In this document: piece by piece, positions 1 to 64,000 of the stretch
Numbering within the stretch: position 1 is the stretch's first letter
How the letters are laid out: each line of letters starts with the position of its first letter
Virus record (IMG/VR): IMGVR_UViG_3300021142_002226
Location: 32,001 to 96,000 of that record
Reading direction: 5' to 3' (one strand)
Length of the DNA: 64,000 nucleotides
From: a virus
Made by a program: the position numbers and the translations under genes
The notes under the pieces: model-generated
What the model was told of the DNA's origin: nothing
The model's input: the letters and a program-made list of their open reading frames with translations, nothing else
Database searches by the model: none

Positions 1-2087
1 CCATATAAATAACCAAGTTCAACGTAATAACCAGATGTATTAAAAATTGGATTAATTTTGAAAATAGGTGTTCCGTTTGTAGAACCAGTCACACTTAATG
101 GATACTGCCAATAATCGCCATCAACACCAACATTTGCCGCTGATGATGCTTGTTTCAATAAAGAACCTGTCGATGCAATAGAACTTATAAAAACCAAAAC
201 ATCACCTATTGGTTGATATGTTGTTGTTATATTTGATGGACTTTTTGGTAAGTAAATTGTATCTTTTCTGAAATAAAATTGTTGTTGTGAAGGTATTCCA
301 ACAGGCAAACATCCATTTGTACCAATAAATTGACCTAAATTATATTTTCTCCATTCTGTTGGATCTGGAACTTCACCTATTGCTGTTTTTTGCCATAATA
401 AATAAATATTATCAGCGCTAAAGCCTAACCCATTTTCAGAACCATAATCTTTCAAATATGAAAATTCAGAATATGTGGTTGTTGTTGCCTTTTTAGGGAA
501 TTGGAATAATATATCTTGAGCTTTAGTATAAACATTTTCCATTGTCTGATAATTCTCACATTGGATGCCAGTAACATTTTTTGAATTTGTTAAATAATAG
601 CTCAAATGTATAGCTTCATTTGGTTGTAAAGCCCCACCTATATTAGCTCCCACACAATGTCCAACGTCAACAAGTGACACTTTTGGAGTTGGTAATGTCC
701 AGTTTCTATTTGCTTTATATGACATCGCAGTTATTAATTCTGGATCTTCAATCAAAATAATTTTTTCATTAATTAAAACTTTACCAACAACATTAGCATC
801 AGCTTCCTGATCAATCAAATCGTAATATTGAACAGTTCCGTTTATTGTTTTCAGTGTTGAGTCACAAATGAAGGTATACCCTATAGTATTACCCAATCCA
901 GTACCGCCAAATTGTTGTTTATGCCACATTAAATATGGTAAAGTGAGCGTCAATGAATTTTCATAAAAACCCTCGCCATAAAAATTATCAATTGTGTTAT
1001 TTGTATAGTGAATTATACCAACTTTATTTATTGTTTGTGTATACCCTGTAACTTGTGAGTTACCTTTTGTTGTACCTGTAACTATTGTAAGAGGGTTAAC
1101 TGTTAAATACACATTCGATAAATACTGATATTCAATTACAGTACCTTCATAATTTTTACCGTTGGAATACTCAGAATCTTTATATTTGGTTAAATCAAGA
1201 CCTGCTAAATCTCTTATATTAACAATGTTCATATTCCAAACAGGAACATCAACTTTTGTTCTTTGGCTTGGATCGCTTGTGAAATCTAATACTCCATTTG
1301 ACCAATAAGCTATTGGTGTTGTTTTATCATAATAATCTGGTATCGTATTTGTACCAGGATAAATAAAACCTTTGACACGACAATTTTTAGCAAATGGTGG
1401 TAAATTTCTATCAAGACCAAAATTAATCATTTGGTTGTTTGTTATACCAGTTAAAACTAAATCTGTACCAGAATTTACACTTGTAATCTGATACATCAAA
1501 TATTGTATAGGATCCGCATCTATATATGGTGTTAGATTAGCGGTATGACCTGTATAATAATCGTGCTGTAAGAATTTTAAAAATAAATAATCACCTTGTT
1601 TTACATTTTGAGTATAACCAGTATTCATTAGGCTTGTGGTATAACCTGTACCAACACCGAAATCAACAAAGTTTGGAGATATGGTGGTATCAACGTATTT
1701 TAAGTTTATTGAATTTGTATTACCAGATATAATACCAGTAAGGTTATACAATGATGTTAATGTATAGTCAATTAAGTTGTGAGTTGACCCACTGAAAAAT
1801 CCTCTATCCTTAGCTGTTGCTGTTGATATTATTGGATATGGTGTTATTGTTGTTATAGGTACTTTATATGTTGAACCGTTATAACTTACAGGAAATAATA
1901 TATCGTGGTTATTATCAACTGGCCTCAATATATTTACAGATGGAATATTACTATTCGTATAATCCATTTCTCCATCTCCAAGACTAAATGTTGAGAAGTC
2001 CAACTCTCCAGATGCAAGGTTTATTCTACCCAAATCTGTGAGTTTTACATTCACTAACGGTTGATTTCTTTTTAAAATATAGCTCAT
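1..2087 (-). CDS. Virion structural protein (partial, runs off the window start)
   Basis: Not in the ORF track. ATG at 2087-2085 begins MSYILKRNQPLVNVKLTDLGRINLASGELDFSTFSLGDGEMDY. The frame was open in the segments I checked (not read end to end). It follows the baseplate genes and is T/G/S-rich. Confidence 0.75.
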   Translation of the reverse strand, partial: MSYILKRNQPLVNVKLTDLGRINLASGELDFSTFSLGDGEMDYTNSNIPSVNILRPVDNNHDILFPVSYNGSTYKVPITTITPYPIISTATAKDRGFFSGSTHNLIDYTLTSLYNLTGIISGNTNSINLKYVDTTISPNFVDFGVGTGYTTSLMNTGYTQNVKQGDYLFLKFLQHDYYTGHTANLTPYIDADPIQYLMYQITSVNSGTDLVLTGITNNQMINFGLDRNLPPFAKNCRVKGFIYPGTNTIPDYYDKTTPIAYWSNGVLDFTSDPSQRTKVDVPVWNMNIVNIRDLAGLDLTKYKDSEYSNGKNYEGTVIEYQYLSNVYLTVNPLTIVTGTTKGNSQVTGYTQTINKVGIIHYTNNTIDNFYGEGFYENSLTLTLPYLMWHKQQFGGTGLGNTIGYTFICDSTLKTINGTVQYYDLIDQEADANVVGKVLINEKIILIEDPELITAMSYKANRNWTLPTPKVSLVDVGHCVGANIGGALQPNEAIHLSYYLTNSKNVTGIQCENYQTMENVYTKAQDILFQFPKKATTTTYSEFSYLKDYGSENGLGFSADNIYLLWQKTAIGEVPDPTEWRKYNLGQFIGTNGCLPVGIPSQQQFYFRKDTIYLPKSPSNITTTYQPIGDVLVFISSIASTGSLLKQASSAANVGVDGDYWQYPLSVTGSTNGTPIFKINPIFNTSGYYVELGYLY

Positions 2088-2115
2088 ATCTTTATAATAA
2101 ATATTTTGTTTTTGA

Positions 2116-5100
2116 TTATATTGTAAATTGGTTTGGTATTGTAAAATGGCTTGTTTTTGTTCCATTCAAACCATTAATGTTTAATGTTATTAATTCATTT
2201 CTTGTAACATTTGGTAATATTACAGTTCTTGTTTCATTTGTACCACTTATACTTGATGATGATACCACCTGAGCTGTACTTATAGGATTGTTTGTTGTCT
2301 TATCAAATAATGAAACCGAATTGTAATATGCACTATCAAATATTGATGAAGAATTTAAAATACTATAAGTAAAGGTTAATGTCAATGTGTCATTAGGTGC
2401 CACGTTGATTACCTGGTCAAATACAGAACCACTATTTAAGGTAGATGAACCTGAAACACTTCCAGAAGAACTTGTCCACACAGCATAAACTGGTGAAGCA
2501 CCATTTTGATTCACGATGACTCTGATGTTGTAACCATATACAAATGTTGATGGTGAGGATACAACATTTTGAGCCATTAAGCTCGAATTTAACGTAGAAA
2601 GTAAAGCAACGTTTGATTGGAATAGAATACCAAAAATTATGGACGCACTATGAGAACATGGATCGCTTATACTTAATTTAGCGATAAATTCGCCTGTTTT
2701 AGGTAAACCAACAACATCTATATCAAAATAATAATCCAAGATAATATCGCTTCCAGCAAGTCTGTAACCCACAGAACCGTATTTCTTGACACCATTTAAA
2801 GTGTTATCTTTTGCATCATAATATTTATCCAACGCATTTTTTAATCTCGCATCTACACCATTATTAACCACACCATTTATTGTGGTACCTGTAAAATCAT
2901 GATTAGTGAAATTTGGTTTTAACGTTAAATTATTTCTGTAGATATACAAATTATTTTTAACAGCATCAGTTAAATCGTAATTGTCTGATTCATAAACACT
3001 TACTTTAGTTCTATCTTTATAGAATTTGAATGATTCAACAAGACAGAAATCAGATTTTGACCAATTTGCCGTATCCTGGAATGGTAATAATGTCATAACA
3101 GAAGCAACATTACTGATGTAACTATAAAGAACACCTCTTGATACAGCATATTTATAAACATGATATAAAGAATATTGATTATATGTTCTTGTTAATGAAA
3201 ACTCTCTCGGACAATTTATAGCACTACCGTTGCATAAATATTCAAATATTGGTGAAAAGTTTTCATTATAATAATCACTTACAAAACATCCAGGCAACCC
3301 AGAAGGATCATAATCATAACTTCTATTATAGGTTGCATTTATATTATAGTAATACCTATTAGGTATTGATGATTCAGTATAACCAGTTATTAAATTATTA
3401 TTAGTTGTAAAACCAGCATGTGTTATATCAGAATTGTTCATGATATAATCACCTACCACGAAAGGTGTATTAAAATAAGTTGATGAATTGGCGAATTTAT
3501 AATATTTGAGTACGTTAATTTGGTTAATTTCACCTATATCAATATATGTGGAATAAGATGCAATTGTTCCTGTAGAACCTGTCGGTACCTGAGCATCGTA
3601 ATCTGAACCACCTACATTAGTAAGTTCTTGTAATTTCCATCCTTTCAAATTTCCTAACGAGTCTGCTGGAATTAAATTTGGTAAACGTATTGCTGTATTA
3701 AAATCTCTTCGTGGTGTACCAGAGTAAGGCCCAGGGTAACTGTTGAAAGGGTTTGTTGCATTAAATACTGTACCACCAGTGGTTAATGAAGTCCAGTGGC
3801 CGTAAGTGTTAGTAATAGGATCATCTGAAAATGAAAATGGTACAGAACTACGTATATTTTTATACAATTTATAATCATTTACATTCAAAGCTATAACAGT
3901 ATCATGACTATTCCATATTCTACCGTTTGAATTTCCAGTTACACCAGTATAATATATCATTGGTTTATTATATATAAACCTATATATGTTACCAGCATAT
4001 AAAACTAAATTACCAAACGATAAATTAAGTGTGGAACCTGTTTCGATATAATTTATTGTATTATCGTTTGTGAATGGATATATATTAGTTTGGTTAACAT
4101 GATAATGAAAAACTCTTTCATAACCCCAAGGACTAAAATTCTTTGGATCAAATTTCGTTAATTCTTCAAAACATGAATGTGAACCATTAGGTTGATATAT
4201 TTCATTAATCTTGTATGGTACAACCGTAGTTCCAGATGTAATTTTATAACAATGGTATGGTGTAATATCTTCAACGCAAACATATAATCTATCAACGTTT
4301 ACTGTTTTAATACTATAAGTCCCACCTGTACTTACAACAACCGTTTTGTAATTGTTAATTGTCACTTTAACAATGTCATTGAGATTATAATTCATAATTG
4401 CAGGATTGAAGTATTCAGCTACAGATAACATTTGTTGATATATATCTGTACTGTAAACTTCATTTTCCAACTCATAAGTTGTGCCTGTAATTTGAACTCT
4501 TCTTGTACCATAAATATTATTGGTGTTATTCAAGTCAAGTCTTGTATAATCTAAAATACCAGAATCATATGCTTGAAAAAGTTGTACACTTTGAGTGTTA
4601 CCAGTACCAATAATAGTTTTATTATTTAAAGTTGATTTAGACGGTTCGTATGTGCTATAATTATCAACTGTAAAGTATCTTCTACCAATTTGTTTACCAA
4701 TTATGATATTATTTGTAACCGAACCACCTTCGTAGAATTCTGGTACATTACCAAGATAATAATCAGCTGCTGTTATATTATAAACGCTATCAGAGGCATA
4801 ATATCCTTTAGTTGACGGTATACTATATGGTAATTTTTTCGTTATAATATTAAAATTGAAATCTACTTTATCATATTTAATATCTTTATCATATAATGTT
4901 TTTTGTTGATCAGTAATTACAGGATCATTTGTTAGTTTTTTATAGTAATCAACATACAATTTATTATACATCAATACAGGATCTGTTGAGTGATTATATG
5001 CAACTCTTGGTGTATTTAAGAAATAATAATTTGTATATGGTGAACTATCACTATATGTGTAATTATCCACACCAACAATAGAATTTGTTGTAGTTGTACC

Positions 5101-8100
5101 TGTTTGAGCATCATATTTAGCAATTAATGGTGCAATCGATAAACCATATTCTATATCCGTACCGTAATTCACTTTACGTCCAGTGTTGAAAGCTACTCTA
5201 AATCTACCGTCATCAACTGGGTTATATAAATTTCTATCAGGTTCATTATATACATAATCAATAACCTCATATCTTGACAATGTACAATCATTTGTAACTG
5301 GTTCTATTGCAAAATATAACTTTTGATTTTTTTGGAACCCACCTTCGTATATAAAATTATATATTCTATTATCAGGTAAATCATTTCCAGAAAAAGAAAA
5401 CTGTTGAGCTTCTACAGCAATACCATTAGAGTCAAGTAAATATAAATTCACTGTCTGTGATATATTTAACGATGATTCAAAATAAAGTTGGAAATCAAAT
5501 TTTAAATATGAATTATATTTGACAAGAAAAAATCCAGGGTTAGAAACAGATAGAGCTATATTATCAGATACGGTTGAAAAATTGGTATTCAATGATTGTA
5601 TCGACACATAATTCTTTTCATTTGCAACCAATGGTAGACTATCATTTAATGTTAATATTAAAGCTTCATCAGCACGAGGTTCATAAAACGGCCCTACATT
5701 ATCAGGATTAATAGTATAAAAACCATCAAAATCGAATATAAAATTATCATTCATATATAGAACATGGTCAAGAACCGTGTCTTTTACAACAAGTGTTGTT
5801 CCTGATGTTGCACCAGAATAAACATATTGTAAGTTAAATGCTTTATTTAAATTTATCGAAATTAGATTTTTTGTTGGGTCAAGGTTGATTTTATTAATAT
5901 AAGCTGGATCTATATGCATCAAAGGGTCTGTAGTTGTTCTACCAGAATAATTTTGATACATATCACCAAGATATGTTGTACTAACTTTCAAACCACTTGT
6001 TGGACTTACCACAGGTGTTGTTGATGTTCCTGTAATTACGGTTGTACCTGTTACAACATATGTTGTATTTGGTGTTGGTAAATATTCAATTAAATCCCCA
6101 TTATAATAGGTAGTACCTAAAGTCCATATTTTACGTTTTTTATATGGTGTAATCCAATTACCAGACTTACCAAAAACGTAGTCTGAAGGTTTAGATGTTC
6201 CGATATTTTTAGAGTAACCATAATATTTGGGTTGTCTAATCGTTCTATGTGTTCCGTATTCATCAACATAATTTGCTATTGATGGGTATGTAGTTCCAGT
6301 ACGTGAGTTGAATGAACTTAAACTAATTGTTCTACCAGAGTAATCATAAAAACAAACGTGTGGTGGAGGTGATGGACATGTAAAATTAATACCAATATCA
6401 ATATGAGCAAACCCCATACTAATAGATTTCAAGAAATACTCACGTTCATCACTATTTGGTAATGGGTTATTGACACCATCACAATCTGGGAAAGTTATTG
6501 TTTTAGCATTAGTATATCTTGGTATGTGTGTATATAATGGACTACCACTATAAGTTAAAACAACAGCATTTGTTGAGTTGTTTTTATAAATAAAATGTGA
6601 GTGATCTGGTGTTTGGTAATATGTTGTACCTGATGTAACAATAGTTGTTAATGGTTCAATTGTACCGACACTATTATAAAATGATGTACCAAAAGGATAA
6701 TTTGCCGCATAAGTTCTTATAGCAGCAACCGTGTTCAGACGATATAATTCTCCATGATATGTTACAAATACACCATATCTTCTAAGTTTTGTTGTATCTA
6801 AATTATACAATAAACTTGTTGATGTTGTGGCACCTGAAGGACTTGTAATGTTACCTTTGTAATCAGATGTTGTGTAATCTTTATTTGAAATCCACTTGAA
6901 AAAATTAAATCCTGTACCACAATATTCTGAATTGGAATATTGAACACCGAAATATTGGTTGATTGTTGGATCGATACCTTTAATTTTTTTACCGATTAAA
7001 CCTTCCAAACCAACACTAATTGGTGTTGCTGTGATTGATTGTCTTAATGTTCCAACTGAATTTACAGCTGAAGATCCTTCATAAACTGGTTTTTTAGCAG
7101 TCGTTTGGAATTCTGAACCTTCAGTACCTAACCAAGCTAAATCGTTATTTTCACCGTGTTTGTAAACAAATTTATTATCAAGATGTGAGCTATTTCTTAT
7201 CTTTTTACCAGTATTAATTATTGATGTTGCTGGAATAAACTGTTGTATAAGGTTAACCCAATGAGTATCAAACAACCCAAGGAACTCAAGAGCTTTAGCA
7301 TTTGTTACATAATCTCCACTTAATTTCAAGAAATCAAAATAAATTTTTGATAAAGTTGGATATGTAACAATCGTTTTTCTTGTCTCTACAGGTATGTATT
7401 TTTCTAATACCTCTCTTAGATATTGATTAAATGTTATTGAATTCGGTGTTATTGGATTTGTATATCCAGTGCTCAATGTTGAATCAATATTAATATTATT
7501 ACTCGCATAATATTTGTATATTGTGTGGTCTATAATTCTATCACTTGACAAATAAACCTCAAGTTCTTTTGTATTGATAGACAATCTTGAGTCTTGTTCG
7601 TAATAATAAGTTGAGTATGCATCAGAGTCATTTTCTCTATACAATGGCGTTTCAGTATAAACCCATGATTTTTGGTTATCAATGGTTCTAAATATATCAA
7701 AACCTTTTACACTATCAAAATTTCTGAACGCATCAAGATATTTCTTACCAAAGTCATAAGGCCCTACATTTTGGGAATCTTGTGTCAAATATCCGCCAGA
7801 TTCTTGAAATGCAACATTTGATGGTATTGTAGGATAACCATCTCCATCAAAAGGATATACACCAAGTAAATATGTAGGATCTACAACATCTGATAAATTA
7901 TAGATTTTGTTCAATTTATCAATCGGATCAACTTTATCTGACGCTAAGTAAACATATTCAGTTATTTCTGTTATATAATCAGGGATACCAGCTATTTTTA
8001 AAATGAACTCTATCGATTTTCTGGTACCTTTTGATTTAAATAAATAAAATGCGTTAATAGCAATTCTTCTCCACAATTCAATATCTAATTCAACTGGAGT

Positions 8101-9603
8101 GATATCTGAAACTAATTTATAATCCGATGTGTTAAAAAATGATTGTATTAATGTATCTTGATCTTCTATTTCAAAAGTTTCAAGACCTAACATATGAGCA
8201 AAGTTTTTTACTAAAACATCTGGGATATTTTCAACCTTATCATATGTTAAATTGGTCATATAGGTTAAGCCGTCAACATATCTTTTAACGTCATCAAAGT
8301 ATCTACCATATAAGTTGAAAATAATTTGTGCTTTTTTATCTACTGTATCAAAATCTTTTAAAGAGTCCGTTGTTAAAAATCTTGATATTAAATTTGTTTT
8401 ATATGCATCGAAGTCGTCTGATATTGTATTTAGTTGTGTTAAAAAATCATCAAACTTAGAATCAAATAAATTTACGTTTACTTCATCATAAACTGGAAAA
8501 TATATTGCTCTTTTGTTCAATACAGTATCACCATTATCATTTGTTTCAGGCACAACAAATTCAGATTTGTATGCTTGTGTTGTTTCATCATAATTCAATA
8601 AAAATTGTCCAAGATCTGATATATTTTGGAAAAATTCATTAAATTTTTCAGCTGACGGTTTTATATAAAAAAGAACGTTTGCTTCGTTGTTTGTGTTTAA
8701 TTTATCTAAGAATGGCCTTCCGTTGGTTGTAATCACCAAACCATTAGCTAAATCAGATGTAGATGTTGGTAGTGATACACTAATGATTGGGTATTCTGTA
8801 CCATTGTAATAAATTACAAAATCTGTGTAATTTTTACCGAAATTTCTCAATGGGGTAAGCGTAGGATCGTCAACTTTTGTAAGTGATTTTGATGTGTAAT
8901 CAATTCCAAATGGGTTAAACAGATTACCTATATTAACTTTGAATGTTGCTCTATTAGTTGCTGTTAAATTAACATAATTAGTTACAGACGGATATAATAT
9001 TGAAATTGGTGACGCTTTGATACCGCCTGGGAAATCTTGTGTGATTTCAATAATTGTATTTTTTATTCTCTCTTTTAACGATGAGAATAAAACATAGTTT
9101 TCAAGTTTGCGTTTGTCAAACAATATTGTTGCGGTAAGATTACTTTGAACGTTGTTGTTTACAAAATCAACTAATTGTGATGAATTTATCCCAGCCTTTT
9201 GACTTATAATATTGGCTGTGAACTTTTGAGTTGGGTCTGCTTGAGAAACTTGTGTTGCAGTTGTGTTTTGAACAATATAACTTTTACCAAGTGTAAAATT
9301 GCCAAGAGTAAAAAAAGGATCTCCTTTATCTACCTCAGTTGTTGAGTTAGCAAATTGTAAACCAACCAATTTATCACCAAAAACGTCTTTACCGAACGCC
9401 GCAAGTTTACCTTGTTGAACGTAATATCTTAATGTTTTATCGTACTCAAGATATGTTGAGCATGGTACATATTTTGTTTGACCGTTAACTATATAAGTTC
9501 TGTAACCGCTACAACCTAATTCGGCTGAACGTGTAAGCGCCTCTTGTGCGGTATCAAATAAATCACCAATTATTGGTGTACTACTAAAACTCAAGTCAGC
9601 CAT
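2116..9603 (-). CDS. Giant baseplate wedge protein (P2 gpI-like domain) with long C-terminal extension
   Basis: 2495 aa. Motif IELWRRIAINAFYLFKSKGTRKSIEFILKIAG resembles the gpI-type wedge 'KGT..SI' motif. It lies downstream of the gp25 and gp6-like genes. Confidence 0.6.
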   Translation of the reverse strand: MADLSFSSTPIIGDLFDTAQEALTRSAELGCSGYRTYIVNGQTKYVPCSTYLEYDKTLRYYVQQGKLAAFGKDVFGDKLVGLQFANSTTEVDKGDPFFTLGNFTLGKSYIVQNTTATQVSQADPTQKFTANIISQKAGINSSQLVDFVNNNVQSNLTATILFDKRKLENYVLFSSLKERIKNTIIEITQDFPGGIKASPISILYPSVTNYVNLTATNRATFKVNIGNLFNPFGIDYTSKSLTKVDDPTLTPLRNFGKNYTDFVIYYNGTEYPIISVSLPTSTSDLANGLVITTNGRPFLDKLNTNNEANVLFYIKPSAEKFNEFFQNISDLGQFLLNYDETTQAYKSEFVVPETNDNGDTVLNKRAIYFPVYDEVNVNLFDSKFDDFLTQLNTISDDFDAYKTNLISRFLTTDSLKDFDTVDKKAQIIFNLYGRYFDDVKRYVDGLTYMTNLTYDKVENIPDVLVKNFAHMLGLETFEIEDQDTLIQSFFNTSDYKLVSDITPVELDIELWRRIAINAFYLFKSKGTRKSIEFILKIAGIPDYITEITEYVYLASDKVDPIDKLNKIYNLSDVVDPTYLLGVYPFDGDGYPTIPSNVAFQESGGYLTQDSQNVGPYDFGKKYLDAFRNFDSVKGFDIFRTIDNQKSWVYTETPLYRENDSDAYSTYYYEQDSRLSINTKELEVYLSSDRIIDHTIYKYYASNNINIDSTLSTGYTNPITPNSITFNQYLREVLEKYIPVETRKTIVTYPTLSKIYFDFLKLSGDYVTNAKALEFLGLFDTHWVNLIQQFIPATSIINTGKKIRNSSHLDNKFVYKHGENNDLAWLGTEGSEFQTTAKKPVYEGSSAVNSVGTLRQSITATPISVGLEGLIGKKIKGIDPTINQYFGVQYSNSEYCGTGFNFFKWISNKDYTTSDYKGNITSPSGATTSTSLLYNLDTTKLRRYGVFVTYHGELYRLNTVAAIRTYAANYPFGTSFYNSVGTIEPLTTIVTSGTTYYQTPDHSHFIYKNNSTNAVVLTYSGSPLYTHIPRYTNAKTITFPDCDGVNNPLPNSDEREYFLKSISMGFAHIDIGINFTCPSPPPHVCFYDYSGRTISLSSFNSRTGTTYPSIANYVDEYGTHRTIRQPKYYGYSKNIGTSKPSDYVFGKSGNWITPYKKRKIWTLGTTYYNGDLIEYLPTPNTTYVVTGTTVITGTSTTPVVSPTSGLKVSTTYLGDMYQNYSGRTTTDPLMHIDPAYINKINLDPTKNLISINLNKAFNLQYVYSGATSGTTLVVKDTVLDHVLYMNDNFIFDFDGFYTINPDNVGPFYEPRADEALILTLNDSLPLVANEKNYVSIQSLNTNFSTVSDNIALSVSNPGFFLVKYNSYLKFDFQLYFESSLNISQTVNLYLLDSNGIAVEAQQFSFSGNDLPDNRIYNFIYEGGFQKNQKLYFAIEPVTNDCTLSRYEVIDYVYNEPDRNLYNPVDDGRFRVAFNTGRKVNYGTDIEYGLSIAPLIAKYDAQTGTTTTNSIVGVDNYTYSDSSPYTNYYFLNTPRVAYNHSTDPVLMYNKLYVDYYKKLTNDPVITDQQKTLYDKDIKYDKVDFNFNIITKKLPYSIPSTKGYYASDSVYNITAADYYLGNVPEFYEGGSVTNNIIIGKQIGRRYFTVDNYSTYEPSKSTLNNKTIIGTGNTQSVQLFQAYDSGILDYTRLDLNNTNNIYGTRRVQITGTTYELENEVYSTDIYQQMLSVAEYFNPAIMNYNLNDIVKVTINNYKTVVVSTGGTYSIKTVNVDRLYVCVEDITPYHCYKITSGTTVVPYKINEIYQPNGSHSCFEELTKFDPKNFSPWGYERVFHYHVNQTNIYPFTNDNTINYIETGSTLNLSFGNLVLYAGNIYRFIYNKPMIYYTGVTGNSNGRIWNSHDTVIALNVNDYKLYKNIRSSVPFSFSDDPITNTYGHWTSLTTGGTVFNATNPFNSYPGPYSGTPRRDFNTAIRLPNLIPADSLGNLKGWKLQELTNVGGSDYDAQVPTGSTGTIASYSTYIDIGEINQINVLKYYKFANSSTYFNTPFVVGDYIMNNSDITHAGFTTNNNLITGYTESSIPNRYYYNINATYNRSYDYDPSGLPGCFVSDYYNENFSPIFEYLCNGSAINCPREFSLTRTYNQYSLYHVYKYAVSRGVLYSYISNVASVMTLLPFQDTANWSKSDFCLVESFKFYKDRTKVSVYESDNYDLTDAVKNNLYIYRNNLTLKPNFTNHDFTGTTINGVVNNGVDARLKNALDKYYDAKDNTLNGVKKYGSVGYRLAGSDIILDYYFDIDVVGLPKTGEFIAKLSISDPCSHSASIIFGILFQSNVALLSTLNSSLMAQNVVSSPSTFVYGYNIRVIVNQNGASPVYAVWTSSSGSVSGSSTLNSGSVFDQVINVAPNDTLTLTFTYSILNSSSIFDSAYYNSVSLFDKTTNNPISTAQVVSSSSISGTNETRTVILPNVTRNELITLNINGLNGTKTSHFTIPNQFTI

Positions 9604-10502
9604 TATTGTATAATATTGTTATAAGCTTTCGAATTATCTATAGTTGTTCTTTTACGTCTAACCTCGTATAATTTATTATTTAAATTGTCTCTAATTTCAT
9701 AAAGATCGTATTGGGCATATATATTTTTATTTGAGTCATATAACGTGTAAATACCATCATCGATAGATTTTGTTTGATCGCCGTATAGTGCGATAGCCAA
9801 TGACTCAAGATCATAATTTACAAGCTCAACCTCAAATATTTCTGGTGCAAAATTGGTATTTGTTATAATAACACTTTGACCTTTTTTACCAATAAAAGGG
9901 GTCGCTGTAGGTTTAAAACTTGGGGCTGCATTAGGTGTTACAGTACAAAATAACATATTACCTGTATTATTGTAAATGTATTTAATGCTTTTTTGAGAAG
10001 AATTAGCTGTATTTACTTGTACTGGTTCAGATATAAATGAGGATGTTATAATTCTATAAAGATTTCTAACTTTAGTACCATCAGCATTTAAATATTCTAC
10101 TCTATAACCATCAAGGCCATTATTAGTAAATTTACTAATATATTCAGTTGGTACAGAGTTTCTATCGAAAACTAAACCTTGTACATCCGAATATGTTGCA
10201 AGTTGGGCACAATCAGCTATTGTAACCCTTATTTGAGTTGGTCTTACATATATTGTATAAAATCCTTTAGCATTGAATGTTGTTACTGGAAGTTTAAGGT
10301 TGTATAATCCACCTAAAACTTCAACGTTTGTGCCACCAAGCGTTGAATTACTATAAACTGGTGTCAAAACATCACTACCATTTAATTTTGTAATTATTTG
10401 GTTTTCTGTAGCATTTCTGGTTGGCGTGTAAATTACTATAACCTCAACATCTATCGGATCCACATCTGCTGGTCTTTTTACACCATAAACTCCTATCGCC
10501 AT
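9603..10502 (-). CDS. Putative virion/baseplate-associated protein
   Basis: 299 aa ORF coupled to the next gene (stop/start overlap at 9603), within the structural operon. Confidence 0.55.
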   Translation of the reverse strand: MAIGVYGVKRPADVDPIDVEVIVIYTPTRNATENQIITKLNGSDVLTPVYSNSTLGGTNVEVLGGLYNLKLPVTTFNAKGFYTIYVRPTQIRVTIADCAQLATYSDVQGLVFDRNSVPTEYISKFTNNGLDGYRVEYLNADGTKVRNLYRIITSSFISEPVQVNTANSSQKSIKYIYNNTGNMLFCTVTPNAAPSFKPTATPFIGKKGQSVIITNTNFAPEIFEVELVNYDLESLAIALYGDQTKSIDDGIYTLYDSNKNIYAQYDLYEIRDNLNNKLYEVRRKRTTIDNSKAYNNIIQ

Positions 10503-10522
10503 ATTAAAATATTTTTTATATT

Positions 10523-11512
10523 TTATTTTACATTTTTAAAATTGAACCCTTGCGAATTCATTTTATAATAATTTATACCAATTTTCATAAGTTCTGACAC
10601 CGATTTAACGTTTTTCAGTCTTATAACTGGTTCGAAAGCGTTATTTACACCTCTATCAATAAATACTTGATTAAAGATTTTAGGTTCCTCAATTAATCCA
10701 GGATATAAAACAACATTTGCATTATTTTGCGGAGTGTCGTCAGCTCGTCTATACATAAAGGTAGTTGTTCCATCAGGAAAATCAATATATTTTATAGGAT
10801 AGTTAGAATCAATATACAAAACATATTCAAGATAATCGCCAATATTCAAAATCATACCATATTGGTCGGTACCAGATATTTTGATAGGAACATGTATTTT
10901 TTTCAAATTTGATGTCGTATTTGTATTTGTCTGGGTTTTGGATGAATTTACAGCGTTATTCAACTGACTTATAGAAGAAAATCCTTTGACAGAATTAGTA
11001 TTATATTTATATGGTGAATTTACATCAACAGATTTTACCACATTTGCAGAATTATAAAAATTTGCCCCAGAAGAATTTGTTATCAAAATTGTATTTGGTC
11101 GGTTATTTACATCCAAATCGATATCCGAATAAGAATTATATAGGTTACTAAATTTACTTGTGGTTGTACCAGTAACAAAAACATACTTTGTTGTATTAAA
11201 ATAATTTTTAATATATTCATATGATTTTAAGTCTACAGGTGTTGTTGTTAAACTTGCTGGTACGGTAGTTTGGTTTACTACTTTTACGTTTAATGTGGCA
11301 CTATCGTTTTGTGTTGTTGTATAACTATTTAAAACCGATTTATCTAATGCGTATCTATTTGGTGAAATTGCTGTATTATATGATTTATCCAGCATATTTT
11401 CTATTGTATCAATTGTCAATTTATTAGCATTAATATATGATCCAGTTATTGATACAACTGATTCCAAACCAATTAAGATATTATAATCTGTATTTCCTAT
11501 TAATATTTGCAT
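10523..11512 (-). CDS. Hypothetical structural protein
   Basis: 329 aa ORF tightly packed in the baseplate operon. Confidence 0.5.
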   Translation of the reverse strand: MQILIGNTDYNILIGLESVVSITGSYINANKLTIDTIENMLDKSYNTAISPNRYALDKSVLNSYTTTQNDSATLNVKVVNQTTVPASLTTTPVDLKSYEYIKNYFNTTKYVFVTGTTTSKFSNLYNSYSDIDLDVNNRPNTILITNSSGANFYNSANVVKSVDVNSPYKYNTNSVKGFSSISQLNNAVNSSKTQTNTNTTSNLKKIHVPIKISGTDQYGMILNIGDYLEYVLYIDSNYPIKYIDFPDGTTTFMYRRADDTPQNNANVVLYPGLIEEPKIFNQVFIDRGVNNAFEPVIRLKNVKSVSELMKIGINYYKMNSQGFNFKNVK

Positions 11513-11515
11513 ATC

Positions 11516-14086
11516 TTAGCTCAATTTAAGTGTATAATTTATTGGGATGGTATATTCCATTTTATTTTTAACCGAATCTTTCAATTCCAAATTAAGATTA
11601 GCTGTTATTGTAATTTCATTATATGGGTTATAAATAAAGTATGCAGCAAATTCACCAAGAAAAAATTTAAGGTTTATATCTATACTATCATTTGGTTTTA
11701 TTGATGTGGTATTTTCGAATTCGTACTCCGCAGTTATACCCAACATGAAAGTTCTAAGATTACCAATTTCTGATTGCACTGAATAATTATTGGTATCTTT
11801 AACTATATTGTTTTGTATATAATTGGTAAGACCTTGTAACGTACTACCATGTATATAATCGGTAAGACCTTGTAACGTACTACCAGTTGTAATTCCTGAA
11901 TTTCTATATTCGAATTCATAATATTTTGTCAAATCAGAGTTACTATAATTAGTATTAAGCGATGTAAAATCGATATCATTTGACAAATGTTGTGTCAAGT
12001 TAACAAAGCCAGGAAAATTAGTTTTAAATTTATTTAAGATATAATCACTATACCCTATTATATTATCACCACCATATACAAGAAAAAATAGTTTCTGCAA
12101 CATTTTATCACTACTTAAATAATAATCAAACAATCGATTCAAATCATTCAAATCTGTTAGGTCAATATTAAAGATATTATTATAATAAGTTTCATTATCC
12201 ATTGTTGCGGTTTGAATTGCATCATCAATAAGATTTTGTAAAGTTTGGCCATTTGGGATTACATAATAAACCCAATTATAATTTTCATCATTTGACTTAT
12301 AATAATTTTTATTTATATAATCTGCCAACCCATTCAAGACACTTGAATCTTCTCTATACGTATTTATCAAAGAATCGTCTGAGATGAAAGCAGTAAATTG
12401 ATCTGAAAAAAGATTATTTTTTGTAGTATATATATCAGAATATGTAATATATGATTCTGCAATAATTCTTTTTTTATTGTATTTGTCTATTGAATAGACG
12501 TTATTATCATTAAAAACAATTTGTTGGGTGTTACCTGGAAACTGGTAATTATCAAGATATTGTAATGGATTATGATTTATAGTGCAATTACTAAGTGACA
12601 ATTTATTTATATAAAAACTATCTGAAGTTCCATTATTTGTTATTTTTATACTATCTATCAAATGTTCATAGCAATTTACATCTATAGTTGTTTCACCAAG
12701 ATTTTGATAACTAATAATTTTATTTGTAAAAGGGAACATTTTTTTGATGGATATACATGATTGATTATTCACCAAATTATTCTTTAATGTTGTTTTTATG
12801 AACCCAGATGTTTTATCATCATTAATTACAGTATGTTTACCAATACTTCTGTTTGCTATATTAACATCATAATCAAAATCAGATATTTGGGAAAAATAAT
12901 TATTTATTTGATCATTATCTAAATACAATAACTGCTTAGTATCTGGTATTTGAATATTTGTTTTATTAACAGACGGTTTGAATATTCGTGTATTATCAAC
13001 AGTGGTAATTATTGGTTCATTTAAATTTATAGGTCTTGTATTAGGTACAAGTTTACCAGCCCAATAATCATCGTAATATAATTGGTAAAGATCAATATCA
13101 TATGCCTCAATTATATAATCACCAATAGCCTCGTTATACTCATATATACCATATGTTTTATTATTATAATTGAAGCTATAATTCAAGTATTCATTTTTGT
13201 GATTAAAAGTTGTTTGAGATTGTACACCTTTTTTTTGCGGACTATGTATTGAAGATGGGATTAATGGAATTTTATTACCAGAAAGAGCATCCCAAAAACT
13301 GAACTTCACATAAAAACTTTGTGTTGTATAACTATTCAAAAAATTAATTGAGAATCCTTCCACTCCATCGATTAAAGAGAACGATGGTCTTGCTTGATAA
13401 ATCCCATTTACAGATTGTTCATGATACATATATCTATCATTAACAAAAATTGGTATAAACATGATTCTTTTTTGAGTTGTTGGAATTGGTGTTGTATAGA
13501 ATTCCATAGTCAAAAAAGAGTTATATAGGAAAGCCGATTTACTAAAACCATTTATATCATTTTTCCACGTTTCGATTTTTTGAGAAAATGGAAATGTAAA
13601 AGAATCATAAAATAATGGTAAACCACTCTGTAATGGTTTAATTTTTATAAACTCCTCGATTGGATTAGTAACTAAATATGGTCTTGTGATATTGATTTGT
13701 TGTGGTGTTAAATTAGCATCAAGTGGTGTTAATGGTGCCAAATTATTGTTATCCTGTTTAATTTCATATGGGTTCAATATAGTAATATTAGTATCTAATA
13801 TACTCTTAGCTGAACTCAAATATGTTGAGAATGCTGGTTCAATATTCTTAACTATATCTGGATTCAAATCCATATTTTTAAATGACAAAAAATATGTAAA
13901 TAAATTTATAGTGTTAGATTTGGGTTTAAAATTATATATCTCACTGTCAAAAATAGCATTGATTGTTTTATCACCAGCTTTATTCAAAAGATTTTGGTAA
14001 TAAAAATCCGTATCCGAACTTTGATCTTGATTTGTTATATTGGCAACAACATTCAAATCTATATTATTTAATACTGATGTTAGCAT
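11516..14086 (-). CDS. Hypothetical structural protein
   Basis: 856 aa N/I/Y-rich ORF with an internal 12-aa duplication. Confidence 0.5.
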   Translation of the reverse strand: MLTSVLNNIDLNVVANITNQDQSSDTDFYYQNLLNKAGDKTINAIFDSEIYNFKPKSNTINLFTYFLSFKNMDLNPDIVKNIEPAFSTYLSSAKSILDTNITILNPYEIKQDNNNLAPLTPLDANLTPQQINITRPYLVTNPIEEFIKIKPLQSGLPLFYDSFTFPFSQKIETWKNDINGFSKSAFLYNSFLTMEFYTTPIPTTQKRIMFIPIFVNDRYMYHEQSVNGIYQARPSFSLIDGVEGFSINFLNSYTTQSFYVKFSFWDALSGNKIPLIPSSIHSPQKKGVQSQTTFNHKNEYLNYSFNYNNKTYGIYEYNEAIGDYIIEAYDIDLYQLYYDDYWAGKLVPNTRPINLNEPIITTVDNTRIFKPSVNKTNIQIPDTKQLLYLDNDQINNYFSQISDFDYDVNIANRSIGKHTVINDDKTSGFIKTTLKNNLVNNQSCISIKKMFPFTNKIISYQNLGETTIDVNCYEHLIDSIKITNNGTSDSFYINKLSLSNCTINHNPLQYLDNYQFPGNTQQIVFNDNNVYSIDKYNKKRIIAESYITYSDIYTTKNNLFSDQFTAFISDDSLINTYREDSSVLNGLADYINKNYYKSNDENYNWVYYVIPNGQTLQNLIDDAIQTATMDNETYYNNIFNIDLTDLNDLNRLFDYYLSSDKMLQKLFFLVYGGDNIIGYSDYILNKFKTNFPGFVNLTQHLSNDIDFTSLNTNYSNSDLTKYYEFEYRNSGITTGSTLQGLTDYIHGSTLQGLTNYIQNNIVKDTNNYSVQSEIGNLRTFMLGITAEYEFENTTSIKPNDSIDINLKFFLGEFAAYFIYNPYNEITITANLNLELKDSVKNKMEYTIPINYTLKLS
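11825..11885. repeat. Tandem duplication, 36-nt period
   Basis: ggtaagaccttgtaacgtactacca at 11825-11849 and 11861-11885; encodes GSTLQGLT twice. Confidence 0.9.
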
Positions 14087-15843
14087 GGTTTATCTGTATA
14101 TGTTTGGAATGGATTATTATCAAGGTTTTGTTGGTTTGTTGTATCACCAATTAGTGTATCAGTTATAGAATTTAAATCATTTATAAGATTGTTCAAATCA
14201 TTTATTCCGCCATTGTTCAATAAATCGGCCTGGCTAATATCGTTGATATTCAAATCGTATTTTGTTGTTTTATTTTTTTCAATATTCAAAATAAAGTTAA
14301 TATTATTAAAAACATAATATGAATTATTCATGAATGGAAAATCAACAGTAACACCATTTTCATCAGCAACGCCAATATCATAAAGATCCCTCCATAAATA
14401 TGTTTTTTTGGTTAAACTATATGATGCGTAATCTGGCATATTCAATACATTATTACCAGTTTCAACATAGCTCGATAAATGTTTTATTGTTATATTTGTG
14501 AACGGATTATAGTGAAATAGAACATCATTATGTATAAATCTATGATACATAGGTGTTATTTCGGTTTCTGTTAAATTTTCAAGACTGTATTCACATAATG
14601 ATATCATGTGTATATCACCAACTTTAGGCTTTGATGCTAATAACGTGGTTTTAGCTGGCGATACCATTTCAAAACCATCTGAATCTGTTGTGAATTCTAT
14701 TAAATTATAAAAATTTGCTTCAACATCACCAAAAGTTGCATCGCTTGTACTACCGTTTTTGAATACCCCTATATACAAATTATTTAATGGATAATTTAAA
14801 TTATCTCTTAATAAATCTGTATTTATTGTTTGCTTAAAAATGAAATTTTTATTAATACTACCGTAAGTTGATTGGGAAAATGCACAATCATCAAAATTAT
14901 CAAGAACCGCCAAAACCTGTGCTTTCTTCACATAATATTCTAATATTTCATTGTTTTGTATTTTTCTTATGAAATAACTTGGTTTTGCAACTTTATATAT
15001 ACTTGGTCTATTTGATACAAAGTTTTCTATATCTACAGGTGTAAAATTAAAATCTATATTTCTTATACTAAATTTTAATGTGTTAGTTGTTGTAGTAGAA
15101 ACTTTTTGAGTATTATTGATTAAAAATGATTGTAGCTTTTTTGGACTAACATTTACCTTTATATTGTTATAACCATTTTCAGCATTCATCAAAGCAACAT
15201 TATTCAATGGTGAATATACTTTGGTTGGTGTAATAAATTTATTATAATTAAATGATGCGTTAACCGTTATAAGATTACCATTAACACTTGTTATTTCATA
15301 TATACCTGAACCTAAATATTGAGCATTATTTGGATCTGTATTTGTTATATACACACTGTCACCTTGGGAAAAATTATGACCAAGATATAATAAAAAACCA
15401 GCTGTATTATCTTTAAGACTTTGAGTTTTTGTTAAAGCAGGTAAACCATTATTTAGATCGTATGTGACATCATTTTTAACATTATTCAATATTTTTTGAC
15501 CTTTAAATCCGTTATCTTGAATAGGTTGTAACAACACAACACTCCAATTCTGGTTTGTAAAATCCAATAAGTTTCTATTGATAGTTATTGGTGTTACCGC
15601 AACTGGTTTGGATGATTTATTTACAGGATTGGTATTAATGATTGGGTTAATTTTACCATATATTCTAAAATTATTAGAGGATTGTTTTTCTAATATAAAT
15701 TGGCTGTCTTGACTAATCTCAAGAAATAAATTTGTTTCTATAGTATTAGATGACGGTTGTTCCAATATAAGTCTTGTACTCAAATCAACATTTGAGTTTG
15801 CCGTGCTTTTATACTGTCCTAATACTTCTGTTAAATTATCCAT
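14080..15843 (-). CDS. Hypothetical structural protein
   Basis: ORF track gives 14080..15873. The likelier start is the ATG at 15843, 1 nt after the upstream TAA (MDNLTEVLGQYKS). Confidence 0.55.
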   Translation of the reverse strand: MDNLTEVLGQYKSTANSNVDLSTRLILEQPSSNTIETNLFLEISQDSQFILEKQSSNNFRIYGKINPIINTNPVNKSSKPVAVTPITINRNLLDFTNQNWSVVLLQPIQDNGFKGQKILNNVKNDVTYDLNNGLPALTKTQSLKDNTAGFLLYLGHNFSQGDSVYITNTDPNNAQYLGSGIYEITSVNGNLITVNASFNYNKFITPTKVYSPLNNVALMNAENGYNNIKVNVSPKKLQSFLINNTQKVSTTTTNTLKFSIRNIDFNFTPVDIENFVSNRPSIYKVAKPSYFIRKIQNNEILEYYVKKAQVLAVLDNFDDCAFSQSTYGSINKNFIFKQTINTDLLRDNLNYPLNNLYIGVFKNGSTSDATFGDVEANFYNLIEFTTDSDGFEMVSPAKTTLLASKPKVGDIHMISLCEYSLENLTETEITPMYHRFIHNDVLFHYNPFTNITIKHLSSYVETGNNVLNMPDYASYSLTKKTYLWRDLYDIGVADENGVTVDFPFMNNSYYVFNNINFILNIEKNKTTKYDLNINDISQADLLNNGGINDLNNLINDLNSITDTLIGDTTNQQNLDNNPFQTYTDKPC

Positions 15844-15844
15844 A

Positions 15845-18145
15845 TTATTTCTTAACTTTATAATATAATTCAATATCTTTTAATGCATTATTTGGTTCAA
15901 ATCTTCCAAAATAATAGAAATTGTTATTGAATAAGTTAGCTTTATAGTTAGTTGTTGAAAACGAATTGATTGATTTTGAATAATCGGTTTCTGCCTGAGT
16001 AATGTCACCTTTTCTGAATGAAGAATAAACACCATTAGATATTAACACATCAAGATCATCTGTAATATCAACAACATTAAAATCCATAAATTCTGTCAAG
16101 AAGATATCTTCAACTGAATTTATAAAAGGGCCGTATGTATATTGTAAATTTACGGCTTGAGTATATGGATTCTGTATACCATAAGAATTCGCTGTGGAAC
16201 CAACAACATTTTGAAGTTCCAAAGCATAACCAGTCAAAAATGGTGCTGGTAATGTTGTATTGTCACCATAATCCCATGTTAGGTTTTGACCGTATGTGGA
16301 TACGCCATTAGAATTAAAAAAACTACCTGCACTATATAGCTCTCTGAAAACATCCCCTGAATTAACACCATTCAATCCAACACCAATACCCAAGTATTTT
16401 TCGTATTCTTTTATTGGTGTGTTATATGTAACCGAACCATCAATATATGGTATGTTAATAATTGCAGCTGGTGATATTATATCATCGGTACTATTTGGTG
16501 CAGGATATGGATATGCTGTTGGTTGTAAATCAATTTTTATCCTTGGCATTAAAACCGAACCAATTATATCAATACTATTTGTATCATTTGTAATATTTGG
16601 AATATCTCTGAAATCAACTGGATAATTCCAATAGATGTCATTAGATACTTTATACGGACTTGTATACGGAAACCACGATACATAATTACCTGATTCCCTA
16701 ACATCATCAATTGTATGTTTATAATAAGTTGTTTTTAATGTATAAAACCTTCTTTTTCTATCGTGTATATCATATTCGAATAAAGAAGTCGATATATCAT
16801 TCCAACCACCAAGATTCGGATCTCCATCATTTGTTGATGGAACTCTAAAACCAGGTAATATTGGATTGGAATACCAGCCCTCTGGTTGTCTTCTACCGTA
16901 CCATGATTCGGAATTTTCATAAAATTCAAATGTATAATGTCCTTTTGTAGGAATACCTGTCTTTTTATCTTTGGATGGTAAAAGATCACCAAACTCATTA
17001 TAGGAATAATAATCCTCATACATTGGTAATGCTAATCTAAATATACCATTATTAACAGATAATTCATATACACCAGTTCTTTGTCTACTCACCCCATCAT
17101 CCGCCAATTTATAGACAACAACTTTAGGATTTTGGAATGGATAAATATCACCATTCATATATCCAAGAGATGAATCTGTTGCAAGTATCTGTGGTTGATT
17201 TGGAAATGCTTTGGTGTTATCTTGTAATTGTGCCATCTTGTATGTTGCCGAATCAATAGTAAATCCACCTGACAAAGAATCAAGATAACCAAAAAATACT
17301 GCTGACGGCGTGTATTTAAAATTGACTGTAAAATCACATCTTGTTATACCCACATCGCAAAAATTATCATCACCCCAGAATGGTGCAACGTTAATTGTTT
17401 TTTGCCCATGAAATATATTTGGCATAGATGATATGTCCAACTTTATCTCCACAGCAAAGTTGTTATTACCGTAATAGGTATAATCTGGTATTTTATTAGG
17501 ATCTACTGTTTGACTTGTTGTTGTACCAAATGCACTTATTAATGTACCAAGACTATCTAACGCATTATTAACTGTTGTTAATTGTACAAGATCATTAGCT
17601 GAAATATCAAATGATTCTGTATCGAAAACATCGAAATCCATAACAACATCTTGTTTACCTAATGGTACACCAAATATCATATAATCACCAGCATGGTTAG
17701 TTATGGTTGTATATTTATAATATTTTTCAAAAACCTCAACAGATTGTGGATAATGAACAAAATCATTTATATTAGGGAAATTACCAACCGCTCTATGACT
17801 TGGGTTCGCACCTCTAACTCTTGGTAACAAGTTATATCTTACACCATTTGGATATGTATCTGTCAATGATGTAAATGGATATAGTTGTGTTATTTCTGGT
17901 CTTTCTTGATCGTCAGCAGATATTGGTACAAATACAGTAACTTTAGCATTTTGAACCCCAAATCCATTTGTTAATGTAACTCTACCGACAATAACACCAA
18001 AATCCGAACACATTCTTCTATATGCATCGGTACTTGTAATTTTCAAACTCAAAACATCAAGAGTTTCAAACTCTTGTTCTAAGTTTACTCTTACAACTTT
18101 TTCATTTTTATTATTTAAATTTATCGGTATTCTTATATCACTCAT
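15845..18145 (-). CDS. Putative baseplate-associated protein
   Basis: 766 aa directly after the wedge gene. The N-terminal beta-rich segment (GVIVGRVTLTNGFGVQNAKVTVFVP) resembles carboxypeptidase-regulatory-like folds. Confidence 0.5.
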   Translation of the reverse strand: MSDIRIPINLNNKNEKVVRVNLEQEFETLDVLSLKITSTDAYRRMCSDFGVIVGRVTLTNGFGVQNAKVTVFVPISADDQERPEITQLYPFTSLTDTYPNGVRYNLLPRVRGANPSHRAVGNFPNINDFVHYPQSVEVFEKYYKYTTITNHAGDYMIFGVPLGKQDVVMDFDVFDTESFDISANDLVQLTTVNNALDSLGTLISAFGTTTSQTVDPNKIPDYTYYGNNNFAVEIKLDISSMPNIFHGQKTINVAPFWGDDNFCDVGITRCDFTVNFKYTPSAVFFGYLDSLSGGFTIDSATYKMAQLQDNTKAFPNQPQILATDSSLGYMNGDIYPFQNPKVVVYKLADDGVSRQRTGVYELSVNNGIFRLALPMYEDYYSYNEFGDLLPSKDKKTGIPTKGHYTFEFYENSESWYGRRQPEGWYSNPILPGFRVPSTNDGDPNLGGWNDISTSLFEYDIHDRKRRFYTLKTTYYKHTIDDVRESGNYVSWFPYTSPYKVSNDIYWNYPVDFRDIPNITNDTNSIDIIGSVLMPRIKIDLQPTAYPYPAPNSTDDIISPAAIINIPYIDGSVTYNTPIKEYEKYLGIGVGLNGVNSGDVFRELYSAGSFFNSNGVSTYGQNLTWDYGDNTTLPAPFLTGYALELQNVVGSTANSYGIQNPYTQAVNLQYTYGPFINSVEDIFLTEFMDFNVVDITDDLDVLISNGVYSSFRKGDITQAETDYSKSINSFSTTNYKANLFNNNFYYFGRFEPNNALKDIELYYKVKK

Positions 18146-18146
18146 A

Positions 18147-19982
18147 TTATATTAATGTTCTAATTGGTGTTGATACAACTGGTATTACAACTATATCACT
18201 ATTAGGGTTTCTTAATTGTAGAATTTGATTTTCGTCACAATTTAATATACCTGTTGTTATATCTATCTCCCCTGTTGAGGTGTCTAAAATGTTTTGATTA
18301 ATAGTATTTTGTGAATATCCTGAAGTTGTTTCATTAAAAACCTTGATATAATTTAAATTAAGAACACCTTGTATTTGGGAAATTATTTTATTCAAGTTGT
18401 AAACATAATAACTTTGACCCATTTGTCTATTAGTTGAAACAAATTCATTGGTTACAGCAGAAATTATTTGTGTTACTGTTGAAAGTTGTGATGTTGAATC
18501 TACAACAACAGATATTTCAAAACCCAAATCAACAACTTCGCCAGGTTTTACAACAACATAATCATTTATCATCCTATATTCTGAAAGATATGTAGCTATA
18601 TTTTCGAGTATAACACTTGTTATTTGTGAATCGAAAGCGCCACTACTATCAACAGTTATTGGATTAACTTCTATTTTATTTTGATTTTGTCTCACACCTA
18701 CTCTTGCTGGGGTACCAAATTTACTTGGCATACCCAGTAATATTGCTTTATAATCATTTAATGTTACAGCTCTGTTTTGAGCAGCGAAATTATATGATAT
18801 ATAATTTCTCAATTCCTCAATTGATGGAGCTTCACCTCCACCCACAGCTGGTGTAATGTTAGTAACAGTCAAAGAGCCTTGTACGATACCATTAAGCTGC
18901 GCATCAGGGCCATTCAAAGTTATATTCAAATATCCAAATGATGTAATCACATTAGCGCCAACATTACTTGAGGATCCACCACCAACTCTATATTTTACAT
19001 ACATTGTTGTATTTGTTAGTGGTGCATAACCTAAACTATTATTGTTCAATAAATTACTTAATGAAATACTATTACCAGATAGAAATGAATCAAGTATATC
19101 GAATGCTTGGTTTGTTTGTCCACCGAATGTTAAAGTACAAAAACCTGTAGGTGTAAATTCTCTCACAAATCTATAGTTTGTATCTAACCATATACCTTTG
19201 TAAATACCATCACTTGTTGGCGGTACAGTTGTATCGTATACAAAAACTGAATTTTCAGCTAATGAATTTACCTCATACCATTTGTTTGTTGGTGAAGCAA
19301 ACTCGTTATCTGTAGGATTAGTTGTGAAGTTTATACCGTTTTTGTGAATCACAGACTCAATATCAAGAACATTATTTTCTGGTAATGTTATTTGATAAAA
19401 AGGTGTTGGTGGTGTATTGTTAAATACTTGCGTATATATTCTCGTTGTACCAGCGACAACTATACCTGTTTTGGTAATCAAATATGCTGTTAATATACCA
19501 TTATTGAAAACTGGTGTTTTTGTTCTATCTAAAGCACCAGAAGAGTTCAGGTTACTACTAAAATCAACATCATACAAAAGTTCAAAAGTTTGGCCATTAC
19601 CTTGTACTTGGGTACCAGCTTTTAAAACAGGTAAATATCTTGTGTCTTCAGCATCACCAAAAACTGGTACTTGAACTGAGAATTGGCATACGGCTATACT
19701 TGCTGATAATGTTGGTAATTTTAAACCATAAGTTTTAGCTATATTAAACAGCGATCTTCCTTCTTGAGCAAAATCAAGTACAGTTTCCTGTAATGACCTA
19801 TCAATATTAAAATGTAGGTTATCCGCCAATGCCGCTCCAAGGTCAAGAAAGACAGACATAATTGATCCATCATTAAAGTTTTGGATTACATCAGGATAAT
19901 ATTTATTTATATAATCTATCTGCTCTTGTCTTAAAGTAGCAAAGTCTCTACTACCGTATGATATTGTATTTGTTGTTGCCAT
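18147..19982 (-). CDS. Baseplate wedge subunit (T4 gp6 / baseplate J-like)
   Basis: 611 aa. Motifs SRDFATLRQE, YRVGGGSSSNV, AVGGGEAPSIEELR and AAQNRAVTLNDY are typical of gp6/J wedge proteins. Follows the gp25-like gene. Confidence 0.85.
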   Translation of the reverse strand: MATTNTISYGSRDFATLRQEQIDYINKYYPDVIQNFNDGSIMSVFLDLGAALADNLHFNIDRSLQETVLDFAQEGRSLFNIAKTYGLKLPTLSASIAVCQFSVQVPVFGDAEDTRYLPVLKAGTQVQGNGQTFELLYDVDFSSNLNSSGALDRTKTPVFNNGILTAYLITKTGIVVAGTTRIYTQVFNNTPPTPFYQITLPENNVLDIESVIHKNGINFTTNPTDNEFASPTNKWYEVNSLAENSVFVYDTTVPPTSDGIYKGIWLDTNYRFVREFTPTGFCTLTFGGQTNQAFDILDSFLSGNSISLSNLLNNNSLGYAPLTNTTMYVKYRVGGGSSSNVGANVITSFGYLNITLNGPDAQLNGIVQGSLTVTNITPAVGGGEAPSIEELRNYISYNFAAQNRAVTLNDYKAILLGMPSKFGTPARVGVRQNQNKIEVNPITVDSSGAFDSQITSVILENIATYLSEYRMINDYVVVKPGEVVDLGFEISVVVDSTSQLSTVTQIISAVTNEFVSTNRQMGQSYYVYNLNKIISQIQGVLNLNYIKVFNETTSGYSQNTINQNILDTSTGEIDITTGILNCDENQILQLRNPNSDIVVIPVVSTPIRTLI

Positions 19983-19984
19983 AA

Positions 19985-20401
19985 TTAGAATGTAATTGTT
20001 ACGTCATCAGAAACCTCAAAAGTTCTGGAAGTTATTGTATAATCAATTGTTACTGTTACTTTATGATGTGATTGTTGATCATTAACATATGCTGGATCAG
20101 TATCATATCGTTTTATATTAATTGTATTAATTTTTAAATTTGGTAAAAATGCTGTGCAAGCATCCTTTATTTCATTTTGGATTGCTGTTGTTACATTATC
20201 CGTCAATGGTTCAAATATATATTGATATAAATTTGTACCAAATTCTGGTAAAAAATATCTTGATCCCTTTCTTGTTAATAAAAGGTGTACCAAATCAGAT
20301 TTTATTTCTTTCTCAGGATATGTTGTTAAATCCAAAAAATCACCGTTTGTAGAATCCTGGAAAGGAAAATTTATACCTATTGTTTTTTGCCTGAAATTCA
20401 T
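19985..20401 (-). CDS. Baseplate wedge subunit, gp25-like
   Basis: 138 aa with IKSDLVHLLLTRKGSRYFLPEFGTNLYQYIFEP, the gp25/GPW signature. Confidence 0.9.
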   Translation of the reverse strand: MNFRQKTIGINFPFQDSTNGDFLDLTTYPEKEIKSDLVHLLLTRKGSRYFLPEFGTNLYQYIFEPLTDNVTTAIQNEIKDACTAFLPNLKINTINIKRYDTDPAYVNDQQSHHKVTVTIDYTITSRTFEVSDDVTITF

Positions 20402-20414
20402 GTCAAATATTTAA

Positions 20415-20423
20415 TATAAATAG
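20415..20423 (-). promoter_or_regulatory. CTATTTATA upstream motif (putative phage promoter element)
   Basis: 13 nt upstream of the gp25 ATG. Overlaps a TTGACT-N16-TACTAT arrangement (20420-20447). Confidence 0.55.
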
Positions 20424-20448
20424 TAATCAAAATAAAATTATAGTCAAT

Positions 20449-20478
20449 AAAAAAAACCACCCAGAGAACTGAGTGGTT
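20449..20478 (-). terminator. Rho-independent terminator after the HNH gene
   Basis: Stem aaccac-ccag/ctga-gtggtt (one mismatch), followed on the minus strand by a run of T. Confidence 0.7.
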
Positions 20479-20505
20479 CATATTTAAAATATTTAAATAT
20501 TTAGT

Positions 20506-21063
20506 TTATATTCCTGAATTACATTCAGCAACCAATTTACACATGTATATAAAATAATCTTGTGAATAAATCCGTTTCATCATATTAATATCTTTATGTA
20601 CCCATTGTACATTTTCTTCAATATAACCTTTATTATTATCAATTCTGTCTAAAGACATTGTCATATTATTATATGTACTTTCTAACAACAAACCACTTAA
20701 AGAGCATAATTTATTCTGTTTTATAAACAAATCGTTTAGATAAGATATTGTTAGTTTAAATTCTATATTTCTAAGTTTAGCATCTCTTTTTATTTTACTA
20801 AAAACTTTACCAGGTATATTATTAAACCCTTTCCATGATGGGTTATTTTCTTTTTTTAATGAGTTACCACAATTTAAACATTTTGTTGATGTACCTTTGA
20901 TTAAAGAGTAACACGATACTTTTTTTATTTCACCACAAGAGCATTTACATGTTACTTTAGCTTCTTTTTCAATTATAATTTTTTCATCAATAATAGAATA
21001 TTCGCCATATTTTTGACCAATAGTAAATTTATTTGAATATTTAGATGTATTTTTACGTCCCAT
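20506..21063 (-). CDS. Free-standing HNH-family homing endonuclease
   Basis: 185 aa. Motifs CKCSCG...CLNCG, CSLSG and SLDRIDNNKGYIEENVQWVHKDINMMK. Sits right after nrdJ. Confidence 0.75.
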   Translation of the reverse strand: MGRKNTSKYSNKFTIGQKYGEYSIIDEKIIIEKEAKVTCKCSCGEIKKVSCYSLIKGTSTKCLNCGNSLKKENNPSWKGFNNIPGKVFSKIKRDAKLRNIEFKLTISYLNDLFIKQNKLCSLSGLLLESTYNNMTMSLDRIDNNKGYIEENVQWVHKDINMMKRIYSQDYFIYMCKLVAECNSGI

Positions 21064-21088
21064 ATTAATAAATAGTATAGTATTTCCA

Positions 21089-21119
21089 TAAGGTGTTGGT
21101 AGATGATACCAACACCTTA
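21089..21119. other. Perfect 13-bp hairpin between nrdJ-C and the HNH gene
   Basis: taaggtgttggta-gatga-taccaacacctta; no adjacent U-tract. Confidence 0.75.
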
Positions 21120-21126
21120 AGAAAAT

Positions 21127-21804
21127 TTATCTTACTTCGCACCCATTTGCACCACATGCAACCTCGCCTTTTTGGTCAGTATTGTCTTCATGTTCGATTA
21201 TTTTTGTTAAATCGATAGCTGTTAAATGATTTATCATTTCATCGTATTCTTCTTTAGTGATGTCAGTAAAGGGGGCTTGGATATAACTTCCACCATCATA
21301 AGGTAATACAGATAATCCATTATAGAATTCTTTATTATCCCACATCCATGTACCTACTGTATCCCATTCATCTTCCTTGATTGCAATAGTAGCTGATACG
21401 TTATGTGTGTTTTCACCCTTTCTATGGCCAGGTTTAATCCATTCTTTGCTAATTTTTTTAACTCTTTCCAACAAATTTATAGCTGATTCAGTTCTATAAA
21501 TTGAGTTTTCTGGTGCTTTTTGAGGAACACTGATAACAGCCGTATCGTGTGGTCTAAAATATTCATCTTCAATAAGTTCTGGATGATACATATATAAATA
21601 ATTATATATTGACTCATTTTTACCAACACGGATTCTACGGATGTAATAATCATTGTGCCATGCGTGAATACCTGAAGATGTACCAAGAACTAATGAGCTT
21701 GTATTATGCGATACAATACCGTTCTTTAATTGATAGTTTGGTGTATCCTCAACTTCAATATCCACCGTAAAGTTTTTCTTAATTTCCTTTTTAATTATTT
21801 TCAT
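21127..21804 (-). CDS. nrdJ: Class II ribonucleotide reductase C-terminal fragment, preceded by a split-intein C-half
   Basis: 34-aa IntC (MKIIKK...YQLKNGIVSHN), then TSSLVLGTSSGIHAWHNDYYIRR, ending in the cysteine tail ACGANGCEVR. Confidence 0.9.
   Translation of the reverse strand: MKIIKKEIKKNFTVDIEVEDTPNYQLKNGIVSHNTSSLVLGTSSGIHAWHNDYYIRRIRVGKNESIYNYLYMYHPELIEDEYFRPHDTAVISVPQKAPENSIYRTESAINLLERVKKISKEWIKPGHRKGENTHNVSATIAIKEDEWDTVGTWMWDNKEFYNGLSVLPYDGGSYIQAPFTDITKEEYDEMINHLTAIDLTKIIEHEDNTDQKGEVACGANGCEVR
21703..21804 (-). mobile_element. Split intein C-fragment (IntC, 34 aa, +1 residue Thr)
   Basis: Blocks F/G: TVDIEVEDTPNYQLKNGIVSHN|T; basic N-terminus. Confidence 0.9.
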
Positions 21805-22816
21805 ATATTTTATTTTTTAATTCAATTATTATATTTTCTTTGTTTTTTTGATAATCATTCTCCCATACAGTGATAACCGCATAACCACGATTGATATATA
21901 GGTTGTCTTTCTCATTATCAATTAATCTCACTTCTTTTACTGTTTTATTAACTCTTGGTATTATTAGGTTTTCGTTATTAAAGATATTTTCCGAACCATG
22001 CCAAAAATCACCGTGATAATTGATAATTACTTTTATGTCTGGCAATATTATATCTGGATATAATATACTATTTTTAATTTTATAATTTTTCTTTTCTGAG
22101 TTGGTTAATATTATACCGTACTTCTCTTGATAACCTAAAATAGTCCCTTTGTAGAATTGTCTTATATCATTTTCCAATAATATTTGTCCTTTAGAAACAT
22201 TATCACCACACATTATGGCTTTAGTTGTTTGTATAACCCAATCATTATATTTAATTACACCATCAACTTCACCATATTTAGCTTTCCACCATTCAATATT
22301 TCTACTTTGGTGTTCGGTTAATTTATGTTTTGCTTCTTCGATATTACCTTTACACTTCTCAATCCAATAATTTAATCCCCAGGAAGATGTTAATCTATTT
22401 TTTTCACGATAAATATTATACTTCTCAACACCCTTATCGTAGTTACCACACTCTTTAGCAAAATTATCAATCGACCTAATGGATTTTACTTGATGTTTAG
22501 TTCTAATAATATCTATTTCTTCATTAGAGAACCCATTATTTTTTAACGTATCTTCACTAACAGATAATTTAGAGTTTTTTTCTAACCATTTGCTTGTACC
22601 ATCTTTATCACCAAATTTATCAACGTACCATTTCTTAGTACCACGAATTTTTAGTTTATTTTTGTAACTTAACCATCTCAAAGAACCCTCTTCTAAACCA
22701 TATTTTTTAATTAAATTATCTTCTGTAATAGCTGATAATTTTTTACGTTCTTCCCAGAGCCTTAAACCCTCAAATTCACCATACTTTTTAATCCAAGATT
22801 GTTTCACTGATGCCAT
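21791..22816 (-). CDS. Free-standing endonuclease (Vsr/DUF559-like) between the split-intein halves
   Basis: 341 aa. About six N-terminal K(Y/F)G.E.G..K(W/Y)-like repeats. C-terminal PDIILPDIKVIINYHGDFWH...RGYAVITVWEND. Confidence 0.75.
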   Translation of the reverse strand: MASVKQSWIKKYGEFEGLRLWEERKKLSAITEDNLIKKYGLEEGSLRWLSYKNKLKIRGTKKWYVDKFGDKDGTSKWLEKNSKLSVSEDTLKNNGFSNEEIDIIRTKHQVKSIRSIDNFAKECGNYDKGVEKYNIYREKNRLTSSWGLNYWIEKCKGNIEEAKHKLTEHQSRNIEWWKAKYGEVDGVIKYNDWVIQTTKAIMCGDNVSKGQILLENDIRQFYKGTILGYQEKYGIILTNSEKKNYKIKNSILYPDIILPDIKVIINYHGDFWHGSENIFNNENLIIPRVNKTVKEVRLIDNEKDNLYINRGYAVITVWENDYQKNKENIIIELKNKIYENN

Positions 22817-22856
22817 AACTATTCATTTTATATAAATAGTCTAACAACAGTGAAAC
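22801..22856 (-). promoter_or_regulatory. RNA hairpin sequestering the endonuclease AUG, with an embedded CTATTTATA motif (22831-22839)
   Basis: Minus strand gtttcactg-t-tgtta-gactat / loop / atagtt-a-tggca-t-cagtgaaac gives about 20 bp including G-U pairs. Confidence 0.7.
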
Positions 22857-22865
22857 GAACTGAAT

Positions 22866-25800
22866 TTAGAAAATTTTTATTAAAAAGTCATCATTTTCTG
22901 TGATTTCCTTAGCCTCTTTCCATGTACCATCAACCATCATAAATTTATGGTTTGGTGTACATTCAATAACAGTACCATCTTCCATAACAAATTCTATTGT
23001 TTCCTCATAACCATTTACAAACAACTTAGTTATAGTTTTTTCTTCATTTAGGTAATTATAAACTTTAATATCTTCTGTAACATCGTACCATTCACGATAT
23101 TCATTTAGTTTAGTACCCAAGTCAACACCATTTAATTTGAATATATCATCAAGTGATAACGTACCCCTATTTGTTCTAATTTCAGTAGATGGTATTTGGC
23201 AACCTGATGGTTTAACTGTTGTTGTTCTTGCGGCAGCATTTATACCTATAATTGCCGCAACACGAGCATTTTCTTCTTTTACAAGTTTAGCTGCTCCCTT
23301 AATATCGTAGTTTAATACAATACCAGAACCGATACCTGTCATTCCTACACCAATTAGAGCCTCTTTTTCAGTAGTTCTTTTCCAAATCTCACGAAGATAA
23401 TGGAAGTCTGTATAACCAGCCTGTAATGTACCTATAAATGCGGCAGCTTTAACTCTTTCGTTGTAGTCTTCCTGAGATTCAATATTTGAAACATTTACCT
23501 CACATAGATTACAGAATTGATATGGTCTTAGTGCAATTTCGCAACAGTTACCTGTAATTAATTTAGAAATTTGAAAACAATGTGTTGAATCAAATACAGA
23601 AATATCCCAAACATCCTCATATATATTTGTTAATTCAACGGATTCAACCTTTATTTGTTTATCATCATGAATATTATATCTAAATTTATAAGAATCTAAA
23701 ATATCTTGTTTATATTTATTTGTTAATTTAAACAAGGAAATAAAGTGTTTTATTGAACTTGTTTCACATATTCTTAAATCATATCTTGTAAATTCACTAT
23801 CATAACCATCTAATTTAGATTTAGATGTTTTTATTTTAGATTTTATACCGTAGAAACCTAATAATTCAGATAAATCATCCACTAATTGTTTATGTGAAGA
23901 TGTAAATGTTATTCTTTTTTGTGTTTTACTTACATTTCCATCTGAACTGAATAATGCATCAACTAAGCCCTTTCTAAAATTTTCTGAACCATCAACCCAA
24001 ACCGACTTAGGTAAACCATAGTTTTTATCCACATTACCAAACTTTTTAATATATAAATCAACCTCTTTATTATTTATAGATATCTCTTTTGTGTGTGTAT
24101 CAACAAGAACTATTTGCATCTCCTCCTCAATATTTTGGTGTTCCTTTTTGAATCTACGATTAAAATTACCATTAAATGTTATAACATTTGTTTTTAATGT
24201 ATTTAATAATTTATCGGATATATTAGATTCATCATCAGTGTCGGATACTATCATACCATATTCTGAATGTTCTTTTCTATTTGAAACCCAACCATCACCA
24301 ATAATCCAACCACATAAGAAACCATCATCATACCCACCTAAATTACCATCAAAAAGTTTATTCTCTCTAATTATTGGTAATTTATCACCGTTTGTTAAAT
24401 CTGGTGTTTTAACTTTAACATACTTTTCACCATCCCAAACGGGCCATTCATGTTCCTTAGTTGCAAAATATTCGGTACCATCTTCAAGTGTTAACTTAAC
24501 AAGTTGCTGATTTTTACCAGATAACCAACATTTTGCATCAGATATTTCACCATTTAAATTTTTAACTTTAAAACTTTTATCTTGCAACTCCTCAATAGGA
24601 AAAATCCCTTCTGTTGTTAACACTTTTGTACCTGCCCTTAACGATGGGTTGGTACCCCAATCCTTATCATTTGTGAAATAAATACCAGGTTCTCCAGAAC
24701 CAGACAACTTGATTCTCAACCAAAGATCATCAAAGAATTCTTTAGTTATTTTATGTCTTAGTAACACGGCAGAATTATTCGCTCTACCTCTTTGAGGGTT
24801 ATTTTCCCACCATGCACCAGATTTACAAGAAATCATTTCATCATCGTCAGCGGAGAATAAACAAATTAGTGCCGCTCTACGGATACCTCCTGCAAGTACT
24901 GCATCTGCAATATAACATACAATATCATGAACTTGAATTGGCGTTAATTTTTCACCATCTTCTATAGTATCTAATATTTTTTTAATATTATGAATACAAT
25001 CTTTAAGTGGTTGAGGCCCTGGAGCTTTACCACCAGATGTAATCAATCTTGCACCTTTTGGTCTAATATCTGAAAAATCGAATACTGGTGTTGAAGAAAT
25101 ATCACCTGTATATGATTTTAACAAGGTTTTGATAGCGTCAGCCCATCCTTCAATTGAATCAGATATCAAAAATCTTCTGTTTCTTGTTGGGTTTGGTTTT
25201 CTTATTTCTGGTAATTTTTCTACGTGATGTCTTTGTACTGAGTAACCAACACCAGTACCACCAAGCAATAAAAACATTACTTCACTAAAGCAATCAATGT
25301 AGTCTATTGGTAAATAACAACAGTTACCAGTCACAATACCACCAGATAAAACAAAACTTTTATCATCCTCAACTTCAAGACACCACACATCTTCTGATAC
25401 AAATGAATCATTAACTTCAGTCATAGACCAAGATGTGTTTGGTCTACTACCAATGTGATTTGTTATTGAAAAATCTTTAGTTAATGGTCGTTCACCAAAA
25501 TTTGTTATTTCACCTGTTAAATCAGAAATATTTGTAATATAATAACCACAAACCTCCAAATATTTTTTAAGAAAATCTATATGATCTTCCTGTGAAGATT
25601 GTATAGATTTATATTTAGATAATGTATTATTTTCATACCAATCTGGGTTTTTAGCACCGTCAGCGGATAAATAGCCATCCATAAAGGCTTTTATCATATT
25701 TAAACCATCTATATTTATATCTGGTGTTGTTTTTAAATATTTACCAGTATAAACCATAATATCCCCATCCAAACTATTAGAGGTAGATGTTTCAAACCCC

Positions 25801-26507
25801 ATTTCTTTGAATCTGTAAAGATATTTAGTTGCCTCATCTCCACACAATCTAACCATAGAATATTTAGCTTCACCATTCTTTTTAAGAAGTGTACCATCGC
25901 CAAATACATAACCATAACACCAATATAATCTTTCCATAGGTGTTGCACCATTATAGTCAAAATTTTCATTTTTTTGTGTTGGAAAGAGTGGTTTATTCAA
26001 TTCAAGTTCGGTTGTTTCAGAACCATCAAATAAAATCCATCTATGGTTTTTGGTAACTCTGATGGTTTTTTTACTTTTACCCCTACTAAAGGTGGCTGTT
26101 GATAGAAACTGTTTACCATAATTTTTAACAACGGCTGATTTCCAACTACCAGTATGTGTTAAAACAGTTATAATATCTCCATGTTCAAAATCCTTAAATG
26201 ATTTTGTTCCCTCCGATGTAATAAATTCAGTTTCCCTACCAAAACAGTTGTATATTCTGTTTGGTGAAATTTCAATTGGTTTACCGCCAAATTGAAGTGA
26301 TCTCATAGAAGGTAATACTTTTTTGTCATATACAAATTTGTATTTTTCTATAATTTCATCTCTTAACATAGGAAATTTCTTAATATGCATTTCCATGTTT
26401 CTTGTTACTAAATCTTCCCAGCTTTCTCTTCTTTCTTTCTCTGGTAAGTACTTGGCATACTTCATGTATACCGTAATGTCGCTTAAAATTTTTTGTGATA
26501 TATCCAT
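22866..26507 (-). CDS. nrdJ: Class II (B12-dependent, RTPR-like) ribonucleotide reductase N-terminal fragment with two cis inteins and a split-intein N-half
   Basis: PSMRSLQFGG, RIYN|C, GGTGVGYSV, GGIRRAALI, GEPG, TNP|CCEI, VKPSG|. Joined exteins plus the C fragment total about 619 aa. Confidence 0.92.
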   Translation of the reverse strand: MDISQKILSDITVYMKYAKYLPEKERRESWEDLVTRNMEMHIKKFPMLRDEIIEKYKFVYDKKVLPSMRSLQFGGKPIEISPNRIYNCFGRETEFITSEGTKSFKDFEHGDIITVLTHTGSWKSAVVKNYGKQFLSTATFSRGKSKKTIRVTKNHRWILFDGSETTELELNKPLFPTQKNENFDYNGATPMERLYWCYGYVFGDGTLLKKNGEAKYSMVRLCGDEATKYLYRFKEMGFETSTSNSLDGDIMVYTGKYLKTTPDINIDGLNMIKAFMDGYLSADGAKNPDWYENNTLSKYKSIQSSQEDHIDFLKKYLEVCGYYITNISDLTGEITNFGERPLTKDFSITNHIGSRPNTSWSMTEVNDSFVSEDVWCLEVEDDKSFVLSGGIVTGNCCYLPIDYIDCFSEVMFLLLGGTGVGYSVQRHHVEKLPEIRKPNPTRNRRFLISDSIEGWADAIKTLLKSYTGDISSTPVFDFSDIRPKGARLITSGGKAPGPQPLKDCIHNIKKILDTIEDGEKLTPIQVHDIVCYIADAVLAGGIRRAALICLFSADDDEMISCKSGAWWENNPQRGRANNSAVLLRHKITKEFFDDLWLRIKLSGSGEPGIYFTNDKDWGTNPSLRAGTKVLTTEGIFPIEELQDKSFKVKNLNGEISDAKCWLSGKNQQLVKLTLEDGTEYFATKEHEWPVWDGEKYVKVKTPDLTNGDKLPIIRENKLFDGNLGGYDDGFLCGWIIGDGWVSNRKEHSEYGMIVSDTDDESNISDKLLNTLKTNVITFNGNFNRRFKKEHQNIEEEMQIVLVDTHTKEISINNKEVDLYIKKFGNVDKNYGLPKSVWVDGSENFRKGLVDALFSSDGNVSKTQKRITFTSSHKQLVDDLSELLGFYGIKSKIKTSKSKLDGYDSEFTRYDLRICETSSIKHFISLFKLTNKYKQDILDSYKFRYNIHDDKQIKVESVELTNIYEDVWDISVFDSTHCFQISKLITGNCCEIALRPYQFCNLCEVNVSNIESQEDYNERVKAAAFIGTLQAGYTDFHYLREIWKRTTEKEALIGVGMTGIGSGIVLNYDIKGAAKLVKEENARVAAIIGINAAARTTTVKPSGCQIPSTEIRTNRGTLSLDDIFKLNGVDLGTKLNEYREWYDVTEDIKVYNYLNEEKTITKLFVNGYEETIEFVMEDGTVIECTPNHKFMMVDGTWKEAKEITENDDFLIKIF
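22869..23201 (-). mobile_element. Split intein N-fragment (IntN, 111 aa)
   Basis: Starts CQIPSTEIRTNRG after KPSG, has block B ECTPNHKF, and ends at a stop with no C-terminal splice motif. Confidence 0.9.
23547..24644 (-). mobile_element. Intein with LAGLIDADG endonuclease (366 aa, Ser1...GN|C)
   Basis: SLRAGTKVLTTEG; ATKEHEW; FLCGWIIGDG and GLVDALFSSDG; DVWDISV...LITGN|CCEI. Confidence 0.92.
25323..26246 (-). mobile_element. Intein with LAGLIDADG endonuclease (308 aa, Cys1...GN|C)
   Basis: CFGRETEFIT; VTKNHRW; YGYVFGDG and FMDGYLSADG; DVWCLEV...IVTGN|CCYLP. Confidence 0.92.
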
Positions 26508-26582
26508 TTTTTTTTATCGGTTTTAAAAATAAATATAACCATTTTTGTCAAGGTTTATATATATTTTTTTATAGTTTGTTAT

Positions 26583-27977
26583 TTACTGGGTTGCGCCATT
26601 TTTTTCCCATTTAGATCTTAAATTTTCGTTCAAGCTTTTCTGACGATTTTGCTTATCTTTATCCTCGAAACCATGTATAGATATGACATCTTCGGTATCA
26701 ATAAGCATACGTTTATTGTCAAAAAGGCAGTTTTGGAAAATCATTCCATCAGAACCCATACGATTTTTCAATATGGTTATAGTCGCTCTACCATTTTCTT
26801 TCTGTTCCAAAGTTTTACCAACACTTACAATAAGGTGAGCAATTTGTGCTTTTTTCAAGTTTCCACCCATATTTTCGGTTTTTACAACCTCAACACTTGT
26901 GGATGATCTATTACCTTGTGTAGCTACCCAACTGGCAATGTTTAATTCTGCTGTCATTGATTCTACTTGGCGCATAATTTTACCTTCATTAGACCAATCT
27001 TCTGCTCCAGCAAATTCTTTTTCTGCTGATAAACAATCAAGATAATCAAGAATTAATACATCTATTTTATCGCCTTTAGAATTGATTCTTTTGATTGTAT
27101 TCTTAATTACACCAACGGTACAACCATCTGCGGACAATTTAAGTATATATAATTTACCAATACCTTCTTGATTATTGATAATCTTGATTTTCTTTTTAAC
27201 CTCATCTTTACGCAAAGATAATTCAGGTAACGGAATTTCTGTAGAACAAGAGTAATGTTTTCTCTGAACATCTTTAGGACTATCCTCAAAAAATATTTGT
27301 AATACATTCCTACCTGATCTATAGGCAGTATTAGCTATTTTGGTAAGCATTGTTGTCTTACCTACTCCAAGTGGCGCTATTATAAGTGCTAATTCACCCC
27401 TTGCTAAACCACCATTTGTAATGTTATCTATTCCAGTGATACCAGTTGGAATAGGTTCTCTATAATCATCAGATAAAACATTATCTATTTCAAATTCAAG
27501 ATCGATAGGTTCATCTACTTGTCTGAAAGTTAAAGCTTTCTTCAATGTTTCCTCGATATTATCAATATCTTGTAGAATACCTTTATCAAGTTTGCTTTTG
27601 ATACTGTTTACAGCATTTTTCAAAGATTGCATTTTACAGAATCTTTGCGCTGTATCTTGTACATTTAGATTATTGATTTTACATTTTTGTATGTTATCAA
27701 TGGTATCTAAAAGTTGTTGTTTAAATGTTTCTGCGTTCATCGGAATATTCATATTGACTTCCGTTCTCAACGCAGGGAAATTTAAAAGGCAATTATGTTC
27801 TTTGTAATATTCCTTAATAATGTGGGCTATCTTTGAAAAGGCCTCATTTTGAAAATATTGTTTATCAATAATATCAATAATTGATAAACCAAATTTGTGG
27901 TCTGTTATTATTTCATTAAATAATTGTAATTGATATTCAGGACCAAGATCACTTAAATTTGATATCTTTTCAACCAT
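26583..27977 (-). CDS. dnaB: Replicative DNA helicase (DnaB / T4 gp41-like)
   Basis: IPTGITGIDNITNGGLARGEL, Walker A APLGVGKT, VLILDYLD, VATQGNR, ILKNRMG. Confidence 0.9.
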   Translation of the reverse strand: MVEKISNLSDLGPEYQLQLFNEIITDHKFGLSIIDIIDKQYFQNEAFSKIAHIIKEYYKEHNCLLNFPALRTEVNMNIPMNAETFKQQLLDTIDNIQKCKINNLNVQDTAQRFCKMQSLKNAVNSIKSKLDKGILQDIDNIEETLKKALTFRQVDEPIDLEFEIDNVLSDDYREPIPTGITGIDNITNGGLARGELALIIAPLGVGKTTMLTKIANTAYRSGRNVLQIFFEDSPKDVQRKHYSCSTEIPLPELSLRKDEVKKKIKIINNQEGIGKLYILKLSADGCTVGVIKNTIKRINSKGDKIDVLILDYLDCLSAEKEFAGAEDWSNEGKIMRQVESMTAELNIASWVATQGNRSSTSVEVVKTENMGGNLKKAQIAHLIVSVGKTLEQKENGRATITILKNRMGSDGMIFQNCLFDNKRMLIDTEDVISIHGFEDKDKQNRQKSLNENLRSKWEKNGATQ

Positions 27978-27980
27978 AAA

Positions 27981-28427
27981 TTAACCAAGTTTATATTCTA
28001 AATAATTCAATTCAAGATTTTCTGTTTTAGAACATAACACTCGTTGTACACTTGTGATTATTTTATAGATATGCTCTCTGATGTCTACACTATATCTTAC
28101 AGTAGCTGGATATATTCGTGCATCAAATTCACGGTGAGCAATTTCTTTACCATTCATTTTTATTGTAAAAACAAACATATCACTATGTTCATTTTGTTCA
28201 AATGATGGGTTGTTAGTGTAATTGTTTCTGTTTTCATTCATAAAATCAAGAGTCTTATTTTTAAGGGATTCCTGAATTAGTCTTATGTTATCGTCAATAA
28301 CATATTTAAAATCTAAACTGTTCACAGCTTTATTATTAAAACCGAAAACATTAAACAATCTTTGAACAATAATATGTTCGTTGAGTTTCAACGTAAACTC
28401 AAAATTACGCTCTTTTCTTTCTTCCAT
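27981..28427 (-). CDS. Hypothetical protein
   Basis: 148 aa ORF starting 4 nt after the orphan copy of the exonuclease 3' end. Confidence 0.7.
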   Translation of the reverse strand: MEERKERNFEFTLKLNEHIIVQRLFNVFGFNNKAVNSLDFKYVIDDNIRLIQESLKNKTLDFMNENRNNYTNNPSFEQNEHSDMFVFTIKMNGKEIAHREFDARIYPATVRYSVDIREHIYKIITSVQRVLCSKTENLELNYLEYKLG

Positions 28428-28431
28428 AATC

Positions 28432-28503
28432 TTATATTTTTTTAGTTTTGAAGTAATTTTGTTCCTTCTTTATAATAGTAATAAAAGTTGACCAAAAAAC
28501 AAA
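28432..28503 (-). repeat. Displaced copy of the exonuclease 3' end (23 codons plus TAA)
   Basis: Translates FVFWSTFITIIKKEQNYFKTKKI*, identical in protein to 29257-29328, with 13 synonymous nt differences. Confidence 0.95.
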
Positions 28504-28504
28504 A

Positions 28505-29209
28505 TTATTTGTTTTTATTTTTTGCCCATCTTTCTTTAGCTTTCAAAGACATTTTTTTCTTAGTCTCTTCAGACATATTTTTTTTAGATTCAGACATTTT
28601 TCTTTTAGTACCTTCACTCCTTTTTTTTCCAATATTACTTTGAGAAATTTTTAATTTAACATCTTCAGTTATGATAGTACCTTTTTTAATATCTGACATC
28701 TTTTTTTTATATTCTTCACTTCTGTTCAAAGCGGAAAATCTAATTTTTTCTTTAGTTTCATCCGACATCTTTTTTTTAGATTCAGACATCTTTTTTTTCG
28801 TATCTTCAGAGTGTTTTTTACCTAACTGACCATCAGACATTCTTTTTTTAATATCGTCAGAAACAATCTTACCTTTTCTTGCCTCAGACATCTTTTTTTT
28901 TGTATCTTCATTATGCCATCCACTCCAACCACCATCACCATTTTCAATTTTTAGGTTTGCCCACTCTTCTGATTCAACAATATTATATAATTGACTGTAA
29001 TAAGTACCTTTCTCTTTTATCTCATCATTATTATAACCCACAAATAAAATTTCAGTTATAATATCTTTTGTTTTTATTTTGTGTTTTTTTATATGATTTA
29101 GCCAAACTAAACCACTACCTATATATTTGAAGGGGTCTTTTATGGTTTTTCCCAAATATTTTAAACCTTTTGGACTTGTTTTAATATAAAGATATATTTT
29201 TTGTTTCAT
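28505..29209 (-). CDS. GIY-YIG homing endonuclease with NUMOD3 repeats
   Basis: IYLYIKTSPKGLKYLGKT...WANLKIENGDGG, then eight (H/R/M)SE.TK.KMS-type repeats. Confidence 0.88.
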   Translation of the reverse strand: MKQKIYLYIKTSPKGLKYLGKTIKDPFKYIGSGLVWLNHIKKHKIKTKDIITEILFVGYNNDEIKEKGTYYSQLYNIVESEEWANLKIENGDGGWSGWHNEDTKKKMSEARKGKIVSDDIKKRMSDGQLGKKHSEDTKKKMSESKKKMSDETKEKIRFSALNRSEEYKKKMSDIKKGTIITEDVKLKISQSNIGKKRSEGTKRKMSESKKNMSEETKKKMSLKAKERWAKNKNK

Positions 29210-29256
29210 ATTTATAATTTATTATAAATATAAGATGACCAGTAAAAGATTAAAAG

Positions 29257-30282
29257 TTAGATTTTTTTAGTTTTAAAATAATTTTGTTCTTTTTTGATTA
29301 TAGTTATGAACGTACTCCAAAAAACAAAATATTCATCGTCATAACTTGGAATATAATTTATAATTCCATCTTCTTTTATCATTTTCATTACTGAATTAAT
29401 CCCACCTCTACCTTCTGGATCCATTGGCTCATTAACCATAACACTTATTGTTTCCATTAACTCTTCAGTTACATTCGGCGATTCAAGATTAATAATCTTG
29501 TTCATTACAGCAAAGTAATCGTTACCATATGTACCCCATTTTGTTTTACCTTCAACAATTGTTTTCAACATATTATTGTCAGGTTTTTCACTTAACAATT
29601 CATTTGTACGTTCAATTATCCAATCAGAATCTTTTTTTTCTTTTCTCAATTCTGGAAATAATTTCAACGTTTTTTCTTCACCAATGTTTTGTAAACCAGA
29701 AATATTATCACTGCTATCACCAGCAATCATTTTTATTAATCCAACATTACCTTGATGATAATCAAAATAAGTATGAAAATTTTTATCTGTTATCACAACC
29801 TTTTTATTCAAAAGATATATTTTAACATCTTCAGATATTAATTGTAATAAATCTTTATCCGAACTCAATATTAATTTGATTTCGTTTGGTGAATTTTTAC
29901 AGTAATAAGCAATACCGTCATCAGCTTCACATTCAGCAACTTCAACTTGGCGAATATATAACTCCTCAAGGTATTGTTTAATTCGAATACGTTGTCTACC
30001 AAGATCATAAATTTGTTCTTCAGTATATTGTGAGTTTCGATTTTGTTTGTAATATGGATAATATCCTTGACGATATTTTTTTGAGTTTTCACCTTCCCAA
30101 AACACCACAACCTTTGTTATCCCATATTCGGAATAAAATCTTTTTATGGTGTTTATAAAATGAAAAATGGCACCAACACTACCATTTTCTGTTTGGGTAT
30201 TTTTGGTGCCATGAAATCCAATCTTTAGCAAATTCTCACCATCAATCAACAAACTGTTAACCTTAGGTTTCTTAATCTTCAT
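29257..30282 (-). CDS. 5'-3' exonuclease / flap endonuclease (T4 RNase H, PolI N-terminal-like)
   Basis: LLIDGENLL, YYPYYKQNR, EADDGIAY, SSDKDLLQL, IAGDSSDNISG. The start is probably the ATG at 30282, overlapping the recA stop (track gives 30312). Confidence 0.9.
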   Translation of the reverse strand: MKIKKPKVNSLLIDGENLLKIGFHGTKNTQTENGSVGAIFHFINTIKRFYSEYGITKVVVFWEGENSKKYRQGYYPYYKQNRNSQYTEEQIYDLGRQRIRIKQYLEELYIRQVEVAECEADDGIAYYCKNSPNEIKLILSSDKDLLQLISEDVKIYLLNKKVVITDKNFHTYFDYHQGNVGLIKMIAGDSSDNISGLQNIGEEKTLKLFPELRKEKKDSDWIIERTNELLSEKPDNNMLKTIVEGKTKWGTYGNDYFAVMNKIINLESPNVTEELMETISVMVNEPMDPEGRGGINSVMKMIKEDGIINYIPSYDDEYFVFWSTFITIIKKEQNYFKTKKI

Positions 30283-31333
30283 AATCAATTGTTCCTCTAT
30301 CTTCTGTTTCAATAATTTCTAAATCATCAACATTATCAATTACCTCACCCATTTTTGCAAATTGAGATGCGATATAATTCATATGTTCTAATTTATATTT
30401 TGCGATTGCTTCTTTACCCTCATTATTTTCTTTACTACCACGTCTGTCACTTTTTAGGAAACCTTGTGGTGTAATTATAATGTTTGAATCTTTATATCCA
30501 AGACCAGTGATGTGATTTTTATCTACAGTGATTTTACTTCTAACAGCTATGTTAATAGTTCTACCGTTTTTAGTTGCATCAATCTTTGAAATACCAGATT
30601 CAGCTTCATTACCAAAGCGGAAAACAAGTGTAGATGATTGGTATAATGCTTCACCACCTTTTGGTTTCATCTTAGGTTGTGCACCATAAACCAATGGAAT
30701 TTGTACCCAAGGTAAATTACATACAACTAACCCAGCAAGATAAGGTGAATTTTCTTTTCTTGTTTTATTGATTCTTTGGTTTATACCCATATTGATTTTC
30801 TCAGCAAGAACACCAGCGGTATGTTGTTTACCACCTTTACCTTCATAAGTCATTTTACATGGTACTGAACCGACAGAATCCCAAAAGAAACAAACATCTC
30901 TTTTTAATTTACCTGATTCTTGTGCATCAAGAACTTTATTAATTTTTTCAGTAACTAATTCTATCCAATCAAGTTCATCGAAATAAAGAAAGTCACCAAT
31001 CCAATCTTGTTTTTCTTCATCCCAATCAACCTGGAAACCCATCAATTTAGCATGTTCCCATGACCATTTCTTTTCAGTTATAAGAAACACAGGCATGATA
31101 CCTTTCTTTTGCGCATCCACCGCTGAAGCAATAAGTGCACTTGTCTTACCAGCATTTGAATGCCCTATAAACATGTTAATGTGTCCCATTGCAGGGCCTG
31201 GGAGACCTGTTGCTTCTAAGAATGCTTCACCACATTCAAGAAATAAATCTGGTTTATATTTAGTTGTACTCACACCAAGTTCTTTCTTTAAATCATCAAG
31301 TGAGTATTCAGTTTTTTTAATGCCTTTAGCCAT
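30272..31333 (-). CDS. recA: RecA/UvsX-like recombinase
   Basis: Walker A GHSNAGKT, FFWDSVGSVP, KPKGGEAL, KITVDKNH. Confidence 0.88.
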   Translation of the reverse strand: MAKGIKKTEYSLDDLKKELGVSTTKYKPDLFLECGEAFLEATGLPGPAMGHINMFIGHSNAGKTSALIASAVDAQKKGIMPVFLITEKKWSWEHAKLMGFQVDWDEEKQDWIGDFLYFDELDWIELVTEKINKVLDAQESGKLKRDVCFFWDSVGSVPCKMTYEGKGGKQHTAGVLAEKINMGINQRINKTRKENSPYLAGLVVCNLPWVQIPLVYGAQPKMKPKGGEALYQSSTLVFRFGNEAESGISKIDATKNGRTINIAVRSKITVDKNHITGLGYKDSNIIITPQGFLKSDRRGSKENNEGKEAIAKYKLEHMNYIASQFAKMGEVIDNVDDLEIIETEDRGTIDYED

Positions 31334-31363
31334 AACAATTTTTTATAATTTGTATTAGTTTAA

Positions 31364-31390
31364 AAAACCCCCAAATTGCTTGGGGGTTTT
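31364..31390 (-). terminator. Rho-independent terminator after the SSB gene (possibly bidirectional)
   Basis: aaaacccccaa-attgc-ttgggggtttt, an 11-bp stem flanked by A and T runs. Confidence 0.85.
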
Positions 31391-31407
31391 GGTATGTTAT
31401 TATTTAC

Positions 31408-32319
31408 TTAGAAAGGTAAATCGTCAATATTCATTACCTCGTCTTCAACATCAACGTTGTTATTCGCAGTAGGTGCGGATGTTGGGTAGTTAGTAGTTTG
31501 TGTTGGTGTTGGAAGGCTTTCATCATCTGATTGCGCAACAAACTTTTTAAGTTCTGAACTCCATACAGGTACTGAACCTTGTGCAACAATTCTCAAATAT
31601 TCAACAGATTTCTTAGAATAAACATCTTTCCATGTTTTAGAATCATTCAACCAAGTATTCATTTGGTTTTCATCTGTAGAAAGTGGTGATGTTTCTTCAA
31701 CCATGATTGAAGCGATTTTGGTAAATTCTTTTCCTTTACCTTTAGATGTGTCTTTTACAAGACTGATATAGATATCACGACCAGCAATAGGGTTCCATAT
31801 AGCGCCAGCGCCACGACCTTTTGCTTCTTGTCTTTTGATGATTGCTTGTAATTTGTCCATTACACCTGTACCGTTACTAACGTGTGCAAATCTCCAGAAT
31901 TTAACACCCTCAGCTTCTTTTCCTCTTAAGATACATCTAACGATGTAATAATCAGAAGCTCTATATTTTTTTGCATTTTCTTGGTCGATTTTGTCACCGC
32001 CTCTCAAGAACTGATAGGCATCGTTAAGTGGTGATTCTTCTCCATCCTGAGCAGGATCATAGAGTTTTACATAATTTTTCCCAACTTTAATGTTGTTGAA
32101 TCTTTTCTTTTCGTAGAATTTGTACGGATCATCTTGGTTAGGTAGAATCCTAACAATCACTTCTCCTTCGTTTACACCTTCTGGTAAACTTAATGAAAGG
32201 TACTGTGTTAAATCAACTTTTTTACTTTGTGAAAAGTTTGAATTGTCCTTTGCTTTTGCATAATCTGTTGTTACGTCTTCGGTGGCTTTGCCCCAGTCTA
32301 AATTTTTGTAGTCTAACAT
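31408..32319 (-). CDS. Single-stranded DNA-binding protein (gp32-like)
   Basis: 303 aa; IVRILP, aromatic-rich core, GRDIYI, acidic tail ending IDDLPF; next to recA. Confidence 0.75.
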   Translation of the reverse strand: MLDYKNLDWGKATEDVTTDYAKAKDNSNFSQSKKVDLTQYLSLSLPEGVNEGEVIVRILPNQDDPYKFYEKKRFNNIKVGKNYVKLYDPAQDGEESPLNDAYQFLRGGDKIDQENAKKYRASDYYIVRCILRGKEAEGVKFWRFAHVSNGTGVMDKLQAIIKRQEAKGRGAGAIWNPIAGRDIYISLVKDTSKGKGKEFTKIASIMVEETSPLSTDENQMNTWLNDSKTWKDVYSKKSVEYLRIVAQGSVPVWSSELKKFVAQSDDESLPTPTQTTNYPTSAPTANNNVDVEDEVMNIDDLPF

Positions 32320-32341
32320 AATGTTTTAATTTTATACTACA

Positions 32342-32370
32342 ATAGTAAGCATTATCAAAACAAAAGTCAA
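32342..32370 (-). promoter_or_regulatory. Sigma70-type promoter upstream of SSB
   Basis: TTGACT-N17-TACTAT, 22 nt upstream of the ATG. Confidence 0.6.
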
Positions 32371-32387
32371 GTTTTTTAAAAAATTTA

Positions 32388-32777
32388 TTAGAACATTTGT
32401 GTCTGGTAAGCCTTTCCGAATACTAAAACACCTGGATTTTGTGATACAGAACCGCTCGTACTATCTTGAGTAACATATGAACCACCAGCACCTAATAATG
32501 TATAGTGATTTAATGTTATTGAACTAAATGGCATTGAAATCATATTACCGCAAGCAAGATCAAAAGTAACACCGTCAACTGTAACATTGATAATGTCACT
32601 ACCAGTACCGCAACCGATAAAACCAATTAAACCAATATTCCATTTTGGTGTTGTTGAGGAACCTTGATATGGTGTATTTTGGGGTGTATTTCCTTGTAGG
32701 AAACTATTTGTTGAATCTGTATTACTGTCTGTTAAAGTTTGACCCAAAGTCAAACGTTGCATAAAATTTTGTATCAT
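32388..32777 (-). CDS. Hypothetical protein
   Basis: 129 aa ORF packed after 32780..33523. Confidence 0.6.
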   Translation of the reverse strand: MIQNFMQRLTLGQTLTDSNTDSTNSFLQGNTPQNTPYQGSSTTPKWNIGLIGFIGCGTGSDIINVTVDGVTFDLACGNMISMPFSSITLNHYTLLGAGGSYVTQDSTSGSVSQNPGVLVFGKAYQTQMF

Positions 32778-32779
32778 TA

Positions 32780-33523
32780 TTAAAAAGTTTTTGCTTCTCT
32801 TGCATCTTCATCATCATTATCAATATAGAAACTCTTTTTAACATCGTTTCTATCATAATTTGACATTAATGCGTCCATCATGGACATTTTATCTGGCTTA
32901 CCTTCAAGTTCGGTTTGGTTCTTATAACCATTACCTTCCAAATAATCATCATCTGTTAAATTATAAGGATATGACTTTGCAGCCATTGCTTTTCTTCTTT
33001 CATCTTCTGTTGGTGGGCGCATTAATTCAACTTGCTTTTCAAGATCATTCATTTTCTGAATAATTCCATCCATTTTGTTTAATTTACCATCAATGTCGTT
33101 AATCTTGTCAAATACCATTTGTAATCTATTCAAACTTCTGTGAGTTTGTTTTACAAGTTCTTTTGTATCATTTACAATATCAGTAACATCGATTTCAACG
33201 TCAGGTTCGCCACCCATCTCTGGTTGAGCAGTCATATCTGGAGCTACTGGAGCTGCGGCATTAGGATCAGCTGTACCAGCATCTGGCATAGGTGTTGCAT
33301 TTGGATCTGTCATACCAGCATTAGGGTCTGCTGAAGCATCTGGTGCCATTGCAGTTGTGTCACCAGCTGCATTAGGATCAGTAGCTGGTTCAGCTGGTTG
33401 TTCCTCATCAGCTTCATAAAACTTATAAACAGTTTCCTTCAAAAGATTATCATTATAACCAAGAATTTGCTTATATCTCTTAACCTCATTTTCAAGTAAC
33501 TTTTCCGAAATATTCTTTCTCAT
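32780..33523 (-). CDS. Acidic protein with DPNA repeats and a coiled coil
   Basis: 247 aa; four (T/A)DPNA repeats in an A/P/D/M-rich linker, then a heptad-like segment. Confidence 0.65.
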   Translation of the reverse strand: MRKNISEKLLENEVKRYKQILGYNDNLLKETVYKFYEADEEQPAEPATDPNAAGDTTAMAPDASADPNAGMTDPNATPMPDAGTADPNAAAPVAPDMTAQPEMGGEPDVEIDVTDIVNDTKELVKQTHRSLNRLQMVFDKINDIDGKLNKMDGIIQKMNDLEKQVELMRPPTEDERRKAMAAKSYPYNLTDDDYLEGNGYKNQTELEGKPDKMSMMDALMSNYDRNDVKKSFYIDNDDEDAREAKTF

Positions 33524-33531
33524 ATTATAAA

Positions 33532-33759
33532 TTATCTAATATATGTTCTTCTTGTGTGGCTTATAGGCATATCTTCTCTAAGAAGTTCTCTACCATCTTC
33601 TACCACTAATTTTTTTTCAATAACGGTTCTTTCTATAAGTCCGTCCTGTGTTCTGATATAACATTTACCAGTAACTGCATCACAAACCTCTTCACCAACT
33701 TGATTATTTGCTGGAGTTTGATTTATGAAATTATTTAATTTGTTATCAAAATTGTTCAT
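33532..33759 (-). CDS. Small hypothetical protein
   Basis: 75 aa with a CDAVTGKC motif; CTATTTATA motif 15 nt upstream (33775-33783). Confidence 0.65.
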   Translation of the reverse strand: MNNFDNKLNNFINQTPANNQVGEEVCDAVTGKCYIRTQDGLIERTVIEKKLVVEDGRELLREDMPISHTRRTYIR

Positions 33760-33800
33760 AACAGTATTATTTACTATAAATAGTTATAATTTAACTAAAG

Positions 33801-36800
33801 TTAGGCTATATTAGTATTAGTATTTAATATGTTTGCCGCATATTTTGCTTTATCTGCCCAACCTGATTGCGGTGACCCTTCATATATTCTGAAAACCCAA
33901 TCATTTGTATAATTAATATCAGTACTTGTTTTAAAAGTATTAAAATTTTTATATGATGGTAATTCGAGAAGGGTATATTCTAATTGTACCTGCAATGTCA
34001 TATTAGAAAATGCGGCTGTAATAAGGTTTTGAGTATTTTCTGTTTTAGGTATTTCTACTAATTTACTAACACCACATCTACTTAATAAATCAAGCCAAAA
34101 TTTATCTTTATTTGGATTCCAATTAGAATATGTACCAGCGGCTTGTTCAAAGTTAGGTATTTCAATACCTTTACTTTTTGCATAGATAAGTACTTTAGAT
34201 CTTCTACCGTCAGCACCTACCCATTGAACTATACCAGCAGCATAAGTTTGTTTTGGGTCATTATAACTTAACTTTTTATTATATTTTGTTACAATTTTCG
34301 GATTGAAATTAGATTCCACTTTAAAGTTTCCAACTAATGATGCCGCCGCTTCTTTACTAAATCCATTTTGGATATAAAAATTATATGCCAATATAGCTGA
34401 GTTTTTATCATCAGAAACATTGGTATCTTGTGGTACACCTGCAAATGGTGGAAGTTCTTTCATGTTCGGTGCAATAGTTTTTCCATAACTAATATTATTT
34501 TCGTTATTATTTATACCATAAAACACAATTCCATTTTTTTGGTCATAACAACCTAAATATCTATAATTTGCCCCAGCAAGTGTATCAAATTTTAAATCAT
34601 TGTTTGAGCTAACATTTAGAAAAACATATTCTTCAGAATTTTCATTATTAACCGTTATCGTATAAATATTATTCGTATCACTTGCAGTTTGTGATACGTT
34701 TTTATAGTACAACATATAATATGCTTGCCATATATTACTCTTACTATAATCTATAGCATCGGTGTAATCATTTATAAAATTGATTTTAGGGGTTGTTTTT
34801 TTGTTTGGGTCAAATAAATCTGAACCATATGTTGATGCGGCATCTGAAACCAATAATTTTTGCTGTTTTAATTTATTACTTGGCGTTAACAATTTCAAAA
34901 CATCGTCATTAGTCTTAGCTAAACCCAAGGCTGTAATTGTTTTACCTATTTCATTTGTTGATAAATCATCTTTATGAGCATTTAAAAGGTCTTGTAATGA
35001 GTCAGTTGCTGGGTTGAAAAAATATGTTGTTTCTTGTCCTTCCCAATTAGCTTTCAACTGTAATACTATATCAACCATATATATCCTTATCACAGAAGGA
35101 TCTGGATTAGCAGTTGCACCATTAGCAAAATATTTTGCTCTATTATAAACCATAATTAAAACAATCTTATAAATCTCATTTGTTAATGAAAAATGAGATA
35201 CAAGCCAAGAATAAAGTATTTGCATACCATCAAAAGACACATACGTTCTGTTAGCATTCGATTTTTGATAGAATGTACCAAATCCAGAACCAACATTGTT
35301 TCTATCATTATATATTTGCCCAGTAGTAGTATTGTTTGATGTGTTTTGTGCCGAAGTTTTAGTTAAACCTGTCAAAGTTAATTGTAAACTATTCAGAATA
35401 TCACTTTTATTTGTTGTTTTCTTATTAAATGGTTGTCTTACACCCTTAAATGTGGTTGTCATATTATTCGCCGTAATATTGTGCTCAACGTTAGTTATCC
35501 AATAACTACCATAAAATAAAGGTACATTTTTAAGATAAAAATATGTGAGAGGTTGTATCATAACATTACCCATTGATTCTACTTGACAAGTATATGAACG
35601 TGTCTCCATCAAGGAAAATAAATTACCAGAAGCAACTTTTTGTGATGTTTCAGAACCATTATTGGTCAAATTAATTGCAGCTTTTATTGATTCTTCGGTA
35701 TTACTAAATTCACTCGTATCTAATCTAACTTTACTGAACATATTCTGGTTTTTGTTACCAAAATCAACAATAAATGATGTTATTTTACCTGTTTTAACAT
35801 CATCAGGTACTAAATTTTTATTATCATTGAAATAAGGTTTGATTGGTTGTAAATCCAATGGAAATGAACCTGAATATGATGGTTTAGAGTTGCTCGTTAA
35901 TTTTTTACTATCAACGCTTGATGTATGATTGATCCATTGTAAAATAAATGAAGGGTTTGAATCTATTCTATCTATATCTAAATGTGTTCCAAAAATATTA
36001 TTTGCATATTTATCAAGTTCATTGTTAACGTTTGTAATTGGTGATAAATAATCAACATATGTATTCACTGGATGTAAAATAAAATCATTGTGTTGTGCAA
36101 TATCACTGAATAAACCGAATACAGCTTTATTTGTTATCTCTGAATTTATTACATCGTTATCTGAATTGTTTGTTGTCGAAAATTTAAGTTGTAAACTATC
36201 AGACAAAGCTATCAAATCAATTAATATTTCACTACCAATATCGTTATTAGATCGGTCAACTATATTAATATATTCTATTAAATGTTTAGATTGATCTTTA
36301 TCAAAAACACTATTTTCACCTGTATAAGAATTAATTGTTGTATCACAAACGGATATATCTTTGAACAAGTAATTATAAAATAAACCATTATTAATTTTAC
36401 CCAATTCATCTAAAACATTAATAGAATCATATGGGACTTCTAATATTTTATTTGATTTATTATTGAATGCTATATATTTGTCAAAAAGATTTTTTACATT
36501 ATAATATGTTTTAGATTTTAATTCATCAATAGTATTTTCTTTCTGAATTTGTTTTAGTAAAGATGATGCGGCATTAGAATTAAGGAAGTTAGAATTTATA
36601 GAATTTTTTATTGTATCAAGATATAAGTTTATATATTTTACATTTTTATAGTAAAACGTACTTACAAATCCTGTCAAATAATTAGTAATTTCTTTTGTAA
36701 GCAAATTTTTATTTTTTTCAAAGTATTGACCAGCACCAACTATTTGCCATAAGTATGAATCATTACTACTATTATAATTCAAAGTTGTATGAAGATTACT

Positions 36801-39776
36801 TACGGAATCACCAAAAGGATCATTCACAATGGAAGAATCTGAAGAATCTGAAAATATCCAAACATTTACAATACTTTTTAAATAATCTGTAATTAAATTG
36901 AACATCAATACTAAATTATCCTCGTCAAATTTAACGTTCAAGTAGTTGAAAAACTCATTAATCAAAAAATTATAGTAATATACACCAAAATTATAATTGT
37001 TGTTTTCACCATAATATAATTTTTTTGCTTTAGCTGCAACTGAATCACTATAGTATTTGAAAGCATCGTCATAGAAATATTTTTTGACTAAATTTGTTGT
37101 TTCGATTGACGTATCAGCATTATTTGCTGGGTCAATAATGTAATCCCCAAATACAAGTTTTCTGGTATAATATTTTACCTGACCAGCATCAGGATTAGAA
37201 TTATCATCAGTTAATATACTCAATGGTTTAATCCCATATATTTCACCAGCATAAGAATCTGAAACCGTTAACTCGCTTGGACTAACTTTGAAAATAACAT
37301 CAGGTCTAAATATAAAATTTTGATAGTTTGTATATAAAGAATCCTCTTGACCAGGTACTGCAACAGAACCAACGGTGCTGTAATTATTGATTGGTAATTT
37401 TTGCGCAGAAAATTCTTCTAATACTTTTTTATTGCGTATATATTGAGCATTTGTTAATACCGCATTGATTTTTGCGCTGATATAAAAATAGTCACAAAAA
37501 TAATAATTATAACTCGAATAACCTACCAATAACATTTGTGCATCTTCTTGAGTTAGTTCGAATTGATCTGTTTTGTAACCTTGTATGTCATTTTCATCTA
37601 ATGTCATTATACCCTTCATCAAAGTCTCAAAGTTATAATTACCATCATATTTTTTGAAATAATCTTGTGTCGAGTTTGGTTGATAGACTTTATATGAAGA
37701 TGCAAAATCTAAAAATATTGACTCAAATGTTTTAAATTTTTGAATATCTATTGCGTCATACAAATCATATAATCTTAATCTTAATGGGTCATTCGATGTA
37801 TTTAAATTTGAATAACCATCGACTGATTTATATATGTTGGTTGTCAAATTTTGTCCAATTTCACTTATTGATAATTCAGATGTCAAATTATCACGATTTT
37901 CACCATTTCCTATATATGTATCTTTTGTACCAAGTTGTAAACCTCCCATACCAGTATCGTACCACAAAAACCTTGACGTGTTCATCATTACTGATCTATT
38001 ATCAAAAATAATACTATCTATATTACCGCTTTTGTTAAATAAATAAAGATTATCTGCATCATAAATATCTGAATTATTAACATCTAAATTTATATATTTT
38101 TTTGCCAAATTTCCTGATTCAAAAGCATACTTTTGAATAACATATGTTTTAGGTTTATAATTTATAGGTAAATATTCATTAATATTTTTTTGTCTATCAC
38201 TACTATTATATGCTGCTTCTTCACCATTATAACCTTTGATTAATTCGTATTTATTATTTGTTATAATCTTAGTGTTATTCTCTTTTTTGTTTTGAGTTAA
38301 TAACTTATTTGGGTAAAAAAAACCTCCAGCAGATGGATATAATAATACCACCAATTGTCCACTAACATTATTACTATCGAACTCATTAGTATCTTTATAA
38401 GTTTTTTCAGAATCCCAAAATTTTAATAAAAAATCTGTTACAACAGATATACTATCTAATAATGCATTATTAAATAAACCATTTCCAATAATTGCACCAA
38501 AATCATTCGTAAGATCATCATAAACAACGGATTCTAATGTATTTGTTATACTTGTACCAAATTTTGAAACCGATTCTTCTCCAAAAAATCTACCAAATAA
38601 AATTTTATAAATAAAATAAGATATTGGACTTATATCTTGAGTTTTTGATAGAGCATTATTTTTCGCAGTAAATTTCAATAGCTTTATAAGCGGTATATTT
38701 CCAACAAATGATATACTCATATCTAACATAAGTGTATTCATTTGTGTTAAAATTGATAGAATATCAGCTTTTTCTAAACCACCTCTCAAATATGAATATT
38801 TCATTCTACATATACACATGTAGAATTTATACATAAATTGATCGTTCTTATCAAACGTTATATTTTTAACTTGTTTGAAGTAATTAATTATATTATTACT
38901 TGTTGTTAATGTTGATGAACCTAATGAATCTTTTATAATACTATAGTGACCCATGAAATTAATACCGTCATTGTATGATTTAAATGATTTTACAAACCCA
39001 TTTTCAGCACCATAATGGTGGAATAATGTGTTAGTATCATATTTTGTGTCTGAAAAATATCCTTCAGTTGCACCTATTTGATTATTTACACCATTTTTAT
39101 CAATCATGAAATTATAATAATCTTTCATGAAGTTAGAAAATGTACCGTAACCAAATTTAGGAATAAATGTATTGTTTATACCAGTTACAAATTTATCATT
39201 GATAATTGGTATACTTGCAAACTCAACAATATTGTTTTTTTGATCATAACCCCCATAGATTGGTGATGTATTAGAATTTAAATTTAGATTAACTTTTAAT
39301 ACTTTATCTAAATCAATATTTAATGTATATGTGTTTTTACCAAATAATCTATTATTATAATTGTCCGAATGAAAATGATATAATGCCCCAAGATATAAAA
39401 TCAATGGCATTGGTAATTCTGTAATACCAACATTAGATTTAAATAGTGCAACTATATTATCTTTTGAAAATAAAAATTTATTGGATTCTGTTTGTAAAGA
39501 TGAAATTATATAGTGAGCAGCTTCTTTAAAATTACCTGTGATATCACTATTTGTTCCAATAGAAAATGATTCAGCAAAACAAATATTGTTAAGTGGAGTA
39601 GCATAATATGAGATTCTATCTGTATTTTTTGTAATTCTACTTGTTATACCGTATTCTAAATACGTTGAAAATAAACCTTTTTGATAATCTGTATAATCAC
39701 TAAATTGATTTTTAGTATAATTATCTATTACACTCGGATTTGTCAAATATTCATTTGTAATGTTCTTAATATCCAT
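33801..39776 (-). CDS. Baseplate hub protein with C-terminal phage tail lysozyme domain
   Basis: 1991 aa. Hub-like segment MGNVMIQPLTYFYL...GSYWITNVEHNIT...TTFKGVR. Lysozyme-like segment GFSKEAAASLVGNFKVESNFNP...AGIVQW...QVQLEY. Confidence 0.75.
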   Translation of the reverse strand: MDIKNITNEYLTNPSVIDNYTKNQFSDYTDYQKGLFSTYLEYGITSRITKNTDRISYYATPLNNICFAESFSIGTNSDITGNFKEAAHYIISSLQTESNKFLFSKDNIVALFKSNVGITELPMPLILYLGALYHFHSDNYNNRLFGKNTYTLNIDLDKVLKVNLNLNSNTSPIYGGYDQKNNIVEFASIPIINDKFVTGINNTFIPKFGYGTFSNFMKDYYNFMIDKNGVNNQIGATEGYFSDTKYDTNTLFHHYGAENGFVKSFKSYNDGINFMGHYSIIKDSLGSSTLTTSNNIINYFKQVKNITFDKNDQFMYKFYMCICRMKYSYLRGGLEKADILSILTQMNTLMLDMSISFVGNIPLIKLLKFTAKNNALSKTQDISPISYFIYKILFGRFFGEESVSKFGTSITNTLESVVYDDLTNDFGAIIGNGLFNNALLDSISVVTDFLLKFWDSEKTYKDTNEFDSNNVSGQLVVLLYPSAGGFFYPNKLLTQNKKENNTKIITNNKYELIKGYNGEEAAYNSSDRQKNINEYLPINYKPKTYVIQKYAFESGNLAKKYINLDVNNSDIYDADNLYLFNKSGNIDSIIFDNRSVMMNTSRFLWYDTGMGGLQLGTKDTYIGNGENRDNLTSELSISEIGQNLTTNIYKSVDGYSNLNTSNDPLRLRLYDLYDAIDIQKFKTFESIFLDFASSYKVYQPNSTQDYFKKYDGNYNFETLMKGIMTLDENDIQGYKTDQFELTQEDAQMLLVGYSSYNYYFCDYFYISAKINAVLTNAQYIRNKKVLEEFSAQKLPINNYSTVGSVAVPGQEDSLYTNYQNFIFRPDVIFKVSPSELTVSDSYAGEIYGIKPLSILTDDNSNPDAGQVKYYTRKLVFGDYIIDPANNADTSIETTNLVKKYFYDDAFKYYSDSVAAKAKKLYYGENNNYNFGVYYYNFLINEFFNYLNVKFDEDNLVLMFNLITDYLKSIVNVWIFSDSSDSSIVNDPFGDSVSNLHTTLNYNSSNDSYLWQIVGAGQYFEKNKNLLTKEITNYLTGFVSTFYYKNVKYINLYLDTIKNSINSNFLNSNAASSLLKQIQKENTIDELKSKTYYNVKNLFDKYIAFNNKSNKILEVPYDSINVLDELGKINNGLFYNYLFKDISVCDTTINSYTGENSVFDKDQSKHLIEYINIVDRSNNDIGSEILIDLIALSDSLQLKFSTTNNSDNDVINSEITNKAVFGLFSDIAQHNDFILHPVNTYVDYLSPITNVNNELDKYANNIFGTHLDIDRIDSNPSFILQWINHTSSVDSKKLTSNSKPSYSGSFPLDLQPIKPYFNDNKNLVPDDVKTGKITSFIVDFGNKNQNMFSKVRLDTSEFSNTEESIKAAINLTNNGSETSQKVASGNLFSLMETRSYTCQVESMGNVMIQPLTYFYLKNVPLFYGSYWITNVEHNITANNMTTTFKGVRQPFNKKTTNKSDILNSLQLTLTGLTKTSAQNTSNNTTTGQIYNDRNNVGSGFGTFYQKSNANRTYVSFDGMQILYSWLVSHFSLTNEIYKIVLIMVYNRAKYFANGATANPDPSVIRIYMVDIVLQLKANWEGQETTYFFNPATDSLQDLLNAHKDDLSTNEIGKTITALGLAKTNDDVLKLLTPSNKLKQQKLLVSDAASTYGSDLFDPNKKTTPKINFINDYTDAIDYSKSNIWQAYYMLYYKNVSQTASDTNNIYTITVNNENSEEYVFLNVSSNNDLKFDTLAGANYRYLGCYDQKNGIVFYGINNNENNISYGKTIAPNMKELPPFAGVPQDTNVSDDKNSAILAYNFYIQNGFSKEAAASLVGNFKVESNFNPKIVTKYNKKLSYNDPKQTYAAGIVQWVGADGRRSKVLIYAKSKGIEIPNFEQAAGTYSNWNPNKDKFWLDLLSRCGVSKLVEIPKTENTQNLITAAFSNMTLQVQLEYTLLELPSYKNFNTFKTSTDINYTNDWVFRIYEGSPQSGWADKAKYAANILNTNTNIA

Positions 39777-39777
39777 T

Positions 39778-42453
39778 TTAAAAATTATATAGATTTACGT
39801 TTCTTGTTTGTCCATTATTTGCATCATTTTTAAAACCAATCAATGCTAATAATGTGTCTTTATTATTTATTGTATATGTTAAAGTTGGTGTAATATCTGT
39901 ATAACTTTTTAAATTAGAATCAACGTTTATGTTGCTCACCACGGTAGTGTTACTTACAACTTTTATTTCTTCGTCAAATCTTTGGCCATATATGAAACAA
40001 TTTGTTTCGCCAGATATAACTATATTTTTAGTTAATGTACTATAATCTATTTTAGAAATATTAGCTTTTACGTTTGGTGGTACAAAAAAACTTGACTGAT
40101 TACCATATGCACTTATATCATAATAGGGTGTTTGGGTTATATTGTTATAAATCAAAGGTGAATTATTATTATAAAATTGTTGTAAAAATTTTATATTTAA
40201 ACCTGGCGCAAAATTTTTATTATTTGTAATAAATGAATTAATTTTATTTATGTTTTTAGTTAATTGTTTTGTCGTATAAGAACCATTAATTAAGGATATT
40301 TCATTAGTTATTACTTTATCCAAGTCAGTTGTAGTTACAGTACCATTATTAATAATTTTACTTTTTATAATACCGTAGTAACCATTACTATCAGATGTGT
40401 CCAACAATTGTTTGATATTACTAAATATCGATAATTGTAACTTAGGATCTGTTGTTTTTAAACCTATATTTGTAAAAATATCTAATTCAAAATTAGCAAA
40501 ATTTTTGATAATTGATACGTAATCATTTGTAGTATAGTTTTTGAATAACAAACCAGAATATATCATATTAAGATTAAAACTATTAATCATATTATATATA
40601 ATATCATATTGTGTTTGTTTATCTGAATTATAATATATATTATTAACACCACTATAAAAAGTATTAGATGTTACAGCTGGGATTGTACCTATTTGTGTGT
40701 TTTCGGTTGAAGGTTCAACTATTTTTTTGATAGCATCAATTGACTTATATATTTCATCAACAAATTGTACTTCAGACCAATTTTTATTAGATTGTACCAA
40801 GCCTGGATATTTTCTTTCAAAAACTTTTTTTTGTGTGTCATTTTGATCATATGAAACAAAGAAATAGTTTGGAAATGGATAAAATTTTTGTGTTACCCCT
40901 TGCGGTGTTGTTACATTTTCATACTCACCACTTTCTTTTTGTACACTATTTCTATCTTTGTTTGTATCAAATTCATGTAAAGCTTTTTTACCAGCAATAT
41001 TCAATAATATAAGAAATGTTTGAATATTGTTGAATAATATTCTATATATGTTATATGTGTTAGGTTGGAAACCAATCTTGTTTTGTATAACAGTTAGTTC
41101 TTCATCTATCAATGCATTATTTTTATCTGATTTAATTTTTGCTATATTATCAATCAACTTATTATATAATTCGGTAAACTGTGTATACCCATTATTATTT
41201 ATTTTTGTATCATAAAATGTAGCCGATGGATCCGAAACATTCGTAGGATAAAGTGATATAAATGTTTGATTAGATAACGCAGATTTTAATTTGTTTTGTG
41301 TATCCGTATCAGTTATTTCATTTATTGAATTATCAATATGTTGTAAACCATTATTAAGTATCTCTTGACTTTTACCTATCTCATTAGTAACAATATTGGC
41401 ATATTCAGCATCAGAAATAGTTTTCAGAATATCTAACGAATTTATTATATCTTTGATACCTAATAAACTGGTTGAATCAAACATATTCTTATCTAAATTA
41501 TCTTTAATTTTATATAGATAAGGTAATGTTGGTGCTTGTTTGCTTAAATCTATTATATATTTATTTAGTTTTTTTTGGTCGTTACTGTATTGTTTAGTAA
41601 AGTAATCATTCTGTGTTTTATATAATTGTTCTAAAATTTCATATCCAAGGTATTTACCATTTTTCTTTTTAAACATAAATGGTGCCACATAAGCATATAT
41701 CAATAAGAATGAATTAAATATAGAAAAGGTTCTGGAAACAAATTCTGCATCAACAGTATAGTTACCTGTTTCTGGTTCAAATTTTGTATTAGATTTTACT
41801 AAATTCAAAGGATAATCAATAGCTTTACCGTAAAAACCTTTAACTGTTAATACAAATGTTGGGTATGGAAATGTATAAAATAAATTATAAGGATTATCAA
41901 TATCATTACCTCTTTCAAATAATGTTCTACCTTGTACATCAGTAAATTGTATTTTTACAATAGATGATGTACTTGGATTTTGACTGATAGAAATACTATC
42001 TATACCAAATGTTTCTGGATCTTGTATATTACTTGTACTCTTAAATTCTCCAGTGGCAGCATCAAGTGTTTTGTTACTTGAAAAAAAATCAGTATAATCA
42101 GTTGTTAATTTATTTTTATATATAACAACTGAATTACCATCTGAATTTGACCCAAATGATTTGATGGGGTTGAGCATATTTATATTGATAGATCCAACTG
42201 TTATTGGTTTACCATTATTTTGTGTCTCACCAAAAAAAACAGATGTTGCTGGTCTTTTAAACGCTTTTAAATTAGCATACATCACCAAGTTTTCTTGTGC
42301 GACATATCTATCAGCTACTTGACCATTTTTTATGATTTTATTTGGATCAATAATAATTACACCATCATTATTTTTAGTGTTTGTGGTAGTGTCAGTAACA
42401 ATATACTTATCAATAAATATGTTTTCACTGGTATCTAATAAATTATTCGCCAT
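39778..42453 (-). CDS. Putative baseplate hub-associated protein
   Basis: 891 aa between the LysM-like and hub-lysozyme genes; N-terminal beta-rich region (FGIDSISISQ...VKIQFTDVQGRTLF). Confidence 0.5.
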   Translation of the reverse strand: MANNLLDTSENIFIDKYIVTDTTTNTKNNDGVIIIDPNKIIKNGQVADRYVAQENLVMYANLKAFKRPATSVFFGETQNNGKPITVGSININMLNPIKSFGSNSDGNSVVIYKNKLTTDYTDFFSSNKTLDAATGEFKSTSNIQDPETFGIDSISISQNPSTSSIVKIQFTDVQGRTLFERGNDIDNPYNLFYTFPYPTFVLTVKGFYGKAIDYPLNLVKSNTKFEPETGNYTVDAEFVSRTFSIFNSFLLIYAYVAPFMFKKKNGKYLGYEILEQLYKTQNDYFTKQYSNDQKKLNKYIIDLSKQAPTLPYLYKIKDNLDKNMFDSTSLLGIKDIINSLDILKTISDAEYANIVTNEIGKSQEILNNGLQHIDNSINEITDTDTQNKLKSALSNQTFISLYPTNVSDPSATFYDTKINNNGYTQFTELYNKLIDNIAKIKSDKNNALIDEELTVIQNKIGFQPNTYNIYRILFNNIQTFLILLNIAGKKALHEFDTNKDRNSVQKESGEYENVTTPQGVTQKFYPFPNYFFVSYDQNDTQKKVFERKYPGLVQSNKNWSEVQFVDEIYKSIDAIKKIVEPSTENTQIGTIPAVTSNTFYSGVNNIYYNSDKQTQYDIIYNMINSFNLNMIYSGLLFKNYTTNDYVSIIKNFANFELDIFTNIGLKTTDPKLQLSIFSNIKQLLDTSDSNGYYGIIKSKIINNGTVTTTDLDKVITNEISLINGSYTTKQLTKNINKINSFITNNKNFAPGLNIKFLQQFYNNNSPLIYNNITQTPYYDISAYGNQSSFFVPPNVKANISKIDYSTLTKNIVISGETNCFIYGQRFDEEIKVVSNTTVVSNINVDSNLKSYTDITPTLTYTINNKDTLLALIGFKNDANNGQTRNVNLYNF

Positions 42454-42763
42454 AATATGCTAATTTCAATTTCATAACTGCCTTATAATCGGACATACTC
42501 TGGTCTAAAGGGTATGGTACTCTTATAGAAGCATTATCTGGTATATTCCATTCCAAACCACCATATTCTGGGTTAGCTAACAAGATTAACCAACCAAAAT
42601 ATGGTGTACCATATTTATCTTGGCTTACTTTATCCATTCTTGATCTACCTACCTTATAAACAACAAATAAATCTGTTTCTTTTTCAGGTAAATGTACATA
42701 TGGAACGGTAATACCATTACCGTTATTTGTGAATTGATTATATCTGTTATAATATGAGCTCAT
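42443..42763 (-). CDS. Baseplate LysM-like protein (gp53/gpX-like)
   Basis: 106 aa; RSRMDKVSQDKYGTPYFGWLILLANP...IPDNASIRVP. Confidence 0.75.
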   Translation of the reverse strand: MSSYYNRYNQFTNNGNGITVPYVHLPEKETDLFVVYKVGRSRMDKVSQDKYGTPYFGWLILLANPEYGGLEWNIPDNASIRVPYPLDQSMSDYKAVMKLKLAYYGE

Positions 42764-42807
42764 ATAAGTTATTTAATATAAATATATTTTGATAGAAAAT
42801 CAACAGT

Positions 42808-45800
42808 TTATTTTACAGGAGGAACAATACTTGAATATTGATATGTTAAAATATTATTCGTAGCATTATTTATTGCATTAATTGTAGTACCTGATGGACT
42901 ATTATTAATAGAACTATTAATTTTGGTATTTATTTGACTATAATTTTTCAATCTAACCTTAACACTATAATCAGAATCACCACCTTTTAACATTGTTCCA
43001 GATGATAATTTTAATTTTTGTGGTGTTGATGGATTTGAGTTAGCCAATGAATTAAAAGCTGTATTTGCATATGTTGTGTATGGTGCTGTTAATTTATTCA
43101 AATAAACAGCATTTAAATTATTAAATTCAGTCAGTATACTTTGATTATATTTATCAACATTATTGAAAAAATCGTTTAATATTTTTTTAATATTATCCAG
43201 TTTTTTAGATTTTTGTTTGTCAGTTAAATCAAGTTTATTAATATTTGTTGTATACGATGTCATCATAGCATTTACATGTGTATCTTTGTTTACAAATAAT
43301 GTATTAAAAAAATCCATCATGCTTGCTTCGGATAATGAACTCATAAGATAACCATTTACTTGACCTTTCAATGAATTTAAATTCATTTTAGTTGTTATAT
43401 CTGGGGTTGTGCCTGACAAAATATAATCAATATATGAATCAGTCAAACTGATTGTATAATTTAACACACTGGATAAATTATTCACATTTGTATTGAATTC
43501 CGAATCATTTGAATTAACTGATATTACATTATAATAATCATAGGATGATACACCATTTGCTGTACTGTTTGCTGGAAAAAGCAAATTATAAAGATCTTCA
43601 GTAACACTTGGTGTGTTTTTTTCCATTCTTACTTTTAAAGAATCTTGAGTACTTTTGATTGTAATTTGGTAATTTTGTGAATAATCATTCAAAATTAAAC
43701 CCAGAGTTTTGTTTGAAAATTCCAAAAATTCATGTGATAATTTTTCAAAAACATAAGTCAACTGGTATTTGTTTTGTAAATATGTTCCTTGACTATTAAC
43801 ATTTTTTAATGAAGGTATCAACCCTTGAAATTGGTAATCTACCACATTAGTTTGTTGGTCAAATTGGATTTGAGGTGTGGTAATTGAAAGATCAAAACTT
43901 TTTAATTCATAATTCGTTATATCACCTGTAGTAGTAATATTATTATCAATATCATCATTTTTTGGTAAAACCATATTTGCATCTATAGTTTTGAAATTTG
44001 TGTTATTCAATAACAATGGTGAATCAATAAACGTATTATCATTTGAAATTTGTCTAAAATAGTAGTAACCATTACCTAACATAAATTTAGTATTATCGTC
44101 CGATTTATAATTATAAACACGGCTCAAATCTATAATACTGTTAGATGATGTTCCAGTGTAATTATATATTGTTAAATATTGAGAAAAAGGATCATAACCA
44201 AACAATTGTGATACAGGTGTTTTTATTTTATTTTCGTTTCTAATAATCTCATATAATTGATTAACTTTACTATTTGTTGTTGTACCATCATACCCTGACA
44301 ACACAGCATTAATTCCTGAAAGATAGGTGTTAAATGAATATATATTGTTTGTTTGATCAATATTTTTTTGTTGTTTGGTTAATAATAAATTATTTGTATA
44401 ATTACTAAGTTGTGTTGAAATGTAATTTTGAAAGATTATTTTTAAATCTTTAGAATTCAATTCCTTATTATATCTATCAAATAAACCAGTGTCTATAAAC
44501 CAATATACAAGTAAATCATTATACAATTTATTTGTTATATCTATATTAAAATGTGTGATCAAAGCTTTTGTGTAATCATAATTTGTTGGTTTTTTCAAAT
44601 ACAAACCTGCTACATCTGAAGAATCGTATTCACCATCCGTCATATATCCTGGATTATATGATTGTCCAGTAAATACTGAAGATATTTTTGCTGTTGGGTT
44701 AAATCTTGGTGTTGTATAATACAGCATCTGAGGGTATAAATGTAATTGAGTTCCATAAAGATTATTAAAACTTGAACCACCAAACTGGCTATAATCACAA
44801 TAATCTTTTACATTAACATAGTTACTATATTTTGCTTTAGAACCAAAAAAACTATTAACAGTTGTTGTATCCGTTGTTCCACCAGTAACAATATTTTTAA
44901 TTATATTGTCCATGAATGTTTTATCATCATTATCTGTCGCTCCAGTATAATTTATATTCAATATTTTTGATAATAAAAATGATGATTGATTTGATGAATC
45001 AAATACTAATGAATCAGAATAATTCAAAACATTAGTTATAAACGAATCATAAAAGTTAGTGAATAGTTTTTTATAATTAACATTAAATATTTCAATTGAT
45101 GCGTTCTGACCATATTCTGATATATAACTCGCTTCACCAAAATTTGTGTTAGTCAATAAAGTCCATGCTGTGGTATAAATTAATGGTTTACCAGCAACGT
45201 TTAATTGTGCATTATTATTAACTTTATCATCGAATAGTCTTTGATAATAATTTTGTCCATAAATACCTGGATTTTCCGTTGGGTCGTAAGAAAATGCATA
45301 TGGTTGAAATACAATAGAAATATCATAAATAATACCAACACTCTTAGCCAATGAATAATTATTACCAGACAAATCTATCAAATCTTTTGTTGTTGTATCT
45401 GGAACACCAATGGTGCCTTTTGGAACATCGTATGTAGAATCTGGTATTTGGTATTCTTTAGCTTTTTGTACAATCGGTATTAAATCGAGAGTATTATTAT
45501 CAAAAAATGATGTTTCTTGATTTACTAATTGTCTTTCTACTGGATCAATATTAGCGGAAGTTCTTGAATCATATACATCAGCATTTGCATAATAATTGAA
45601 TGATAATGCATTTTGTAATTCATTTATAGGTGTTCTTAAACCTGATCCACCAATATATTTAAAACTTAAACTGACGTTAGCGATCATTGGTTGTACACCT
45701 ATACCTTCTGGATTTAAATCAAAAACCAAAGGTTCATATGATATATTACAAGAATTTATCAAAATTTTTGTGTTATAGAAATCGCCAATTCTTAATACGC

Positions 45801-48800
45801 AAACAGGTGGTTTACCAAAAACTGTATTTGTTGCGTCACATGATTCATTCTGTGAATTTAATATTGTATCACCAGGTCTAAGACACTGTTGTAAAAAAGT
45901 TAAACGTGAGTTCAACCCTTCTGGAGTCATAGAGTGAAATGCTGGTGTAAAATATTTCAATTTTTCTTTCACCGAATTATATACAGTTGGGGTATTCGCT
46001 TGTAAATATTCAAAATAATCCGCCTCAGTGATTAACCTATTAAGAATTCTTTGCGCTATTTCTCTTTTAGTTATATTTGTGGCGTTTGTCGGTTGTTGGC
46101 TTGATACCTGCGTTGGATTTGCATTAGTTTTTGTTTCAGTTTTTGGTGGATCTGGATTAACTTCCAATGATACTTTTAGGTTAACCTTTCTTGAATACGA
46201 AGCTTGTATTGACAAAACAGAACAAACTATATCAGCTTGACTGTATGATTGTATTTTAGGTTGCAAACAACCAACAAGATCACTTGTAACATTACTATAT
46301 GTTTTACCCTCAGCAGTAGTTATATTACCACCGAAAAAATTTATAGCTGTTAATAAAAGTTTTCTATTATCTTCTGTGTCAGTACAATAATATGTAACTG
46401 TATTTGGAGCTTTACCATATGGTATCCTTACCATAGGTATTGTAGTAAATGAAGCAGTCAATACATTTTCAGGTGTACTAACAGCTTTCATGGAATCTAT
46501 CGCACTTATTTGTGTTGGCGAATTTAAAACAAATATCACCTTATCTTTCTTATTCTCACCATTAGAAGGTCTAACAAAACTTACTTTTGTACCAGTCAAG
46601 TATTTTTCAATATTATCTGGTGTTAAAACATCGTTGGTAGTTTCAACAGTCAAATCTTTAAAAATGTTAAATGCTAACCATTTTATAACACTTTTAAATT
46701 TTCTGATACCAAGTTTTGTATTGAAATCAACATCTTGACTATCCAGAGCACTTGTGAATGAATCAACAGTAATTGTTATATTATTACCTCTGTTGTTTGC
46801 ATAACTTGTTATTTGATCTCTAAAATTTGTAAAACTTTGATATAGTTGATAATATGGTGCAGAACCTTTCGGTAATTGGCTAAAATATCCGTCTTCACTA
46901 TTAGAACCTATAACCTGATCATATTTTACGAAATAAGCATATGATTTACCTTTTTTAGATTCAGCAGATTGAACAGATGGGTCAGCAATAGATAGTTTAT
47001 AATAAGTATCAAAATATGTATCGTATGTATTAACATTAGCATCCTCAGTATCCAATGGTGTTTGATTTTCGAAAAATAAATCAGCTTGGATAGTTGGAAT
47101 AATTGGTGGCGTAGTTGTATCCTGAGTTACTTGTGCTGTGGGTTCTTTAGCATCACTTTGATCAAGTTTTGATTTGATATCAGCATTAGCTTTTGTTGTT
47201 TGAATTTCACCAATTACTCTTTCAAAATATGCAATATCTTTATTACTAAAAACACCCCAGATTCTTGCTAATTCAAATATATCAAAATTCGTGCAACCAG
47301 CCCAGAATGAATCAAGTATCTCATCCACTACAGTGTCTGGATAATTCTTTAATTCTTTTTGAGTTAATATATTTAGTATTGATGGATGGTCAACAACAAT
47401 TTTGAATGAAAGGGTACCTTGTCTTTCAGTATTATTATATGTATATATTGGTTCTGGTCTTCCTAAAAATTGATGTGAAGTCCAATTCACAGATGTATCA
47501 TCTGTGAATTTAATATCGTATGGTGGAAACCACATTATTCTACCACCGTTAGGCCCAACTTCAAATGGTTTGAGGTCATAATCCCCTTTCCATTTATTTT
47601 GTCCCCTCCAAGCAAGATTCTCAATTGAGAACATATATTTTTTAGCATTTCCAGCTGATTTATCTGATTTTGTATAATTTATGTTCGTTTCTGATGGGAA
47701 AATACTATAATTGTTATATCTATCCAAAACAGAATTTCTTTCAAGTCTTAATAATTCCGTAAATCTCATCAAATTTAACGTACCAGAATAAGGTCTTACT
47801 TTAGTCCAAGTTCTACAAAATTCTGCATTGTCTCGCATATTATTAACATCATCTCTGGTACCATTATATAATCCAGGTACAGAATAATTATTACCTATTA
47901 CATTACCAGCATCATCCTTTCTTTGTGTTTTTGCAGTAGCTAAAACACCACTACCTTTAGAGTATAGACTATAACCATCAAACAATTTAGTTTTTGTTTG
48001 GTCTATCACCAAATTTATTGGATTACTATTATCATCTGCCTTTTCAAGAAGTCTTTGTGTTTTAAATAATATCGAGCATTCTCTGAAACGGTCATAATAA
48101 TTATCACTACCAGCTTTCGAAAGAATTCTTTCAGCATCGTTATTGTTACTGTCAATTTTACTTACCGTATCGTAATTTATATTACCCTTAGAATCAGATG
48201 ATACTGTTTGAGGATCATAAAATGTTTCTTGATAATCTGTTTTGTGCCATATAAAATCAGTATTTAATGAACCATATTTTGCCGTTTCATTCAACCCTGG
48301 TTCATAATATGTGGTTCCATCAAGATAGTTTGTTGATATAATTTTTGTAATTTCTTCAGGACTCTTAACTTGATCACCCTCAGAATCTTGTAAAGCAAAA
48401 AATGGTGCTGATTTAATATCTCCAAAATAATATCTTGATTGCGGTTTTTTACCGCCAGTCATACCAAGGAAACCTGTAACACCACCGATAGCTTGCAATG
48501 TTTTATCTATCGCTTGGAAAATACCACTTTGGTATTGTGGGTCATAATTGGGTGCATATTTATTGAAATAAATGTTTGAAAATAATTGGAATTTTTGCCC
48601 ACTACCAGTATTACTCAAAAATGCTACATCTTCAGAATTATCATATCCTTGTTTGGACATACCAAAAGCATCATTAAGCAATTTACCTAAAGCTGATTTA
48701 TCTGTTGTTGTAACACTTTGATCTGAAGTATTAAAACATCCTGGTGTAAGTGTAGGTTTACTTTTTAAATTCAAATACGTTATAATATCTGTGGCTCCAA

Positions 48801-49713
48801 CTAACGAACTTGTAAATAATGCTGCATATCCGATTGGATTATTTGGAACTGTTATATTATAGTTTTTAGCAATAAGATTATTTGATGGGTCTTTTAATAT
48901 ATTAATTGCTTGTGCTGGGTCAGCTAACGCATCATTAATATTTGTTAATGGAGAATCTGAAAGTATATTTTGTTGTATTCTTGTTTCGAAAGCAGATTTT
49001 AATTCTAATGCAGCAATATTCATCAATAACGTTTCGTTTTGAAGAACCTTACCAGAATAATTTATATAACTTACAGGGTCAATTGTGAAATCAATAGCAG
49101 AGTTTTTATTTACATTTATTCCAAGGATATCTTGTGGTGTATATTGCGTAACATAATAATCTCTACTTAATTGACCATTATCGTCAACATACGGTGTTTG
49201 TGGTGCATTAGGTTTTAATGTATTTGTATTAAATACATCAAATGTTTGTGGAATATATTTATTTAAATTAGCATTTAGTTTTAATGAATAATCTGAAGAT
49301 AAATCATATAAACTTGAAACAGATTGTAATGTTGGTATTGAATAGTCACTAATCACAGCAAGTTTACCAATACCATCGGCCAAAGCTTGGTACGTATAAC
49401 CTAAACTATCGTTTCCTTCAGTTATAGCTGAAAAATCACTTTTATTTAGAGGTCTATTTCTATTCAAAATTTTATTTCTAACTTTATCAGCTTCACTGGT
49501 TATATCCCCTGGATTTTTTACGCTGAAATTATCAATAACAGTATCCCTACCTAAAGAATATTCATAAGCTTGTAAAGCTCCGATTCCTTCAGTACTAACC
49601 AAACCGAGAACAATATCTGGTGGTGTTTTTAAATTCAATTTTAGAATATTATCTCTAAATTGTTGCGATGTGTTCTTTAAACCAAGTGAACTTTCTGGTG
49701 TTTGACTGCTCAT
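42808..49713 (-). CDS. Giant baseplate/tube-initiator protein with tube-like fold and degenerate OmpA-like insert
   Basis: 2301 aa. FPPYDIKFTDD..VNWT..QFLGRPEPIYTYNNTER and GKPPVCVLRIGDFYNTKILINS resemble halves of a gp19/gp54-like fold. Follows the tape measure gene. Confidence 0.55.
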   Translation of the reverse strand: MSSQTPESSLGLKNTSQQFRDNILKLNLKTPPDIVLGLVSTEGIGALQAYEYSLGRDTVIDNFSVKNPGDITSEADKVRNKILNRNRPLNKSDFSAITEGNDSLGYTYQALADGIGKLAVISDYSIPTLQSVSSLYDLSSDYSLKLNANLNKYIPQTFDVFNTNTLKPNAPQTPYVDDNGQLSRDYYVTQYTPQDILGINVNKNSAIDFTIDPVSYINYSGKVLQNETLLMNIAALELKSAFETRIQQNILSDSPLTNINDALADPAQAINILKDPSNNLIAKNYNITVPNNPIGYAALFTSSLVGATDIITYLNLKSKPTLTPGCFNTSDQSVTTTDKSALGKLLNDAFGMSKQGYDNSEDVAFLSNTGSGQKFQLFSNIYFNKYAPNYDPQYQSGIFQAIDKTLQAIGGVTGFLGMTGGKKPQSRYYFGDIKSAPFFALQDSEGDQVKSPEEITKIISTNYLDGTTYYEPGLNETAKYGSLNTDFIWHKTDYQETFYDPQTVSSDSKGNINYDTVSKIDSNNNDAERILSKAGSDNYYDRFRECSILFKTQRLLEKADDNSNPINLVIDQTKTKLFDGYSLYSKGSGVLATAKTQRKDDAGNVIGNNYSVPGLYNGTRDDVNNMRDNAEFCRTWTKVRPYSGTLNLMRFTELLRLERNSVLDRYNNYSIFPSETNINYTKSDKSAGNAKKYMFSIENLAWRGQNKWKGDYDLKPFEVGPNGGRIMWFPPYDIKFTDDTSVNWTSHQFLGRPEPIYTYNNTERQGTLSFKIVVDHPSILNILTQKELKNYPDTVVDEILDSFWAGCTNFDIFELARIWGVFSNKDIAYFERVIGEIQTTKANADIKSKLDQSDAKEPTAQVTQDTTTPPIIPTIQADLFFENQTPLDTEDANVNTYDTYFDTYYKLSIADPSVQSAESKKGKSYAYFVKYDQVIGSNSEDGYFSQLPKGSAPYYQLYQSFTNFRDQITSYANNRGNNITITVDSFTSALDSQDVDFNTKLGIRKFKSVIKWLAFNIFKDLTVETTNDVLTPDNIEKYLTGTKVSFVRPSNGENKKDKVIFVLNSPTQISAIDSMKAVSTPENVLTASFTTIPMVRIPYGKAPNTVTYYCTDTEDNRKLLLTAINFFGGNITTAEGKTYSNVTSDLVGCLQPKIQSYSQADIVCSVLSIQASYSRKVNLKVSLEVNPDPPKTETKTNANPTQVSSQQPTNATNITKREIAQRILNRLITEADYFEYLQANTPTVYNSVKEKLKYFTPAFHSMTPEGLNSRLTFLQQCLRPGDTILNSQNESCDATNTVFGKPPVCVLRIGDFYNTKILINSCNISYEPLVFDLNPEGIGVQPMIANVSLSFKYIGGSGLRTPINELQNALSFNYYANADVYDSRTSANIDPVERQLVNQETSFFDNNTLDLIPIVQKAKEYQIPDSTYDVPKGTIGVPDTTTKDLIDLSGNNYSLAKSVGIIYDISIVFQPYAFSYDPTENPGIYGQNYYQRLFDDKVNNNAQLNVAGKPLIYTTAWTLLTNTNFGEASYISEYGQNASIEIFNVNYKKLFTNFYDSFITNVLNYSDSLVFDSSNQSSFLLSKILNINYTGATDNDDKTFMDNIIKNIVTGGTTDTTTVNSFFGSKAKYSNYVNVKDYCDYSQFGGSSFNNLYGTQLHLYPQMLYYTTPRFNPTAKISSVFTGQSYNPGYMTDGEYDSSDVAGLYLKKPTNYDYTKALITHFNIDITNKLYNDLLVYWFIDTGLFDRYNKELNSKDLKIIFQNYISTQLSNYTNNLLLTKQQKNIDQTNNIYSFNTYLSGINAVLSGYDGTTTNSKVNQLYEIIRNENKIKTPVSQLFGYDPFSQYLTIYNYTGTSSNSIIDLSRVYNYKSDDNTKFMLGNGYYYFRQISNDNTFIDSPLLLNNTNFKTIDANMVLPKNDDIDNNITTTGDITNYELKSFDLSITTPQIQFDQQTNVVDYQFQGLIPSLKNVNSQGTYLQNKYQLTYVFEKLSHEFLEFSNKTLGLILNDYSQNYQITIKSTQDSLKVRMEKNTPSVTEDLYNLLFPANSTANGVSSYDYYNVISVNSNDSEFNTNVNNLSSVLNYTISLTDSYIDYILSGTTPDITTKMNLNSLKGQVNGYLMSSLSEASMMDFFNTLFVNKDTHVNAMMTSYTTNINKLDLTDKQKSKKLDNIKKILNDFFNNVDKYNQSILTEFNNLNAVYLNKLTAPYTTYANTAFNSLANSNPSTPQKLKLSSGTMLKGGDSDYSVKVRLKNYSQINTKINSSINNSPSGTTINAINNATNNILTYQYSSIVPPVK

Positions 49714-49714
49714 A

Positions 49715-52279
49715 TTATCTTGCTATTGGTGCGATTGGCATTTTTTGGTTATTATATCCTGAGTTACCTTTACTTACCCCATCGGTTATACTGTTTATGT
49801 ATGTTCCCAAAGTGTATCTACCAATCTTTTCTAAATCGTTTATTGTTATTTCTTTACCGTCCTCAGATCTAACGGTTATTGTTCCGCTATGTTTTATTTC
49901 TCCAGAACTATTACCACTATTATTTGTTAATCCAGCTTGGTCAAATAAGACTCCAATATCACCTTTTCCACCTTTAAATACTCTTCCTCCTGGTGTCATT
50001 AATGCATCATTAGTTGGTTCTGGTAATGCATCATTAGTTGGTTCTGGTTTTGATGTTGCGAGACCGACAGCTCCGCCTATTCCAGCGCCTACGGCAGCTC
50101 CACCTTGCATAAGAGGTAATATTGTTCCTATTGTAGCTCCGCCTGAAAGAATTGCTCCACCAATACCAACAGCTAAACCAGCAGCTCCACCAATTATTGC
50201 ACCAGTTTTTGCACCTTTTATTGTATCCCAAATACTTTTTATTGATAAATCATCTTCATGTTCTTTTATATCACCAAGATATTTATTTTTTTCATCTGGG
50301 TTTACAACATTTTCAAAACCTTTTCTATTTTTATAATTTTTATCAACATCCAATAATAATTTTTCACCCATTCTACTTATACTATCAAAACCTGTAGCTT
50401 TACCAATTGACATTAATAAATTACCCATAGCTTGCTCAAGATATGGTGCAATTAAATCCCATACACCCTTAAGTAATGCTACAATACCTTCTTTTATTTT
50501 ATCCATAAAAGAAGCTTTACCAGAAAATATATCAATTAATGTACTCGAAATACTTTTTACTTTTTCTATCACATCATTTAACATTTTACCCATTCTTCCA
50601 CTATCCCCAAATAAATCCTTTATTTTCGGTATAATAAAATTGATAAAATCATCCGTAAATTTACTTACTGTGTCTATGAAACCGCTATCTTCAAGTTTAT
50701 TGAAAATTTCAGCAAACACCTGACTGAATGAATTATAAATCCTTTCTAAAGGTATTTTTAATCTTTCCATGAAATTCAAACGATCTTGTGCTGCTTTTTC
50801 ATCCTTTTTTCTTGATTCAATAATGCTTTCGAATTCGTCTTTGCTTGTTAATGATGTAAGTAATTTGTTTGCACCATCAGATGTTTTGATATAATATTGT
50901 TTATCCTTATCATTAAATGTTACTAAATTAGCTAATGCTTGTTTGTCTTCATCAGAAAACATACCACTCATACCAGCTTTAGTTAACGCACCCATCTTAT
51001 CAGCTAATTTAGCTTGTTCAAGCGCACCATTTTTAAGTTGTTCAAAATCCACTCCGAGATTTCCAGCAGCTTCTTTTAATAGTTTCATTTGTGCTGGTGG
51101 AATATAGAAAATACCTTGTGCGTTTTTAGTTGCAAGACCCTTAGTCATATCCATCAAGTCTTTCAATAATTCATCTGGAGAATTTTGTGCCTTAAACATT
51201 AACGTGAATGCATCACCAAATTTATCAGCAAATGAACCACCTAATACTTGCATTTTTGCTGCCGCTTCTACAGCACCCTCTGGATCAAAAAATGCATCCG
51301 ACATTTTTTCTGCAATACCAGTTAAATCCATTCTTAATTGTACAGCTTGTGTTGCTAATTTAGTCATATTTTCAAGGCCACTTTTCATAGCGAATCCTGT
51401 CAATCCGTTTACTAACGATGAATAACTATCGAGAACTTTTTTACTATTTAACCCAAGTTTTGCCGCTTCATTTGTTGCTTTATTTGTTATATCATTAACT
51501 TTTTTGATACTGACACCAATATTACTGAATTGTGCAGCCAATTCTGTAGCACCATCTATACCTAACGCTGTTGACCTACCTATTTTTTCAATCAAGTCAA
51601 CATCTTCTTTATCAAAAATTTTATTTTTACCTGTAGTATCACTAAAATTTTGCATCATGTTGGTGACATCTTCCATTGAACCACCATATTTTATAGCAAC
51701 ATCAGTAAGTTCAGTCATATTTAACAGAAGACCTTTGGATTCTGCCCTTGTTAAACCAATATCAGCTGCCATATTACCAACAGCTTTTTGCATGGCCATG
51801 TATCTATCAAAAGCTTGAGATAATATACTTTTAGCTAAAGACCATAAATTACCAAGAATACTATTAACCATTCCAGCTATAGAGCCAACAATATTTTTTG
51901 CCGCATCAAGAATACCTCCGAATATGTCTTTCAAACCTCCCAAAATATCACCTGAAAATAATTTTGCAACACCTGTAAATGTACTTTTAAATAAACCACC
52001 AGTTGCCATTGCAACGCTTCTCATACCTCCTAATAGAATTGGACCAATACCAAGTGTAACTTTATTTAATGACTCGCCAAAAGAAGCTGCACTACCTTTT
52101 AACTGACTTGTTAATGTATTAGTACCTGTACTTAAATCTGGTAACTTAATTTTACCCCTCTCACCATAGCTACCACCACCACCTTTTGATTTAGGCATTT
52201 TAGCTTCACCCTGTGTAACAAGTTTTTGTAATAAATTTACAATATCATTACTTTTATCATTATTTGTATTGTCAGCCAT
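49715..52279 (-). CDS. Tape measure protein
   Basis: 854 aa, helical, A/G/K/L-rich with hydrophobic Gly-rich segments; directly after the chaperone. Confidence 0.8.
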   Translation of the reverse strand: MADNTNNDKSNDIVNLLQKLVTQGEAKMPKSKGGGGSYGERGKIKLPDLSTGTNTLTSQLKGSAASFGESLNKVTLGIGPILLGGMRSVAMATGGLFKSTFTGVAKLFSGDILGGLKDIFGGILDAAKNIVGSIAGMVNSILGNLWSLAKSILSQAFDRYMAMQKAVGNMAADIGLTRAESKGLLLNMTELTDVAIKYGGSMEDVTNMMQNFSDTTGKNKIFDKEDVDLIEKIGRSTALGIDGATELAAQFSNIGVSIKKVNDITNKATNEAAKLGLNSKKVLDSYSSLVNGLTGFAMKSGLENMTKLATQAVQLRMDLTGIAEKMSDAFFDPEGAVEAAAKMQVLGGSFADKFGDAFTLMFKAQNSPDELLKDLMDMTKGLATKNAQGIFYIPPAQMKLLKEAAGNLGVDFEQLKNGALEQAKLADKMGALTKAGMSGMFSDEDKQALANLVTFNDKDKQYYIKTSDGANKLLTSLTSKDEFESIIESRKKDEKAAQDRLNFMERLKIPLERIYNSFSQVFAEIFNKLEDSGFIDTVSKFTDDFINFIIPKIKDLFGDSGRMGKMLNDVIEKVKSISSTLIDIFSGKASFMDKIKEGIVALLKGVWDLIAPYLEQAMGNLLMSIGKATGFDSISRMGEKLLLDVDKNYKNRKGFENVVNPDEKNKYLGDIKEHEDDLSIKSIWDTIKGAKTGAIIGGAAGLAVGIGGAILSGGATIGTILPLMQGGAAVGAGIGGAVGLATSKPEPTNDALPEPTNDALMTPGGRVFKGGKGDIGVLFDQAGLTNNSGNSSGEIKHSGTITVRSEDGKEITINDLEKIGRYTLGTYINSITDGVSKGNSGYNNQKMPIAPIAR
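50001..50048. repeat. Perfect 24-nt tandem duplication
   Basis: aatgcatcattagttggttctggt twice; encodes PEPTNDAL twice. Confidence 0.95.
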
Positions 52280-52317
52280 ACAATCGTTTCTTTTCTATAA
52301 ATAGTTTATAATAAAAA

Positions 52318-52344
52318 AAACCAATTACATATTATAATTGGTTT
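52318..52344 (-). terminator. Putative terminator after the chaperone T frame
   Basis: aaaccaatta-catatta-taattggttt, with a T run following on the minus strand. Confidence 0.55.
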
Positions 52345-52540
52345 AATTTGTATTTTTACTTGCTTGTTCAGCTCTTTCTTGTCTTTTTTCCGCTTCTGTA
52401 ATAAGATGATCTAACATTATTTTTCTTTCATAAACTGGCATTATCAATAAATCTGAATATGAAAATCTACCATGTTTTATCAAAAGATAAAACTCATAAA
52501 TCATATCATACTTATACGTTGAGGTAGGGCCAAAGAAACT
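52343..52540 (-). CDS. Tail assembly chaperone second part (T-like), reached by frameshift or from the ATG at 52504
   Basis: SFFGPTSTYKYDMIYEFYLLIKHGRFSYSDLLIMPVYERK in the +1 frame, overlapping the chaperone end. Confidence 0.6.
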   Translation of the reverse strand, partial: SFFGPTSTYKYDMIYEFYLLIKHGRFSYSDLLIMPVYERKIMLDHLITEAEKRQERAEQASKNTN

Positions 52541-53273
52541 TGGTTGTGATGGGAAGTTCACCAAAAAAAAACTCACCACTCGGTGCTTCAACATTGATAC
52601 GTGTATCAAGTCCTGGTTCATTGTCAACAATGAATTTTCTTAGTTGGGAAGCTTCAATTGGCATCATATTGTTAACAAACTCAATTATTTGTTGTTTATC
52701 TCTAATACCATCAATCTCCATAACCTGAGCTTGCAATCTCTTTGTTAAAAGTTCCGATACAGCATTCACACCCATTTTTTTTCTCTTAGCTTCATCTTCT
52801 TTAGCAATAATATCTTCTTCATCAGATGTTAAATATCTATATTTTATAACTTTCTTAGTTTTTGGTAATTGGAAAGTTATTTCACCATTTTGGTCTGGCT
52901 CAACACTAATTTCTTTAGCTTGAAAAGTACTGATGTCAACTTCTGTTTCAAAATTTTCTTTGGTTTTTGGGTCTACCAATTCAACTGAATACATTTCACC
53001 ATACCCAGTAGCTCTTAACCAAAATAAGATAGCATTTCTGTCACAAGCAAGCATATCTTTAGGTCTCAAATCTTTATCCAATACTTTCTTATCCAATAAC
53101 ATATCCAATACTTTTCCAGATTGAATAAGATTTGGTGAAGTTAAAAGGTTTTCATCCGATGCTGTTAAATATGCAACTTTTACAGCAGCTTTTTTATTTT
53201 TGTAAAATAAACCACCTGAAGGTAAAGCAATTACATCATGTGCTGGTTCGATAATTTGTTGAAAATCATTCAT
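52512..53273 (-). CDS. Tail/baseplate assembly chaperone (gp26-like)
   Basis: 253 aa; HDVIALPSGGLFY, LTASDENLL, DRNAILFWLRATGYG; lies between the tube and tape measure genes. Confidence 0.75.
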   Translation of the reverse strand: MNDFQQIIEPAHDVIALPSGGLFYKNKKAAVKVAYLTASDENLLTSPNLIQSGKVLDMLLDKKVLDKDLRPKDMLACDRNAILFWLRATGYGEMYSVELVDPKTKENFETEVDISTFQAKEISVEPDQNGEITFQLPKTKKVIKYRYLTSDEEDIIAKEDEAKRKKMGVNAVSELLTKRLQAQVMEIDGIRDKQQIIEFVNNMMPIEASQLRKFIVDNEPGLDTRINVEAPSGEFFFGELPITTKFLWPYLNV

Positions 53274-53602
53274 ATTTTTAGTCTTTTTAATATATAGTAG
53301 TTATTTTCTTTTTTTAATAATTCTATGTTATTAGTAATAGTAACACATCTTTGTTCGAAAGTCAATACTTCATCAATAGAAAGTTCAAACCATTCCCCAA
53401 TTAATTTTTTTGTTATAAATTCTCTATGAAGTGTTTTTTCAATCAAATTAGCATATTCAGATTCAAATACTTTCAATATTTCAACTTTTTCACTATTACC
53501 AGTCTGTAAATTTTTTACTCTGTTGTTAATATTTTTTGTCGTTGATACACCGATTTTGTATTTATCACCTGATCTAATCAAATAAATGATTTTTTTTGAC
53601 AT
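53270..53602 (-). CDS. T5orf172/MUG113-type (GIY-YIG-like) nuclease domain protein
   Basis: IYLIRSGDKYKIGVS...RVKNLQTGN...IEKTLHREF...GEWFEL. Confidence 0.75.
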   Translation of the reverse strand: MSKKIIYLIRSGDKYKIGVSTTKNINNRVKNLQTGNSEKVEILKVFESEYANLIEKTLHREFITKKLIGEWFELSIDEVLTFEQRCVTITNNIELLKKENNYYILKRLKI

Positions 53603-53643
53603 ATATATAATATATACATAATATACATTAAAGTAAAGTTTAT

Positions 53644-54060
53644 ATGAAGAAAAAGAAAAAAATCAGTAGTTTTGGAAAAAAAATGAAAGAAATGAATGGT
53701 ACCTCAAAACTTGAGGTTAAATTTAGTCAATTATTAGACGAATTGAATATCAAATATATTACACATTATATCTTTAAGGATAGGGAATATGATTTTTTTC
53801 TGTTAGAGCACAATATATTGGTTGAAACCCATGGTTGTTTCTTTCATTGTTGTAAAGAAGACGGATTTAAACCAGAATATGCTTTTCAAAGAAAAAATAT
53901 AAAAAACGATCAATATAAAAGTAAAATAGTTAAATTTGATAAAGATTATAATCTATTAATTGTATGGGAACATGAAATGAAAGACAAGAAAGTGTTAACT
54001 GAGAAGATCAATAACTTTGTTGGAAAATATAGTAAAAATTTATTGATTGAAAAAAAGTAG
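53644..54060 (+). CDS. DUF559/Vsr-like endonuclease
   Basis: SKLEVKF...YDFFLLEHNILVETHGCFFH...NDQYK...LLIVWEHE; opposite strand to its neighbours. Confidence 0.7.
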   Translation: MKKKKKISSFGKKMKEMNGTSKLEVKFSQLLDELNIKYITHYIFKDREYDFFLLEHNILVETHGCFFHCCKEDGFKPEYAFQRKNIKNDQYKSKIVKFDKDYNLLIVWEHEMKDKKVLTEKINNFVGKYSKNLLIEKK

Positions 54061-54088
54061 TAAGTACCAAGACTAATTTCAATTATTT

Positions 54089-54502
54089 TTAGTCTTTATT
54101 TTTGTTCATTTTACGATAAACAGTATCAAAACGTCTATCTAATTGTTTTTCAAGTTCCTTCTTTTCATCTTCAATTAAACGATATATTTCATTTAATTTT
54201 GTTTCTAAAGAATTATCTCGATTTTCGAAGTCTCTATCAGTATTATTGAATCTATCTTCAATAGTCCTGAATACATCTTCGATTTGTCTTGCAAGCTCTG
54301 TATTGAGCTCTTTTATTTTATCACCATGATTTCGATCCTGATCATCAAAATGACGATAAATTCCGTCAATTATACTTTCAGTTTCGTTACGCAAAACTTC
54401 TAATTTTGAAACCTTACGTGTTAACTTTACAATTGCCCAAGTCATTAAACCTAAGAATATCACACCAAGTGTGATTGATATTGTAGCTATTATTATTTCC
54501 AT
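54089..54502 (-). CDS. Membrane-anchored coiled-coil protein
   Basis: 137 aa; hydrophobic N-terminus (IIIATISITLGVIFLGLMTWAIV) followed by a charged heptad region. Confidence 0.65.
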   Translation of the reverse strand: MEIIIATISITLGVIFLGLMTWAIVKLTRKVSKLEVLRNETESIIDGIYRHFDDQDRNHGDKIKELNTELARQIEDVFRTIEDRFNNTDRDFENRDNSLETKLNEIYRLIEDEKKELEKQLDRRFDTVYRKMNKNKD

Positions 54503-54584
54503 ATATATTTTTTTTTAATTTATACGAAATTAATCATGATACTTACTAATACAATTATAATATTGAAATTCTTAAAATAAATAA

Positions 54585-54629
54585 AAAACCTTCAAATATC
54601 CAAAAATAATTGAATAAATTGAAGGTTTT
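54585..54629 (-). terminator. Putative terminator after the tube gene
   Basis: aaaaccttcaa...ttgaaggtttt outer stem, an additional inner pairing, and a T run on the minus strand. Confidence 0.55.
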
Positions 54630-54650
54630 AAGTATTTCAAATTTAAAATA

Positions 54651-55139
54651 TTAGTAAACTAATATAGCTCTATCAAAACGTAAGGTTATGTCAATCTCTG
54701 CAAGATCGTTAGAATCATAACCTAAATCTTTGAAATCACCTGAAGTTATAAATGCTCCTTGTAAAATCCATTTTTCAACAACAACTCCTGTAGGATCCAG
54801 CATTTCTAATTCAACGTCTTTTTTGTAACCTGCCGCATAACCCATTCTACCAGTTACAGATTCTGCACAAAGACGAATCCATTCCATGATAGCTTGTGAT
54901 GCTGAAGGACCAATTGGATCTCTCAAAGTAACTGTAATAGTTTCCCATACAAATCTACCAGCAACCCAAGTTGAAGTATTCAAAAAAGGAATTTCAGTTT
55001 CTGCTACTGTAATTTTAGGTCTTGAAGCCGTTTTGATAAACCACTCATTAATTCCTAATGAACTTGGAAATCTTAATATAAACCTATTCTTTTTCTTTGG
55101 TTCATACGGAACAGGCATTTTCATCAACAAATTAGCCAT
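54651..55139 (-). CDS. Tail tube protein (gp19-like)
   Basis: 162 aa; YEPKKKNRFILRF, WETITVTLRDP, LDPTGVVVEKWILQGAF; directly after the sheath. Confidence 0.92.
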   Translation of the reverse strand: MANLLMKMPVPYEPKKKNRFILRFPSSLGINEWFIKTASRPKITVAETEIPFLNTSTWVAGRFVWETITVTLRDPIGPSASQAIMEWIRLCAESVTGRMGYAAGYKKDVELEMLDPTGVVVEKWILQGAFITSGDFKDLGYDSNDLAEIDITLRFDRAILVY

Positions 55140-55280
55140 AATATATTTTTTTAAAATTTAATTTTATTTTCTTACTTATAAATAGTTTAAAAGATGATTT
55201 CTACGCATTCAATTTAAAAATATTTGAAAATAATTTTAAAAAAACTTGTTTTTATCATTTTCTTTTCCTAATTTTATATA

Positions 55281-55394
55281 GGTCCTATATAATAATAGGA
55301 CCAATATATAATATATATAATATAATAAATAAGGACCTGGTCCTAATATAATATATAATATAATAATAAGGACCTAATATATATTAGGTCCTTA
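55281..55394. repeat. Array of GGWCC-centred inverted repeats in near-pure A/T spacers
   Basis: Six GGTCC/GGACC cores, including the perfect 28-bp palindrome taaggacctaatat|atattaggtcctta. Confidence 0.85.
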
Positions 55395-55401
55395 TATTTT
55401 T

Positions 55402-58400
55402 TTACAAATTTTCAAATGAAACACTTGTTGGAGTTACATCAAACTCAAGTTCAATAAACTCTAATGCATCAATTGGTTTCAAGAATATTTTACCTGTTAA
55501 GGTATTTCTATCTGTATCAGAAGCTGGATCCAATTTGATTCTAAAATCACTTAGACCTCTTTCTTTTCTAATATTATCCAATATTGGATTAACTAATGAT
55601 AAGAATTGTGTTCTTACAATATCGTCATTTGGATCGAATAATAATCTATTAGAAACAGATATAATAAGTTTTCTTGCTTGAAGTAATAATCTTCTGATAT
55701 TCAATCTGTTAAGAGCTGAATCTCTTTCTTGTAAGTTTCTATTACCCCAAATTACTGTACCAACATCAGAGAAGGTTGCTATTGGGTTAACTCTTGAAGG
55801 ATAAAGAATATCTCTTGCGTCTTGGTCAAGAACAATTCTTGTTCTTTTACAGTTAACTAAACCTCTATTATAACCTGCGGTAGCAAACCAAGGGAATGCA
55901 ACGTTATCGGTATAAGCTAAGTTTCTTACTACTTCAAGAGTAGGTGGTAACCATAGGTAAGCATTGTTTTCAACGTCAGCTATTTGTAACCAAGGATAGA
56001 AAAGAGCTGTATAGTTTGAATCTAAGTTCAAATTATCCATCATATCAGAGATATCATTAGGGAACATCCATTGAGTTGTATCTGCTGGATTTGTATTGTT
56101 ATATACAGATATATCTGGTATTGTTGCGATATAGATTGAATCTAATCTTTTCTCTTCAACTATTGTTATTACCTCTTGTGCTAATTCATTGTTATTTACA
56201 ACATCAATACCTGGAGTTACTAATACATTTATATTAGTTTTTTCTGGGTTTTGGAATGTTTTATAACCATATAGGTAAGCATAGTAATCCGAAGAACCCC
56301 AAGTTTCGTCATATTCAGCATTAGTGAATGAAGCAAAATGTCCATTAACAAAGCTTGATTGTCCAATTCTGTATAAATCACCATTAGTTCTTGTATCTCT
56401 ATAGAAATCCCAACCATCAAATCCTCCAGACATAAGCGCTGTGAATTTTCTTGTTTTGATATCGTAATATGTTTGAGTTGTATCTGTAGCTAAAAGTACT
56501 GGGTCAGTGAATTGTCCATCTCCAACAGCATATAAAGAAGTATCAGCATTTACGTCAAGGTGGAAACCTTTTGTCATACCACCCCAAGGGTTACCTGTAT
56601 TATATGTAATTGTACCAATATTTTCAGCACCAATGAATGATGTTATATCAGCGTCAAAACCATAATCATAGTCACTGAAACCTAAGTAAGTTTTTCTAAC
56701 TTTATCTCCAGAAGATATCAAAGTAGTTCCCAAAGGATTAGTTTGCCATACATCACCAGGTTGATAATACTTAGTTTTGTATGCAATTTCTGGTATAGCC
56801 ACATCAGAATATGTTCTGAAAGAATAACCTTCGAAACCAGCTGGAACAGCATCAGAAGGTGCGTTTGGATCAACATCAATTATGATATATGAACTATTTA
56901 ATGTATATTTGTTATCAAGTGTACCAACTAATCTTCCGATAAAGTTAGAACTTGCTTCATCCATTGTACAATTCAAGTATCTTTCGAATATAACAGGCAC
57001 AGCATCAGTATCAGAGAACGATCTAACCAAAAGGTCAAATGTACCCTTAGCAAGATCTACGTTTGCAATAGAAACCTTAATTTCAGTATTTGCATGATTA
57101 CCATCAGATATAGAAACCACTCTGAATAGATTTTGTGCTTTTCCACCTCTTAACTCGGAAACAAAGAACGGAGTAGAAGGGGCTTGGTATTGGAACATAA
57201 AGTTATTCCAACCACCTGCACCAGCTGGGATATATTTCAATTCAGGATGAAGTCCTTTTATTTTACCATTTAACCAACCTTTTGCAAGTGTTGAATCATA
57301 TGTTTCTTCAACATACATTTCAGTAGTTTTATCGGTATTTGTAACACCAAGTACGTTTTTGATATAATTTCTTTTTGTTTCATCCAAAGAAAGATTATAT
57401 GTGAATGTAGTACTTGTTGTAGTTTTACCTGTTATTGTAATGTCAGCATAAGGATTTGATTCAGCGCTAACAATACTACCATATCCTACAGTTGAACCAC
57501 TAACTAAAAAGTCTAATGTATCATTCACATAAAGACCTTTTCCTCTAATTGTAGAAACCAACATATTATGATATTCTGCATATGGATCAGCAGCATATGA
57601 TGTAACGTATATTTTAACTTTACCAAAGATTGATGTACCGTTTTCATATACATGGTCTGTTGTCATTATGAATGAAACACCACTATATGTTTCAGTCATA
57701 GTATCGTATACAAACGTATCATTTATAAAGTAAGCATCTTCATCGCTTGAAGGTACAGTTGATGGATAAACATAAGAATCAACAGTAGATGGTGCATTAT
57801 TCACATACGTAGAAGTATTACCACCAGTCGTTTTAGCTGCATTTGTTACAGTTGTAACTGTTGCTGAAGGGTTAACACCCCATTTCATTATATCGTGCTT
57901 CCAATAGTTACCTGTAGTACCTGTAGCAGTAGTGTATTTTGCAAAGTAATTGTTATAAGCATTCACAATCAGTGATGAGTCAATACCTACCAAACTTGCT
58001 ATATTTGCAAGAACTGATGTTGATGTTCCTGTTACATTATAAACAGTATCAGTTGTTGTACCTGAGAAACCAAAAGTATAAGATGTTGTTGTAGGTACCA
58101 TTGTGGTTTGATCAACCGCACCGAGCGTTCTAATTGCCCAAGCATCTCCTTTATCGTAACCAGATAAACCAAGAATACGAGTTACGTACAATTGGTTTGA
58201 TTGACTCAAATAATTTTTTGCTATATATGAAAGTTCATATTTAACAATTTGGGTATTTCTAAATTTTTCAGGATTAATTCCACCAAAAACCTTAGAAAAT
58301 TGGTCATAATTTGCAATAGGAATTGGCTGAAATGCTGGGCCTTTTACGGTTTCGCCAGCCGCACCTAAAGTCGTTATACCAATCGTCTCAATGCTGTATG

Positions 58401-58455
58401 TTAAATCTTTCTCTGAAGTGTAAACACCAGGTGACGCATAAACTATATTTGCCAT
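55402..58455 (-). CDS. Tail sheath protein (gp18-like)
   Basis: 1017 aa; SPGVYTSEKD, PWFATAGYNRG, RVNPIATF, VIWGNRNLQ, LNRLNIRRLL, LFDPND. Confidence 0.95.
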   Translation of the reverse strand: MANIVYASPGVYTSEKDLTYSIETIGITTLGAAGETVKGPAFQPIPIANYDQFSKVFGGINPEKFRNTQIVKYELSYIAKNYLSQSNQLYVTRILGLSGYDKGDAWAIRTLGAVDQTTMVPTTTSYTFGFSGTTTDTVYNVTGTSTSVLANIASLVGIDSSLIVNAYNNYFAKYTTATGTTGNYWKHDIMKWGVNPSATVTTVTNAAKTTGGNTSTYVNNAPSTVDSYVYPSTVPSSDEDAYFINDTFVYDTMTETYSGVSFIMTTDHVYENGTSIFGKVKIYVTSYAADPYAEYHNMLVSTIRGKGLYVNDTLDFLVSGSTVGYGSIVSAESNPYADITITGKTTTSTTFTYNLSLDETKRNYIKNVLGVTNTDKTTEMYVEETYDSTLAKGWLNGKIKGLHPELKYIPAGAGGWNNFMFQYQAPSTPFFVSELRGGKAQNLFRVVSISDGNHANTEIKVSIANVDLAKGTFDLLVRSFSDTDAVPVIFERYLNCTMDEASSNFIGRLVGTLDNKYTLNSSYIIIDVDPNAPSDAVPAGFEGYSFRTYSDVAIPEIAYKTKYYQPGDVWQTNPLGTTLISSGDKVRKTYLGFSDYDYGFDADITSFIGAENIGTITYNTGNPWGGMTKGFHLDVNADTSLYAVGDGQFTDPVLLATDTTQTYYDIKTRKFTALMSGGFDGWDFYRDTRTNGDLYRIGQSSFVNGHFASFTNAEYDETWGSSDYYAYLYGYKTFQNPEKTNINVLVTPGIDVVNNNELAQEVITIVEEKRLDSIYIATIPDISVYNNTNPADTTQWMFPNDISDMMDNLNLDSNYTALFYPWLQIADVENNAYLWLPPTLEVVRNLAYTDNVAFPWFATAGYNRGLVNCKRTRIVLDQDARDILYPSRVNPIATFSDVGTVIWGNRNLQERDSALNRLNIRRLLLQARKLIISVSNRLLFDPNDDIVRTQFLSLVNPILDNIRKERGLSDFRIKLDPASDTDRNTLTGKIFLKPIDALEFIELEFDVTPTSVSFENL

Positions 58456-58546
58456 ATTTGTCTTTTTTTCGTTTTATATTATTATCTTAATGATAAATAT
58501 TATAAAATAATCCAAAATACTTTACTTTTTGAGAATTATTTATATT

Positions 58547-59326
58547 TTAGCCGTTTTTTCCTTCCTTAAGAATTATCACTCTATTTATGGCTGGAACCAC
58601 TTGGAAATCTGCTGGGTCGAGAATGAACCCTTGTAGTGTAAAATTGTATAAATGGACATAAAATCTTCTCTGGTCTAAGTCTTGAACTTGACTTTCATCT
58701 GAATCATCTTCCAGTAGAATTGGGATATAATGCCCATTAACCATTGTATATGCTTGTAAGCTTCTGAATTCTTTCATTACTATTTTGTTAAATTCATTTA
58801 AATCAGCTTGTCTTGTAGAAAATAATCTAACTTCATAAATTATATCAATTGGTGTTGGCATAGGGATTTTATAAAGATCAACACCTTTTCTGTTACCATC
58901 CCAAGTAGGAACTTCAGAGTATGTGTATGTTCTGTTACCTGGAATATTGTGTAAAAGATTTGCATTTGTTCCTGGACGTGTATTTGGTTTACGAACAATT
59001 GTTATAAACGGCATCTCAATATTTTTATATTCATCTAACAAAGACCATGTTTGTGTAAACTCATTCCATTTTTGCAAACTAAGCATGATTACAGGCACTT
59101 TTTTGTTATCAATGACCGTTTGCATACTTTCAGTAACAAAGTTCTTAAAACCCTTGTCTAAATCGAAATGAAGAACACCTTTAGGTAGATAAACATCTTT
59201 ATCCACAATTAAATTTTTCATATCATCAGCAGCAGAACTTGCCATAGACTCAGACTGCGGATATTCCACATTTGGTCTTGGATGATACAAATTAACATTT
59301 TTTTTATATGTGCTTGGTAAACTCAT
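58547..59326 (-). CDS. Tail terminator / sheath stabilizer (gp15-like)
   Basis: 259 aa directly upstream of the sheath; DLDKGF, MPFITIVR, PIDIIYEV. Confidence 0.65.
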   Translation of the reverse strand: MSLPSTYKKNVNLYHPRPNVEYPQSESMASSAADDMKNLIVDKDVYLPKGVLHFDLDKGFKNFVTESMQTVIDNKKVPVIMLSLQKWNEFTQTWSLLDEYKNIEMPFITIVRKPNTRPGTNANLLHNIPGNRTYTYSEVPTWDGNRKGVDLYKIPMPTPIDIIYEVRLFSTRQADLNEFNKIVMKEFRSLQAYTMVNGHYIPILLEDDSDESQVQDLDQRRFYVHLYNFTLQGFILDPADFQVVPAINRVIILKEGKNG

Positions 59327-59349
59327 AAACTATTTATAATAAATATATC
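59327..59349. promoter_or_regulatory. 23-bp divergent region carrying the TATTTAT motif on both strands
   Basis: aaaCTATTTATA-ATAAATATatc between ATG 59326 (-) and ATG 59350 (+). Confidence 0.55.
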
Positions 59350-59964
59350 ATGAGTTGCGTTTATATACATACAAGAAAAGATAATAATGAAGTTTTTTAT
59401 GTTGGTATAGGTAAAACCGAAAAAAGGGCTTATTCTAAGTTTAATAGAAATAAACATTGGTTAAATATTATAAATAAAGTAGATTATAATGTATTAATTT
59501 TGAAAAGTAATATTAGTTGGGTTGATGCTTGTTTGGAAGAAGAAAGGCTAATTACTTTATATGGTCGAATTGATTTAAATAGTGGTACCTTAGTTAATTT
59601 AACAAATGGTGGTGAGGGTAAAATTAATTTTATTGTTACTGATGATATAAAAAAGAAAATGTCTAAAGCTCAGAAAGGTAGAATTATAACTGTTGAACAT
59701 AGAGATAAAATATCCAAATCTATGAAAGGACGTATACCAGTAAATAAAGGTAAAAAACTAACTGATATTGAATTAGAAAAATTTAATAAACTATATTACA
59801 AACCAATATTACAATATAAATTAAATGGTGAGTTTATTAAGGAATACCCATCTGCTAAAATAGCATCTAAAGATGTTAATATATTAAGGACAAGTATTAA
59901 TAATTGTTGTTACGGTAGATCTAAATCCGCTGGTGGTTTTAAATGGGTATTTAAAACCAATTGA
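59350..59964 (+). CDS. GIY-YIG homing endonuclease with NUMOD3/NUMOD1-like domains
   Basis: CVYIHTRKDNNEVFYVGIG, NLTNGGEG, KKKMSKAQKG, KPILQYKLNGEFIKEYPS; antisense to the neck and tail genes. Confidence 0.85.
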   Translation: MSCVYIHTRKDNNEVFYVGIGKTEKRAYSKFNRNKHWLNIINKVDYNVLILKSNISWVDACLEEERLITLYGRIDLNSGTLVNLTNGGEGKINFIVTDDIKKKMSKAQKGRIITVEHRDKISKSMKGRIPVNKGKKLTDIELEKFNKLYYKPILQYKLNGEFIKEYPSAKIASKDVNILRTSINNCCYGRSKSAGGFKWVFKTN

Positions 59965-59986
59965 AATTATGTACTTGGTGTTGCCA

Positions 59987-60505
59987 TTATATTCCTTTAA
60001 AATCTGCTTTGTCTATAACAATGCATCTAACTTTTTTATAATACGTTTTGTAATTATATAACATTTGGTTGGTATCTGGTATATAATTAGGATCTGTTAC
60101 AGAAAAATATACAATACTATCATTATCAAGTACATAACCAATTATATCACCATATGTTATATCCACATTTTTTCTTTTCAATTCATTCAAATAAACGATA
60201 AAGTCAAGGTTACCAAAATTTGATGTTCTTAAGGTACCGTTTTGGTTGTATGCTTTGTTAACAGCTTGTTCAAGAGTTAATAAAACATTTAATTCGACTG
60301 GTGGAAGATAGATTATTTGGTCTTTTTTTGTTTCACCATACACATCATCGTAATTCGTATTAACCCTATCTATTCTATAAAGAATTAATCTGAAATTACT
60401 ATCTTCATTAACAATATCGTCACCAATTCCAACATCTAAGTCAAAATCAGCCTGATCATACCATTTGGATAATCTTGTATTTGGAATCCTATTTCTTCTT
60501 TCCAT
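59987..60505 (-). CDS. Neck / head-closure protein (gp14-like)
   Basis: 172 aa; NYDDVYGE, PPVEL, ITYGDIIGY; upstream of the tail terminator. Confidence 0.55.
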   Translation of the reverse strand: MERRNRIPNTRLSKWYDQADFDLDVGIGDDIVNEDSNFRLILYRIDRVNTNYDDVYGETKKDQIIYLPPVELNVLLTLEQAVNKAYNQNGTLRTSNFGNLDFIVYLNELKRKNVDITYGDIIGYVLDNDSIVYFSVTDPNYIPDTNQMLYNYKTYYKKVRCIVIDKADFKGI

Positions 60506-60563
60506 ACTAATAAATAGTATAATATATTTGCTTTTATCAACATTTATTATTAATATTGTAATT

Positions 60564-61064
60564 ATGTTAGATTTAAAAAAATTATCCGATATTATTGAAT
60601 ATCTGGAATTAATACCAGGTTATAACGATTGTATTTTGAATAAAACATGTTATAGAATTGGTGAATTTTGGTCATTAACCTATGATTTTGAAAAGTTTAG
60701 AAAAAAACTGAACGCAAATTGGGATGAAAACGAAGTTTTAAACTACATATATAAAAATTATAATTATAAAGATAATTTTTTTGTTAAAATTATAGAAAAC
60801 CCAACCAGAAAGAAAATTGCTAAATATGATAATAAAATGCTTTTTTGCGATGGTTTAGATGAAGCACTTATTGGTGTTAGATTTGGTTTTGATGAAAATA
60901 AAAATATAGCGGTTTATGATTACGATAGATGTATAGATTCTATCTTAGCTGAATCGGACGGAGAAATGGAAGAATGTGATGCTATAGAACATATGGAATA
61001 TAATGTTACTGGTGCATATGTTGGTGAATACACTCCATGTTTTTTAACAAATATTGATGAATAA
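60564..61064 (+). CDS. Conserved phage hypothetical protein
   Basis: Start probably at ATG 60564 (track 60465 would overlap the neck gene head-to-head). C-terminal motif CDGLDEALIG...AVYDYDRC...AIEHMEYNVTGAYVGEYTP. Confidence 0.65.
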   Translation: MLDLKKLSDIIEYLELIPGYNDCILNKTCYRIGEFWSLTYDFEKFRKKLNANWDENEVLNYIYKNYNYKDNFFVKIIENPTRKKIAKYDNKMLFCDGLDEALIGVRFGFDENKNIAVYDYDRCIDSILAESDGEMEECDAIEHMEYNVTGAYVGEYTPCFLTNIDE

Positions 61065-63948
61065 TATACCAATTGAAATACAAGCTAAAGAAATTCTAAT
61101 AAATTACCAAGGATCCAATGATTATTTACTGGAAATAAAAGGTTATTTATTAAGCAAAAAAGCGTTTCCGTTAACTTCAAATATATGTAAATACATAATA
61201 TCTAATCAGAAAGTAAAACCTATTGTTTTGAATAAAAAATATGTTTTACATAAAAGTATTAGAGGTTTTTTAAAAAGCCAATATAAATTAGATTTTATAC
61301 CTGAAGAAATTTTTATTAATAAATTATTAACACGAAAAGTCGATAACCTTCACCTTTGGGCTTGTTTTAATCAAGATTGTAAATACTATTTTTCAGTTTA
61401 TTTGGATAAAAATTGTATCAAAAATAGTAAAACTATTGAATTACCTTCTTTTGATCAGTATGATAGGCCGCCAAAAAAACACCAATTAACAGCAATCAAA
61501 ACTTTATTGGAAAATGATAAATTTATCTTGGCTGATGATATGGGTTTGGGTAAAATGGAATTTGTTGATAACCAATTGTTTACACCATTTGGTAGGAAAA
61601 GAATTGGTGATATAATTGTCGGTGATAAAGTTATTGGTTCAGATGGTAAACCATATAATGTTGTTGGTGTTTTTCCACAAGGTAATAAAGAATTATTTAA
61701 GGTAACCTTTAATGATGGTTATTCTATTTTAGTCGGTGGTGAACACCTTTGGTCTGTTTCAACTAATTGTAATGGTGAAAATAATAAAAATAGAAAAAAT
61801 AGATATATTACATTAAGTACAAATCAAATGCTTGATAAAAATTTGATTTTACAACAAAATGGTTCGGATTGGAATGAAAAAAGACCCTACAAATACTCAA
61901 CATACTATAAAAAAAATAATGGCGCATCTAAATGGCAGATACCTATCGTTAAACCTATAGAATTTTACAATAATTATGAATTACCTATTGAACCATATTT
62001 ATTAGGTGTTTGTTTGGGTGATGGTAACATAAAAAATTCATCAGTAAAATTTGAGATACATAAAGATGATTTTGAAGAATTATTTACAGGTGTTGAATTT
62101 AATGAATTATCACCTGTTGGCAATAGACGATCATGTAATTTAAACTTCGGTAATAAATTACAATTATTAAATATTAATAATAAAACTTCAGATACTAAAT
62201 TTATACCAGATAAATATAAATATAGTTCAATAGTTAATAGAATTGCGATTTTGCAAGGTTTGATGGATACTGATGGTCATTGCATGAAATCAAAAAAAGG
62301 TTTGTTTGCTGGTACGGAATACGCTACGGTATCTGAAAAATTAGCTGACGATATTGCTGAGATAGTTCATAGTTTGGGTGGTATTGTGCGTAAAAAAAGT
62401 AAAATTGGTTCCTATAGAAAGCCAGATGGAACTAAGGTTATTTGTAAAAAATGTTATCGTTTAAATATAAAGATGCCTACAGGTATTAATCCTTTTAGAT
62501 TAAAACGTAAAGCTATATTATATAAAGAACCTGAAAAATATAAAGTTGGTAGATATATTAAGGATATCCAACCTTGTGGTACTGGTGAAGCTGTTTGTAT
62601 ATCAGTAGATAGTCCAGATAAATTATATGTTACAGAACACGCAATTGTAACACATAATACAACATCTACCATTCTTGCTGCGATAACTGGTGGATATAAA
62701 AGGATTTTGGTTGTCTGCCCAGCATCTCTTAAATTGAACTGGAAAAAAGAAATAAGTTTGTATGATAACCCAAACGATATTAGTATTGTAGAAGGTTCTG
62801 ATTTTACATTCAAAAAATGGACTATTGTAAACTATGATATCCTTAAAAACTTCCATAATTTGAAAGAAAAAGGTCAAGATCCAGAAGATGTAAAAGAATC
62901 AATAATCGATTTTTATAAATTTGATTTAGTTATAGCTGATGAAGCACATTACCTTAAAAATGCTACCGCAAATAGAACAAAATTATTTAATGATTTTGCG
63001 ATGAAAATTGGTACCAGATGGTTACTAACTGGTACACCAATAACTAATAAACCAATTGATTTATATAATTTATTATATCTTTGTGAATCCCCACTTAGTA
63101 CAAATTGGGTTGGGTATGTTAGGCGTTATTGTGCTGGTAGACAATTCAAAAGAAAAGGGTCAACACAAAAATATTGGGTAACTGATGGTGCAACAAATCT
63201 TGAAGAATTAAAAGAATTTACAGACGATTTGATCCTTAGAAGGCTTAAAAAAGATGCTGTTGATTTACCACAAAAGACAATAAAACCAATATATTTACCA
63301 TTATCCTCTTCAAGAAGATATCAGGATTATATGGAAGAATATCAAAATTGGTATGATGAACAAGTAGAAAATGGGATTGAACCTAAACCAACAGAACATC
63401 TTACACAATTGATAAAGGTTAGACAATTACTATCTGAAGACAAATTAAGTACAACAATCAATCTTGTAGAAGATATAATTGAAAGTGGTAGAAAAGTTAT
63501 TATTTTTTCATGTTTTTCTAATAGTATTAGAACAATTCATGACCATTTTGGTAAAAAGTCTGTTTTAATTGATGGTGCTGTAAGCGCTAAAAATAGAGAT
63601 ATTGCCGTTGAAAAGTTTCAAAACGATGATAAAATCAAAGTTTTTTGTGGTAACATTGTTGCGGCAGGTGTTGGTTTAACTTTAACTGAAGGTTCTGTGG
63701 TGATATTCAACGATGTTGATTGGACACCAGCAAATCACTTACAAGCTGGTGATCGTGCACATAGAATGGGACAAACGAATGAAGTACACATAATTTATCC
63801 TTTAATAGATGGTACTTTAGATACGGTTATGTACAACAAACTACAGGAGAAAATTAAAAATATTAGTACTGTAATGGGAGATGAAAATAATGATATTTTC
63901 AATGATACATCTATGATTTCTGATGTTATAAAGTCTTTAAAAGATTAG
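61054..63948 (+). CDS. SNF2/HARP-like helicase containing an intein
   Basis: ILADDMGLGK|T, IADEAHYLK, LLTGTP, AGVGLTL, QAGDRAHRMGQ; about 596 aa after splicing. Confidence 0.9.
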   Translation: MMNNIPIEIQAKEILINYQGSNDYLLEIKGYLLSKKAFPLTSNICKYIISNQKVKPIVLNKKYVLHKSIRGFLKSQYKLDFIPEEIFINKLLTRKVDNLHLWACFNQDCKYYFSVYLDKNCIKNSKTIELPSFDQYDRPPKKHQLTAIKTLLENDKFILADDMGLGKMEFVDNQLFTPFGRKRIGDIIVGDKVIGSDGKPYNVVGVFPQGNKELFKVTFNDGYSILVGGEHLWSVSTNCNGENNKNRKNRYITLSTNQMLDKNLILQQNGSDWNEKRPYKYSTYYKKNNGASKWQIPIVKPIEFYNNYELPIEPYLLGVCLGDGNIKNSSVKFEIHKDDFEELFTGVEFNELSPVGNRRSCNLNFGNKLQLLNINNKTSDTKFIPDKYKYSSIVNRIAILQGLMDTDGHCMKSKKGLFAGTEYATVSEKLADDIAEIVHSLGGIVRKKSKIGSYRKPDGTKVICKKCYRLNIKMPTGINPFRLKRKAILYKEPEKYKVGRYIKDIQPCGTGEAVCISVDSPDKLYVTEHAIVTHNTTSTILAAITGGYKRILVVCPASLKLNWKKEISLYDNPNDISIVEGSDFTFKKWTIVNYDILKNFHNLKEKGQDPEDVKESIIDFYKFDLVIADEAHYLKNATANRTKLFNDFAMKIGTRWLLTGTPITNKPIDLYNLLYLCESPLSTNWVGYVRRYCAGRQFKRKGSTQKYWVTDGATNLEELKEFTDDLILRRLKKDAVDLPQKTIKPIYLPLSSSRRYQDYMEEYQNWYDEQVENGIEPKPTEHLTQLIKVRQLLSEDKLSTTINLVEDIIESGRKVIIFSCFSNSIRTIHDHFGKKSVLIDGAVSAKNRDIAVEKFQNDDKIKVFCGNIVAAGVGLTLTEGSVVIFNDVDWTPANHLQAGDRAHRMGQTNEVHIIYPLIDGTLDTVMYNKLQEKIKNISTVMGDENNDIFNDTSMISDVIKSLKD
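61555..62658 (+). mobile_element. Class 3-like intein with LAGLIDADG endonuclease (368 aa, Met1...HN|T)
   Basis: GK|MEFVDNQLFTP; GGEHLW; YLLGVCLGDG and LQGLMDTDG; AVCISVD; IVTHN|T. Confidence 0.88.
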
Positions 63949-64000
63949 TGTTCAGTATGTATTATTTTCTTAACATCTGATCTATAAACAGCATCGTCAC
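63945..64000 (-). CDS. C-terminal end of a convergent gene (partial)
   Basis: Frame ...DDAVYRSDVKKIIHTEH* whose TAA (63945-63947) overlaps the helicase TAG. Confidence 0.35.
   Translation of the reverse strand, partial: DDAVYRSDVKKIIHTEH

Follow-up and report, generated by a model that had tools for sequence, protein, structure and literature searches.

The closest described counterparts of the locus analysed here are the mORF 'gene hybrids' of fungal mitochondrial genomes, found in atp6 of Allomyces macrogynus and in atp6, atp9, cox2 and nad3 of Glomus (PMC3630166), together with partial C-terminal duplications of atp6 and cob that lie beside GIY-YIG or LAGLIDADG ORFs (PMC6279837). Home-and-rescue (HomeR) gene drives have been engineered (PMC7968924). 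Among phages, intronless homing is described for the free-standing T4 endonucleases SegF, SegG, SegB and MobE (PMC155333, as cited in PMC8351571), and in Aeromonas phage Aeh1 the nrdA gene is split by mobE (PMC1851037, as cited in PMC8351571). As far as that citing account goes, the present element resembles mobE of Aeh1 in that a homing endonuclease gene of a phage occupies an essential replication-related gene without abolishing its function, but the Aeh1 nrdA works as two polypeptides, whereas the exonuclease gene considered here is whole through a replacement tail. With the T4 Seg and Mob genes it shares the character of a free-standing GIY-YIG-type gene between phage genes, with a patchy distribution in syntenic relatives. 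These T4 genes spread by double-strand-break repair with co-conversion of the flanks, and immunity is due to polymorphism of the target sequence, all of which we infer for the phage cassette as well. To our knowledge, the T4 genes occupy sites between intact genes without any duplication of a gene end, whereas the phage cassette is inserted inside a coding region and carries a spare end.

The DNA analysed is a 64,000-nt stretch (the window) of a 190-kb IMG/VR phage record. With a probability of about 0.8, an ~825-nt homing cassette, in which a replacement tail and a spacer precede a GIY-YIG/NUMOD3 endonuclease gene, has been inserted 23 codons before the stop codon of an exonuclease gene in a large uncultured freshwater phage (Table 1). 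As in the mORF hybrids, the endonuclease ORF is situated towards the 3' end within a conserved gene, the C-terminus that came with the insert is read in frame and used, with the native one displaced downstream (in the window and in the related alleles L023 and L058), the displaced copy is the closest to the native ends of relatives while the inserted copy is not (L058, L023 and codons 1-11 in the window), and the DNA of the inserted copy diverges with the protein kept. The initial annotation had likened the locus to elements of fungal mitochondrial atp6, and its layout indeed matches that of the hybrids. It differs from them in residing in a tailed phage and not in a mitochondrion, in having a replication exonuclease as its target, in the small size of the duplicated piece (only 23 codons), and in offering a population series from clean site to bare scar along with an invariant 15-nt block that points to the target. 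The phage cassette hence works like the hybrids without being a member of that group, as it is found in a phage and not in a fungal mitochondrial genome. Like HomeR, it is a nuclease cassette in an essential gene carrying a recoded 3' rescue, which is here presumed to be cleavage-resistant, but HomeR is synthetic, CRISPR-based and used in insects, whereas this cassette is natural with protein-based recognition. The literature covered, which was mainly open-access and included PMC10448857 and PMC8351571, gave no instance of a phage element that brings along a spare gene end.

Table 1. Features of the exonuclease locus, with positions numbered along the window
Feature	Position	Strand	Basis
UvsX-like recombinase gene	30272-31333	minus	
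5'-3' exonuclease / flap endonuclease gene (RNase H-like replication nuclease)	29257-30312	minus	PF02739, phrog_107
In-use last 23 codons and stop, putative replacement tail	29257-29328	minus	repeat; comparison with L058 and L023
Codons 7-11 of the in-use tail; 4 synonymous differences from the clean-allele block	29296-29310	minus	
AT-rich spacer of 47 nt, from exonuclease stop to endonuclease ATG	29210-29256	minus	
Free-standing homing endonuclease gene, 705 nt, 234 aa	28505-29209	minus	phrog_314, NUMOD3, fold match
Orphan copy of the last 23 codons and stop	28432-28503	minus	repeat; L035 match
15-nt block TTTATTACTATTATA in the orphan	28471-28485	minus	clean-allele comparison
Next gene, 148 aa, no family match	27981-28427	minus	
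DnaB-like helicase gene	beyond the 148-aa gene in order	minus	

All genes of this stretch are on the minus strand. The exonuclease matches Pfam PF02739 at 4.6e-28 and is assigned to the exonuclease family of PHROGs; its start is placed at 30282 by the gene callers, as compared to 30312 in the table. Across 1017 homologues its tail is conserved in protein, with W322, F325, I329, K331 and E332 invariant. The in-use tail and the orphan translate to the same 23 residues followed by a stop, and their DNA differs at 13 of 72 positions, every change being synonymous: one Ser codon is altered at all three bases and ten other codons at the third base. A repeat search returned them as a direct pair of 74 nt with 82% identity, 825 nt apart. 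The orphan begins 1 nt past the endonuclease stop codon (28505-28507) and ends 4 nt short of the ATG of the next gene (28427), and no start codon was found upstream of it in its own frame. Both the duplication with its 13 synonymous differences and the tight spacing on either side of the orphan had been pointed out in the initial annotation, and they hold exactly, including on coordinates. The 47-nt spacer contains a T4-late-promoter-like octamer that overlaps the endonuclease ATG; this spacer is missing from the L058-type cassette. Immediately beyond the helicase gene lies a ribonucleotide reductase ORF of 1213 aa (window 22866-26507), in which intein-like inserts are present.

The relatives of the locus were collected by scanning IMG/VR with the exonuclease protein and with a profile, which yielded ~45 distinct alleles of 41-78% protein identity. 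All of them have the order UvsX-like recombinase, exonuclease, 148-aa gene and DnaB-like helicase, and the endonuclease gene is present in the window's lineage only, so that its presence is patchy among syntenic relatives, with degenerate copies. In most alleles 0-10 nt separate the exonuclease stop from the next ATG, and in all clean relatives the 148-aa gene directly follows the exonuclease. The closest clean allele, L035, has 77% protein identity to the window. Codons 1-11 of the orphan are identical in spelling to those of L035, whereas the in-use copy differs in 6 of 11; over the whole tail the contrast is modest, with 5 nt different in the orphan and 9 nt in the in-use copy. It had been proposed that empty alleles should run straight into orphan-type sequence and that element-free relatives with the in-use version would speak against an insertion; the clean relatives do run into such sequence, and in the diagnostic codons they have the orphan-type and not the in-use spelling. 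A donor with the in-use spelling was sought with the exact in-use 24-mer, which in IMG/VR occurs only in the window's own lineage, and an exact 21-mer from the 3' end of the endonuclease gene matches only this lineage and L058. A DNA search of the phage GenBank collection gave no match and its protein matches reach only ~30% identity, to SPO1-like Bacillus phages; hence, there is no cultured close relative. A metagenome scan with the exonuclease returned nothing closer than the IMG/VR relatives.

The direction of the exchange can be read most directly from pairs of clean and invaded alleles. L057 (clean) and L058 (invaded) have 98-99% nucleotide identity, and L058 contains 138 extra nt placed exactly before the first repeated codon. 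This insert starts with a 69-nt tail, in which the first 15 residues are kept with many synonymous changes and are followed by a different ending, and continues with an endonuclease remnant in which the initial 15 nt are fused to the final ~50 nt of the gene; the two parts are homologous to the window gene, as confirmed by the common exact 21-mer. Downstream, L058 has an intact L057-type tail, 2 nt different, joined to the next gene. The second comparison involves L023, which is ~93% identical across the region to clean L013, L019 and L027, and whose tail is foreign from ~4 codons ahead of the repeat. After a further 34 nt it contains a decayed L013-type tail copy, which matches at 60 of 72 nt, is interrupted by an in-frame stop and has precisely the same junction with the next gene as the clean alleles, and this scar scores best against the L013, L019 and L027 tails and worst against its own in-use tail. 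In both L058 and L023 the downstream copy is therefore the tail of the clean sister, which identifies it as the resident copy and the in-use copy as imported. The cassette tail is in frame and encodes the same peptide from different codons, and the resident tail is displaced yet still joined to the next gene. By analogy with these two alleles, the in-use tail of the window is best taken as the foreign copy; a codon-usage likelihood did not tell the two copies apart and marked neither as foreign. The two comparisons thus agree with the initial proposal of an element inserted inside the gene that brings a foreign, recoded C-terminus and displaces the resident end. The in-frame identity of 23 codons exactly at the gene end, along with the comparative data, excludes chance as its source.

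This site has been invaded repeatedly. When a maximum-likelihood tree is built from the exonuclease body, six separate positions among 29 clean alleles are taken by invaded ones, and well-supported branches force at least five changes; the same nucleotide position has been invaded in at least six lineages. Spacers of scar alleles retain traces of the native tail: those of L023 and L006 align to it over its full length with a score reached by 0 of 500 shuffles, those of L058 and L080 have a score reached by 0 of 300 shuffles, and those of L009-12 and L017 (not significant alone, p ~0.2-0.3) have a junction motif in common with L023. The 5' scar parts of L023, L006 and L009-12 have derived changes in common, along with an identical junction behind the endonuclease stop. 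Different stages of decay are represented by the intact endonuclease gene of the window, the dead gene of L003 (6095-6260, corresponding to window 29063-29209) with an ATG to ATA change and a 13-nt deletion, the internally deleted gene of L058, and the bare scars without endonuclease gene in L023, L009-12, L006 and L080. This sequence series indicates that the endonuclease gene decays and is lost, while the respelled tail and the scar remain. The initial annotation had regarded the intact orphan as a sign of recent insertion. The orphan is indeed intact, but the insertion predates the split of the window and L003, whose gene is already dead, and part of the orphan is apparently kept for a non-coding reason; hence, its intactness does not necessarily mean a very recent event. 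In the scar allele L017 (3020-3115), the exonuclease stop is lost and the frame continues into the decayed orphan, with about a dozen residues added. Truncated endonuclease homologues are also found elsewhere (P0125-P0127). Two combinations of endonuclease and exonuclease homologues, P0124 (81% identical) with P0008 (78%), where the longest contig of both sets is 7660 nt, and P0243 (truncated, 74% identical) with P0040 (66%), where it is 19900 nt, probably represent further invaded lineages.

Within the tail, codons 5, 6, 12 and 13 vary freely in clean alleles of the clade, whereas codons 7-11 are spelled TTTATTACTATTATA in 26 of 29; among the other three, two have a non-synonymous change only and one also has a single synonymous change. 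From the codon usage of the window, the probability of this spelling is ~0.02. In the in-use tails of all six invaded lineages the block has 1-4 synonymous changes, while the window and L058 orphans retain its resident spelling. In the non-coding scar of L023, the block is kept at 15 of 15 positions together with the last 18 nt before the next ATG, and the parts between have lost 25-30% of their bases; such preservation in a non-coding scar suggests a constraint on the DNA and not on the codons alone. Judged from these spelling patterns, the block is probably part of the endonuclease recognition site and a candidate for the target core. It may also serve as a control, promoter-like element of the next gene, which we consider as a lead. 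The octamer CTATTTAT, which is like the core of the block in the orphan, occurs 8 times on the coding strand of the window and six of these sites lie 12-46 nt upstream of ORF starts (minus strand, 60517, 55185, 52304, 22839, 21075 and 20423), making it a candidate phage promoter motif. A scan for sigma-70 promoters and terminators was uninformative in this AT-rich DNA.

The respelling of the block is where the strongest competing explanation departs from the favoured one. An ordinary intergenic endonuclease could have inserted with one-sided illegitimate repair that duplicated the native tail of its donor, the spelling then being neutral with no role in immunity; this differs from the main reading only in whether the respelling is selected. 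Indeed, the two copies of the window have the same codon at 12 of 23 positions, which is no different from the 53% seen as background when the window and L035 are compared, and such a duplication could begin at the cut through annealing of an unresected end. Besides, flanking duplicates are absent from ~40 of 42 loci with homologous endonucleases, only L139 having one, which implies that the spare-end layout is not general to the endonuclease family. However, the boundary is the same in six lineages, and the block is changed in six of six invaded lineages as compared to one synonymous deviation in 29 clean alleles, which leaves a wholly neutral duplication as an unlikely, although still serious, explanation. 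In L139, an endonuclease homologue with 45% identity (2992-3558, plus strand) runs antisense to a metallophosphatase-like gene (3555-4214, minus strand), inside its 3' region. Part of this gene occurs on either side of the homologue as a 60-nt direct repeat (2853-2912 and 3637-3696, 95% identical); L139:2813-4214 is a second spare-end case with another target gene.

The common derived changes in the scars also bear on the polarity of the event. A direct repeat around an insert is formally symmetric, and it can be argued that the in-use tail is the resident one and that the spacer and the endonuclease gene were inserted just after the exonuclease stop with a passenger tail fragment, all the more as changes common to the scars of L023, L006 and L009-12 make part of the orphan seem to travel with the cassette. 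This reverse polarity is improbable, because in L058 and L023 it is the downstream copy that matches the clean sister with its native junction while the in-use copy is divergent, and in the window the block invariant in clean alleles sits in the orphan and not in the in-use copy. Even less probable is continued expression of the orphan, for instance as an extension at the C-terminus of the endonuclease via a +1 shift on the A6 run that precedes its stop codon, a notion to which the intact orphan peptide and its +1 frame relative to the endonuclease in the window and L058 lend some appeal; no known shift signal is present, the frame match has a one-in-three chance, and scars lose coding capacity quickly, what persists being limited to the 15-nt block and the last 18 nt. 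An assembly artefact or a chimera of two co-occurring strains, which a metagenome-derived contig with copies resembling two alleles might bring to mind, can be practically dismissed, since three assemblies from different samples (the window, the 100% identical L002 and the ~97-98% identical L003, in which both repeat copies are unchanged) have the same structure base for base at both copies and decayed versions are found at the same position in other lineages.

The product of the inserted gene matches the homing endonuclease family phrog_314 of PHROGs at 1.3e-16 and Pfam NUMOD3 at 4.8e-12 in six stretches, NUMOD3 being the sole Pfam family seen, and its homologues contain NUMOD1, an I-HmuI NUMOD-like domain and an I-TevI DNA-binding domain. 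The GIY-YIG profile PF01541 did not match the window protein even at E 10 and matches 2 of 36 homologues at E 0.04, and a sequence search of the PDB with the endonuclease gave no match. An AlphaFold model built from the 36 homologues has a mean pLDDT of 89.9 (86-98 over residues 1-90), and its residues 4-88 superimpose on the I-TevI catalytic domain 1LN0 with Z 8.2 and an rmsd of 2.6 A over 80 of 92 residues, followed in the list of structures by other GIY-YIG nucleases, PD-T4-3, the UvrC N-terminal domain and T4 EndoII. A Foldseek search with the whole model returned nothing, and the GIY-YIG fold came from a wide VIA search. Residues Y8, Y18, G20, W36, H39, N85 and E89 are invariant across the 36 homologues, and over residues 31-39 the family keeps G-S-G-x-x-W-x-x-H. 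Going by the modelled fold and these motifs, the protein is assigned an N-terminal GIY-YIG domain followed by NUMOD3 repeats; the GIY-YIG label of the initial annotation is thus borne out by fold, but the Pfam domain is not called. The position before W36, which we take to be the site of the I-TevI catalytic Arg, is variable among homologues and occupied by Leu-Val in the window protein. As PF01541 does not match and this Arg has no conserved counterpart, activity is not assured, and nuclease activity is assumed in what follows. The gene also has an internal tandem duplication of 168 nt, 73% identical, over the NUMOD3 modules (window 28551-28910), which fits DNA-binding repeats expanding by recombination.

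Returning to the favoured homing cassette, the finding that six lineages carry the insertion at one nucleotide position hints at site-specific cleavage of alleles without the element. During mixed infection, the enzyme would cut the clean allele at or near the junction, and repair would copy the cassette from the invaded genome, using the exonuclease body as homology arm on the left and the orphan together with the next gene on the right. The inclusion of the orphan in the right arm would explain the common derived changes and the same junction in the 5' scar parts of different lineages. The recognition site is predicted to span the insertion point and to include the 15-nt block. The in-use copy would then escape cutting because the block is respelled, and the orphan because the end of the endonuclease gene has taken the place of its left half; in addition, control signals of the next gene are probably preserved in the orphan. 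As to the first origin, one-sided illegitimate repair at the cut is plausible and would place this cut at the first repeated codon. That the element removes its own cut site by respelling is likewise plausible, and the respelling could in part reflect neutral divergence of a donor lineage, or a relaxed constraint on the control element once the orphan supplies the block.

What is new here comprises the at least six invaded lineages, the full decay series and a block that is respelled in every invaded allele. Physiologically, the cassette might act as a natural 'home-and-rescue' phage drive, aimed where a conserved protein tail and the control element of the next gene overlap, an interpretation that we put forward tentatively and at somewhat below even odds. 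If it is true, the duplication solves both problems at once, as the exonuclease stays whole thanks to the spare tail and the signals of the next gene are retained in the orphan. The respelled tail would then outlive the endonuclease and leave permanently immune scar alleles in place of sites that can be invaded again, so that the usual cycle of gain, decay, loss and regain would be broken and three allele classes would be present in the population. More generally, the locus illustrates how a free-standing homing endonuclease can enter an essential phage coding region at no cost to the host, in a manner distinct from introns, inteins and genes-in-pieces, and it would constitute a natural counterpart of engineered rescue drives with the same recoded-rescue design. 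The clean, live, dead, deleted and scar alleles along with the predicted 15-nt target core provide a ready test set. For phage genomes at large, the tails of core genes can be foreign, which calls for caution since phylogenies and gene calling are affected, and short 'spacers' between genes may be what past invasions have left behind.
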